Origin: Bigelowiella natans CCMP2755
Taxonomy: Eukaryota; Protista; Cercozoa
Reading direction: 5' to 3'
Length of the DNA stretch: 64,000 nucleotides
Assembly (NCBI GenBank): GCA_000320545.1
Contig: ADNK01000824.1
Span: 65,714 to 129,713, forward strand
Shown: positions 1 through 64,000 of the stretch, in pieces
How positions within the stretch are numbered: the stretch's first letter is position 1
Layout of the letters: every line of letters starts with the position of its first letter
Made by a program: the position numbers and the translations under genes
Notes under the pieces: model-generated
Seen by the model: only the letters and a program-made list of their open reading frames with translations
The model's database searches: none
What the model was told of the DNA's origin: nothing

Positions 1-1037
1 ACACGTCGATTGTACTGTTTCGAGCGCTGGTAGAGCCCTTCGTGAGTAGTTCTCTTGGCAACGAGGCCTTTGAGTGTTTTTCGAGGGCCATCTGCTCCGG
101 TGTGGTACTTCGTTGTCTCAAGGTGGAAATTCTGCGTGAAAGCCGTCTGTTTGGCCTGGTTGGTTGTTCCCTCCTTATCATACCCAGTCCACTGCATGGT
201 GGCTGTGCGGTTCTTTGGGCTTATGCTCGGGTCAGGGCCATGCCTTTTCAAAAAAAAATTATTAGTTTATTGATGGAGTTAAGATGGGATGCAGTGGTGA
301 GTTCTCTCTTCTGGCAAAGGCCATGCAACGACCAAAAAAAAGCTTCGAAACACCCCTATTTTATCACTATATGAAAATCTCGTTAGGAGAGAGACATTGC
401 TGGTTGCCGACTGGAAATAAACAGAATATAGGGTAAGGCATAAAAAATGTTATTTTCGATCTTGTACATCTCCACTGATCTGTTCTCCAGCATGTGCATA
501 TGTGCACGCGTGTGCGTGTGTGTTTTCTGCATAATGCCGCTCACATGAAGGCTGAGTCCTTATCAACGATCTTGTACTTAGGCATACTGATCTCCTTATG
601 CCACAGCTTGTTGTTAGTCGCCCACCTGTAAGAGCATAGCGTGCATCAGCTGTGCAAGCGCTCAACCTCATACTAACGACAGCACTGTACTGACACAAAA
701 GTTTCAGTGTTTCAGTGGAAACCAACAACAATTCGAGTGGCACCTCCACCACACTAGAGATGGTGCTCATTCATGCCCATGCAAGCTGCAAAAGAGTAGG
801 TGACGTACGGTGGAGAGCCGCAGCTGATGTGCAGGTAATTGGTTGGGTTGCGGTGCTTCTCTCCCTCGATCTTGTACCTTGATGAATTATGGACATATCA
901 TTGAATACTAGATACATGTAAGTGGTGTACGTGCATAATAATATGTAGCTATAAGTATAAATTTTACGATAGTTTGTTTCCCTTCAACTAGGTAGGCTAC
1001 TCCTCTCCCTCATATTTAAAGATTTACTAACCAAGTT

Positions 1038-1073
<36 letters not shown>

Positions 1074-1549
1074 AGCCACTACTATTTTGTTCTTCTTCTA
1101 CTCTGAATCTTGACCATCATCATACCTTGGCTTTGGTTTGTCCTCGTCCTCCTTAAACACTACATCGCGAAACTCAGGTCTACGGCCGTATCTAAAAGTG
1201 TAAATCAATAAGCGCCACAGGAAGCACACACACACACACACACGCACGCACGCACCCACGTACATATTAGCGTGTTTATCGGTATTAACGACATGCGAAC
1301 TGTTCATGGGTCGCATATGCATCTTAAAGGCCATAGACAATACGATGTATCACCTACACCGTCGATAGAAGACCAAAAAGGCTACACCCTCCTCCCCCTC
1401 CCCTCAAAGCATCTTATTCTGCAATTCATTACCCGGAGATAAGTTTCTTTCTGCTGGGGGATCTTGGCTTACCCATTTCATCGGGTGAAAAGACCAGCTG
1501 CGGAGACAGGAAGAATACCAGAAACATGTTTGTTTCATATTAGTACGAA

Positions 1550-1598
<49 letters not shown>

Positions 1599-2684
1599 AT
1601 CTTTCTTTTCTCTCTCTCCTCTCTCTTCCCACACCCAACAACTCCCCACATGGGTGAGGATTGAGTAGGAAAATTGTTTTAAAACAAAGATAATTTCGAA
1701 AAAGACAATGAGTGATGCAAGAAACAATGCCTATCATCAGGTCTACTGGCACTGAGTCTTATCGGGGGATGAACACCATAGATGAGCTCATTCGCTATGT
1801 AATTTTCATGGTATAATCTGGAAATCGTTCGTTTTGTGTATTTCGGAGCGGCACCTTGTAGAACGAGTGTGGAACGATATTGGCCGTCACAGAGCCCTTA
1901 TACAGTGCGCTGTCTGTGTCATCAACCATATCGGCCAGGGCTTCTCCAATCTCGGTTGCGTCCTGATGGCAATGATGGTGACGAGTTGTTACGGCGGCAC
2001 GATGGTTCTTGCGATAATACCGAGTGCGCAACTATGGTCGGCCGTGGAAGGAGCCGAGCTCAACTATTCCTCTATGAGAGACGAATGTGGTGTGGTGATC
2101 TCTGTGCGTGCATGCGTGCCTGCGTGCGTGCGTGCGTGTGAGCATGCAGCAGGAAGTATTGATGGCTCAGATTTCACCAACGATGATTACAGACTACAAT
2201 GTCGTGACGATATAGATAGTGATAACGTAGCGCCCGAGCACCCCAGCGGTACTCGAAGTATTACCTTTTCGTCGCCCTCCGTCGGTAGGATGGTTAGCCT
2301 GGAGTTTGGCGTGTTTCATAAACCGTCAATAAATGTATGCGTGTGTAATATTGTACGAGTATGAGTTGTATATGTTATCCGTGAGGATGGCGGTTCTATT
2401 GCGTGTGCGACGCTTGTTTTCTACTTAACTGGACTACGGTCTGAGACTTCGGGATGATATCCTGAATCTTGAAGTACTTCTTGTCCACGTTTAGAATGTT
2501 GGATAGGTCCGCTATTAGCTGGAAGGATAGAAAGAAAGAAAGAGGTGTGAGAACAATGATCATCACGTACCGGAGAATGCTCCCCAGACAATAACTATGC
2601 CTCATATATACACATACATAAGGCATGCTGCTAGTTTTGCTAGTGCTTTAAATCTTTTCCACAAGTCGCACTTGCTCTCTCGGC

Positions 2685-2724
<40 letters not shown>

Positions 2725-2983
2725 GCGATGATGCCTATCAAGATGGGGGTCCTCATCACCCAGTCTCGGAATTTTTGTCGGCTGCTTGAACCAGCAGGAA
2801 TCGTAAACCCCTCTACATTGAAGGCCATTTCGATGTCAACGCCCTTCAAGGTGCCAGTTCCGGAAAACCTAAGTCGTTGTTGCATGTTACACTTAACACA
2901 TCAATTTCAGCCATTCGTTGGAGTCATGTTCTCCAACAAAGGAAAAAGAGCAGCAAACCGAGATATTTCACAGATGCTTGTAT

Positions 2984-3030
<47 letters not shown>

Positions 3031-3049
3031 GTATATATTATGTGTGTGC

Positions 3050-3104
<55 letters not shown>

Positions 3105-4118
3105 ATATGCGCGTATGTACGTATTACAATCACTATCGTTGTAGATGTCAGTGGAGTTACAAACCCTCTTTTATATGAGCTTAGGAAGTGTTTCGGGAAC
3201 CCAGCTTGCTCTTGAAAGCTAAAGTAAGAATGGAGGCGGAGATGAAGAAACGGTTGTGTAGTGGGAGGGTGCGAGGTAGAGCAAAATAGGATGGTAACGG
3301 TATTCTTTCGCGTAGCTTATCAACAATGCTGCCTCCTACCGTCACATAATCATCCTCGCAGCTGTTACTACTACTTACTTGACGGAGTTGCGTTTCTTTA
3401 TCTGTGCACGTATCACTGGATGCGTGGAGTGGACAAGAACATGCCCGGGCTTCTCCGGTGCATGCTGGAGGTCGGGAAAGTTCGTCGTGAAGCTGAGGGT
3501 CGTTATTCGTAACAGCAACAGTCACATAAAATAATCAGCGACAAAGCATCCCATCTTGCTACGAGCTCTTCTACTAAATCGTATTCGAATAAATAACCCT
3601 GATCGGTTGTCCTTTTGTAAAATTGTATCCATCGGTCTTAAATTTCGCTTCATAGCCTCGACCGGGCTCCTATAAGCCCCTTTCGTAGTCGGCTCCTTCA
3701 CCAGCAGCGTACCCTGGTAGTTGTATGAATATGTCAGATTGCTGCTTTTAAAAAATAATGGCAACGAAAATGAGGCTAAACAAGAGCCACAAGTCACAAT
3801 TTTGGAGCATTATCAACAATATAACTCCGATGAAAGAGATTCTGGTAATGAGCTGTCCGGTTTTTCAAATTGTAAGTTAGTTCGAGAAGTGAGAAGTGAC
3901 AACTGTGCGCGAAGTACCGATGATTTAACTTCGTTATTCCGAACGAAACCATTTCTTAGAGGTAGCCCACTCACTCCTGATTTGGGTGCGAGATCCCTAG
4001 ATTCTTTTTTTGATTTGAAAGAAAACGCGTAATTTGTACGAAACGGTGTCGTCCTCTTCGCAGTGGGGCTGATGGTGGCCGTTTCGTTGTTGTTGTTATG
4101 TGCCCATCCTAATAATAA

Positions 4119-4150
<32 letters not shown>

Positions 4151-4671
4151 TATATGCATGCACTATCATTACCGCTTACATCAAAAGATAAAACCAATAT
4201 ACAACAAGCAAGAAGATGCCTAGATATGCATCTTATGTATGTCTCAATAGTTCGCACCTGAGTGGTTCTGGCGGTGATGAGCTGTTTGTGTTTTGGGCCG
4301 CGTGGCCATTACGTAGGCATTCGTTGAAGCATTCCTCGTATGATATGGATCGATAATATCTGTGTTTTGAGTGTGCGAGAACACATTCCTGGCTAATATT
4401 TGCGTTCGAAGTGACATGCTGCAGTCGGTAGTTCGTTGCTGCTCGTTGCCCCGTGTTCTCCGCTGTAGATGCACCGCCCAATCTCAAGAAAAGGCTCAAA
4501 CTGGAAGTGACTCGCTGAGAACTTCGAAGAAGAAAGGCAGGTCGATTTGGGCAGGCAGAAAGTTAGTCCTCCCTTTGTTCGATCAGGGTAGGGGAGGGAA
4601 AAGTGAGTTGTCGTACGCGTCCACTGCAAGAACGCAGGCCCTTCGCGCGATACCTCTGAAGATATCCAGCA
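1..4671 (-). CDS. Multi-exon hypothetical protein, 3' end outside the window; 5' end uncertain (3180-4671 could be a separate part or gene)
   Basis: Phase-consistent GT-AG exons on the minus strand: YGRRPEFRDVVFKEDEDKPKPR (~1126-1192), YKIEGEKHRNPTNYLHISCGSP (~810-878), WATNNKLWHKEISMPKYKIVDKDSAF (~545-625), HGPDPSISPKNRTATMQWTGYDKEG...NRR (1-243, open to the edge). Upstream exons include LIADLSNILNVDKKYFKIQDII (~2440-2520) and FSGTGTLKGVDIEMAFNVEGFTIP (~2760-2870). No family recognised. Confidence 0.55.
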
Positions 4672-5344
4672 TACATATTCTGCGTAATCTTTCTGCTAAT
4701 GTCGAAATTAGACCTATTTACATATCAAAGACATCCTAAATTTTGTACTATAGTAGGAAATATACGGCGTTCAAGCAGGCTTGTAACGCTGTATGGGCTA
4801 AAAATTGCCTCGGGATGCGTTTCCCTCTAAAATAGATATAAAAAATGCCTTACACTTTTTCGAATAATGATCTATTTTTGTTGTCGTATTGGTTGAAATA
4901 GAATCATTTTTAGGCTCAGCGAATTCATAGCGAACTGCAGAGTTCGGTCAAACCCATCATCGCTATGAGAAACGCTTTGATGACTTTTACATAGCTGCGA
5001 CAACAAATCGGAGGCGAGAACGGATGATAGCGTCGAGGGTCTAAGTCCAGAAATCGTGGGGAATTAGCCTACAGAATAATGTTGCGACAAGGTCGAATCG
5101 ATATCGCAGCCTCGGAGAGTAACTCCGTAACGCTCGTATCTCTCGGAGAAATCCGATTGTACGAGTAGCCTTCAAATGAGAGCTCGTTGAAGCGAATGAA
5201 AGCGAGTTAAGCGGTTTCGAGAGGACCACATAGCTGCGCTCGCTCCACACCCCGTTAAAGGATCCTTGCTCTAGTCCCTTCGAGTATCCTAGACAACAGA
5301 GGCAGTGGGGAAACAAATCGCCAACTTCTTTTTAACGAGACAAA

Positions 5345-6892
5345 ATGGACTCAGCTAGCACCGAGTATCTTCTCTCGGCAGTAATATGTTGGGTCTTTGT
5401 GGTCGTCGTCGGGGCGATATATGCTGTTCGCTGTTACTCGGCCCAAGTCAAGGTCTCTGAGATCCATGTTAGTGCGTCAGCCATCTTAGCTGCAATGTCG
5501 TGCCGGAGCATATGGTTCACGCTGCGCTACCAGGGGGATAGGCACACAGTCTACAACTTCATTCTCAATCGGATGAGCATTTTGCTTTTATTCACTGGTA
5601 AATGGAGAAAAACGAATAGATTCCCTTCAATTATATCCTCTGTCTTCCTCGAGAGTCTCATTCATCCAAATCATTTAAGTTTCCTGCACAGAAAGTTTTA
5701 CTTACTTCCTTGGTTAGGGTTCACCGTTTACATGCAGAGCTGGGCAATATGCGCAATTAGTATCATGATGGAGAAGTCGGAGGCTGTATACTCAAATAAG
5801 ATCATACGCTGGGTTTGAATGCATTTTCCATATAACATCATAGAGCGACGTTATTTACTGCTTTTGTGGCAGACAACGTTGGGACTGAATGTGCTATTCT
5901 ACGTGGTGATCATGGCAATTTCCGCCGCCCTTTACGAGCACGAATGCGGGAATTTGAGAAAGTAAATTAAAATCAAAACTCTATTGGTGTCAAGTCAATA
6001 CACATGCACGTATCCACACACTCTCCACAATATCATCATCATCATCATCATCATCACCATTATCATAACGTCGCATTAGGTGCTATCATGACGGAATTTT
6101 CATCCTTGGCCTTATGTTTTTCGTTATGGCGACGACATTTCTCGGCTCTGGTGCATACATGATGCGGTCTCTTGCTCACGCGAAGAGAGGGGCTAGGGGT
6201 GATATCTTGGTAAATCAAGGACTCGACACCATCGCCAAAAAAATCGTTCTTGTCGGGACGCTGTGCTTCGTCTGTTTCTCGGTGCAAGCTGCGCTGTGGA
6301 TGTGGTCGGGGATCAAGGGAAGGCAAAGTAGCAAAGACTCGCCGCCTCGCTGGACATATCCTTGGTTTTTCTACACGGTAGCTCAACCTGCATTCAGAAG
6401 AAGCAATCATTTATACACCGTTCTTAGTCGAGATTATCCTTTAAAGTATTATTGCCCTCCTTTCAAAACCTTCATATGATACAATGCAGCTACTACCCAC
6501 GAAACAGTACAGATAAGGCCTATTAGTAACTTACCGACTTTTACAAGAGGGGAAGAGCTGAAACGAACTCTTGCTATTTCTTATTCATTCATTTTTGTTT
6601 TTCTCCTTTCTCTTAGATCGTCGAGATTGTACCAGCGGCATGCTTCTTTGCTGTAGTTCCGAAGGTTGGAACAACAGAAGGATGCATAAACGAGCAGGAG
6701 AAAATCGAGCCTTTGGTAGACAGAAAGAGCGGGATCCTCATTCATAACAACAAAAGCCAGCCGGCTGGAATAGAAGGGTCCTCAACCGAATCATCGCGAG
6801 ACATATACCCAGTGAATTACAAATCAAGCCCCTTCTCTATAGGCAGTGAGTTTGCATACTTCAACGAAGGTGGGTTATCCTATCGAATTTAA
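5345..6892 (+). CDS. THH1/TOM1/TOM3 (DUF1084) / GPR137-like multi-pass membrane protein
   Basis: ATG at 5345. Spliced product has several TM helices: MSCRSIWFTL, FILNRMSILLLFTGFTVYMQSW, TFLGSGAYMMRSL, KKIVLVGTLCFVCFSVQA, and FFYT|IVEIVPAACFFAV (matches the family's YY-x-VEILP helix). Last exon starts at 6618; TAA at 6890-6892. Confidence 0.75.
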
Positions 6893-7365
6893 GAGAGAGT
6901 ATTACATGCACAAAGCCAAGAGAACTGAGCAATTTTCCCTCAGTCTTAACCCAGTGAGCAACAACTCAATGCGCATGGTGGCGTTTGTTTCCACAGCAGG
7001 CCATTAAAAGCATCTTATTTTTATCTGTCTCACAGGCAAAAGCAGTGAAGAGTCGTCATTTCCAGACAAAAGGGTCGAGGGTGTTTCCATCCCAAAATCA
7101 ATCAACAGCACCGCGGCGAAGGCAGCAGCTCTTCGTGCGCCGCCACGATTGAGGACCCCATCCTCCCTTGGGCCTTACTCACCAGCAGAATGACGATCCA
7201 AATTTCGAATAATAAAAATGACATTGAATCGGAAGCAAGAGGTATCTGAGAATAAGGAAACATGAAAGGCCACGTACCAACGATCAACTTTGTCTTCCTA
7301 TAAAAGTAATCTCGTAATGTACACTACTGAGTAACAACGGCTGTACGATTGGTGAATATGCCTAG

Positions 7366-7842
7366 TGTGAGACAGATGTAATGATATTTAAATCTTTTCA
7401 ATAGTTAGAGTTATTCTAATGTATAAATGTAGCTATGCAAAGCTAGGAAGCAGCTAGCAGCTACAGCGCTTATGCATACTATATATGAACCTTTGCTTAC
7501 GACATACACACACTAGACACAATGTATGCTATATGAATGCTTGCGCAGCGCGATCTAGCGACGGCACACGCTAGCACGTACATACAAGGAGCATCTAGAC
7601 ATATTAACACATGGCTGCCACGCGCAAAGTCTCCTTATTGGCCACTAATTTAGCATGGTAGCTCTACAAATAATGTCCTCATCAGATGCTTTCAAATACA
7701 TGAAGCACAGAATAGCCGAGACAAATAGACACAACCTAAGCGCTGTAGCCTCTGCCTTAAAGCTGCTTTGCATAGCTACATATCGTATAATATTAGGATG
7801 ACTGTTGAAAATTTTTAATCACTTCATTACATCCGTCTCACA
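7366..7842. repeat. Degenerate long inverted repeat (~107-bp arms, ~265-bp spacer), MITE/foldback-like
   Basis: Left arm 7366-7472 has TGTGAGACAGATGTAATGA ... ATGTAGCTATGCAAAGC ... GCTACAGCGCTTA. Right arm 7737-7842 has the reverse complements in mirror order: TAAGCGCTGTAGC ... GCTTTGCATAGCTACAT ... TCATTACATCCGTCTCACA. Confidence 0.7.
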
Positions 7843-8202
7843 AATGCCCTTGTGCATCATATGTCGTTTGTCTAGATGTCACAAGCAGCTGCTACATGTC
7901 ACGCTTCAATGCGGGCATAGTGTAGAAGCACGCTTGCATGCTGAGACTACGTGATAAGCGGGAAGCGGCATCGCAGCGCATGAAGATGACATAAACAAGT
8001 ACACCGCATGTCACACAACGTTACGTGTGATATGACCGAAGCTGCTGAACAATACATGCTTAATTATTATGATGCTCCATCAATAAGCACGATCAACTAT
8101 ACATGTGTGCAGCACGCATGATCGATGCATAACGTTAATCTGATACAACAACTATACCAACGTCGTAACATAAACCAATTAAAATATCTAGCGCAACTGA
8201 TC

Positions 8203-9544
8203 TCACTCGCCCTGCAAGCGAAGGCGGATACGAGCAAATCCTCGGCCAAAATCGCGCCAATCGCCACCCAAGCGACGGAAGACGACGACGGAGCCCTCTT
8301 TCGGAGACTGAAAGAATGATACTAGCTCAGGTGGCCAGCTGACTGACCTCAAAACACAACTACCAAATGCACACTACTTCTCCTAAATACTGCTGCTACT
8401 ATTACTACCACTACTATTACCAAAGGCGCTTTCTCCCAGATCTCCTCGCCTTCCATGGGGCCGTACATTTCCGTGAAATCCTCTAGTGTGTAGTATTTGC
8501 CATCACTCGTATCGAGCCGCCGCTCTTCCCCCACCTCCTCCTCCTCGTTCTCCACCTTCTTCTTCTCTCCTTCTTTTCCCTGTCCTGATGTTGCGGATGA
8601 TTTCTCGCCTTCGCCATCGCTATACACTGTGGCCTCGAAGGAGCATTCCTGTGTGGTGGCCAAGTGAGGTAGAGGGGGTTGGATATGACAAGAGAATTTA
8701 GGGGGGGGGGGGGGGGGCGATAAGGAATAGTCGACTGGGACAACAAAATTGCATGTGGTGGCAGAGAACCTCGTAGCAATATAGCAAGGATGATGGTTGC
8801 TAATACGAGTAGTACTTGACTACCTTTTTGTCTTTTATTGTCGTAATTTCGAAGCGCAAGCCTGGTCCGTACTCTAGTCCGCGCACCTGGGGATAGTGAT
8901 GATATCAACGTTGTTTGTTGTTGTTTGTTGTTGTTGATGATGATGATAATGATGTGACGTCCTCTTATGAAGCAGCTGCAGTAAGAATCTATAATGATTA
9001 CCCACCTCTTTGCCAAGTTGGCCAATAACCTCCGCAAGTTTCCGGTACGCATCGAGTGGCGCGATCCTTTGCACCTCGACTTGAAGGCGGCCGCCCACTG
9101 CATCTTCTCTCTTCAGCAGAGGGGCTTTCTCGCCATGCAGCCTCAATATTGCATCGATGCTCTCCTTGCTAATCGCCTGTGGTGTACAACAAAATTGTTA
9201 ATTATTTTTGCTCAGGAAAAACGAAGATTTACTGGCAAAGCAATGATGACGAATCTATTGTTGTTTTGGTTCCTCTGGAACTCAAACCTCAAAACTAAAG
9301 AGATATCAATAATGATGTACACCTCCTTGAGACGCTTGTTAACTGAGCTTTCCGTAGTACTGGTGTCGGGATCGATGACATCCCGGTAGATTATGTGCTC
9401 TCCAGGCTTGGAATTGGTCACCTCCTGGCCCTTCGTCAGCATTTGTTCCATCTCACCCTGAGAGAGGCTTTTGCGGTCGGCAAGAGCTGTGAAGAACGGA
9501 AGGAGGAGACGGGGGAGGAGGACAACCCGAAGAAAAGGCGAGAG

Positions 9545-9587
<43 letters not shown>

Positions 9588-10098
9588 CCACGGTGATATA
9601 TACTAACACGGAGCAAATCATCAACGACAATAAACGATTACGATCTGCTTCGCTTCTGCTATATATATTCTTTTTGGGATATGCGTATGCGTGACAATTT
9701 GCAAGGGAAAGATCTACCTTTCGCAAGGTTCTCCTGTGGGAGGATCTTCTCCTGATACCAGGGATGTGCCTTTATCTGAGATAGGTCGTAACGGTTGCGA
9801 ACGGACACTTCTAGCAACCTTCCGAGCAGGCTTTGCTGTTATCAGCCAAAAAAACGATTATCATTGCTGGGTATTGCAATCTTGGTTTTTCATTAAATAC
9901 ACAGTACACACACATAATGCACACACAGAGACGATTGCTACAACACCATTTAGAGTTGTTGTTGTCAATCATTGCATTCGTATATATTATTATTATTATT
10001 ATTATTATTATTACGAGCTCTCGCGACAAGTCCAGGTCGTTGGCGACTTTTTGGTGACCCGCCCAGAACCGATCCAAGTTCCTCTGCGTCACCTGAGA

Positions 10099-10131
<33 letters not shown>

Positions 10132-11172
10132 TAAATGCAGACACTCTTGTGGTCCTCCCACCACGAAAAGGTAGCAGAAGCTATGTTCATATCTTATACG
10201 TCTTTCAGTAGCTTACGATGGAGTGCTAGTCGCAGTAATAGTAGCAGTTTGCATGTGGTAGTAGTAGTAGTAGTAGTATTTGTAGTAGCAGTACTACCAA
10301 CGCATGCCACCAGTAGTCCGACTTCGAAGGTGACTGCACGAGAGGAGGGAAGGGGGAGGGGAAGAGGGGGAAGAGGGGGGGGCAAGGAGGAGGACAGGCC
10401 ATCAAAAGAACAAAATATGAATTGACGTACTGGGGAGCACGTGTTATCATCGTGTTATCATCTTGTTTGCTGGTTTTCTTATGTTTCCCCCTCCTCACGT
10501 ATTCCATCTCGTTCGCTGACTTTCTTCTTCTTTCACCCCGCTCCCTCCCTCCCTCCCCCCCCCCCTCTCCTCCAACCTATCTAAGTTGTTACCGAGTAAG
10601 GTGGGTACCCGACAAGCAGGATGAACAGAATAACCCCGAGCGACCAGACATCTGTCTTCTGCGTGTACGGTATGCCGGATAGAACCTCGGGCGCCATGTA
10701 AGCTAATGTGCCAACCTGCGTTTCCATTCCCTTCTTGGGTGCTAGCCGTGAGAACCCAAAATCGGCGATCTTCACCACGAAGTCCTTGTCCTTAAACACA
10801 ACGATAATTAACACGGAAGAGGGAGGGAGAGGGGTGGGGGAATCTTAATGAAATGGAATAACAAGTACATGTGCTTTTCTTTAATGCATTGCTGATCGTA
10901 GTGATGATTGATTGCACGCACCAGCAAGATATTTTCGGGTTTGAGATCCCTGTGGGCGATACCCGCATTGTGGCATGCCGACAGCCCTTCCACCAAAGAG
11001 TGGAAAATCGTCCTTCCGACTATCTCAGAGAACTTGCCCGCGGACAGCAAATGGTCCATCAATTCTCCATTCATTGCGAGCTCCAAGCCCAGAACACAGG
11101 CCAATTTTGAGGAACCATTGGGCTGCGGCACCTGTTGTAATAAAGATGAAAACATGGTGGATGTAGGAGAGA

Positions 11173-11207
<35 letters not shown>

Positions 11208-11722
11208 CTTTGCTGATAATAGGGGTTGGCGCGGGGGAATTCACCTGACATTCGAAGTCCATAAACTTCAATTTGAGCACATTCTTGTGCGCTATGGTCT
11301 TTAACATTTTGTACTCGGTCTCAAACGCCCGAATTCTCTCTAAAAATGTGGGGGGGGCATGAGCAGGAGAGTTCGCTGGAAGTGCAGAAGTGGCTTGTTT
11401 CGTGGTGTGTTGTTATTTGTCTTTCATACTCTTCCTCTCGTCTTTATTGACGTCCAGATATATGATCTTGAGGGCTATTCGTTCCCCCGTCTTAGGGTCT
11501 AATCCGATCTGAATGCGGGGGAGGGGAGGAATCGAGTGATGTTTCCACCCATCCTTCCATCTATAAAGGCAATAGCGAGGCTGTGGACACCACCACTACC
11601 ACAAAGAACACGCTATGTGTACTGCAACGTGAATGAGGTAGCACCTTTGTTAGGCCCGTCGCACCCTTTCCCAGGGTTTTGCCAAGTACGTACTTCCCGA
11701 TCTTCAAGTTCTTGCCGGACAT
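8203..11722 (-). CDS. Ser/Thr protein kinase, CAMK group (SNF1/MARK/BRSK-like), with a C-terminal KA1-like domain
   Basis: MSGKNLKIGKYVLGKTLGKGATG (Gly loop), IALKII, HRDLKPEN, IADFGFS, GTLAYMAPE, DVWSLGVILF. Last exon after the ttctttcag acceptor reads SPKEGSVVVFRRLGGDWRDFGRGFARIRLRLQGE*, resembling the KA1 C-terminus. Confidence 0.9.
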
Positions 11723-12155
11723 GCTGACCAATAATGGAGTTGTTCGGTTTAGGCTGCTGCTACTGTCACGGGGTATGTGTGTATGTATGTATGTATGTAT
11801 GTATGCATGTATGGACGTAGCTCTCTCATCCTCCTCCCCACTCTCATTTGACGTACTCAAAAGTTATTCAGATGACTCAGGAGGACAGGCGAGTTGTGTT
11901 AGGTAGGATGCACACGTCACTCGTGGAGGATGGATCCGGCTCAAAAATCAGGCAATTTCGGTAAAGTTGAGCTTCTTACGCTAACTCTAATATCTTTCTA
12001 GTAATAATCTCGATTACGCAGGGAAGCCCTGTGCTGAACACCAGGGATTTCATATATATTGTGCACTAAGCAATTCCGGAATAAGAAATCTCTTGTGCAC
12101 TACAACCACCATCCTCGGCTACGTTGCCGGGGTTTGTCATTACCTCAGGCTCCGA

Positions 12156-13203
12156 TGACCACTGGTCCTTTTCTCCTCACCAGCCGCCGAGGCGTGGGCA
12201 GATGCTCTCCTTCCTTTCTCGTCTGTTTCAGGTGGAATGCCACCTGGATCCATGAAGGAGGGGTTCGGTCAGATGTGGAAATTTCGATGACAATTTGTAC
12301 CGGCGAATTACAGGAAATCCTAGGAAATCCTAGGAAATCCTGGGAAATCATTACCGTACGACTACCAATACCCGATGTCGTTGCCGGAAAACAGGTGGCA
12401 CTCCTCGGGAGCGCATTCTTGGAACGAATCTTCTGTTCTATGATACGAGTACTTAAAATACGTATGCTCATTATGCATGTCGTAGGGATGAAAAGGGGCC
12501 TCTTTCTCAATTTTCGATGTCCATGCCATGTGTTGGTGAAAACTAGCGGAAAGCCCACCTTTGTTTTTCTCTTGTGCCGACGGTACAGGAGGAAACTCCC
12601 GACATTTTGGTCAAAATTGGTGGAAAGGATGCCATATTGGTACTGCGACAAGGTAAGTATCGCATGAATCCTTCTCCTGAAAAGAACAGCCTCCTCAATC
12701 TCCAAGAAAAGCACAAAAGAAAGGAAAATGGGGACCTGCATGCCTAGGTCCGTGCACACGCCTTGCTCCCTCATTTTACTCCGTTTCGAAGCCGAATCGC
12801 CATTCCGATAGTGTTGAGGATGTGATCCTTTGAAATACCGAAGGATTCTTTTCTTCCTCCTCACCAGTTGTTATTCCCAAAAGTGCACGTCGACAGCTAC
12901 GTCGGCCCCCCCTTCATGTTCTCAAAGCTTCAACTCAAACTATTCTGTGTTATTGCGCAGGAAAATTCAACAGTCTGCGAAGGATTTGATACCACAGGAT
13001 CGCCTTCGTGAGGCGCTGAAAAGACATATGGTTCCTGGCGTCTCCCTAGCGTGGTTTCGGGATGGTAAACTCTGGACTCAAGCTGCGGGGGCAGCGGTCA
13101 CAGGTGTTGCCCCTTTCTCGTGCTAACCCGTAGTATATTGATTTTATTGAAAGAGCTAACAGCTGTGTTGTTCTCTCCTATTTCTTTTTACTGTGCGGAA
13201 TTG

Positions 13204-13237
<34 letters not shown>

Positions 13238-13753
13238 CGGGTACAGAGGGTGCAGCAAGTGCCCCAGCAAAGAAGCTAATGACAGATAAGACATTCCTCG
13301 AGGTTTGTACCAGCAATAGATCGTAGATGTATAAAAATAGGGGGAGCGGGTATGAGTTTATTTGGATCGATGTGTTGTGTCGTTGTGCAGCTTGGAACAG
13401 GGATTACATGCCCTATCTGATTGTCAATGGGGTTTCCAGCAAAATTAACTAAATAAATTTCCTTAGATTGCATCTCTCAGCAAGACTGTGGCCTCTGCCT
13501 TCTGCATCGAGTTAGTAGTAGTTTTGCTCGTCATTATAATTCAATTTTATGCTCAACCAAGTGTGAAGATGTGTTTGTGGTGTGTGCGTGTATGTGTGTG
13601 TATGTGTGCATAAACAACTATTTTTGCACATTTAATTGTGTGTCTACCCTTGTCCGATATTCTTCCCATCTGCCAAATTGTTGTTCAGGTATTTCAATTC
13701 AAAGAGCATCAAGCTCGACAAACCAGTCAATGAGCTTCTTACGGTGCGAAGTA

Positions 13754-13784
<31 letters not shown>

Positions 13785-14269
13785 TACAACAACGATGGCA
13801 AGACAGAAAATGGGGCGGGGAGGGAATAGCCATTCGAGAAAAGAGGAATTAGCTACGACGACATACATTTAGTATGGACTCTCATATCAAGATCAAAAGA
13901 TGCGTATTAACATAGGAACTGAAGGCCGACTTCAAACTCGTGGCAAAGGCAGGAGCACCGAAGGAATGGGCGGGGGTATGTAACGAATGAATCAATCACA
14001 GAACAAGAAGCAGGAAAGAAGTGGAAGAAGACGATTGTGCATATCAAGTTGCTCTTCCTTATTACTCTATGAAAGTGCAGCTGCTGGTTCTAATGTTTTT
14101 TGATCAACAATGCTTATTCGGTGTTTGTTTCCTCCCCCCCCCCTCCTCCTCCTCCTCCTCCTCCTCCTCCTCCTTCACTCTTTGTTTTCTTTCTGTCAAC
14201 TTCCCAAATGCTAGCGAGTGTTGCTCTCTCATCTGATGGATCACACCGGCCTTGGTATCTATTATGATA

Positions 14270-14364
<95 letters not shown>

Positions 14365-14790
14365 TTTCAATGACACACACACACACACACATGCGCGTAT
14401 ACCAACATAAGGTATAACTTTATGTTTCCTCTCTTATTCTCTTTCCTCTTTCCCTCTTCTGCTGTTACTGACTAACTACTTGACACTGAATAATGATGAT
14501 GATGGTGGTGATGGTGGTGGTGATGGTGGTGGCGGTGATGGCGATGATGATCAAATCAGGCATGCACTACGTCTACGGAATTCCCCTCAAAGATCCAATG
14601 CCAAAGTTAGTGCGATATTTAGTATTATTATCAAAACATCACTTACTAGCTACAGCACAGCACACACGTGGCATTCCTTCCTCCATCTGCTTGATTAATT
14701 AGTAGCGACAACACCAACAGAAGAACCTCTATGATCTCAACTAAATCACTCAGGATGTTTTCCTTTGATTTTCCCATTTTCTCTTTCTCT

Positions 14791-14833
<43 letters not shown>

Positions 14834-14902
14834 CTGTGTATTATTTGTGTGTGTGGTATGTATGCGGTGCTTCGCTAAAAGGCCCATCGACTTGATGACA
14901 GG

Positions 14903-14943
<41 letters not shown>

Positions 14944-15251
14944 GTATATATGTTATTTGTCGCGTATATGCCTGTCTTCTTTCTTCTTTGCTATTTATGT
15001 ATGTGTATGTGTATGTGTATGTGTGTGTGTGTGTGTGTTTGGTAATGCGATTTCAAACGTATTTGTGAAATATTAGAAAGGATATCTGTAGAGAAGCTGT
15101 GCGTGCTATTTTTGTGCATGTTTCGAGGCAGCTCCCTCTCCCTCTCCTCCTCCTACATCATCGTCGTCATTGTCGTCAGGGAACAAGAAATATGGCTATC
15201 CGGTGCTGGAAGTGGAGAAGGAACCGGGAACTAGATTCAAGTAGAACATAT

Positions 15252-15283
<32 letters not shown>

Positions 15284-15367
15284 GAGGAGGAGGAGGAGGA
15301 GGAGGAATTGGGAAAGAGATAATGCCATCTTGTTGATTATGAAGATTAAGCTTACGCGTACACACGC

Positions 15368-15407
<40 letters not shown>

Positions 15408-17901
15408 TCATACAAGCGAGAGAGTCTCAACGTCATCATCATCGTTATCGTCATCATCATCAATATTTCCGTCGTCATCATCATCACCCTCCATATCTAT
15501 TAATCAGCTATTCTGGGGGAGGGTTCATAATGCTCCAGTACATCATAGAGGTAAATCGTTGTCTGTTGTGTGTGTGTGTGTGCGTGCGTGTGCGTGCGTG
15601 TGCTACTACGATGTGATGAGGGGAGAAGGAAGGGGGGGAGGGGTGCTATGGGAATGAGAATGATCCGATATCTTAGGCGTCTATCATCTATACTGTAATT
15701 TGTGATTCATAATTGTTATGTACACTTGTACAGATACATGTGTACAGCATATGTGTATTTCAATGTGTTTTTATGAAACACAAATGCTTACTGCTCATGT
15801 CTGAAAAATGATGTGACTTTTCTCCACAGCTGATGGAGATGCGCCCTGTAGAGGAAGTCATGAAGCCTTTCATTGAAAAATGCGAAATGGATCAGTTCAG
15901 GTGATGCAGATGGGAAAAAAAAAAAAGGAAGGGGGGGGGTGGTAGAACCAATAAATAGAAAATTAAAAAGCAAACGTGAAGAGGAACACAAAGTATCTTT
16001 ACGTCTACCGCGATAGACGTTCCTTCTGCGTCACGTGAAAGCAAACGCTGCAAATTGAAATCATTCCCAAATGGCAATTTGTAGCTGCAGAAACGAAAGA
16101 GTGTATGTATGAATGCCAGAGCAGTAGCCAAAAACAACAACAACAACAACAACAAGGCCAGTTGGGAACACGGCGCCTAATGAGTGAGAGAATCTTATGC
16201 GAAAAACAAATCATATTAGTGTCACGTGCGCGACTGTGAGCGGCAAGGATTATGCGATTGGCTATCTGGATGACAACAAACAAGTTGAAGGTATTTTTAT
16301 TGTTATCATATTTTATGTGATGAAGATGATGATGTTGGTGATGATAGCAGGAACTTGGATGCTGATGTAGTTTTGCAGCTATCCGCCGTGCTCCATATAT
16401 ACGTTACTGATGTCTATCTCCCCTCCTCCTCCTCCTCCTCCTCCTCCTCCTCCTCCTCATACAATCCATCCATCAGGTGATCGATTGATGTTTCCTCCAT
16501 ACGCGGCTGGAATGATGGGAAGCCCTGGTACAGAGGCGGTGAAGGGGGGAGGGGGGGGCGGACAGATGGAGAGAGAATGAGAGAGAGGGAGGCCCGATGT
16601 GAAGTGGCAGTATTTAATCATGCGAAAGTATTTCACTACAAGATACAGATTTGATGATGTTGCTCCCCTTCCACCCTTCTCCTTTTCATCAGCGTCGCTA
16701 GCAAAGTTTTTAATGAAGCTTGGGCAAGCATACAAGGTATCATCATCATCATCATCATCATTATCATCGTATTATTATTATTATTAGCACCACTTATTTC
16801 CTGCCTGAAGCGGCATTTTTATTGTCCGTTCATCATCATCGTCATCATCATCATCATCGTCGTCGTCATCATCGTCGTCATCATCGTCGTCGTCGTCGCC
16901 AAACCTTCCTCCTCAGGATCCCGACTGTGGAGGCCCGATCTCCCACGAAACGGCAAAGCAAATGCTAAACACAGCAAGCGATAAAGGCAGCCAGGTAGCT
17001 ATGGATGATGTGCGGTATGGGTTGGGTTGATTCCGATTGCTGCTCTATGATAAGAATGATCACTTGCGTCGTTCGGCCCCTCACAATTTTTGCAGAAATT
17101 CATGGGGGCTGGCATGGGATTGGGCGTCTTCGTGGCCAAGGTACGGTGCCTCCCGCTCCCATCGTGTAAGTTGTTCCACGCATGTGCACATCAGTGTATA
17201 CTAGAAGAAATGTCGCACATAATTAGGCTGGTGAGAACTCGATCGCCCTCCACCAAGCCGCAAATGACGGTAACAAGTAACGTTTGAAGGATTAATAATA
17301 CAATACAACACGCTACTTGGCGGTTGCAAACAGGAGATATGATATGTCGATGTGTGAAGCATATTTGTGCTGTTACCTGTTTGTTTGTGGTCCTCCTCCT
17401 CCTCCTCCTCCTCTTCCTCTTCCTCTTCCTCACTATTGCTCATGCTGGTGATGGCATTGATCGTCATTGTCCTTAGCTCATGAATAAACTAACTGAATTC
17501 TCCTTTTCCCTACTAGGCTTCCGAGGGTTATATCTCATGGCTTTTGATGGTCCGGATGCAAAGAAAGGGCCTACCGGCTTCGTGCTCTTATGGTCAGTTT
17601 CGTTGCTTAACACTGCTCTCTATCGTCGATCTTATCATCATCATCATCATCATTATCATCATCATCACCATCGACAACAACAACAACAACAACAACAACA
17701 ACATCGTTCTACTGCGAACTCCTACAACTGAACTTCTGCATGTGAATAACGTAACGAATCAGCAACGGCAATAACAATGGGATGTTCCTCAACTGTGAGG
17801 TTTCACGCTTGGCCCTCGAAAGCCTTGACCTCCATGGCGTCGACTTCTCCCGCGTGGACGGCGAAGCAAAAGGTGGGGATTGGGAGAACGAAAACAACGT
17901 C

Positions 17902-17932
<31 letters not shown>

Positions 17933-18095
17933 GCGAGTTTTATGATACGATTGGTGGTGGTAGCGGTAAAAAGTAGTTGGAGTGAAACGGTGTACTCTTG
18001 TAGGCAAAGGAGAATTCTCGATCAAAAATATAAAGCAGGAAGAAATTGTAAACCGGGGCCTGAAAGAAATGGTGTTTGATGCTTTTGTGCAATAA
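12156..18095 (+). CDS. Beta-lactamase-related serine hydrolase (PF00144, class C/AmpC-like fold), many introns; 5' exons uncertain
   Basis: Spliced exons give VPGVSLAW, IASLSKT (SxxK), LLSHLMDHTGL, EPGTRFNYSGGGF (Y-x-x motif), AAGMMGSP, MGLGVFVAK, ALHQAANDGFRGLYL, and a final exon KGEFSIKNIKQEEIVNRGLKEMVFDAFVQ*, with TAA at 18093-18095. Confidence 0.85.
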
Positions 18096-18969
18096 CTTTG
18101 CGTGTATAACAAGCAGAGCGAATCGAATAAGTGCGAACGCCCAAGAAACAAATTTTCCTACAAGCTTGTATAATAATAGCTATCGAATGTATGCATAGAC
18201 ATAATCAATTAGATATATTGCTTGCGCATTTTGATGCTAGCAAAGTGGGATCAGATCCCCACATTTGACGTGTGATATAGCATCATGTTCATGCACGCGG
18301 TTGTGACGAGATTGTATGCGCACAATCAAAAGGTAAATATTGCGTGCGTGCGCAGATTGCATAGAACGGCTGTGAACATCGGTTTGTAGTCATTTGTTTG
18401 TGTGTGTAAGCGTGCACATACACATACATTCATTGTCTAGCTTGTGTGCAAATAGTTTCCGTATTATTGGCGGCAGCAATGAGTGTGCATGTGCTCATGC
18501 TAGCATGCACTGTGCTCATTGCAAGGCTAGAAGGCAAGCAGCAAGGTGGCAAGTAAGGAATGAGCTACCAGCCACATGTACTAATGTAAAGGCAAAACTT
18601 GTTGATCCAATCAAGAGAATCATCTTGTCACGCAGCTAGTCAGCTTGCGGCCATGCGTTGCAGTACGCTTCAAGCGAGATTTTAAGGCGTCACATAGCTG
18701 TCATCATGAAAACCAAAGCTAAGCGTATTGCTCAATCCTCCAACTTAGCGACAGCGACGCGATTCAGTCGTAAACGAAGCGCCATCATGTCATTGTTCTA
18801 CACGCAATATTTTCATTACTTGGCAACAGCACGTCTAACACTGTTCATTAATGTGGCGTAGCTGATTTTAGACATTTGTGATTACCATCCTGGTAAAGAC
18901 CCCTCATAGTGTTACGCACAAAGACTTGGACACAACTAGATTAATGGAGGGTATTGCCACTACACTGTG

Positions 18970-20007
18970 TTATTTGCTGTTGTCCTGCATGTCTAGAAAG
19001 CGATCTACTTCTCCAGGTCGCGGCATTCTGCACGAATCTCGCTTACCAAACAATCGGTAACGATTTTTCCCGATATAATCATACAAAGCATCACGGATCA
19101 CAGAGGGGATAAGCTGTGCTAGTGCCGCCAGCCAAGGAAAAGGCCACCGCAGTCCAGACCCAATCGCAATGGCAGCGGAACTCCGTGTAAGAGGGAGAGC
19201 TGCAGATGGACCATCACCGGCAGGAATGAGAAGTACGGAATCAAGATTATTGACGAGATGGGGGCATCCCCTCTCTTGGAGAAGAGCTTGGGCGGGTTGC
19301 GACTGTGCGGGTGCGAAGTGGAACAACGGCGGATCCCTTGTGTCATGCTGAAGTATGAAGTCAACTGAAGCGTTGCAGAGCGAGCACACCCCGTCGAAAA
19401 CAACGACGTGGTGCAATAGGCGATCCGCTGAGGCTCGAAGGGGATGCGTGGGAGGAGCTGAGTCGGGGACAAGGCGGAGTCCTCCTGAATACGATACGAA
19501 CGGCACCCCAAACAGGGAGGACGAAACATGGAGATCCCAGCCTTGTGAATCATCATGAGGGGACATACTGCTTGCAACAGACACAATAGCACTAGTAGGC
19601 AACGGAATCCATCCGAATAGATACGTAGCGTTGTGCTCCAACGCTAACACTTGTCGACCAGTCGTGCGGTCGTAGTACTGTTTTTCCGTCTGCTGGAATC
19701 CCAGCGGGCCAAACATTTCTGTGCCAACCCCTTCACCGGCCGTTGCTTCTTGCTTCCACCGCGACTTGACGAATTTTCCGTTGAATGAGCGCAACCATTC
19801 CCCATCCTTACCGGCTCTTACCGCGACAGGGGACGGCAAAGCACCCTCGGGCGTTGCGGGAGGCACTAAGCCAGCCTTAGACGCACCATAGGCTAACAAT
19901 TTGTTGTGATGCTCAACTCTAAGAGAACCCACCACCACAGCAGCCCCGCTTCCTACGCCTCGAAGGAACGATCGAATTGTTTCAATTCCGCTGGGTAGGG
20001 GAGGCAT
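18970..20007 (-). CDS. Intronless fusion: DUF4166-like domain + DCC1-like (DUF393) thiol-disulfide oxidoreductase
   Basis: Single ORF; likely start MPPLPSG at 20007, since the longer ORF would abut the LSM10 start. N-domain GEWLRSFNG...TEMFGPLGF...LFGWIPLP...WDLHVSSSLFGVPFVSYSG fits DUF4166. C-domain VVFDGVCSLCNASVDF...FAPAQS...RSSAA...RDALYDYIGKNRYRLFGK..SC fits DCC1 (DxxCxxC). Confidence 0.85.
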   Translation of the reverse strand: MPPLPSGIETIRSFLRGVGSGAAVVVGSLRVEHHNKLLAYGASKAGLVPPATPEGALPSPVAVRAGKDGEWLRSFNGKFVKSRWKQEATAGEGVGTEMFGPLGFQQTEKQYYDRTTGRQVLALEHNATYLFGWIPLPTSAIVSVASSMSPHDDSQGWDLHVSSSLFGVPFVSYSGGLRLVPDSAPPTHPLRASADRLLHHVVVFDGVCSLCNASVDFILQHDTRDPPLFHFAPAQSQPAQALLQERGCPHLVNNLDSVLLIPAGDGPSAALPLTRSSAAIAIGSGLRWPFPWLAALAQLIPSVIRDALYDYIGKNRYRLFGKRDSCRMPRPGEVDRFLDMQDNSK

Positions 20008-20194
20008 CTGAATCGCGTCGATTGGAACGGATCGTCTACACTTCGAGCAACACGAACAAGAAAAGCATTCCCGCCATTTGTGGATGTTATGTGCGAAATT
20101 CATGGGTGATTCACCTTGCGACACGCAACAATTCCTTGTCGCAGGACAAAAAGGCATATCGTGCTGTCTCTTCGAACTGGATCTACTCCTCACG
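20008..20194. promoter_or_regulatory. Probable compact bidirectional promoter region (DUF4166-DCC1 / LSM10)
   Basis: Only 187 bp separate the two inferred divergent ATGs. Confidence 0.55.
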
Positions 20195-20716
20195 ATGCAA
20201 GACCTTCTTCACTTCCGTGAACAAAGGCAGAGGCAGGAGAAGACCCTCGTGTGCTTTGTGAAGGCGCTGGTTGGAAGCAGGGTCGACTTTGAATTGCGTG
20301 GCGGTGCCATCGTACGTGGAGTTTTGGAAAGCGTGGACGCGATGATGAAGTGAGTGAACTTTTTTCTTATCTTATCATTTCGAATATGATTGCTGCTTCC
20401 TATCTGATTTATTTTCAAACAGCTGTAAATTAATCAAGGTCCGATGGAAGAAGAAGGTTGTATTTGTAGGGTTGTACTTCTAATATTCAGCGATGAAATC
20501 AATATCCACAATTTCTAATTTGTGTTATTCTCAAGGGACAAACTGCGAAATATGCCGAGTACTCGCACATTCCTGGACGACAAATTGTGTACATTCACAT
20601 TCCCGACGAGATCGACGTCAGCAAGAAGCTTGATTCATTTGTAATATCTTAAAGTCCAGATTATTCAAATTACCGATGATCATTAACTTAAGTTCTGATC
20701 TCAGTTCTCAAGATGA
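20195..20716 (+). CDS. LSM10: U7 snRNA-associated Sm-like protein LSm10
   Basis: Four exons: EKTLVCFVKALVGSRVDFELRGGAIVRGVLESVDAMMN (Sm1), CKLIKVRWKKK, AEYSHIPGRQIVYIHIPDEIDV (Sm2 with the Lsm10-type GR-x-I-x-Y-x-HIP), FSR*. The last exon is tentative. Confidence 0.8.
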
Positions 20717-21925
20717 CAAGGGCTCGTTTTTTCTTGGAAACTTCGAAGTAAGATAAAAGCATCAGTCGTCCAAATTACTGAATGTATTTACAACATTCCT
20801 GCTGCTTTAGAGTGTATATAATCAACGAGATAGGTGCTCTTATTCTGGCAATATTAATATTGGTCGCCGCCGAGCTACCTTAATATGGGCGCACGCGAAT
20901 TATTACATTATCGTCGTGCATTATTGTAATCGATGATATAATGATTACTGCGATATAGTTTTGAAACAATGATCATTTGACACACGATGTATAAACTATT
21001 GTACAACATGAGATGCAATTTCCAACATCATTGTAAGCATGCAGGGTGTAGCTGCATCACACGATGCTCGAATACTAAATTAAATAACACATATACCCTC
21101 CTTTGCCCCTCCCCATATGTATATGCTAGCATGTATCATTTGATTGATATAGGTTACATAGATTATAAGATTAATATACAAAGATGAATGCCCCTACGCA
21201 TACATACATGCAACTTAGCGTATGAAACGGACGTGCGATGCCATGCATGTAATGAATCGATCGAACATACGAAGATGGATGTATACCTGCACTAGCATCA
21301 CTTTACGCATCGTGTTATAGTGTCAAGCATGGCAGCAGCATTTACAAGAATGTGCAGCATTTACTTATGTGCTAGTTTAGTCGATCAATACATGCTAGTA
21401 TGCATGACGATGCATGACATCGAGAGCGCTACGTGTTGCGGACATAGCATCATCATGTGTCACAATTATCACAATCGTCGTGGCGGTGCACACGTACTTA
21501 CGTCGCGTGCTGTCGATGATTGTTTATAGCGCATATGATCGAGTATGTTGAGAGCATCTTTTCTCCCTTTTTCCACTCATGCATAAAACCACAATTAACG
21601 CACACACACACACATACAATAAATCGCACCCACATGATATGTTAATTTATTGTGTCCCTGTTTGTTGTGCTGTATGTGCTATGTGTGTATTTGTGCGTGT
21701 ATGTGTCTGTGTGTGTGTGTTTGCTAGCTTGTGTAAATATGTTTGATCAAGTCAAGCACTCTCTGCATAGTTTTTTATGTTGTTTCGTAACAATTTACAT
21801 CTTTCATAGAGGAACAAATGTTAAGAAATAATGACTATGCCACAGGACTTTCCTGCCTAATTCCATCGGCCTACCCATGACCCCCTAATCTTGGTTCGAC
21901 TAGTACACGATTTTAAACTATGGTC

Positions 21926-22866
21926 TTAAACGTACTCCTTAGCGTTAAGAGCAGAAAGATCTAATTGTATCCCAGGACCCATTGTGGAAGTGAGATACAC
22001 AGATTTCCAGTACTGTTTCTTAATGTCAGTTGGTTTGTTTGCGTCGATGGTGTCCTGAATCGCGCGCAAGTTCTGCAGTAGCGCCTCATCGTCGAAGGTA
22101 GCCTTTCCGAATGGCATGTGAACAACTCCCTTCTTGTCCGCTCTCAGTTCCAATCTTCCAGCCTTGATTTCCTGGAAATAAAACAATTTCAGTACATACT
22201 AATGTGGTTGTGTCGAGTTTCGAATCTCACCTTTAGCGTGGTAGGTACATCGGTAGTAACCGTTCCAGATTTGATGGAAGGCATAAGACCTTTTGGACCA
22301 AGGACTCTTCCGAGACGAGCTATCTGAGGCATCATGTCTGGAGTGGTAATGAGACGTTCAAAGTCGAGGTTGCCTTTGTTAATGTCATCAATTAGATCTT
22401 GGAATCCAGCGATGTCAGCACCGGCTGCCTTGTATTCCTTGGCATCTTCATCCTTACATAAAACAGCAACCTTCACAGATTTTCCCGTTCCGTTTGGAAG
22501 TACGACCGTAGTCCTCAAGTTTTGAGTGGCTTTACGAGGATCGATGTTAAGATCCGCATGCACTTCCATCGTTTCTGCGAATTTAGCGCTTGCAAGCTGT
22601 TTCAAGAGCTGAATTGCTTCCATAGTTTTGTATGGTTTCTGTTCGACCTTTTCCTTGATCTCTCTGAAACGACGAGACGGTTTGCGTGCGTATATTTGCG
22701 AGCGCGTCGAAGGGGTGGTACCGCAGCTTGTGAATTGCGGTCTAACTGTCAGTGCAGCTCCCACATTTCCTGCGTTCGATCGTCCATATATTGAAGTTAC
22801 GCAAACTAGGGCCGCAGATGCCAGGGCAATGAAAGCAATAGCGGCATGACTATTTGTCGTTCTCAT
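21926..22866 (-). CDS. rpl1: Plastid-targeted 50S ribosomal protein L1 (uL1c) with bipartite leader; intron 22172-22230
   Basis: KFAETMEVHADLNIDPRK..QNLRTTVVLPNGTGK, LGRVLGPKGLMPSIKSGTV, EIKAGRLELRADKKGVVH, TSTMGPG. N-terminus MRTTNSHAAIAFIALASAALVCVTS (signal peptide) followed by a Ser/Thr/Arg-rich transit-like peptide. Confidence 0.95.
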
Positions 22867-23736
22867 GTTGTGTAGGGAGGGGGGGCCACACCTAGGAGAT
22901 GGACGACCGCTTTTTAAGACGAAGAAGGGCACTTATTCTAGTAATATATCCTGAAAGAGCTGAATCCACTGATGACGACAAGAGATAAGGATGTCGTATG
23001 AAAATATTTAACGACGTTTCTATCTGGATAGCTCGCTGTTTGCATTGAAAGCACAATCGACGTGTGGGTGTGACTCTCTCAACTCAGATTCAGTTACTAA
23101 TTTGCATGATAATCTATAAACTAACTAGAATTTTAATATGCGTCAACATAATAATCGAGAATGAATTAAATATTCCGATTCAAATTCGCATATTAAATTT
23201 CGTGATCAAATAGAAAGTCTGGACAGCAGAAACTTTCCGCTCCCGCCGCTTTTTATATTTGAGTAAACTGAATACTTCGGGTATTAGTTTCTTGGCGCAC
23301 GCAGCGAATGCGCTTCTTTCTCGCACTGCACCAGAGTTGAAGCTCTGTACCCGAGGCAATAGAAATACGATATTTGTAGGGTGTTTTATTTCATAATTAC
23401 TCTCGTACAGAATTGCGATCATTACTTTTGTTAGTTTCTTTGTTATCGAGTACCCTAAAAGTGATAAATTATCGATAAAACATCCAAATAATCTGAACTA
23501 TATTTCACACAACTCATCCCTAGGTCATTCACAACACTGTGGTTGGTGAGGTGGTGTGCGAGGGGGGTGGAGCTGAAGGGGTGGGCTGGGTTAGGGCCTT
23601 CACCGAATTTTATATATTGTTTTCCGGTTGAAATTTACCATAGGTATTTTTGAGAGTTGGATGAGGGCAAAATACAAAAATTTATTTTTTATTACTGCCC
23701 ATTATCATCATCTTGCTTCCCTTTCAGGTCTCCACC

Positions 23737-24050
23737 ATGAAGACAAGATCCTCGTTGAAGAGGATGTGCCAGGGCTGCCGATTCGTTAGACGACGAGGAA
23801 GGCTTTTTGTTGTTTGTGGAAGAAATAAAAAACACAAGCAGAGGCAGGGGTTCTCAACTCTCACCGCCTCCTCACCGATCACATTTCCCACGAATAATCC
23901 GATTCCAGCCGTTGCATCGTCTGCTCCACCATCTTCTATCGCTACCTTTGCACGTTGGGTATAGATACATCCTCTACTTTATATGTGAATTTCATTTACT
24001 TAAAATCTAAAACAATGCTCTTATAGGCATTCCACCAACCTCAAAATTGA
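23737..24050 (+). CDS. rpl36: Ribosomal protein L36 (bL36), probably mitochondrial; C-terminal extension; 5'UTR intron ending at 23727
   Basis: [38 protein letters not shown] (zinc-ribbon C-C-C-H). No plastid leader. Intron 23959-24026; last exon AFHQPQN*. Confidence 0.9.
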
Positions 24051-24344
24051 CGTCTCTGATGTGTAAGAATCTTGTGACTAGTTCCTGTGGGATTAAATTC
24101 ATTTGTTTTCGGAAACGAACTTAGTCAATGTAATTCGAGGTGAAAGGATAATTTACATGTTATCATCAAGTTTTTACTATCCCTACTGACACAATTAGTG
24201 TCTCGACGTCGCGCGTATGGCATCGTACACATTATCTATCCCGCCTTGTGATGTCCACCACAGCTTGATCGCACCAGCATAGATATCATTCTGCACACCA
24301 TGCGCAAGTGTTATGACATACTGCATATAAATAAATTTAAATAT

Positions 24345-24348
<4 letters not shown>

Positions 24349-24402
<54 letters not shown>

Positions 24403-24403
24403 T

Positions 24404-24449
<46 letters not shown>

Positions 24450-24450
24450 G

Positions 24451-24517
<67 letters not shown>
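24349..24517. repeat. Compound microsatellite (AT)n-(GT)n-(AT)n-(GT)n-(GA)n
   Basis: Directly visible. Representative of many SSR tracts ((AT)n, (CA)n, (GA)n, (CAT)n, (CCT)n, (TAC)n, (GAA)n), most of them inside introns, e.g. 1553-1596, 14275-14390, 41240-41285, 61190-61256. Confidence 0.95.
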
Positions 24518-24521
<4 letters not shown>

Positions 24522-25375
24522 GATAATCTGTACCAAAATAAAAGCCACATCTGTATTTGGGCCGCTACAAAATTACCTAGCGTATGTAACTAGATAAGGC
24601 TAGCGGAGATGTAATGTAGCGTCTTTTAGGCATAAATGCAGCAGGCGTTCACTATCTAGTTTATATATATATATATGTAGACGCTGTGTGCTAGCTAGCT
24701 AGTGTGGGTTGCACACATTCTGAGACATTCTAGCAGTACTCTAGTAAGCATTGCAACTTCACATGCATGGATTGTGCAATGTGTCAATTGCATGTACGTG
24801 CTCAAGAAATACTAGCATCAATCAGTTAAGCAAAATGCGTGCTGTACGTATACGTACAATGACTAGAATGATTATGTTCAAAGCCTCGTATTATCTGGAA
24901 ACGCTGAGCTACGTACACTAGTATATGCATGTACGATATGTGCATGTCTAGATGTGCATGACATCTGAGACACGCCGGTACGATGTGTCTAGACAAAGCG
25001 CTCCTCTTTCACCCAGCGTGCATCGCCTGATCAACGACGTCTAGACGTATTCATTATTCTACGACACACTTGAGCATAAAAGCATAGCATATTTAGATAC
25101 ACACCGCATGCACACGCTATGGTGCAATGTGTGCCAATTTACTAGTTTATGCCAGCGATGAAGATATCTAGATATGTTAAATGCTAGGCAGACAATATGG
25201 CCTATTTTATGCTAATAAGTCACATCGTCCGTTATCCCAAATTTATGCTTAGTCCAATGGTGCTTTGATCGATCACCTATCTAGCTATTCCACGTATGCT
25301 AAGTGTGACAGACCGAACTGCCCAGCAGTATGGGGAAGAACTATCCGACTGTGTACTACATGCAGCATGGAAACG

Positions 25376-26376
25376 CTACTTAGCTACGTTGTACGTCTTT
25401 GTCACACCAGGGCGAGCGCGGTGTTCATTGATGCCTGTCATCAATTTTGTTTTAGGCATCCACTTAGCATGAAGTTTTGGCGAAGGTGGCGATTGGCCTG
25501 CACCATACCGCTCTTGATGCTGCTTCTTCTTCTCGATGATGAAATTTCGAAAGCTCCGCGTCTTGGCGGTTTTCCGATATGAAACGAGATTTCGTGGGTC
25601 TTTCCGCCCGACGATATTCCAGCGCATGCCCCCGCTCTTCTTCACAACCCCTTCCACTTTCAAGTTGACGACGCTGCTTAGACTATTTTCGATCTCTGGT
25701 GGTAACGATTGGATGAAATTCTGTCGTACATCCAGTCGCTTCAATGCCTTAAGCTTTCCTACTTCTGCTGGAAGGGACTTAAGGTCGTTCTTTCTCAGCA
25801 ACAGCGTCCTCAGACGCTTCAAATTTCCAATACTGGGGGGGATTGCGGCGATTTGGTTACTCTGGAGCAGCAGTGAGCGAAGGTTTGTAAGCCCGCCGAT
25901 GGCTTCTGGGACCGAGATGAGATGGTTACCGTCTAAGTTGAATGTCTCGAGGGACGACAGATGCCCCCCGGTGCCAATGCTATCAGGTAGTGAATATAAA
26001 CGATTGTAGCAAATCCTTAGATTTTGCAAAGAGGCAAGCTGATTGACTTCGTCTGGAAGCGACACTAGTCTGTTATTCTCGAGATCCAGCCTGAGTGTAG
26101 ATGTTTTTCGAATGAATCATGATCGATCGCCGATGAGGTCGGTAGCTGCAATGCCCACCGTTCTCTAACATCCAATGCACCACTCAATTGCTGCTACTAC
26201 TTACTACGATTACTACTAACAAGTCACCTGCGCAGTTCCTTCAGCTTACCTAACGTCTTGGGCTTAGAGATTATTTGAAAGGCGTTCAAAACGACGCGTG
26301 AGCATAAAACATCATCTTTATTTTTATCGATGCAGACTGTAATAATACTAGTTAAAATGCCACAGGAAATGATCCA

Positions 26377-26438
<62 letters not shown>

Positions 26439-28366
26439 AAGAGAGTGATACACACACACCAATACATATTGCACACTCTCGCCTCTTCCATATGTAATAG
26501 TACCAAGGATACGATGTGGTTGCGGCGCAGCTCTAGGTTCTTCAGCACAGCTAAATCCCCAATGCTTTCAGGTAAAGACGTCAGCATATTCCCCGCGAGC
26601 GACATGGTAGAGATCCTGCTCAACTGGCCCAATTCGTCCGGAAGGGAAACGAGATCACTCGATTTGATCACGAGCTGCTGCAGATTGGCCAAGCTGCAAA
26701 ACGACTTCGGCAGCTGGAAACTTCCACGTGAAATGTAAGAAAGCAGCTCTGGTCCTGAGTAGGAGGGAGGAGGGGGGGGAGGAGGAGGAGGAGGGGGAAA
26801 TGCCTCGGTCTCCGTCATTCTCTTCTACCTTCCCCTCATCACTGAGGAAGTTGTTGGAGAAATTGAAAGTCTGGAGTCGGGAAAGAATATTGGTACAACG
26901 CCGATCGCCAGTCCCGTTCTCCTCTCCCCCCCCCCCCCCAAGAGTCTCTGGTAGCGAGAACAACTGATTGCTGTCAAGATTCAGGTGTACGAGCGACGGC
27001 AGCCTGCCGATCTCGTCGGGAATGTTGGTAAGCATGTTGGTGGCGCAGTCGAGGGTGTGCAGACGCTGCAGAGGTGAGAAGACGCTCTTCCCTGGAAGGG
27101 AGACAAGCTTGTTCCGAGACACCTTCATCACCTCCAACCGGGTCAGCTTGCCCAACTGGATCGGGAGCGACCGAAGCTTGTTCCAATGGAGATTTAGATG
27201 GCGGAGCTGCTGCAGCCGTCCGATCGTCGGTGGGACGACTTCCAGCATGTTAACGCTGAGATCAAGGGAGGTGAGCTGCGCGAATTCCCATGCCCACTCA
27301 GGTATGCGCCGCAGCTTCCTGTCGGCCGGGTGCTTGTAAACACCTCGCCTTTGCAAGATCACCTCCCACGATCTCATAGCAAACCTGATGATTCGTTGTG
27401 CTGTCGCCACTTCAAAATCGTCATCCTCGTTATCATCTGCCTCCCCATCTTCTTCTTCTTCTTCTTCCCAGCGTTGCTGCTCCTGAGGCTTTGGAGGAGC
27501 TTCTTCGTGATCATCCGCTCCGCCTTCCTCCCTTTTCCGCATCTCAAATAGCTCGGTACCTGAATATAGAGCATGGGAGACGGTGGGGATGGGGAGGGCA
27601 TCTTCATACGGAAACACAATGCATGCTTCCTCCTCTTCCTCCTCATTATCATCATCATCATCACAATCATCATCAACATCATCACAACCCTCATCAAGAC
27701 CACTGCGACGATACAACTCACAAAATCGCTGCTGACAGTCAAAACACCTAGTCGATCCAGCTGCTTAATGTCCACGGCCGCAGCACTATGACTCCACGGA
27801 GCGTCGTTGAATCTTGCCACAACGTCAAGAATCCTGAGGGCTCTCACTGACAAGGGGCCCGCTCCTCCAGACCGCCTCAGCCGCTGCGATGACTCAAGAC
27901 CGCGTAGCAGAAGCGGCCTAATCTTTGTGCTCCAGCAAGATGATCGTGCTGCTTCACCGTCAACACCGAAGGAGGAGGCGGATGGGGAGGGGGAGGGGGA
28001 GGACGAGGAGGCCGACGACAATGATGGTGGTTGCTTTATGTCTTCTGTTTGGTCCGAAGCAATAGGAATTGGGGAAATACTACTACTACTATTCCCCCCC
28101 CCCCTCCTCCTACTACTACTACTACCACCACGTTGGGCAGCATTAACTTCTACTGTCGCAACGCTGCTGCTACGCGACGATGCTGCCCCACGACGTTTTG
28201 GACGTAGGGGCGGCTCAGGAAGTAGTTTCCTCGCATCGAGTACCAATGCACTCAAGCGCGCCCACTCCATGATATCCATCTCCTTGGAGCGAGGTTCCAG
28301 TAGCAGCAGGGATGTGGATGATGATGACGGCGACGATGGCGATGACGATGACGATGACAATGACAG

Positions 28367-28400
<34 letters not shown>

Positions 28401-29468
28401 GATGGTGCGCTGCTGGTTCTGCCGCTGTTGCTGCCTCTGCTGCCTGTGTTGGAGGTCTTAAATGCAGAGGAGGCCACGCGCACACCGCACGCACCGTCTG
28501 TTGTACACCATCTAAGTATCAAGTCCCAACAGGCATTACTCAGTTGAATCCCGGTTGCATCGAGGGCGTGAGACAGCACGAGTCTTAGGTGTCGCCGAGC
28601 GATTGTTTGGGGTAAAAGGTAGCTGCTGCCTTTGTTGTGTAAATTGGTGGCTGCATCACTGCTGCCTATATTCTTCCATCCCTTTCTTTTCCCTATTCGT
28701 CACATCACAACAACAAGAAGAGGAACAAGAACAACCAGGAGAGGAAGAAGTAGAAAAGATAGTCTTTCATTCATGATTCTCCTCCTCGTCCTCGTCGATA
28801 ACGTGGCATACTACATGCCCATGCGCAGAAAATAATCCATGATTGCATCTTTAAAACTTCTACACCATCACAGTCATCATTACCTCAATGAAAACAACAA
28901 CAACAACAAAACCAAAAAAGCACATTAAAAAAAAATCCAGGAAAAACTGCCTGAGAAGTTCCGCCGGCAGCCTCGAATATAGCACTGCGACCAGGAAAAA
29001 TTGGGAGGGTTTTGAAAGCGGCAGAGCCTAGATTGCCACGACCGAAGACGCGCCGCGTCCCTTACAAGCTGTGGATCACCGTATCCCTTCGTCTCTGGAC
29101 CGGCCTTCTCCTTCCAGAGTTTCTCGACGAGGGTCACGTAGGTGAGGGGGTTCAGCTGCTGCGACTGGAGGTTAAAACCGGCGATGACAGTTTCGAAGTA
29201 CGACATGCTGATCCCACCGAATGACATGTACCTTCAGATATATAGGAAGACGGGCGGGGGGGGAAAGAAAGGGAGAGAGGATGGAGAGTTGGGCCATGCC
29301 CATCAGCAGCGTGTAAGTGCATACTAGGTATAATAGTGGAGATAAACAACGAGCATGGAAGAAAGAGCGTATGTTGGCGTGTGAGAGGGAGAACGATTCT
29401 TGGCATGCTGACCACGGATACAGCAGCTACTACCACAATGCTCCTCCTACTCACTATCTAAACATATG

Positions 29469-29514
<46 letters not shown>

Positions 29515-32106
29515 CATAACATACCAGAGCAAACTCCACAACGCCTCAGACCAGGTGCCCTCGAGATGGAAAAGCGATGCTAGTCGGTGTTGCCGATCTA
29601 CCCATTCCTGATTGCTGGCCTCGCGTTTACTCAAACATTGCGCCTTTCGAAGTGCCTCGAGAGCTGCCACCGCAAGGTGATGCTGCCTTTTCCCTGTGCA
29701 GCGTTGAAATGAGTAGTATTAGTGTAAGAAGCACTACTGCTACCGCTGCTAGTTCTGCTACTATTATAACTACTACAACAGCTACTACTACTAGCACCCA
29801 TTTGGACCCGCTCATTGTCCTTCTTCTCGCTTCCCCCCCCCCCCCCCCCCCCCTACTACCACCAGGTTTCGTGCCGATGATAGTCGTTGTCGGTGTTGTC
29901 GCCTTCTTTGCATCGCCACACTCACAGTGCTCGAGCAGCAGCTGATCCCATACGCTGCCGTCAACGATGAAACGTGGAAAGCCAAAGCTCCTGAACAGGT
30001 CGGCAGCAACGCCCTCGCCCCAGAACCGTCTTGACCTCGCCTCAAACCGCCTCCCCATCAGGCAATTGAAGAAATCGGCCAGGCGGACTGGAAGCTGATC
30101 GATTGTCGAGCGGCGAAGGAGGTCCTTCAGCTTATGCTTGAGGGACCTCGACACCATCTCCGCCATGATCCTGCTGTGGATCATATAGACGCCTGACTCT
30201 CTCTTCGTGTTTGCAGAGATAATCACGTCCCCACCCATCTTGCCACGCAGTGCCGTCACCTTGGTCATGAACTCCTCCTTCCTGGGATGGAGCAGGACGA
30301 GCAGGAGGTGCCGGATTGGAAGCCCAACCTGGTGAAGAATGGCGGCCACATCGACGTGTCGAGGAACTTCAGCACCATCTCGTCGTCAGATCGGGCGGGA
30401 TCTCATTCAGAATCTGACGCCTCCTCCACCTCCTTCATTATGGCGCGCACGGCTTTCTCCACCGTTACGCTGCACATGTGTCGCCTTCGAGAGGAGAGAG
30501 GCAAGAGGAGAGAGGCGGGAGGAGGAGGGGGAGGATAAGGGGGACGAACGGATGAGTGCAACTGTCTTCTTCTCCTTATTCCTTCCTCTTTTCACCATTA
30601 CTATCGTCACACCACCACCACCACCACCATGCCATCGTCATCATCATCATCATCATCATTATTGTCGTCATCATCATCATCATCATTATCATCATCATCA
30701 TTATTGTCGTCATCATCATCATCATCATGACCACCACCATTCAGCTGCACGACATACGTAAGTACGTACGTGGCTTGGCTGAGATTCTCGAAGTGGATCT
30801 TCCTTTGGCGTGCCCCCCATCCTGTGAAGGTGTCGGAGCTCAGAGCCGGCAGCTGTGCATCCCTCATTTCACGCCTTAGAAACTCTGGGCGCAGCATGCG
30901 AAAGAACACGCTGCTGTGTACTGGACGAAGATGAGTAGTTTCCCTTGGGTCCTCAGGGGGTGCCCACCTCGCCAGATCTAACAAGTCTGATAAGGAACGT
31001 GGTGTATATAATAATATGTGTGTATGTGTGTGGCCAACGACAAAGAAGTCATACTACTGCTGATGACAATGATGGTGGTGGGTGGTGATGATGATGACGA
31101 TGGTGATAGGGTATTGAAAATCAACACATCAGAAGACATCTGATCGTCGTTAGATATGCTGCTGCACAGTGCCTGATGCTCAACTAAAATAAAGAAGATA
31201 CAGTGTCGGTATTGGCGGTTCTGACTGCTGCCATGATATATCCTCTTCCTGCCATGCTTTCTCTCCTCCTTCTCCTCCTCCTCCTCCTCCTCTTTGTCTT
31301 CTTCTTCCTCCTCGGCGCGTTCTTGTGATGGCGGTGAGCAGCTGCTGCCTAATGAACACCTCAAGGACGAAGCTGGATTAGCGACACGGTGGCCCTCCAC
31401 ATCTCCCTAATGGCAAATGTATTGGCAGCAGAGCCTGACTTAAATCATTGAGTCGATGGGACTGTCTACTTTGTGAAATGCATCGATGATGACATTCTAT
31501 TCTTCTTTGCTCTGCGCAGCTCGTCGCGCGCAGCATATTCACATTATTGGGAAACATTGGCTTTCCAGAAATGGTTTGTGGAAAAAACAAGCCATTGACA
31601 ACCACGCAACACAGCAGGATCAATCACCCCTGTCCAAAGCATGGTTCCGTGCACGTTGTGCTTGGCCAGATGCAGCTCAGCAGCTGCCTGTTGGATGCTT
31701 CTAGAGAAGGCCGCATCTGCATTTCGTATCGTTCTTCCACCGTCGTTGGATCCATACACAAGCTCGCTGCCTTCGATCGGGAGAATGGGCATGGCTACAA
31801 CGCCTGAATGGTAGTTGTCAAGTTATCTCTAGCCTCTTCCTCCTCCTCCTCCTCCTCCCCCCCATCATCATCCAACAGCAATGGTTTGTCAACTTGGGGT
31901 GCGGGGAGACTTACGAAAGCCTCTGTAGTCGACGATTTTCTGCCACGGTACTTGGATGCGGATACCCTGTTTCAGGAAGAACTGGAAGGGGGGGAGGGGA
32001 TGTTAAAAGATAATAGCAATAGTGAGGAGGGATATTCTGAAATAGCTAATGGCAGTAGTATAGTGGTAGTAGTCCATTGTACATTTCTCCATGTTTAACG
32101 ACTCCT

Positions 32107-32147
<41 letters not shown>

Positions 32148-32422
32148 TGTGTGTGTGTGTGTATACAATGCGCAATTGATGATTTGTTTGTTGTTTGAGC
32201 ACCGTAAAGAAAGCGTTGGCTCCATGCAGTTCGTGAGCAGCTGATTTTGACGCTCTGTCGAGGTCAGGGACCTCCCCACCAAACAGATAATCACCCCCTT
32301 TCACGGGATCTACGGCCAGTTTGAAGAGAAATCCTTCCGCCATAACTTTCATAAATTTAGGACGCAATACATATTCGTTTGCACACATAATACATACTTA
32401 TGTATTTTCCCTTCACATTGAC

Positions 32423-32461
<39 letters not shown>

Positions 32462-32503
32462 ATTTATTATTTTTGGTTTGTGGACCCTCATACAGAGATA
32501 GTG

Positions 32504-32535
<32 letters not shown>

Positions 32536-33613
32536 GCCATTATCCGTCTATTCGTAAATCATCTGCACTGGGTATGCTATAGTCACTGCCTCTACTATGT
32601 TTCAAGAGGAGGAGGAGGAGGAGGAGAAGGAGGAGGAGGAGGAGGAGGAAAATAGGCTAATCGCACACACATTTAGTGCCTCCTGCTAATCCGCCAACAT
32701 CAAGTGGAACGTATTTCCTCTTCTTTTCCTCCATCGACATCGTTGGTACATTTGAGTTTTTCCTTTGGGACTCTTGAGATGCCATTCTCTCACGCTCCGT
32801 CCTTCCCTTCCTTTCCTTTGATGATCCGAAGCTCATAAGTGCTGAATGAATAAAAGAAGCGCATCTGGGCATAAAAACGTTAAGCATTTACCACACACTG
32901 GTTCTTATTATATGCAACTGCTGTTGTAGTCGTAAGCACAGAATTCTATCTCCTTTCTGTGCATTCGAATTCATATCCTGTCTGTGTCTCTTCAATTCAA
33001 AGATTCTTTAAAACACCATCGGCCATCTTAGCCACTCTGCTATGACTACTTACTACCTCGCCATTCGTTGTGGTTTTCGTCGACTATTTCCCTCGCAATG
33101 GGAACCGCAACTGCATGTAATTAAACAAGCAGGAAAAGGAGTGACGATGGAGATTATTTGGACACAAACAATACTGTCGGGAGGGAAGATAGATAGATGC
33201 TCAGCAGAACATTTTGAAATGGGAGAATATTGTGAAGCGCCAAATATATCTAAATATGTTAATAAAAATATATGATTCATCACCAATTTCTCCGCTTAAT
33301 ATAATTCGGCTCAAAAGTATTCATCGAAGAAGCTTAAGAATCCACCGCCACCACCACCACCAAAGACATATAAATTTGAGTCGTAGCAACACGTACAACC
33401 CTTGTGCATCTCGGATTGAAGTTTCGAGAGGAGCACCAACATCTCGCTCACAGTTTTGCATTCGAGTAGGTTATCGTAGCCTTCCGCCCACTTTGTGTTG
33501 TCATATCTGGGTAAAGGAGCACATGATGATGATCATTAAAAACAGGCTAGAATGATAACGAAGAAAGAAGATGATGAAGCTGATGATAATGATTGTAACA
33601 GCGACGATGATGG

Positions 33614-33644
<31 letters not shown>

Positions 33645-34282
33645 AAGAAATATGTGAAATGTCCATGTAAGGATGTATCTAAACAAGGAGGGACGAGCAT
33701 ATCTTGGAGAACACCCACATATCACTCAACGCACCGCAATTTAAAATTTGCGTGACTCTGTGAGCGACGGTCCCCAGTAGCGGCAGAAGGTTTGCTAGAA
33801 TCGAGGTCTCCAGGTTCAGCACATAGATTCTGATCGGAAATGGCAGCCAAAATCACAGGTGCGATTTCTCTTTGTATGGCCGTTTCTGTAAGATAGGGTG
33901 ATGCTGACATACCAATTTATACGAATAGAGGAAGTTTTTGTCCCGCTTTTGGTACGCTTTCGCCCATTCTGGTTTACCCTGATCAGGGTGACATAAAGTG
34001 CATATTATTCATTCAATCTTTGCTCTAATCAAGAAAACAAATAAACCGGACGTCAAAATAACATGAGATCGTCAATTGGAAAATTATGAGCACCTTATCT
34101 GAGTTTGTACTCGCTTTTATCGATTCTGGACTATCGCCTGACTCCCCAGCTTGCGCCGAATTCGCTGGAGGCAGGCTCTCTGTGACAGCAGCCCCATCTC
34201 GAGAATTTTGGTCAGATGGATCGACACCCGAAGCTATTCCCTTCTTTTCATCTTTCTTCGGATTTTTGACATACGCGTACAT
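25376..34282 (-). CDS. Large Clu (clustered-mitochondria) domain protein with C-terminal leucine-rich repeats; start uncertain
   Basis: Clu-type motifs DVGGLAGGTK, FLFKLAVD, ASKSAAHELHG, IVDYRGFR-LVAMPILPI, LVYGSNDGGRT, DVEGH, LDLARWAPPE, FRMLRPEF, LSSDTFT, LHQVGLPIRHL, AEMVSRSLK. These are followed by many LxxLxLxxNxLxxLP repeats (25700-27300). Confidence 0.8.
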
Positions 34283-34772
34283 TATTCTCGTCCTATTTTC
34301 TCACGCACAGCTGATACATCCGGGCTCTCCCACCCTGAAACTGTGCTGCCTGGTGTCCATAAAATGTGGCATCGACACACAGCTGCTAATTCTCATGGTG
34401 CGACAAACTTTACTTCTTGTCGCAGAGAGATGATGACCAGTATTCACGCCCTGCTCATTGGCTTGCTGTGCTCGGAAGATTCTAGCTATGTTCTAGCTTG
34501 TTGTTATTGTTATTGTTGTGGTCACCAGCGGACGCCCTTCGCAAAGTTACAGCCAGAAATATCGTAATTATTCCTGGAATAATAATGTAATAAGAGAGAG
34601 AAAAAGCCAGCCGCTTATTACTAAAAAAACGCCGAGGATCATCGCAAAAGGTGTTACTTTGATAACAAGGAATTCTTGGTCATGACAGATATTTCTGATA
34701 ATATTTTATCGGCTTAACAACAGCTTGAATCGACTTCGATCGCATCGATTTTTGCCACGAACAAATGGAGCA

Positions 34773-36872
34773 ATGAAGAAGAAATCCTCCCCCCGCGACG
34801 CCGAACCAGGAGGCTCGCAGATGCCCGAGACGCCCTCAGAAGGTTGGAGTTTTTGGGAGGGGGAAGTGAAAACAGAGGGAAAGAGGGTCGAAGCAAAGAA
34901 ACGGAGAAAGAGAGAGTAGGGGGTGGGGCAGAACGAACAGGCACAGTGTGAGTACGCCGCAGTGACTACAACACAAACATGCGTGTGGATAATGTGCTAC
35001 TTCGCATGAGTCGATCTCCTCGTGAGCTTGAATCGTGCGGCAGTGTAGACGTGAGAACAGCCAGGCCAGAGAGGGATGAGCTTGAATTCAAACGTAAGAG
35101 TTCCTTTACTCCCGAAACTAGGCAAGCGGGAGCTTGGACCACGTCTCCCCTCAGACCCAGAACTCAATTTTGCGTCTGCTAGATTCAATCCAGACAAAGC
35201 TCTACGTGAGGATTCAATTGCTATACCGGTACCATTTTCCGGGATGTGAGCGTATGGGGCGTTTATTAAAGAGAGTTGCTAGATAAGCAGCTTTTCAATT
35301 CGGCCAAATTGGGGTGTGGTTCTACGTGATCCCCCTCCCAACTTGTGTGCTGCATCATCAGGTCCAGGATGCACCGACACGCGACCATCTGTCGGCATGT
35401 CGCAGCCTTCTTCCGCAAACGGATGACGACTATGTGCCAGCTAAGTAAATGCTAGTCTAGCTGATGATAATGATACATTCCTAAAGATCTTCGAGTCCGA
35501 GAGTTTATTGGCGCTCGCAGAATATTTCGTTCCCTCCACATTTCTCACAGAAATAGTTAACGATTGTGGTCTGTGTGTGGTGCAGAAAACCCAGCGCTGC
35601 TCGTGCTAATGATAAAGGTAGTTTCTCGTGTACCTCCTAGAATCAAGCACATGGTGCCATCGTGACTAGAACCTACTCTTGTGAATATCGAGAAAAAGTA
35701 AGCATTTCTCTCCTTTCGTCTTCTTCCTCTTCGTCGCCCCCTGCTCTACTTTATCACCAGAAACAAAAGGAACGTCACGCCGGTTTCGGAAGAAAATAGT
35801 CAAAGGTATCATTATTTTTACACTATCGTTGGTAGGATACTAATGGCGATTATGATCACGTACCCTTCCCCCCCCCCCCCCCCCTACGATTCCATTCTCA
35901 GATTCTCCAAGAATTTCTTGGAGCCTAGTCCAACAGCGTGTCTGGCGGAGGAATATCGGCGTATGCTATTTAAGGAGGGGGCGTGGGGGGATGAGTTGGG
36001 AGTGTAGCGGCGTGCATGCCAATCGCTGTGAAAGATGAGATATTCGAAGCAACGCAACACCATTGCTTCTAAACTACAAAACATGTTGTTGCAGCGCTGA
36101 TGAATCGCCACGAAGCAAAGAAAGCACAGAAGGAAGGAAGAATGTAAAGACTATATTCTGCGAGCGCCAATAAACTCTCGAAGTGTATCTTGATATAGAG
36201 TGCGTATTGATAGTGGGAGTTGTGTTGTCATACAGATACGGCCCGCTCAGCGTACTCCGAAATCTTTTCATAGAGTAATTGCAACACAAATGACTTGAAG
36301 CCATACAACTAGGGACACACTCGGTGGAGCTGTCGTTGTAATATTGTGTGTCAATGAAAATCAGCCATGCTTACATGCACATCTTTAATTAGGAAAAAAA
36401 GGGCGCGGGTTCTTATACGAGGTGTGAAGAGAATAAAAGCCAAGGTTACTGGATATCTACGGGCATTTGACAAGCACTGCAACATGGTGAAAGAAAGATG
36501 AATTAGTATAATATTTCAAGCAGCTTTTGCTGCTGCGTAGTCTCCCCAACGTTCCTATCAAAATGTCACAAATCACTTCGTTCAGATTCTCTTCGACGTA
36601 CTCGAGACTTCTACGCTGCGATTAGCAGAAACTCCCCTAAAGTAAGCTGCATGCCTGCGATAGTAGAGATGATAATACTTTTGTAGAAGGGATGGAGTAT
36701 GTCCAGATTTCCTAACTTTTCGCCCAAAAACATTATTTACTCTTGCAGATCTCGTCACATGAACCAGCTTTTTATAAGGGGGGAGAATGTTGTAGTTGTT
36801 AGTATGGATCCTACAGCGTCTGGTAACGATGAAAATGATCAGGAAAAAGGAGGGGGAAGTAATGGTCGATGA
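34773..36872 (+). CDS. LSM11: U7 snRNA-associated Sm-like protein LSm11 (not visible in the ORF track)
   Basis: Spliced exons: DPELNFASARFNPDKAL..IAIP|VQDAPTRDHLSACRSLLP (Lsm11 N-terminal motif), YGPLSVLRNLF, RARVLIRGVKRIKAKVTGYLRAFDKHCNM|ILFDVLE (Sm1), SRHMNQLFIRGENVVVVS (Sm2). TGA at 36870-36872. Start (34773 or 34979) uncertain. Confidence 0.85.
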
Positions 36873-36939
36873 CATTAGACGTCCTTCATTATTTATTATC
36901 ATGTTATACATGTATATAAGTGTATATATCTACCAATTA

Positions 36940-37620
36940 AATTATTATCTAGTTATGTGCGATGCGAGTGCTACATGCGAGCATGCAAGCGCTTTCGATG
37001 CTGCATGTTTAATACATAGCATATCAAGATTTATGCATGTCTAGATGTATCCTCTAGAGTCTAGTACATTGTTGCTAGTTAGCTATAATAGACACAGCAA
37101 TACATAGCTAGCTAGGTGTAACGTACTCTAGCTAGCTAGTACTAGCAGATAGCTAGCTAGCTAGATAGCCGTACTACACATACATACTACGCGTACGCTG
37201 CATGTGCTCTAGCGTGGTCTAGCGGAGTACCACTACTAACAAGCAGGCGGACGCACGCTAGCTAGCTAGAGCACAGCATGTGATCTAGTGATGAATCTCT
37301 TTACTAGTACGTATTATATAGTCCATATAGCTCCGTATATGCTGTCATGAGACACAATATCTGCTAGTCTGTCCCATTCTAGCATTGCATCCATCCATCT
37401 AGCTACATCTAGACGTCGTGCACCAACATTGGTCTACATGCACTATAGATATGACTAGATGATGCGACATGCTAGCATGCACACAGCAGCCGCGGAGCAC
37501 GCCGATGCCACGTATACACACATGAAGATAAGTACGTTCGGCAATGTACAATAACTTTACTTCTGGATGTACATGAGACTATTAGACTAGCCATGAGACC
37601 GCATGTACAATTGAAACCCA
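36940..37620. other. Palindrome-rich convergent intergenic spacer (strongest example of 8)
   Basis: Dense CTAG/TAGCTA/GCATGC/TCTAGA/GTAC words and (CTAG)n runs, few homopolymer runs, located between the LSM11 and porin 3' ends. Confidence 0.7.
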
Positions 37621-37854
37621 ATTGCGTTGGTTATCGCAAAGTGGGGTCAAACTCTGCAGAGTCAGTCAAAAATGGAGCAAACGAAAAAGGTTTTGATATT
37701 GTACAAGAAACTAACGAATTGTGCTAGATCGACAGATGATGGAAGACCATTAGCCAACATTGGCAGTCGACAACTCCACAAAGGGATATGAATATCAACT
37801 CTCAAAAATGTAGCCGAGGCTTCAATCGTAGTCGTGGAATGCAAAAAGGCGAAT

Positions 37855-39394
37855 TTAGATCATGGAACCGAGATGAACTTGGACTCCCATTTTTGGCTTC
37901 GCGCCAAGATCATTGAGGTTGACATCTGCACCAGCGCTAACTTCAACACCTGCACGGACCTTGTGGTGGACAGCAACACCAACAGTTCCTGAAGCATCGA
38001 TGCGTCCGGACACGGTGGAAGAGTCATCGAGGGAGTGGGAAACTCCTGCCATGAAATTGTGGCCCTTAGTCTGGAAGTTGTAGCTCCCCTTAGCGGCAAC
38101 TTTTGTGTCTGCGTCAAGAGTCTTGTATGCGGTTGCAGAAACTGTGTCGGTACCCTGAAGCGATCCAGCGATAGAGTAGTCTGGTCCGGAGTACTTCATT
38201 CCGATGCTAACCAAACACAGCAGACGAGAATGCCCAAGTTAATTCACATTCGCAGCGGGAGATTTAACTATTTATAAGTGGCCGCGTAACCAACGATTGT
38301 TTAATATTATATCACAACCTGTGCGCAGATACGCCGTCCTGAGTGCCCTTAACCTCTGCTCCCAGGGAAACTCCATCGAGGTTGTTGATTCCTCCTACTG
38401 CCATGCTTCCGTGGAAAGATCCAAGTGTTTTGTCGGTCAGGCCACCAACACCAAGACTAGCTTTGAAGTTGTCCGAGGTGTACTTGGCTTCTGCATCAAC
38501 CGAAGATCCTCCACTGGAAACCTTCATTTCAAGATCTGCATCCCCCATCTGAACCAAAACGTAGCTCTCGTTAGGGCTGGCGATTCTCACACCTACTATT
38601 GTCTGATCTTTCAACAGTGAAGTCAACCTTTTGGGTGGTTTTTCCGCCGGCACGGATCCTTGATTTATCATCCAGAGAGATGAATCCCTTCAAGTTATCT
38701 CCGAACTGTCTTTCGAGCTCCAAGGAAATGAGGTCGCTTGTCTTTGCGGTGCTGCTGTCGCGGAAACGGATCTCACCTGTGGATCAACGATTATGTTCAG
38801 AAAGGATACTCATATATAACTCCATTCCTAAGTGCGTAAGAGACTCACCGGGTTCGTCAAAGGTCTTGGAAGCGACGACTTTGTTGCTACCGCTGGTTGC
38901 CTCGAGCTTCACCTTGCTGTCCTTGGGAAACTTCTTATCTGAACATCATTGGCCATGACTTGAGTGAAAGTATCTAAATCTCTTTAGATGATTAAAGTAC
39001 CGTCAAGAATTCCTCGAGCATCGGACCCAAAGTCTCCGTAGAATCCCTTTGCATCCGCATACTTCGATCTGTCAAGACAGCGAGTTTAATTAGGCGGGAT
39101 TCATAGCGTGACACCTTCCAGTGCTCACCTGAAGCCAGAATTTGCGTCACAGCCTCCTCTGAGACGGTAGAGGCTGGGGCCACGGTTATATTGCGTGACG
39201 CCTTCTGGATATTCAGAAACCCCGCCTACATTGTAAAAGCAGCCATTACACGAAGTTCCGACGAAGGAATCGAAGAACTAACCTTGGAGGTTTCCGGATC
39301 TTCCGGTTGTAAAGACAACACAGCAAAGAACCACTGCAGCCAAGGCTGCAGGAAGGTAGAGCGAAGATCGGGAGCGACGAGAGCGAGCGAACAT
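37855..39394 (-). CDS. VDAC/Porin_3 family beta-barrel channel with an N-terminal signal-peptide-like leader ending in RLRGG
   Basis: Exon 1 39394-39283 MFARSRRSRSSLYLPAALAAVVLCCVVFTTGRSGNLQ; exon 2 39225-39129 GGVSEYPEGVTQYNRGPSLYRLRGGCDANSGF; then KGFYGDFGSDARGILD (VDAC N-terminal helix). C-terminal strands LDDSSTVSGRIDASGTVGVAVHHKVRAGVEVSAGADVN...KMGVQVHL. All junctions are GT-AG and in phase. Confidence 0.85.
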
Positions 39395-40397
39395 CTTCCA
39401 AAAGGGGGGGGGTGGGGATCTGACGGTTGAAGTCTGTGTTAAAAACAATAGGGTCTCTCGCAAGAGCCGAGCGGCACAAATCCGAACATTTATTTCTTCC
39501 ACAAAGACAGGGTATTTACCGTGTCGCATTTCAGAATTACACCCAGTTTTCACAGGCCACTGAGAAAAACTGCGAGACCGGAAATTGACCCTTCTCCGAA
39601 TGGGCGGGAAGATTGTGATTTCCCAATGTGAGACAACTAGAATGAACAAAATTTAGACAGAATTCCAGCCCATTCCTCTTGGTGATTTATTGCCGCAAAG
39701 AGCTTTTGGACGGGATACCCCTTCTTGGTAGTTCTTACGCATTCCAGTACCCCCTTTTCAGATGAAGGTGTCATCGGGGGCATTGGATTTAAATGTGTGC
39801 GACATAATTCTGAAGCCAATTCCGACTGTTAATCGACCTGTTTATTTCTACACCGTGTCACATCATCTAAGTCATCAATTGTGAAGCAAACGGATGATTG
39901 GTCAATTCTTTTCTTTTTTTTTTTCCACAGTGAATCGTCCAAACTGCTGTTCTCTTTGTTCTTCTCTTTCCTCTTCGCTGCTCTTCGATTCCCACTCTTC
40001 CGAACGGCCAAAATTGGACATTCGCCGAATTTCTGCGTGGAGCTCTTCAGACAGAAATTCCACCTGAAAACATCTTGAAGTGCCCACGAGATCTGCACCC
40101 TTCAGGCAGGAACCGTAGCTTTTGGCGGCGAAAATCGTCCAAGTTGGATAAGATTTAATTTATACTAAATATATCCTAAATAAAATGTCTAGTTAGAGCA
40201 CCGAGACGAGGAAGACTTAGGCTACAACAGCTCCTGATTCCCGACCGCAGGGTCAATTCGTCTGCTGCACTTGCGACCATAACAGCCCCCCCAAGCCCCA
40301 AGTAGAGATACGGACAAGGCTGGGATAGCGGACTTGATTACATAGATAGTGTGGGAAATTTCTGCGAGCTGGCATACCTTGCTGCGAGTGTCCTCCA

Positions 40398-41946
40398 ATG
40401 GTTGTGGTCGATAGTTGCGGCGTGTGCGCATCTTCATCCTATGGCCGTTCTTCGTCAGTAGTTCGTGCAAGACTCAGGCGTGCCGCTGCCACTGCCGCTG
40501 TTCTCTGTCTGGGGGCAATCTTGAATGTCCATCACCTCACGACGACGCCCCGCAATAACAACTACGGTGACTTCGCAAGGGTGCGGGGAAGGAGCAATCG
40601 CACTGCGGCAGCATTAGCTGCATACCACACAGCGTTCTCTGCCGCAAATATCGCCACATCTGAATGCAGAAGGGCTGGCAGATTTGACAGATGTCCTGAT
40701 GCAAGTTCTTGGAACATACTCAGAGGGGGGAAGCCTACGGTGTTGCTAAGCTAGATAATCCAGAAATGGAACTTTTGTCAAGTTATTTCGCCGTATTGAG
40801 CATTAGTCCTGCGATATGCCGGAGCTATTTTCGCATGATGAGTTCGTCATTTCTTTTACTACTATAAATGCAAACCACAACAAGCGACACAGCTCCGGCT
40901 TCGATCCGAACAGCAACACTGATGACATGCATAAAAACCGACACACGAATACCGATAATTGCCGTTGTCTCAATCATCCCTTCTTTAGCAGCACCTACTC
41001 TAATCGTTCTCACTGTATCCACAAAATTATTCAGCGACGTGAGCTAAGTGAAGACTCGAGCAGCGATGGTATATATTCATGGCTTTCCCCGTTAGAATTA
41101 CGTTCCTAATACTTTAAATACTTGCATCTTCGATACACAGACTTTGAGAATTCTTGGGTCTACCAGCACACTGTCAATCGACCTTTTCTCTGCGAGGTAG
41201 CAGTAGTTATATATAGTGTTAAAGATAGTATATACAATAGGAGGAAGAAGAAGAAGAAGAAGAAGAAGAAGAAGAAGAAGAAGAAAATATTTTAATTATT
41301 TTCGTTCCTCACTCTCACTCCACTTTGTTCTCTCGTGTCCTACCATCATTTTTCATTATTACTTATAGGTAAATCCGGAATGGATCCGCGACACCTTCAA
41401 CCTAAATGGTCTATCGACGCAGGTAGTAGATCGGTCATCTCTGCGACATTCTAAGCTCAGCACCTGAGAGAAGTTTGTTTCATCTGTTCGTAACTTGTAC
41501 CAATCAGATTCCTCACTACGAGATCTGTCTTCGGAGAATTCTGGACTATGTACGACAGAAGCCAAATGATACGTTATCTGCGCTATTATTATCGCTACCG
41601 TTTCAATCATCATTATCATCATTGTCATTATCATTATCATCCTACTCGTCGCAACCATCACATTAAATGCTTATAAATGCCACACATAAACAATAAATGC
41701 TGATAGCCATGTATCTACCAAAATACAGGAGGTTGGTTTCGACAAGCTGCCCCCGAAGAAACAGGCAGAGCTCGAAGCATGTTGTGGTAGTTCTAGGACC
41801 ATCCACAATAGAATATACGAGTTTAGAATTACTTCATTGAGAATAACAAAAACGTGAATTTCTAACGATATTTCATTGATTCGAATGAAAATGGTGGCTA
41901 TGATCATGACAAGTAGGAAAGATGGCGAGGAGTACAGCACATCGTC

Positions 41947-41984
<38 letters not shown>

Positions 41985-42845
41985 CGCTACAATCTATCTC
42001 CTGATTTATCACTTCAGAAACTCTGTATGGGTTGGTGCATGCACGGTACATCACCTCACCGGAGGGGCTTGACCGGATGAGGCAGAAGTATGAAAGAGGA
42101 GGTACTTCCCGCTTGTGATCATCACCAAAGCCTTAAACGAAGAGACCAATTTCGATCATAATAATAATAGTTGGAGAGCTGTGTATTTTTAATTTTATTG
42201 TACTGCAGCGAAAATTAATGATGCCGAAAATGACTGCGAATTTGGCCTGTTCTCCTCCTCCTCCTCCTCCTCCTCCTCCTCCTCCTCCTCCTCGCCCTTC
42301 TCTTATTGTTGCTCGGAAGACTTTGGAGCATGCCCTAGGGCCCTTTGCAAAGGCTTTCGGCTGCTGCCTGTTGGAATAACGGTACTGCGCATGCATGTAT
42401 GTGTGTGCGCTCAATGGGGAAACCTTTAGGTTGTAGGTGATATCAACCACTTCTTCTTCTTCTCCTTCTTCTTCTTCTTTTTCTCCTTCTTCTTGTGTAT
42501 CAGGACGAGCTCAGGCTGAGGCCCGTGAAGACGTTCTGCCCGAATTGCAAGTAAGCGTTTCTTCTTTCGACAACAACCTGACCACCTCTTCCTTCCCATT
42601 GGTTGTGTAGTAGTAATAGGACGATGATGATGGATGATGATGATGATATACTTGCTAGCAGTGATAGTATCTCCACAACGTTGAATGATAAGATTGTCCT
42701 TTTTGAAAAGGAAAAGGCATAAACACACACATACACACACGCACACACACAGCTGTAGCGAATGAGCTATATTATCCCAACTTGGTGGGCTGTGGAACTT
42801 AAATAACACCTCTTCGAGGTTCGTTGCTGATGGTTGTCTGTTCTC

Positions 42846-42884
<39 letters not shown>

Positions 42885-43164
42885 ATTATCTGGCTGTCTT
42901 ACCTTGCAGGGAGCTCTACCACGTTCGAGTAAGGCATGCGGCGACCATCGACGGGGCATTCTACACGAGGTAGATCAAGTTTTACAACAATATGACTCTC
43001 TCTTCTCTATCTTTTCTTCTTCTTTTTCTTGTTCTTCCTCCTCCTCTTCTTCATCAACACCAACATCAATCTGTTCTTTTTGATCCTTTGATCGAAAGGA
43101 AACCACGACAACTCAGCTGTCATGAAATACCATAGCGATACTCTTAGAGCTATAATATTATCCC

Positions 43165-43198
<34 letters not shown>

Positions 43199-44180
43199 GT
43201 CATCATCATTATCATCATCATTGTCGTCATCATTATCATCATGATTGTCGCTGACAGTGTAGTTCCTCTTATGCACTGCTTCATCATTGCTGACTTATGT
43301 GTTCTGATGGTGATCTGCTGCCTCACTCACTCACTCACTCACTCACTCTGCTGCAGAACATTTCCGCACATGTTTCTACTCAAGTACCCCCACCTACAAC
43401 CTAAATGCCAGCCGGTAAATCAGACAAAAAGAATGATAATTCGCATTGATGCTTTGGAGGCGTTAATCTTCTTTTATTGCATCACCATCTCACCAGCATA
43501 ATAGTAGTCTGAATCCAAGCTACTTTCTAGCTACTACATCCTGAAACGACGTGGCGGGCACGAATGACTGATCATCATTGTCTTCTCAGGTGAAGTATCA
43601 ACCGACAATATTTGGGTTCAACGTCAAGTATCCGGATCTGCCAACGGTAGTAGAAAGTAGAAGGGAAGGAGAAGGAAGAGGAAGAGGGAGGAGGAGGTTC
43701 CCTCCTTTTAAATCTAAGTTTCTTCCATCATGACAGGCCGATGACTATGCACTTCAAGAAAAGGCAAAGTTGGAAAAGGAGCAAGCAGAGGCAAGGGCCA
43801 AAGAAGAGCAAGCAGAACGAGTAACCAATCATGAATTGTTTCGTGGAAGTAAGTTTATGCTTCTCTAACACTCCTCATGCACAACAGGGCAAGGACGAGG
43901 AAAAGAAGGAAGAAAATGGTAGTGTGGACCCGAACGCTACTTCTAAGAAAGAGCAAGCTTCACAGGAGGCAAAACCAAAAGGTTTCATGCTTCTACGGAA
44001 GAATGTGTTAAATGTGATCTAACAACTTTAAATTACACAGCAGGCGAACCTCAGCCAACATCACTTTTACCGGGCGTTCCGATGGATAATCAGACTGTTC
44101 AGCCTCAAGATGCAGAGATGAAAGGAAGAGATCAAGACCCCCCGGCACAAAATTCCTCGCCCGTGCAGACGCGGACATAA
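40398..44180 (+). CDS. CKB: Casein kinase II regulatory (beta) subunit with a long N-terminal leader (hydrophobic segment + LRGG) and a charged C-terminal tail (not visible in the ORF track)
   Basis: Exons: SWVYQHTVNRPFLCE|VNPEWIRDTFNLNGLSTQ|IPHYEICLRRILDY, LYGLVHARYITSPEGLDRM, DFGACPRALC...LLPVG, VKTFCPNC (zinc finger), IDGAFYTRTFPHMFLLKYP, YQPTIFGF. Tail EKAKLEKEQAE...KDEEKKEE...; TAA at 44178-44180. Confidence 0.9.
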
Positions 44181-44831
44181 ATTTAGAGAAATATTATATC
44201 AAGTAGCGGTGATTATATATTTCTTAGCAATTCGTGAATCCATTGCGGGAGATATAGACGACGTGGATGTAGCTGCTACTTTAACCACGCCTCTGCGTGC
44301 ATTGCGATCACACGCATGATTACGCATCAAAGTTTGCATGTGCATCATGAATCATGAATGATGTTGCATGGGCAATGAGCAGGGCGCCTTAGGGTTATAA
44401 CTACACTGCAATTTAACAATTATGATACTGGTGCAACCGCATCGACAGCCATTCTGTACATGTGCGATGTGAGTGTACGAATACTCCTCCCACGCACAAT
44501 GTGATCTCGGGAGCTGTTATATACGGCGAGGACCGTGTGGATAGTTGCTAATAAAGCTTTGCATGAAAGTGCTAGATATATCGATAGCCATGATAATCGT
44601 ATGAGCATAGCCGTGCACATTCATGAGAGAAACCTTGATGTGTACATGCTTATGATGCACCAGGACATCGCAAAACAAATGTGCTGACCCCTGGCTCTTA
44701 TTCCGCTAAACCATCATCAGTGCAACTGCGCCGCTTGGCATAACGATCTATGCGGACAGGGGAAAATACTATTGCGTTGTTAAACCCTGTAAATATCACT
44801 GGGTGATTGCAACGCTGTGTCTGTACAACTT

Positions 44832-46092
44832 TTATCGAACATTGCTTACAATAACTAGTATCAGATCATTTGTTACTGATCTCATCGGTATTACTCTCGG
44901 AGGCGCCATTACCACCGTCCGCACTACTATTGCCTTTGACCATATCTTGGTTGACGATTTTTGCAAATTCTTCATGAGATAGGAAGTCAACGAGGATGAC
45001 CAACACAGTTTCTTGCAGCCAGTTCTGGATCCAGGGATCGTCTATAATCTATAAACATGCGAATAATGTGTGTCACATTAACATGCTGCAACAACGTACA
45101 AAATTGTATTTTCGTCATCTCACACCTCATGAGTGTTCCAAAGAGCAATGTCTGTGGTACCATCCACAACCCAGTCCTGTCGAAGAAGCCACACGATCAA
45201 TTCGCGTAGGCTTCTATACGTCGTTGGCTCCTTTATCACGTCTCGGATCTCGAAAATTACCACGTCTCAAATAAGAAAAGATAGATTCGGCGAATAATTA
45301 CATAAAAAAGTAAAAATGGAAAAGAAAGTTTTGTTCCGCATCTCTCACTACGGCCATGCACTAAAGTTGTATGCTACGGCCACACTCATCCACATCAGCG
45401 ATATGCATGTCTTGTGTCGATGATATCGTTACACTGAGAAGAAAGCCTACCAGATCAATGACTGCCTCTCGTATATTCTCATCCTTGGATAGGAGAGCGT
45501 GTACTACATTTCGCGAGAGCTGCTGAACAGCCGCCTGAACGACCTGAGGTGGGAGAGTAGTTGGAGTGGTAAACACTTCGCTGATAATGTGATGAAATTT
45601 TTAATGAAAATATCCTGCCTGGTCCTCCAAGGTTTGAGACGTTATCTCAACTACTTCCTGTGAGAAGTAACTCCTTATTGTGGGAAGATAGTACACTAGA
45701 AGCCCCCCTCCGGCACAGATAGCGACGACTCCAAACCTAATAATAACATAGGAAAGTGTTTCCCTTGGCATCACTGCCGTTCCCATCAACAGCTACCGAT
45801 TTCCCCCTTATCTACACCATCATAATTTCGTCCTATTTCCCTATAATTTTTTGGTTTCTCCCATATAATCGTAATCATTATCGATCAATCACCTTCGAGC
45901 TTTGTTCCACCATCCATCATAATATTTTCGGAGCTCCTCCAACACCTCCTTCGTCGAAGAGGCCCGTGTGTATGATCGCACAGGAGGGCGACGACGAAGC
46001 GAATATCTACTTCTAGTGCACATTTGAAGTGGTCTCATCCCTGGCTTTGCCCGCGCCATGCGGCAGAGGGCGCGGGTGGGTGAGGGGAGCAT
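44832..46092 (-). CDS. Hypothetical single-pass membrane protein, probably mitochondrial; 3' end approximate
   Basis: Arg-rich, acid-free N-terminus MLPSPTRALCRMARAKPGMRPLQMCTRSRYSLRRRPP; TM segment YVIIRFGVVAICAGGGLLVYYL; further helical exons VVQAAVQQLSRNVVHALL and IRDVIKEPTTYRSLRELIVWLL. Confidence 0.55.
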
Positions 46093-46419
46093 TCGTTTGC
46101 TGCCTCCAGATGTGTATTGGACGAGTATTGTGTACATGTACGTCAAGCTAATATCCTTTGTCGCAGGGCATTAAATATAGGTTATTTTGGATCAATTTAT
46201 CACCTCTTCGGTGGGGAATCAAGGGAAGTCGTAGTGGTAAAATTAAGAGCATTTTACTGGCGTCTTTCGCGGAAATAAATTGTCCAATGAATGTAGGCGG
46301 ATATTATACAGAGACATGGATTTATTGCTCTTTCGAGCGCAATTATGAGGGGTGGCGGGGCAATGGGAATCGGCGATAATGACAGCGACGGCAGCAGAGC
46401 TGCTTGAATCTGTGTGAAA

Positions 46420-47654
46420 ATGGAGCATGCTCGCCTCAGATGCAACATCTCCTCCTGTCACCGTGTTCTAAGGACCGCTCTTTTCGGGTGAGTGAAGTGT
46501 TGTGCCGTACCAGAGTTTGCATCAATCATCATCGTCGTCATTTTCATCATCATCAGCACCGTACTCATCATGTGTTGCTTGGATGTGTATTCAAACATAC
46601 GAGCAGCCTCCTCTTGTCGGGTTTAAGGATTTGGCTGGTATCCAAGCCGACTCTTGGCCTTGCTCGTCCACGAGGACGAGGGGGCAGAGGGTTTGGAGGC
46701 GTACGAATCACAACTCCGAACGCTCGTGATTCGACGAGCTCGTCTGATAATGAGATGGCTGGTCCGCTGCCACCACTGCTTCAAAAGCCTACGATCCCTG
46801 TTAAAAAAGGTCAGAGTGGCAGCGTCCTGCTTTAGTTGTATAGTAGATAATATTTCGCAACTTGTACGCTTCTGACTGATACCCAGGCCCATCGAGACAA
46901 CCAAAGAAACTTAAAGGCCGGAAAAAATATTTGAAGGAGATGGAAGAACGAATTCGCCAACGAGAAATTGTAACTACCATTATCATTATCTAAGAGATCC
47001 TGCGAAACAAATTCTTTCCATAATTTCCCTTTTAGAAACGCGCCCAGGGCTACATCGGCGGCAATCTTGCGATACCGTATGTAGAAGAACGACAATGATA
47101 TTGTTCAACTTTTCCACCCTGCTGCTTCTAAAAAAGGATTGCTATTTTCATTATTGCAGAGAAATACGACGTAAAGTGAAGGAGAAACGCATGAACGAGA
47201 CTGAGCAGATCGAGTAATGACACCTCTACACGTCAATACAACATACCAGAGAAAGATGATTGTCTTTGTATCTTGAACGTCCCATTATAAAAATATAATT
47301 TTATGCTTGATTCGGTTTCTTATTGTGTACTGCTCTACTGCTGCTATATATTTTCTGTTGCAGGTACTTTAAGAGTACACTGGAGGCCCTCATAGAGGTG
47401 ATAAAATTAGTGCGAGAGAAAACTGTTAGCGTCAGCAATCATCGTCCTGTTGGCACTCTTTAATTTGGCTTGTCATTGCTTGTTTTCTCTTCATGTGCTT
47501 CTTTGACACACAGGAGGACCGAGCAAGAAATCCTGCAGCAATCGAGGAAATGGAAAAAAAATACGAGCGTCTCGACCAGAAATTAAAGCAGTCAAGGTAG
47601 TGTAAGCATTGTTAACTTTCCAGATCAATGTTTCCCTCAGGGTACACGCGAAAC

Positions 47655-47697
<43 letters not shown>

Positions 47698-47879
47698 TCA
47701 GGGAGGATGAAACACCTCTCGTAAAGCGTGCTTTGAAGGCGATGCACCGCGAGAGTGATGCGGAACTTAAACAAGGAAAGAAATGGCGCAAGGGGAAAGG
47801 CAAGAAATCTAAAATGAAGACAGCATCGTCGGCGAAGAAAGCTCGAACAAATTATGAACTAGGTGATGGTCTTGAGTAA
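46420..47879 (+). CDS. Hypothetical protein, basic/coiled-coil C-terminus; 5' end uncertain
   Basis: Plus-strand exons with GT-AG borders: PKKLKGRKKYLKEMEERIRQRE, YFKSTLEALIE, EDRARNPAAIEEMEKKYERLDQKLKQS, and a final exon EDETPLVKRALKAM...KKWRKGKGKKSKMK...GLE* ending at 47879. Confidence 0.5.
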
Positions 47880-48584
47880 TTATAAGGAATACCCAACGCC
47901 TGCTAATGTAGCAATGTGTGCAAACAATCCAAAGTAGCTGCATGCTGCTAGCATGTATTATGACTTATGCACATGCTAGCATGCTACACTACTGATGTTG
48001 CACTGACTACGCAGCTATCATAATCGAGTTTCAGACTGCATGTCCAATGCTAGCTAGCTAGTTAGCTAGAATACTACGCGGCGGAATTGTTTGACATGTA
48101 ATAAAACAGGATCAGGCACACATATATCGTCCATATCTAGATATCTAGATATTGTCATCCATATCTAGATGCAACCTGTCGCACATGCTAGTATGCTTTC
48201 TCGAAGTGCGAATTATTAACTTATACATGTATCGTATGATTCGTACCTGGTACGTTTGCAAAAGTGTCGTAGCTGTGCATGAGCATACCCGCAGCGGGAG
48301 CTCATGCACACATAGCATGGTGCGCATGTAATATTGCCACTGCCGAAAACCAATTTTAGGATGATATTAGGACCTTAATAATTGTGCCATAATCTAGAGT
48401 TGTGTATGCGTCGCTTTCAAGAGCTTGTGTTCTGCGAGTGACGCTATGCGATGTATGATATGATGCAAATTCTCAACGCCATTTCATTTCCACGCATACA
48501 CATGCGTGAATACATCTCGCAAGCAACCAATCCTTCCTCGCGGGCGATACCCCTCGAATACGAGCCCGACGGAGTTTTCTATCA

Positions 48585-49070
48585 TCATCCTTCAGCATCT
48601 TGTTGGCGATAGTAACCCCCTTGGTCCTGCCTGCCCACCGTTCCGTATGCGTTGCTACGATTCGAGGAAGCTATCATCCGCCGTACCACAAATGCACCGA
48701 GAATGCCAACGAAGATCTAAGATGGCGTGGTAAGAAGGGGTAGGTGTTTTATAATTCAGAAAAAACAAACAAAACATAGTGATGATGCTGCCTGCCCATC
48801 TACTGCATGTGGTGGAGAACATACCACTCCAAGAACGACACCGACAGCGATGTATGTGACTTGATCGTTGTTGTTGCCGCCATTATCGTCGCCGCCGCCA
48901 GGTAACGAATTCTCCACGATAGCACCGGCGAATCCGACCCTGATAGTTGGTTGGTTAATGCTGTCTTAATCGTGACGATGATGACGACCATGATATCAAC
49001 AAAAGTAATGACAGTGATGATGATGGTGCTACTGCAATTCTGCTGATCATAGCTCGGACAGACACGCACA

Positions 49071-49111
<41 letters not shown>

Positions 49112-50979
49112 ACATTATCTTTGCCTCCTTCTCCCGCCCCTCACCCTCCTCCTATGTCACCGCATACATACCGATGGTTGTCCCAGTCGAACAGCGTGTA
49201 ATACTTGCGTAGTAGCACGTCGCCGAGGATGGCAAATTGTGAGTCCCCACTACTACTCAACCCTTTGTTCGAGGTCACACACACACACAACACACGCCAT
49301 AGATTACAGCATAAATAAATGATGATTAAGATAGAATGAAGCAACGTCGTGGGACGAACGTGAGCGATTCTCTCCTGCTCCCCCCTCCACCCCCGCCTCT
49401 CATCCTCTTCTTTGTCCTCTTTTTCTTCATCATCCTCTGTTTTCCGTTCAAAAATCACGACCGACCCATTTGGTAAATGCCTTGATTCGGGGGGAGGAAG
49501 TACTCGCTGCCGCTAAGCGTCAGCACAGTATCGTTGCCCGGCGAAAAGGACTTCATTTTCCAAAAGCACATGTTCAGAATTGAATAGCACGGAATAATAG
49601 GGAGGGGGGAAAGAAGGAAATGTGATGGAAAAGTACGAGTAGATGGAACCAATAAAGAATGGATGTGTCTCTTTTTCTTCTTCTTCTTCTTCTTTTTCTT
49701 CTTCGTGTGTCATCAGCAGTATCAGCAGCAGCAGCAGCAGCAGCAGTTGTTGCAGTAGTTGTTGTATGCATACTGCTGGTCGTACCGAGGGAAAACGCAC
49801 TTTGAGAACGGGAAATGCATCTAAGTTTGTGCTTCTAGGGCAAACAAAGTAACTTGTGGTCGCCTCACAAGCGCTCGCAGCTGGTAAATCAATCAATGCC
49901 TACCGATTCATTGAGGAGGAGGATGAGGAGGAAAGGCGACGGCAAAATGGCGATTTCGGGAAGACGAGAAGAGAAGGAAAAGGGGGGGGGGGGGGGGGGG
50001 GGGAAGGGAATAACGAGAAAGGAAAAAGACCATGAGGATGCAAAACAACCAACCAGAGCAGAGCAAAAGTTGGCATTTTGGTTTAGGTAATAACATATGC
50101 ACGGCAATTTATTTGTTGGCAACAACTTGGCTTTTGTCCCAACGAAATGAACGCATGAACACATGCGCATCTCATGCTAAGGAAGATTTTGTGCATTTCA
50201 TCCTCCTCCTCCAGTTATTTATTATACCTGGAACACGGCGATCAAAGCGTTTGGGGGTAGGGCAATGAGAGAGGTGCCGGAGTCGACGATGGTGGTGAGC
50301 CCGCTGCCAGATATGGTTGCGCCAAGCGTAAACTGCGACATCGCTACTGTCCAGTATCTGAGTACCAGCAACAGCAGCAGCGGCAGTATATTTCATGACC
50401 AAGAATTTATTTAATGATCACGAGCCTCGCGTCATCATCACCATCATCATCATTCATCATCAGTGTCAGTCATCACGTCTTCACACTTACGCGAAGGCAG
50501 TGCCCGACTGTAGATTTGTCTGAATCACGTCGGTGTATTCCACGGTCGTGTTTCTGCCAAACAATACATCAATTTAGTGCGGTCGGGGAGGGGGGGGTAT
50601 TGACTACGAACTGCTGTCCATATGTATTACCCAAGGAGTTCCTCTGCGAATCTAAATGGAAAGAAACCAGGGAGCGGGAGGGAGGGGCGAGGCACAGAAA
50701 TGAAGCAAAAGTAGATCAGAATACAGTACCAAACCACAACTTAACATGCAAAAAAAGAAATCGGTGCTGGGAGACGAGAGGGTTGGTTGTTGCGTATTCT
50801 CAGGGCTAGTTGTTTATGACGTCTTTATCACTATCGTGTACTAACCCTCCAAAAGTAATTTGTGATCCAGGAGCATTAGTCGTCATGTAGAAAGCATAGG
50901 AGTTGGGAAGACCAGCCTAATTCATCATCGATTGTCGATGGTGATGATGATGAGGAGGATGGTGGTTGAAATGGGCTTG

Positions 50980-51020
<41 letters not shown>

Positions 51021-51718
51021 CATCATCGGCGCTTTGCTGCAAATGAACGAAGCTCATACACAAGCTCATTCTCGAGTGCGTGATGTGTTTCATACGCGGA
51101 TTGATTCTTCTATCATTTTCGTTGTCGTTTTTCTTCATCATCCTATCGCTAGCTTACTACTATTAGTAGTAGTAGTAGTCGTCCATCATCATTTGAAATC
51201 GGTCGTCATTATTGTTGATGTCCTCCCCCTCACTACTACTATCATGCTCGACGTAGATCACCTCATCCAACCAAGTCTTAATTGGACTGGGCGTCGAGTA
51301 CTGAGCCAGTGCTGGAAATGCAAGCCCAAAGATCCCTGCATGCATGCATGTACCAAGGACAAGAAAGGAAGGAAGGGGGAGGGTTAGTATGGTGGGAGGA
51401 GCAACCACTACTGCACATTCAAGAATAAAGGCAATTTACTATTCGTATTAACAGTATCTGTTCTCAATGAAAGATGTTTTCTCTAATTTTCTTTCTTTCT
51501 TCTTCTTTTTTTTCCTTTTTCTTCTTCTTCTTCTTTTGCCGATCGAGGAATTATTACAGACTCCAAGACTTGCTATGCTGCAGGGCTTAAACTACCCTCG
51601 TCTAGGAGTTGCTGCTGACTCGAACCCATGCTGGTAACATACCCCATCCTGTCAAATGAAGAAACGTAGCAGTATTAGCAGCAGCAGCAGCTGCAGCAAT
51701 ATTACAGAAAAGGTGAAA

Positions 51719-51757
<39 letters not shown>

Positions 51758-52259
51758 GATGAGTCCCAGACGGAATATAAAATGAGAATAATGATGGAAA
51801 ACGCAATGGTACTGCACAGATAGTCTTTGGCCCGTGATACCACAGTACATGTCGCACGAATATCAACTAATTGCCTTCCAATATTTATTCCCGTCGTCAT
51901 CATCGTCACCGCCATCACCATCTCGCCCTACTCTTCATGCGAACTAACTCTTCTTACTGACTTGATTGTGCTCGTCGTAGTGCTGCTGCCGAGGGTGAAC
52001 ACGTCCTGGAAAGTATATCCGTACCTGTGCGAGCAGGGATGATGGTGATGATGACGATCATGGTGGTAGAGAGAAATGAAAAAGAAAGCAGCAAAAGCAA
52101 TATGCTCGCAGGGAAATGCGTATCTCCTCAGTAGATATCCGTTTTCAAACGTTCACTTCATATTCCAATGCGTTGTGTCATGCAAGCTTCTCCAACATTT
52201 AACATACACAGGGCCGCTGCCGTAATCATCCAGTTCCCGAGATGGTGGGCCTACGCGTT

Positions 52260-52296
<37 letters not shown>

Positions 52297-53353
52297 CACA
52301 CACACGCACACATAGGACAGAGAGCGGGAGAGGGGAACAGAATGTCATCTCACAACTGCCCGTGCGTCGGCCATACGAGAAGAGTATCTTATGATACAAA
52401 CCACTACTCACGCACCACATCCACTGCATGCTGTAGATTCGGTAACTGAGGAAGTCTGATGTTAAGGATGTGTTAGCTAAATGAAAAGAAGAAGAAGAAG
52501 AAGAAGAAGAAGAAGATACGAAACTATGGGCTATTCAGATAGGATTAGTATATTAGTAAAATGAAACATACGATTTGGAAGCGTGCGGTGCCGCTACACG
52601 GGGAGCATCCTACGCCTAAGTAATGCGATGAGAGGACGTAGTTTGTCATTCTTCAGAACTACCCAAAAGAAGCAAGAACTGCATCGAGATGGCAGTTTCG
52701 ATCCCGCCCAGTTCAATTTCTTACTCTCCCCCTTATTCCTATACTTCAAAACAAACCTGTAATCCAAAGGTCCGAGGATCCAGTATCCATTACGACACTT
52801 AGATTCTTTTTGAATCGATGGAAACGAGGGGGTCAAGACCAGAAAGTGCGACAACAATAGCAAAAATTCACTCTTCCAGGGCATGATGGTAAAATATACC
52901 TGGGGTGGTGTACCAATGCCTACGACTGCGAGATATTCCAGGTTCTAAAAGATAAGAATTAGGCCCTTGAAATCTGATCTCCGTTCCAATTTTGTAGACA
53001 TGCATTCATTCTTCGTGCTGTAATACTCTACCCTTAGTGACATTCATTGATTCGAGCATTTTCGAGGCAGTGGGTGCCTCATCCCATCTCGATCAGTTTT
53101 AATGGGTGGCTAAATGTTTACTGAAATGAATCACTACGTTCAAATTCTCCAGTGGTAAGATATGCAGATCGAGCAGCTCGGCATTGTGCCCCTTCGACAG
53201 CAGCGTCCCGAACCTTAGCTTTGTCTTCTCTCGGGAGGGGGACGCTTCCCGTCGCGTAACGGGAACTCGAATCACGCCGTTCGTGTTGAGAGGTACCAGA
53301 AGGAGTAGAATAAAGAGCCTCACTGATGAGGCCAGATGGAGAAAGATACCCAT
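48585..53353 (-). CDS. A1 (pepsin-family) aspartic protease, type-I membrane anchored
   Basis: Signal peptide MGIFLHLASSVRLFILLLLVPL; EYLAVVGIGTPPQ; VVMDTGSSDLWI (~52760-52795); GIFGLAFPALA; TIVDSGTSLIALP (~50255-50295); AILGDVLLRKYYTLFD..RVGFA; TM YIAVGVVLGVIFVGILGAFVV; short cytosolic tail ending GGYYRQQDAEG*. Confidence 0.92.
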
Positions 53354-54086
53354 GACTAACGAATTGGGAACAAATCAAGAACGAGGAGCCAGGCAGGGTC
53401 GGAGGTAAATCTTCGGATGCTGAACCGATTTCCCGAGATTTCCCTTCTCGATTTCATGTCGCAGGAGCAAAAACCTATGCATATTTTCCAATGCTGATCG
53501 TTCCGACCGCCATGATTCCGCGAAATCCAGGACGAAAACAAGTTGAGCCAACGATGCAACCGCTAATTTCCTAGATTTCCTCGATTTGCATGCGCATTAT
53601 TTTTCACAAGTGAAGAGAACAGATCTGATAATCTCTAGAGAGTCTCGGTGCAGTCAGGAGCATGCCTCGGAAAGCCCTCCTGTAACGACCTGTAACGCTC
53701 TTCATTCCGAGACTCAAAGCTGAAATCCCGATGCGGTTTCTCATTCGAGCAGCAAGCTACATGTATCGTGGAGAGCGCCGGCGATGTCCCACAGCGACAT
53801 GTCCTCGCAGAGTTTCCGTTTGTTTTTTTCGCACTTTTCCAGAGCTCTTCCGCTTACATGTTCTACTGTTCTCTTGGTTTTAGAAGCTGTAGTCGCAATT
53901 TGATAAATGTTCCGTGGAGAATCCGTGCATCGAGTTATCAATTTCAGCACCCAAATTGACTACTTTCCGTTAGATTCGCTTGCAGTACGAACAAGATTGC
54001 CTGTATTTACGTAGAATCTACTTGTAGTGCGCTCACACTCGCCACAACAGATCCACTCCCTCGTTTATCTGCAACAACAACTTAAA

Positions 54087-55396
54087 ATGGGTTGCGGCGC
54101 AAGCAAAGTTCCAAATCCACACGGCAAGCATCCCAAAAAGGATGATGGATCGGAAAAGAAACCCAACAGGAAGCGCTACTTGAGACTTACCTATCGCTCC
54201 ATGGTTGAATCAACACTGCTCCGTGCGAGCTACTGTTCCTTGCCTTATTAGACAGCTTGTTCGTCAATAATACGTCTTTTGTTCTTCGTCCTCTTAGCTC
54301 CGTCGTAACGTTGGAATAGACGATATCATCCGCAAAGCGAACATGAAGAACGATAGGCTTGATATTGCTGGAGCCCTCTGGTACTCGATACTTCACGAGA
54401 GGATAAAGAGAATCCATTACACAAAAATATACATAACCTATACGCTAGATTTCTTGGGCATTGATTCGCTCCCCCACACAACCACGTCTATTGACGATGT
54501 GGTGCCTGTCCAATAGGTACAATGAGGAGGAAAACTCGGTTCGACAAATTCTGGAGGGCGAGCGAGATGCCGTGCGGAAGCTCTTCAACAGTAATGTTAA
54601 CCTCCACAAACACTGACTCGCACATTATGCACACAAGATCTACAAGAGAACTGCATCCACTGATACTTGGGAATTATAAACCACATGCATGAATGTTATC
54701 GTGTAAGCCATTTGCATGATAGTTGCGCAACACGTGCTCACGGCCTGTGTGTCCTTTGCTTTGAATGTTCAGCCATCTCTAAAGATCCAAGGCACTACGA
54801 TATCGTTGTCGAAATTGAAGAGTAAGTAACCCGAGCAAGTCCGTTTGATCATCATTATCACTATCGTCACCGCCACCATCATCAACACAATTTGATGGAG
54901 AGGTATTTACTCCACCCCCCATTAGGTATCCGTTGCGCCGGGCATATAAGAAGTGGGGGGGCATGGCCTTTTCAGAGTCACCGGACTTTAATGATAAAAA
55001 CAAGACTCTGGGTGCTGATTTGTGCAAAGTCACCGCCCAGTAAGTTGGTGGATGCCGTTGTCACTTTACTGCAATTCCAAACTACTTATATGGGTTGCTT
55101 ATTCTCTATCTCCCTCTCTCTGCGCGTCTAGGTGTATGTGTGTATGTGTGTGTGTGTGTGTGTGTCCCACCGTTCAACACTTGAATTGCTGTATTGCTCT
55201 GTATTGCATAGGTACAAGGTGTCTCCGAAACAGCTCAAGGAATACCTGGACAATGTACTGGATGACGAGGACTATATCGATATTGGCAGGGTCTTTTACT
55301 GCCGCAATGAAGTAAGAAGTACGCATGTATTTATTTCTCATGTCGATGCATAGTCGTAATGAATACATGGGTTTGGTTAACAATAATCAAATATAA

Positions 55397-55463
<67 letters not shown>

Positions 55464-56141
55464 GTGTGTACGTGATGCTGCCACAAGTATGCTTCTTCGC
55501 TACTACTACTACTACTACTATTGCTACTGCTACTACTGCTGCTGCTGCTGCTGCTGCTGGTGGTGGTGGTTCTACTTCTGATTTGTGTGCTTTGGACAAC
55601 ATCTTTATTATAAGACTGGAGAGGTTTTGGAGCGTCTCGAAGGGGATCGTGCAACTGTCGAGTAATAAGGAACATCCCATTGGCGTTTTTACCGTTTTTA
55701 TCGTCGTTGTTGCAAAATATGGAAACTAGTCGAATAGTTTGGTGATCTGTGGAAAGGCATCTTTGATTTTTCCTTCCCCCTCTTCCTCATCAATGGGAAA
55801 GCAGTGGTGAAATTAATGTGGGGTGGGCTCGGGGAGAGACTGCTGCTTTATGAAATCTGTAGCTCGTGAAGCTAGGTCGTCACTAGCTCTGCGATTAGCC
55901 AGTCCAGGGAACCAAAACCCTCGACGTAGTTCCGCTCTATCCAAATGCATAGCTTGGGGAATTCAGTGTTGTAATTGTTTTGAAGGTATTTGTTGCGTAC
56001 GTATGAGACTGATCACTGGATTAAAAAACCAAGCTGGGGTGAATTCGAACAGGTGTGAAATCACTTATTTGCTTATCATATCTTTGAGCGCGCGTGAGCA
56101 TACACAAACACACGCGCGCGCGCGCGCGCACGTACGCTTAG

Positions 56142-56188
<47 letters not shown>

Positions 56189-57204
56189 GACGTACAAATA
56201 CTAACTGAAATGGTGTTACAAGCTCTGGCCTTCCTCCTCCTTTTCCTTGCGATTGTGTGTACTGAACAGGTCCAGAAAAGAGACTTCCACGTTTTCTCCA
56301 CAAAGGATATTGCTCGTTTCGCCTCCTCCGACGACAGTGTAAAGCGAATTAAGGTACATTGGTCAGCTTAACAGAAAAGACAACACAGCAGCTCTTTCTC
56401 TTCTCCCCCCCCCACCCCCCCTCTCTCTAATGGAAATATGTTCTTGCCCACTCCAAGCCCCTGTAATTCATCGCAACTTTCAATGTGTTTCCCCCTGGTG
56501 TTCTCCGCTTCTACTGATAGTTCAATGTAGGGTACGCTCACAAGTTCCAGGCGTCTATGTACAATGGCTTTGACATTGCGACAGGAGCTATTCAGGCGGT
56601 AGTTGTAGTAGTAATAGATATTCGCGTACATGCGAGTGTGTGTGTGTGTGTGTGTGCTGTGTATGTGTGGCTTCCTGCTCTTACAGGCCTCTGCCTTCAC
56701 TAGGTCGTTATGTTCCGAGAAGTAACGTCGGCGAAACATGTGGTTGATTCGACTGGTTCTGAGACAGACCTAACCCTCTTTCAGCTCGAAGAGGCGGTAT
56801 GCATTTATGTAATATCATTATTTGTTCCCCACCGTGCTGCTACTGCTGCTGCTGCTGCTGTGCTCTGAGTGTCGTCAGATTGTCACCCTGAAAAGATATA
56901 TGAGGATGGACGAGCGCTTACATAACCGAGCTATGTGTATTACTCGTATACGGATGCGATCATGCAGGAATACACACATACGCACGCACATACTCGCGCG
57001 CACATTCGTATCTGTTTATGATACGCCTCATCAACGTTTCGTCTCCGTCGTCTCTGTCATTATGCGAATAATGCTGCATGTAGTGCCTGAACTCCATCCG
57101 GGCAACCCCTCAAGTCAACAATACTGCGGATAGTAAGAGGCAGCTTACCAGCGAGGTGGATACTTACTTACCGCTGCGGCCTGTATTCCTACTCTGCAAT
57201 TTAA

Positions 57205-57240
<36 letters not shown>

Positions 57241-57253
57241 TAAAAAAAAAAAC

Positions 57254-57295
<42 letters not shown>

Positions 57296-57511
57296 CTAAA
57301 TAAATTATATTGATGATATCGATGTAAATATAATTCTTGCAATAACTTGCTATCAGTAATATTACTACTCATCCCCCTCCTTCTGGCTTTACATTAGGCT
57401 TCCAAGAAGATGATCAAGGAGATTCCGGGAATTACGCTAGACTACGTAACACTGCTGTGCTTTTCCTTTTCCGTATCTTTTCCTTCTCTCCTCTCTTTCT
57501 TCCTCTCCCCC

Positions 57512-57551
<40 letters not shown>

Positions 57552-57587
57552 ATTTGCTCATTTACATTATAGGTACAAACAATAAAA

Positions 57588-57640
<53 letters not shown>

Positions 57641-58859
57641 GTGTGTGTGACGATAAAATGATGAGAGACCAATAGAACGTCCGATTTGGCCTTTTTGCGA
57701 TTGCAGTGAAGGATAATTGTACAGCATGCAAGCGAGGGCGCAAAACTAAATTAAACGCATATTATCTACTCACACAAAAACGTCAAACAGACTGTCATGC
57801 ACCCTCCTCTCGGATTTACTGTGCGAAGAAACAAGATCTTTCAAGACGCCAAACAGGATGGTGATGAAAAGGTACTACTACCTCGACAACCGCTTCCTCC
57901 TGCATTTATCGTATATCGCTGCTGTAGAAGGAAGAGTGATAGGACATGGTTTATGTCTCTATATATCAACATCACTATTAAGTGACATATGCATGCTTTC
58001 ATTGTGCAGACTGTGAAGATTCCGAAAGCGATAGTGATCCCAACCTCGAATACCGGTTAACCTCCTATGATGCCTGTTACATATATACTGAATTATATAT
58101 GTTCGCGTGTGCGTGCAGCATGTATAGTGGCGATCAGATATTTTCCACGCTGTACTTTCCGGACAGCCATCGATGCCTTTGTTCCGTGTTGTGCATCTCT
58201 CTGAATGGGAGAAAGGAAGAAATGGGTTGGGGGGGTCACGGAAGTGGGAAAATGCTAGCCGAATACAACTCGCATCAATACATAACATATTCTACTGGCT
58301 CGCACTCAGAAATACGCAAACTCGTTGAGGGCAAGCAGTGCTCCCTCATCTGTATCAACGACGTCAATGTGGCTTACGAGACCTCAGCAAATATTTCAAA
58401 GGTCTCGATCACTACAATACGCACACATTTAGGACAGTATGCGTAACCGATGTGACATTCCTCGTTCGCTGCAAATACTTATCCACTGCTGCTGCAACAG
58501 TCGCGGTAGCGATTGCATCATGAAGCTTACTTTCTAGCTTTGAGAAAATGCATCTGTCCATCATCATCGTGGTTAACTGCAGCATTGCTTTGCCAACTGT
58601 AGATGCTTCGGAAGGCCTGCGAGAAGTTTCCTGTGCATCTCAAGATCAATCTCAGGTCGCATCTTTTGAAGATATCATGTCACGTGTGATAAGTACAGGT
58701 TTTGGCTGTGGAATAATAATTACAATGACACTGAGGGTTGCGGCTATTGAGTGTTAATGATATTATCGTCAAGGAATCTGTGTGAGATTCTTACGTATCT
58801 CCATAAGTAATTTGTTGTTTAACAGAAAGGAGGAGTCAAAAGCCGAGGTGAAGAAATAA
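54087..58859 (+). CDS. Hypothetical N-myristoylated/palmitoylated protein with a C-terminal PDZ-like domain
   Basis: Starts MGCGASK (dual-acylation motif). Many short exons; PPLGFTVR and LICINDVNVAYETSANISKMLRKACEKFPVHLKI resemble PDZ elements. Last exon KEESKAEVKK*. Confidence 0.6.
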
Positions 58860-59710
58860 CTTATCTGAGTGTCACCTTCAAAGAAATTTCTCATCGTGGC
58901 CAACGTTGAAACAAAAGACGGCATGTCTGCAGCAGAGAATCGGAGAGTCTAATGATTCGCGTCCTCATGGATATCTAGAAGGCTGCAAGCGTTTACTGAA
59001 CATTTTAGAATTCTTCTTCTGTTCTATCTCCTAGCTTGCGACGATTCATCCAATCTGTTTAGTTTCTTCGTTGTAGTTTTGCAAATTAATCATGTGTCCA
59101 CTTCCATCCTCTTCACTATGTCCTGTAACAAAACGCATTGTTGTATGACATGCATTAACAGCAATGGTTGCTATATATCAAGCGAGTAGCGGCGTGATAT
59201 TAGCTAGATAGCTAGGACATAAATAGCCTATACGCAAGGTGATCGTATTGGCCGTGTTCCCTTGCGCTTTAATCATTTAGTTATTTAATATGATGTAGAA
59301 TTAATAGCTGGCACCACCATGATATATGGCATGCGCAATTCGAGACGGAGGCAATGGCAAATAATACATTATTACTTTTTATTAACAATCGCTCTTGAGC
59401 ATCTATGCGCACTATTCATTGTCCTGTATCATTTGCAGAAGATATCCGAAATAATGTACGATATAGGTACCATACGTTTTGCGCCGTACAACTACTGCCA
59501 AATAATACGCAGCGCAATAATGATTCACGATAGTTAATGTGGTGGAAGAAAATTGCTACATCACCAAACCAAATTTGGGAATTTAACACATTTATTATCG
59601 ACGTGCATGTTGATCATTTGCCAATGTACTGACAACGAGCCAATTTGCATTCTTGAAGCAGCTCTGATCTGGAGCTCCCCGAGTGCACTCTATGCAGTCT
59701 GGTATGGCAT

Positions 59711-60224
59711 CTAGAAGTAACCGAATCTCGACGCTTGCAACATCAGTACTATAGTGAGCGTGGTGAGGCCTACCACCATCACCCAAAAATACAGATATCC
59801 ATTCTTCCATAGTAACTCCGGCATTGCGGGGGTACCGTCTCTCTGCGAACAATAAAAGTGTCAAAGACGGACGGAGGAGGAGGGTCAGGGGCACATATAT
59901 CCGTAGCGCCTCAAGCTACAGGGTGGAACGGAAGGCTTTCGAACGTGTAAATAATAACGACGATAACAACATCAGCAACAACAAGGAAGCCCCCCCCTCT
60001 CCATCATCCGACTACTCCACAAATTGACATCATTCGTTGGGGAGGGAGGAAAACACCGTTTGGAAGTTCATTCCGTAGAGCCCAGTGAGAAATTGGGCAG
60101 GGACAAAGATCGTCGTGACCACAGTGAGGAGATATAGCGTGTTGTTCATTCTATCATCCAGCTTGCTGTTGGTTGGTGATGAGCAAGATGTTGGGAAAGT
60201 TGTTTCATTCATACGACCACACAT

Positions 60225-60259
<35 letters not shown>

Positions 60260-61188
60260 AACACACACATTCACTCAAACGCACATCACTAAATACGAAT
60301 TCTGATTCTACTACTACTACTACTACTTCTACTTCTACTTCTACGACCACAAGAGCAACAATGACAACAATAACAACAAACCACACACTTTCTATTCTCA
60401 ACGACGAGGTTTTCATATTGGATGATGTATTCTCTGCAGTCATCCATGACTTGTTCCAGAGAGTCCTGATATATCCCATGTTCACCGCATACCACCACCA
60501 ACGATTATGATACTGACTTTATAGCTTCTCTCTGTTTTCCTGTCTTCTTCTTCCTCTTCTTCTTCCTCGTCTACTTCTACAACGACCTCCACATCTTCTA
60601 TATATTCACGGCCGCAATGATCTAAGATCTTGAGCTCTTCTTTCACCTTTCCAAGAAGATATATAAGATTTTTTAGCTGCATGCAGCTGTTGCATTGGTT
60701 GGTGCGTGTGTATCACTACTCTCTCCCTCTTTCAGGGCTATGGGCGCATCATATCAATCGGCCTAGTCTCTTCTCTCTCCGGAAGAGAGATATGGCAAGG
60801 ATTGATCCATAACTCTACACCGCTCACTCTTCTCTCATCATCCACCAACCCCCCCCCCCCCTCTCCTTAGCTACTTCTCCTCACGGGCTTTGCAGCAGTA
60901 CCCTGTCCACAACTTTCTTCATCGGTTTCAAGATTGCCAGAAATCTCTGAAGCGTCCTGTTGTCGGGTGAATAGGTGAGCACCATCTCCCCAATGATGAT
61001 ACTACTGCTACTACTACTCTTTCTCTCCTCTAACCTCTCGCATCAGAATCGATAATGCAGGATAACAAACATGCTACAAGCACTCCCAACGGGTATACAA
61101 CATTACGCGCGTGCATGTGTCTGTGTATTAATGGAAACCTTTTGTCGTTGAATATGGTCGTGAGCTGTTCCTTATAGAGATATTTCTG

Positions 61189-61261
<73 letters not shown>

Positions 61262-61719
61262 CGCTATCATATTGCTCGCGCGCCATGGCGGTTATAATAA
61301 TGATAAGGAATGAAAAGACTCTCGTAGTATAACTCACGATGAAAGGAGCGCCATGTTATGAATGGCACGACCAAAGGCCAACAATTTAGTCACGAGAGAG
61401 AAGTGGAAAACCCCATCGCAAAAGTCACTTATCGGCATCGACGAGCCTCATTATTATCATTATTACTATTATTGCGCCTGGCTTTATTTTTACCTCTTGA
61501 TTTATGTATTCCTGCAAGCACTGCATGCGGCGTCCGTAGCTAATGGACAAGTCCTTAAAACAGACCAAACAGGTTCATTTCAGTCGCTGCTGAATGTAAT
61601 TGAGAACACACTGCTCTTTTGGATCGTTGCTGCCGCTGTGTCTGCATTTCCCTGCCCAAGCATTGCTGCATCTTTGCACGAGGTTGAACCGTCATTAATG
61701 CGGCCAGAAGAGATGTCTT

Positions 61720-61753
<34 letters not shown>

Positions 61754-61930
61754 GCTGCTACTACTACACTGCTACTACTATTGCTACTACTACTACTACT
61801 ACTACTGCTGCTGCTGCTGTTACCTTATACATCCCAACTGCCCATAGTAAGATTAAGAGGAAAAGATGAAAAGCGTCTCCCTGATAAGAGGACAACACAC
61901 GTATTAGCCAGGCCATACATATACACGCAA

Positions 61931-61970
<40 letters not shown>

Positions 61971-62126
61971 GGGAGGAGGAGAACCGCTTTCAGCGTTATA
62001 AAAAGAAGGCTATCTACACAACCACGACCGACTCTCAAGGACTCTTTCGAGAACCATAACAAATCACTACTAAAAGCTATAAACAGTCCGCTATTTAGCT
62101 GTAGCTCTAAATACCCCAATGAAGGG

Positions 62127-62165
<39 letters not shown>

Positions 62166-62591
62166 CATATAGACACATGCGCCTGTTTGGTTAAGCACCT
62201 CTCTCACTTTGGATCTTGGAAGCAGTAGAGACCGAAATGTGCTATCAACGTTCATACGTCTTGGCGTCCTTGCAGCCGTTTGAGGGTGCAAGAAGCCCTG
62301 TGCGTCAGGCAAGCGACAATGGGAGGAGAGGGGGGGGGGGGGGGGGGATGAGGAAGGAATTCAGATATTATAAATTACTTCGTGTTTGTTGAAAATAACG
62401 TAGCATTTCAATAAGGGAAAAGCTTTCGATGACTATACTACGAGACAGCTTATCGATGCTTGAGTTTATCAAACCAACCGCCCATGTGCTTGTTGATCTT
62501 CACGTCGATGAATTGCCAGTGCGCGCGCTACAAACAACTGACCTGCAGAGACCGCATCGCGAAGCAAATAGGAGAGCTGTTCGTGGTTGTG

Positions 62592-62633
<42 letters not shown>

Positions 62634-64000
62634 TATTTATATTTATGTGTGTGTGTGTGTGTGTGCGACGAAGAAGAAGGATGACTGATGGTATCGACTA
62701 AGTCTATAAAGAGCCCCATGATCATTCAGGCCATTACTTGCATGCCTCAGGCTGCTTGATTACGACTAACACTACTACTATAACTACTACTATCTACTAC
62801 TCACTTATCCTCCTTGTCTTTGCTGCTACTTTTCTCCTCATCTTCAAGCTTGCTGTTTGGTCTCTGTGTCTGATAATCGCTGGGCCGCCGACGATTCCTA
62901 GCGGGGGTGAAAGCATTATTTGTCCTCTGGGGCACATGCGCTCCTCCTCCTCCTCCTCCTCCTCCTCCTCCTCCTCCTGGCGGGGCCGATGGTGTGCATG
63001 CTGACGGTGTTTGTATGAGGTTTTCCCACTCCGATTCAACCGAAATCAATGTGTTCATCTTCGGTTTTCCTTTGGTAGAAGAAGAAGAAGAAGAAGAAGA
63101 AGAAGAAGAAGAAAAGAAGAAAGGGGATCATGGATATCAGAGCGTTGCGACCGGTCAAAAAGGGAGGAAAGGGACTGTAGCAGAAACGCATCTTAGCAAA
63201 AAGGCCAAGAGAAATGCCCAGGAAGAAGAAAGGAATATGAAAAATCATCATCATCATCATCATTATTATCATCATCATTGTGATCCTGTGCATCCTTCAT
63301 AGATCGCTTGAATGCTGTGGTGATTTCGTGTGTGCAAGATGGTGGCATCATTTGTGTACTCTCCACTTGATGGCGTCGTCTAAATACGTCACACTACTAC
63401 CACCACCACCACCACTACTAATACTACTACTACTAATACACAGCCACTACTACCTGCCATTGAAACGCACACTGCTCCGACTTCCCACGATAAAGGCGGT
63501 AGATAGAGCCTTCCTAATGACGAATCACATCATTTCCATTCCATATATAAACTTGTAATTCGTATGGTATATGATAGAGGCAACTGGTCATGGTGGAGAG
63601 GGGAAATGGCGACGAATCCTCGACGTGATCGGGGATAAACAAAAATAGAAAACGGAAGTTTTTCGATAGCTTTCCTCCTCCTCCTCCTCCTCCTCCTTGA
63701 TGTTATAAAGAAACCTTCATCCCCATCAATAGCGTATACATAATCGTATACTACTGCTGCTACTGCTGGTGGTGGTGGTGCTGGTGGTGCTGCCGTAAAC
63801 ATACCACAATGTGCTCGCTCAGCAGTTGATTCACCATTATTTCTAAAGCTGTCCGCATGGAATTTGTCATCAATGGCTTCGCTTTCCTAAGACATCAGTA
63901 ACCACAGTTTATACAACTATGGCGATTCTTTTCATCTTATCGTTAGTAATCCCCACCACCGCTCTCCTCTTTTCTTTTTCTCCAAAATTCTCCCCCCCCC
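59711..64000 (-). CDS. corA: CorA/MIT family Mg2+ (divalent cation) transporter; 5' end outside the window
   Basis: DDRMNNTLYLLTVVTTIFVPAQFLTGLYGMNF (GMN signature), then RDGTPAMPELLWKNGYLYFWVMVVGLTTLTIVLML (MPEL loop + TM2); TAG at 59711-59713. Upstream exons continue to at least ~63890. Confidence 0.9.

What the first reader, a model, noticed from the sequence alone, without database searches (positions are those of the whole stretch)
39152..40730. Ubiquitin-tail-like (R)LRGG motifs end the leaders of both genes in a head-to-head pair: a possible DUB-processed targeting signal
Seen: porin leader ...SLYRLRGG|C (39152-39166, - strand) and CK2-beta leader ...WNILRGG|K (40719-40730, + strand). 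Each motif follows a hydrophobic segment and precedes the conserved mature domain, and the two unrelated genes share one ~1-kb divergent region. The stromal rpl1 leader in the same window has no such motif. Established: LRGG is the ubiquitin C-terminus recognised and cleaved by deubiquitinases. Inference: a class of non-stromal (PPC or plastid-membrane) preproteins is matured by a DUB-like peptidase cutting after GG, and these two cargo genes may be co-regulated.
Basis: partly seen in the sequence, partly recalled or inferred. Interest (0 to 1): 0.85.

Follow-up and report, generated by a model that had tools for sequence, protein, structure and literature searches.

The report
Ubiquitin-tail motif ending two import leaders
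Two neighbouring genes of the alga Bigelowiella natans (a pore protein and a kinase regulator) carry import leaders that end in ubiquitin's last residues. In the pore protein this motif is conserved across related algae, so it is probably a real cutting or sorting mark for proteins sent to the remnant cytoplasm of the swallowed green alga.

Summary
RLRGG (39152-39166, -) and LRGG (40719-40730, +) lie in transcribed, in-frame, obligatory N-terminal extensions of a VDAC-like porin and a divergent third CK2-beta paralogue of Bigelowiella natans. Spliced RNA contigs support both gene models.

- **Porin:** the motif is not chance. In four porin lineages (B. natans, Partenskyella glossopodia, two unnamed) RLRGG is the only invariant block of an otherwise unalignable leader.
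- **CK2-beta:** I found no orthologue, so this case rests on three things: position, about 0.1-0.5% chance odds, and recurrence of the motif elsewhere.
- **Recurrence:** in my sample of 45 genomic RLRGG sites, at least five sit after a hydrophobic segment, one of them just before a J domain. I met another such gene by accident.
- **Earlier notes:** this scan had already noted at least 16 leader-end (R)LRGG cases on other DNA of this genome. I tested only a few.
- **Control:** the plastid-type rpl1 leader in the window lacks the motif.
- **Not shown:** cutting after GG by a deubiquitinase-like enzyme is plausible but untested, and I identified no enzyme. Co-regulation is not supported.
- **Literature:** no searchable paper describes the motif.

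The parts
39283..39424 (-). Porin exon 1: about 30 nt of 5' UTR, ATG at 39394, basic n-region and hydrophobic signal-peptide-like core (residues 14-28 = 39311-39355)
   Evidence: RNA contig X4 reaches 39424 and joins 39282/39283 to 39225; translation; hydropathy
39129..39225 (-). Porin exon 2: transit-like linker, the RLRGG motif, then Cys and a short spacer
   Evidence: Spliced contigs in X1 and X4; joined CDS is open and matches JGI protein 86949 at the N-terminus
39152..39166 (-). RLRGG, identical to the last five residues of ubiquitin. It is the only invariant block in the leaders of four porin lineages and is followed by Cys within 0-2 residues
37600..39068 (-). Porin exons 3-7: 39001-39068, 38849-38938, 38628-38776, 38319-38548, 37600-38206 (stop at 37855, then 3' UTR). 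They encode the VDAC/Tom40-type beta barrel
   Evidence: Joints; Pfam Porin_3 at 73 bits; model shows a helix at 83-93 then about 20 strands; best solved-structure matches are VDAC and Tom40
39425..40222 (.). Divergent intergenic region between the mapped 5' ends of the two mRNAs
   Evidence: No RNA contig depth over 39570-40160
40223..40739 (+). CK2-beta exon 1: 5' UTR without ATG, ATG at 40398, then a 114-aa leader with a long basic n-region, a hydrophobic core (residues 30-44 = 40485-40529) and a 63-aa transit-like linker
   Evidence: Contigs start at 40223/40224 and splice at 40739
40716..40730 (+). ILRGG. LRGG (40719-40730) equals ubiquitin's last four residues. It lies 19 residues before the conserved SW of the CK2-beta N-terminus, where canonical paralogues have their own start
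41035..43700 (+). CK2-beta exons 2-12 (partial): 41035-41068, 41141-41196, 41369-41422, 41508-41549, 41729-41786, 42018-42101, 42320-42381, 42504-42550, 42910-42969, 43357-43414, 43590 onwards. The 3' end was not mapped
   Evidence: Joints; tblastn against the canonical paralogue; open joined frame; Pfam CK_II_beta exon hit at 29.8 bits
22189..22932 (-). Control: first exon of the plastid-type ribosomal protein L1, with a signal peptide and transit-like leader but no [LIVM]RGG

Best explanation
[quoted passage not shown] This leader type sends nucleus-encoded proteins into the four-membrane plastid complex of Bigelowiella natans.

Their cargo is of the cytosolic or outer-membrane type (a CK2 regulatory subunit and a VDAC/Tom40-family barrel). 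I therefore infer that the destination is the periplastidal compartment (PPC), the remnant cytoplasm around the nucleomorph, and a membrane facing it, rather than the stroma.

The (R)LRGG at the end of each leader is a selected short linear motif that copies ubiquitin's C-terminus. The most likely mechanism, which is inferred and not shown, runs as follows. Signal peptidase removes the signal peptide and the precursor crosses the second membrane. A ubiquitin-tail-specific cysteine protease in the PPC (UCH, USP or NEDD8-protease type) then cuts after GG. This releases a protein whose N-terminus lies about where the leaderless paralogues begin.

Shown: transcription, reading frame, leader architecture, conservation of the porin motif, and recurrence of the motif. 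Inferred: the compartment, the cleavage and the enzyme class.
For: 1. Gene models and obligatory leaders.
2. RLRGG is the only invariant block in the leaders of four porin lineages that are 29-60% identical overall; the spacers on both sides vary.
3. The porin motif lies in a low-confidence (pLDDT about 25), unstructured-looking stretch 20 aa before the barrel's N-terminal helix. This says little, because the whole N-terminal half of the model is low confidence.
4. The genome has two canonical leaderless CK2-beta genes. The window's copy is a divergent third one (about 39% identity to other CK2-beta) with the leader, the usual pattern for PPC or nucleomorph-directed paralogues.
5. The CK2-beta motif sits 19 aa before the conserved SW. 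The canonical copies begin 21 and 30 aa before it.
6. Recurrence in my own sample of 45 genomic RLRGG sites: hydrophobic segment, linker, then RLRGG in L131, L159, L167 and L145, and RLRGG 12 aa before a J-domain start in L153. I also met by accident a gene with Met, hydrophobic core, S/P/R-rich linker, FLRGG, then Met (L123).
7. An LRGG-ATG site lies 2.3 kb upstream of an NBP35-type exon on the same strand.
8. A PPC ubiquitin system is plausible: Hopkins et al. 2012 (PMC3542566) report a nuclear gene for a ubiquitin monomer with signal and transit peptides.
9. This alga makes many natural ubiquitin fusions that must be cut after RLRGG, such as ubiquitin-actin and ubiquitin-S27a.
10. No residue after GG in the cases seen is Pro (C, H, G, K, M, A, I).
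Against: - No cleavage data of any kind. Supplementary proteomics files were not held.
- Deubiquitinases normally need the folded ubiquitin body. The leaders contain no ubiquitin domain, and only 17-63 residues lie between the hydrophobic core and the motif.
- No leader-bearing deubiquitinase was identified.
- The CK2-beta motif lacks the Arg at P5 and the following Cys of the porin motif, and its conservation could not be tested.
- The automated leader criterion on the genomic sample is only weakly significant (4/45 against a 3.0% background, p = 0.044), and two of those four automated hits (L134, L157) looked like low-complexity false positives on inspection. Whole-genome pattern counts are inconclusive: RLRGG 1234 against 1498 for the control, LRGG-ATG 147 against 98, and a codon subset 29 against 27.
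- Only one Porin_3 gene was detectable in the genome, so this could be the cell's main VDAC. The exon-wise search has low sensitivity.
Confidence: 0.4

Rival explanations
1. The motif is functional, but not as a deubiquitinase site. It could be a sorting or retention signal that keeps the precursor in the PPC, for example by stopping onward passage through Toc/Tic or by docking to a receptor. It could also be cut by a dedicated non-DUB processing peptidase.
For: The same conservation and recurrence evidence applies. The literature says that what separates PPC from plastid precursors in chlorarachniophytes is unknown (PMC3542566; PMC6105332), so a discriminating motif is needed. RLR also fits an Arg-based R-x-R sorting pattern (my own knowledge). 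There is no ubiquitin fold for a deubiquitinase to grip.
Against: The exact match to ubiquitin's tail (P4 Leu or Ile, P3 Arg, P2-P1 Gly-Gly), and the placement directly before a native Met in some cases, are what a cut site would look like. A mere retention tag has less reason to sit at the exact leader/mature border.
Confidence: 0.3
2. The porin's RLRGG-x-Cys is conserved because it belongs to the mature porin, for example as a regulatory or lipid- or disulfide-bearing N-terminal segment. The CK2-beta LRGG is then a coincidence, and the pairing has no shared meaning.
For: A Cys follows within 0-2 residues in all four porins but not in CK2-beta. Two such leaders share some 4-mer 26% of the time. 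CK2-beta conservation is untested.
Against: LRGG at that place in the CK2-beta leader has a 0.1-0.5% chance. The same motif closes other, unrelated leaders. The spacer between the motif and the porin's N-terminal helix varies in length and sequence, and the segment has very low model confidence.
Confidence: 0.15
3. The motif is a neutral relic. Leader cassettes were copied from a PPC-targeted ubiquitin or ubiquitin-fusion gene by exon shuffling and dragged ubiquitin's tail with them.
For: Ubiquitin fusions and stray ubiquitin tails are common in this genome, for example an internal ..HLVLRLRGG inside a 765-aa open frame. A ubiquitin-like monomer is itself preceded by ..RIRGG. An intron separates the porin signal peptide from the motif exon.
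Against: The two leaders show no detectable homology to each other (p = 0.33). There is no ubiquitin-domain signal in the leaders. A neutral relic would not stay invariant across lineages whose leaders are otherwise unalignable.
Confidence: 0.08
4. The hydrophobic N-termini are not plastid-complex leaders. The porin is the ordinary mitochondrial VDAC, or an ER/secretory membrane protein, with a lineage-specific extension, and the motif has nothing to do with the PPC.
For: Only one Porin_3 gene was found in the genome. It has very high RNA contig depth, as expected of an abundant VDAC. There is no localisation data.
Against: All four orthologues keep a signal-peptide-like N-terminus, which would divert a VDAC from mitochondria. 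The exon-wise search also missed Tom40, so it is insensitive. The CK2-beta copy is an extra paralogue beside two canonical ones.
Confidence: 0.07

Closest known systems
Processing of ubiquitin and ubiquitin-like precursors and natural ubiquitin fusions by deubiquitinases (UCH/USP; NEDD8 by UCH-L3/SENP8), including the ubiquitin-actin and ubiquitin-ribosomal fusions of chlorarachniophytes
   Same: The same P4-P1 residues (L/I-R-G-G, often R-L-R-G-G) sit directly upstream of the protein to be released. The same genome carries many true ubiquitin fusions that must be cut there.
   Different: There is no ubiquitin fold upstream, only a signal peptide and a 17-63-aa unstructured linker. Cleavage was not shown.
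LXGG cleavage sites of coronavirus papain-like proteases, which also act as deubiquitinases (my own knowledge)
   Same: A linear ubiquitin-tail-like motif in a non-ubiquitin polypeptide is used as a maturation site and cut after GG.
   Different: That system is a viral polyprotein context with a viral enzyme. No homologous enzyme was sought or found here.
SELMA import machinery with the PPC deubiquitinase ptDUP in diatoms and other red-lineage complex plastids (PMC3101018)
   Same: Ubiquitin chemistry and a deubiquitinating enzyme in the PPC are linked to maturation of imported precursors.
   Different: There, ubiquitin is attached covalently to the precursor during transport and the leader holds no LRGG. 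Chlorarachniophytes are reported to lack SELMA (my own knowledge, not tested here).
Bipartite targeting signals (signal peptide plus transit-peptide-like) of complex plastids
   Same: The architecture of both leaders and of the rpl1 control matches.
   Different: For chlorarachniophytes no feature separating PPC from stromal precursors has been described (PMC6105332; PMC3542566). A conserved leader-end motif is not part of the known signal.
Double-glycine leaders of bacteriocins cut by C39 peptidase domains (my own knowledge)
   Same: The leader ends in Gly-Gly and is removed by a papain-like cysteine peptidase.
   Different: That system is bacterial export with a different upstream consensus. 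There is no signal peptide and no relation to ubiquitin.

Membership tests
Ubiquitin / ubiquitin-like domain (PF00240) | Beta-grasp domain of about 72 residues upstream of the C-terminal GG | tested here: not met
   Pfam scans of the porin precursor and the CK2-beta leader give no ubiquitin hit. Only 30 and 63 residues lie between the hydrophobic core and the motif.
Ubiquitin / ubiquitin-like domain (PF00240) | C-terminal tail L-R-(L)-R-G-G | tested here: met
   RLRGG in the porin and three orthologue lineages; ILRGG in CK2-beta. B. natans ubiquitin itself ends ..VLRLRGG.
Deubiquitinase substrate | Hydrolysis of the bond after GG by a UCH/USP/OTU/SENP8-type enzyme | not testable with these tools
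   No N-terminal proteomics was available and no enzyme was identified.
Eukaryotic porin (VDAC/Tom40, Pfam Porin_3) | Profile match above the curated cut-off | tested here: met
   73.3 bits against a cut-off of 28.4 for P0015, and 69.7 and 36.6 bits for two relatives; exon hit at 60.2 bits.
Eukaryotic porin (VDAC/Tom40, Pfam Porin_3) | N-terminal helix followed by a roughly 19-strand barrel | tested here: inconclusive
   The model has a helix at 83-93 and about 20 strands, and the best matches are yeast porin, mouse and human VDAC1 and Tom40 (E about 1e-10). However, mean pLDDT is 55.6, TM about 0.5 and rmsd is large.
Eukaryotic porin (VDAC/Tom40, Pfam Porin_3) | No cleavable N-terminal presequence (import into the mitochondrial outer membrane through internal or C-terminal signals) | tested here: not met
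   All four lineages carry a signal-peptide-like N-terminus plus linker.
Casein kinase II regulatory subunit (Pfam CK_II_beta) | Profile match and conserved core including the Cys-x-x-x-x-Cys and Cys-x-x-Cys zinc-binding pairs | tested here: met
   Exon hit at 29.8 bits against a cut-off of 27. Exon-by-exon tblastn against the canonical paralogue covers positions 35-205. The joined frame shows CPRALC and CPNC.
Bipartite plastid-complex leader (signal peptide plus transit-like) | Basic n-region, hydrophobic core of 15 or more residues, then a hydroxylated, basic linker with net positive charge | tested here: met
   Mean KD over 15 aa is 2.77 (porin) and 2.08 (CK2-beta). Linker basic versus acidic counts are 3 versus 2 and 9 versus 4. 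The layout matches the rpl1 control. No SignalP-type predictor was available.
Bipartite plastid-complex leader (signal peptide plus transit-like) | Demonstrated import into the plastid complex or PPC | not testable with these tools
   Needs GFP fusions or fractionation.
Double-glycine bacteriocin leader | Consensus upstream of GG and a cognate C39 peptidase/ABC exporter | not tested
   Considered only as an analogy. This is a eukaryotic nuclear gene with a signal peptide.

The most novel reading that the evidence does not exclude
A ubiquitin-tail mimic, (R)LRGG, at the end of the bipartite leader is the long-sought mark of proteins destined for the periplastidal compartment and nucleomorph of chlorarachniophytes. 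It is cut by a compartment-resident deubiquitinase-type protease. This would be a new class of presequence processing. In this window it serves both a soluble nuclear-type regulator (CK2-beta) and a VDAC-family barrel, which would then be a pore of a plastid-complex membrane facing that compartment.
Probability: 0.35. Interest if true: 0.9.

Novelty: new variant of a known kind. Interest (0 to 1): 0.72.

Why it matters
The literature I could search says it is unknown how chlorarachniophytes tell periplastidal or nucleomorph proteins from stromal ones. It also leaves open how those leaders are removed in a lineage reported to lack the ERAD-derived SELMA importer (PMC3542566, PMC6105332).

A conserved, easily mutated five-residue motif at the leader end would help in three ways:
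- It makes the question directly testable through GG-to-AA leader-GFP fusions, N-terminomics and protease assays.
- It gives a simple rule for finding the imported proteome of the remnant cytoplasm.
- It suggests that ubiquitin-tail recognition has been reused for organelle protein maturation.

A VDAC-family barrel carrying the same leader is also a concrete candidate for a solute or protein pore in the plastid complex.

Tried and rejected
- **CK2-beta orthologues, metagenome scan.** I scanned metagenome and transcriptome contigs with an alignment of exon 7. All 80 loci are canonical CK2-beta at about 39% identity, none with a comparable leader. One (L095) is a relative's copy of the other B. 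natans paralogue.
- **CK2-beta orthologues, protein search.** The 114-aa leader exon found nothing. The length window of that tool excludes full-length relatives.
- **Joined spliced proteins.** They were never sent to a search tool. I searched exon by exon, or used the database's own entry P0015.
- **Leader homology.** The two leaders are not homologous to each other.
- **Whole-genome pattern counts against the reversed-pattern control.** These were inconclusive, because the control does not share CpG and codon biases.
- **LRGG-ATG sites.** I planned to fetch 58 valid-codon sites and matched controls.
- **Pfam on open frames after RLRGG in sampled loci.** The only hit was one weak methyltransferase match just below the curated cut-off (21.4 against 22.3 bits).
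- **Histone family search.** It showed only canonical, leaderless copies.
- **XPG_N search.** It found a leader-bearing FEN1-like gene whose leader ends SLGG, not LRGG.
- **Second VDAC or Tom40 gene.** The search found none, but it is exon-wise and insensitive.
- **Proteomics supplements of Hopkins et al.** Not held. Hirakawa et al. 2010 and 2012 are not held either.
- It contained a typed peptide and was not run. I re-ran it from file references.
- **Complex prediction.** None was run, because no enzyme partner was identified.
Full report
**Observation.** The region holds two head-to-head genes of an intron-rich eukaryote. On the minus strand, translation from ATG 39394 gives a basic, then hydrophobic N-terminus. 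After a 57-nt intron the reading frame continues to ..SLYRLRGG followed by Cys. Positions 39152-39166 encode RLRGG exactly. On the plus strand, ATG 40398 opens a 114-codon exon ending ..SSWNILRGGKPT, and 40719-40730 encode LRGG.

**Transcripts.** Public runs of the same organism hold about 36% of the words of the stretch, as expected for spliced RNA. Laid on the window, contigs from three studies show every porin intron (CT..AC on the plus strand) and the CK2-beta introns (GT..AG).
- The porin mRNA reaches 39424. By my reading of the sequence, the 30 nt of 5' UTR it covers hold no ATG.
- The CK2-beta mRNA starts at 40223/40224 and has no ATG before 40398.
- CK2-beta exon 1 joins exon 2 (41035-41068) in phase, continuing ..LRGGKPT-RRELSEDSSSD-DFENSW.. 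into the conserved domain.
- Neither protein has another Met before its domain, so both leaders are obligatory.
- The raw-read run covers only the porin 3' end and says nothing about the leaders.
- I did not send joined spliced proteins to any search tool. I searched exon by exon, or through the database's own entry.

**Organism and gene identity.** A profile-free search with the last porin exon returned a cluster whose member P0015 is JGI Bigna1 protein 86949 of Bigelowiella natans. P0015 has the same N-terminus as my RNA model.
- The protein matches Pfam Porin_3 at 73 bits.
- A low-confidence model (mean pLDDT 55.6) shows the hydrophobic helix at 14-31, a low-confidence coil at 32-82 holding the motif, a helix at 83-93 and then about 20 strands.
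- The best solved-structure matches are VDAC and Tom40.
- The plus-strand gene is a CK2 regulatory subunit.
- The genome has two canonical, leaderless CK2-beta genes. The window's copy is a third, divergent one, about 39% identical to any CK2-beta found.

**Is the motif more than chance? The porin.** On its own, the coincidence is weak. Composition-matched shuffles of the two leaders share some 4-mer in 26% of trials, and the real pair also shares AALA and ALAA. The porin motif, however, is conserved in every relative found:
- Partenskyella glossopodia (MMETSP1318) reads ..AVARLRGGGGC..
- An unnamed transcriptome contig (P0032/L038) reads ..AAFRLRGGHC..
- A relative only 29% identical (L037, reading upstream of the called start) reads ..AVTRLRGGHC..

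In the four-way alignment the invariant columns of the first 78 residues are one Ala and one Leu in the hydrophobic core, plus R58-L59-R60-G61-G62. The linkers on both sides differ in length and sequence. This is the signature of a selected short linear motif.

**Is the motif more than chance? CK2-beta.** I could not reach an orthologue. Given the porin motif as a prior, LRGG occurs in shuffled CK2-beta leaders in 0.5% of trials anywhere and 0.1% in the last 30 residues. It also sits where the canonical paralogues begin.

**Recurrence.** After my own tests, I asked what the scan had noted before. At least 16 other first-reader notes in this genome describe leaders ending in (R)LRGG on cytosolic or nuclear-type proteins. 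They include NTF2, an E2, importins, Rae1, eL41, NBP35, DnaJ, an eIF5-like factor and others. Some have follow-ups reporting conservation in relatives. These are unchecked AI notes, so I tested what I could.
- I took the first 100 genomic matches to the degenerate RLRGG codon pattern and kept the 46 that truly encode RLRGG. One of these (C115) is the ubiquitin-S27a gene already in hand, so I fetched the other 45.
- At least five of the 45 show a hydrophobic segment, a linker and then RLRGG: L131, L159, L167, L145, and L153, where RLRGG lies 12 residues before a J-domain start. L153 independently rediscovers the DnaJ note.
- A strict automated rule gives 4/45 against a 3.0% background (p = 0.044). 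This is weak, and the rule misses cases split by introns, the porin itself among them. On inspection two of the four automated hits (L134, L157) looked like low-complexity false positives.
- By accident, a locus fetched for FEN1 holds another head-to-head pair of leader-bearing genes. One ends ..SFLRGG directly before a Met.
- An LRGG-ATG site lies 2.3 kb upstream of an NBP35-type exon on the same strand.
- Whole-genome pattern counts against a reversed-pattern control are inconclusive.
- The plastid-type rpl1 in the window has the same signal peptide plus transit layout but no [LIVM]RGG. The only other LRGG in an open frame of 50 aa or more in the 64 kb lies inside an Sm-fold domain.

**Mechanism.** Both leaders look like the bipartite signals of complex plastids. 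The cargo types, and the existence of leaderless paralogues, point to the periplastidal compartment (PPC) rather than the stroma. The motif equals the P5-P1 or P4-P1 residues of ubiquitin, whose B. natans form ends ..VLRLRGG.

Several points make cutting after GG by a ubiquitin-tail-specific protease in that compartment the simplest reading:
- The alga has many natural ubiquitin fusions that need cutting after this tail.
- The literature reports a nuclear gene for a signal- and transit-peptide-bearing ubiquitin monomer (PMC3542566).
- The porin motif lies in a region of very low model confidence that may be flexible, though the model is poor throughout its N-terminal half.

I give this reading 0.4. 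The main reasons against it are that the leaders contain no ubiquitin fold, which most deubiquitinases require, that no enzyme was found, and that there is no cleavage evidence. A sorting or retention role, or a different protease, is nearly as likely (0.3).

**Co-regulation.** The evidence does not support it. The contig depth ratio of the two mRNAs changes from about 227 to 8 to 0.45 between runs, although contig depth is a poor measure of expression.

**Comparison with known systems and novelty.** The closest analogues are:
- deubiquitinase processing of ubiquitin fusions;
- LXGG cleavage by viral papain-like proteases;
- the SELMA/ptDUP system of red-lineage plastids (PMC3101018);
- double-glycine bacteriocin leaders.

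None of these is a leader-end ubiquitin-tail mimic in a plastid-complex presequence. Full-text searches for LRGG or RLRGG together with periplastid, nucleomorph, transit peptide, or plastid plus presequence found no paper. Two papers state that the feature separating PPC from plastid precursors in chlorarachniophytes is unknown. Key subscription papers (Hirakawa 2010 and 2012, Curtis 2012) could not be read, so prior description cannot be excluded.

**Verdict.** The porin motif is real and selected. The CK2-beta motif is probably the same thing, at about 70%. The deubiquitinase mechanism is a good but untested hypothesis. Co-regulation is not supported. This scan has found the same leader-end motif before on other DNA of this genome.

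Noticed in passing
L123 (G000:C494:44101-47247), about 257-712 (-) and 1158-1355 (+): A second head-to-head pair of leader-bearing genes about 450 bp apart. One is a FEN1-like gene whose hydrophobic leader ends ..YDNSLGG directly before IRGLSKLI. The other is an unidentified gene whose leader ends ..SFLRGG directly before a Met. Divergent pairing of leader-bearing genes may be more than an anecdote.
   Followed up: partly
window 38549-38627 (-): The public JGI model 86949 (P0015) reads 54 nt of this intron as coding (18 extra residues). RNA contigs of three studies splice it out, and relatives lack the insert.
   Followed up: partly
window 42551-42909, especially 42618-42720: Inside a CK2-beta intron lies a separately expressed piece with higher contig depth than CK2-beta itself, continuing into 114 letters not on this stretch. 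All RNA contigs also lack one base at 42632 relative to the genome. This may be a nested or antisense transcript, or an assembly error.
   Followed up: no
G000 whole genome; L001: Only one Porin_3 gene (this one) was detectable by the exon-wise search, and no Tom40 or leaderless VDAC. Either the search is too insensitive for short exons, or the mitochondrial porins are very divergent.
   Followed up: partly
L015/L028 (G000:C694), L014, L016, L018/L019: Unusual ubiquitin architectures. A 765-aa open frame has three ubiquitin units, then a large unknown domain that contains an internal ..FILHLVLRLRGG. There are two ubiquitin-actin fusions. Two near-identical 421-aa frames end in ubiquitin with RLRGT instead of RLRGG.
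   Followed up: no
L027 (G000:C3106), minus strand: A divergent ubiquitin-like monomer (MQIMIKSL..) is preceded in frame by ..NLERIRGG directly before its Met. A signal-peptide-like open frame lies about 100 nt upstream in another frame, but I could not find an in-phase splice. It may be the signal- and transit-peptide-bearing ubiquitin mentioned by Hopkins et al.
   Followed up: partly
window 20294-20305 (+): LRGG also occurs inside an Sm-fold (LSM-like) domain..VDFELRGGAIVRG... This in-domain instance shows that the tetrapeptide alone is not diagnostic.
   Followed up: no
window 39300-39310 (-) and about 22780 (-): In both the porin and the rpl1 leader the hydrophobic core is followed by small residues, then G-R-S (..TTGRS....IYGRS..). 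This may be a shared signal-peptidase context.
   Followed up: no
window 41240-41290, 41600-41650, 41940-41990, 42255-42300, 42450-42495: CK2-beta introns are full of trinucleotide microsatellites (AAG, CAT, CCT and CTT runs). The read tool dropped joints at such repeats, so the 42382-42503 intron rests on homology and depth, not on a listed joint.
   Followed up: partly
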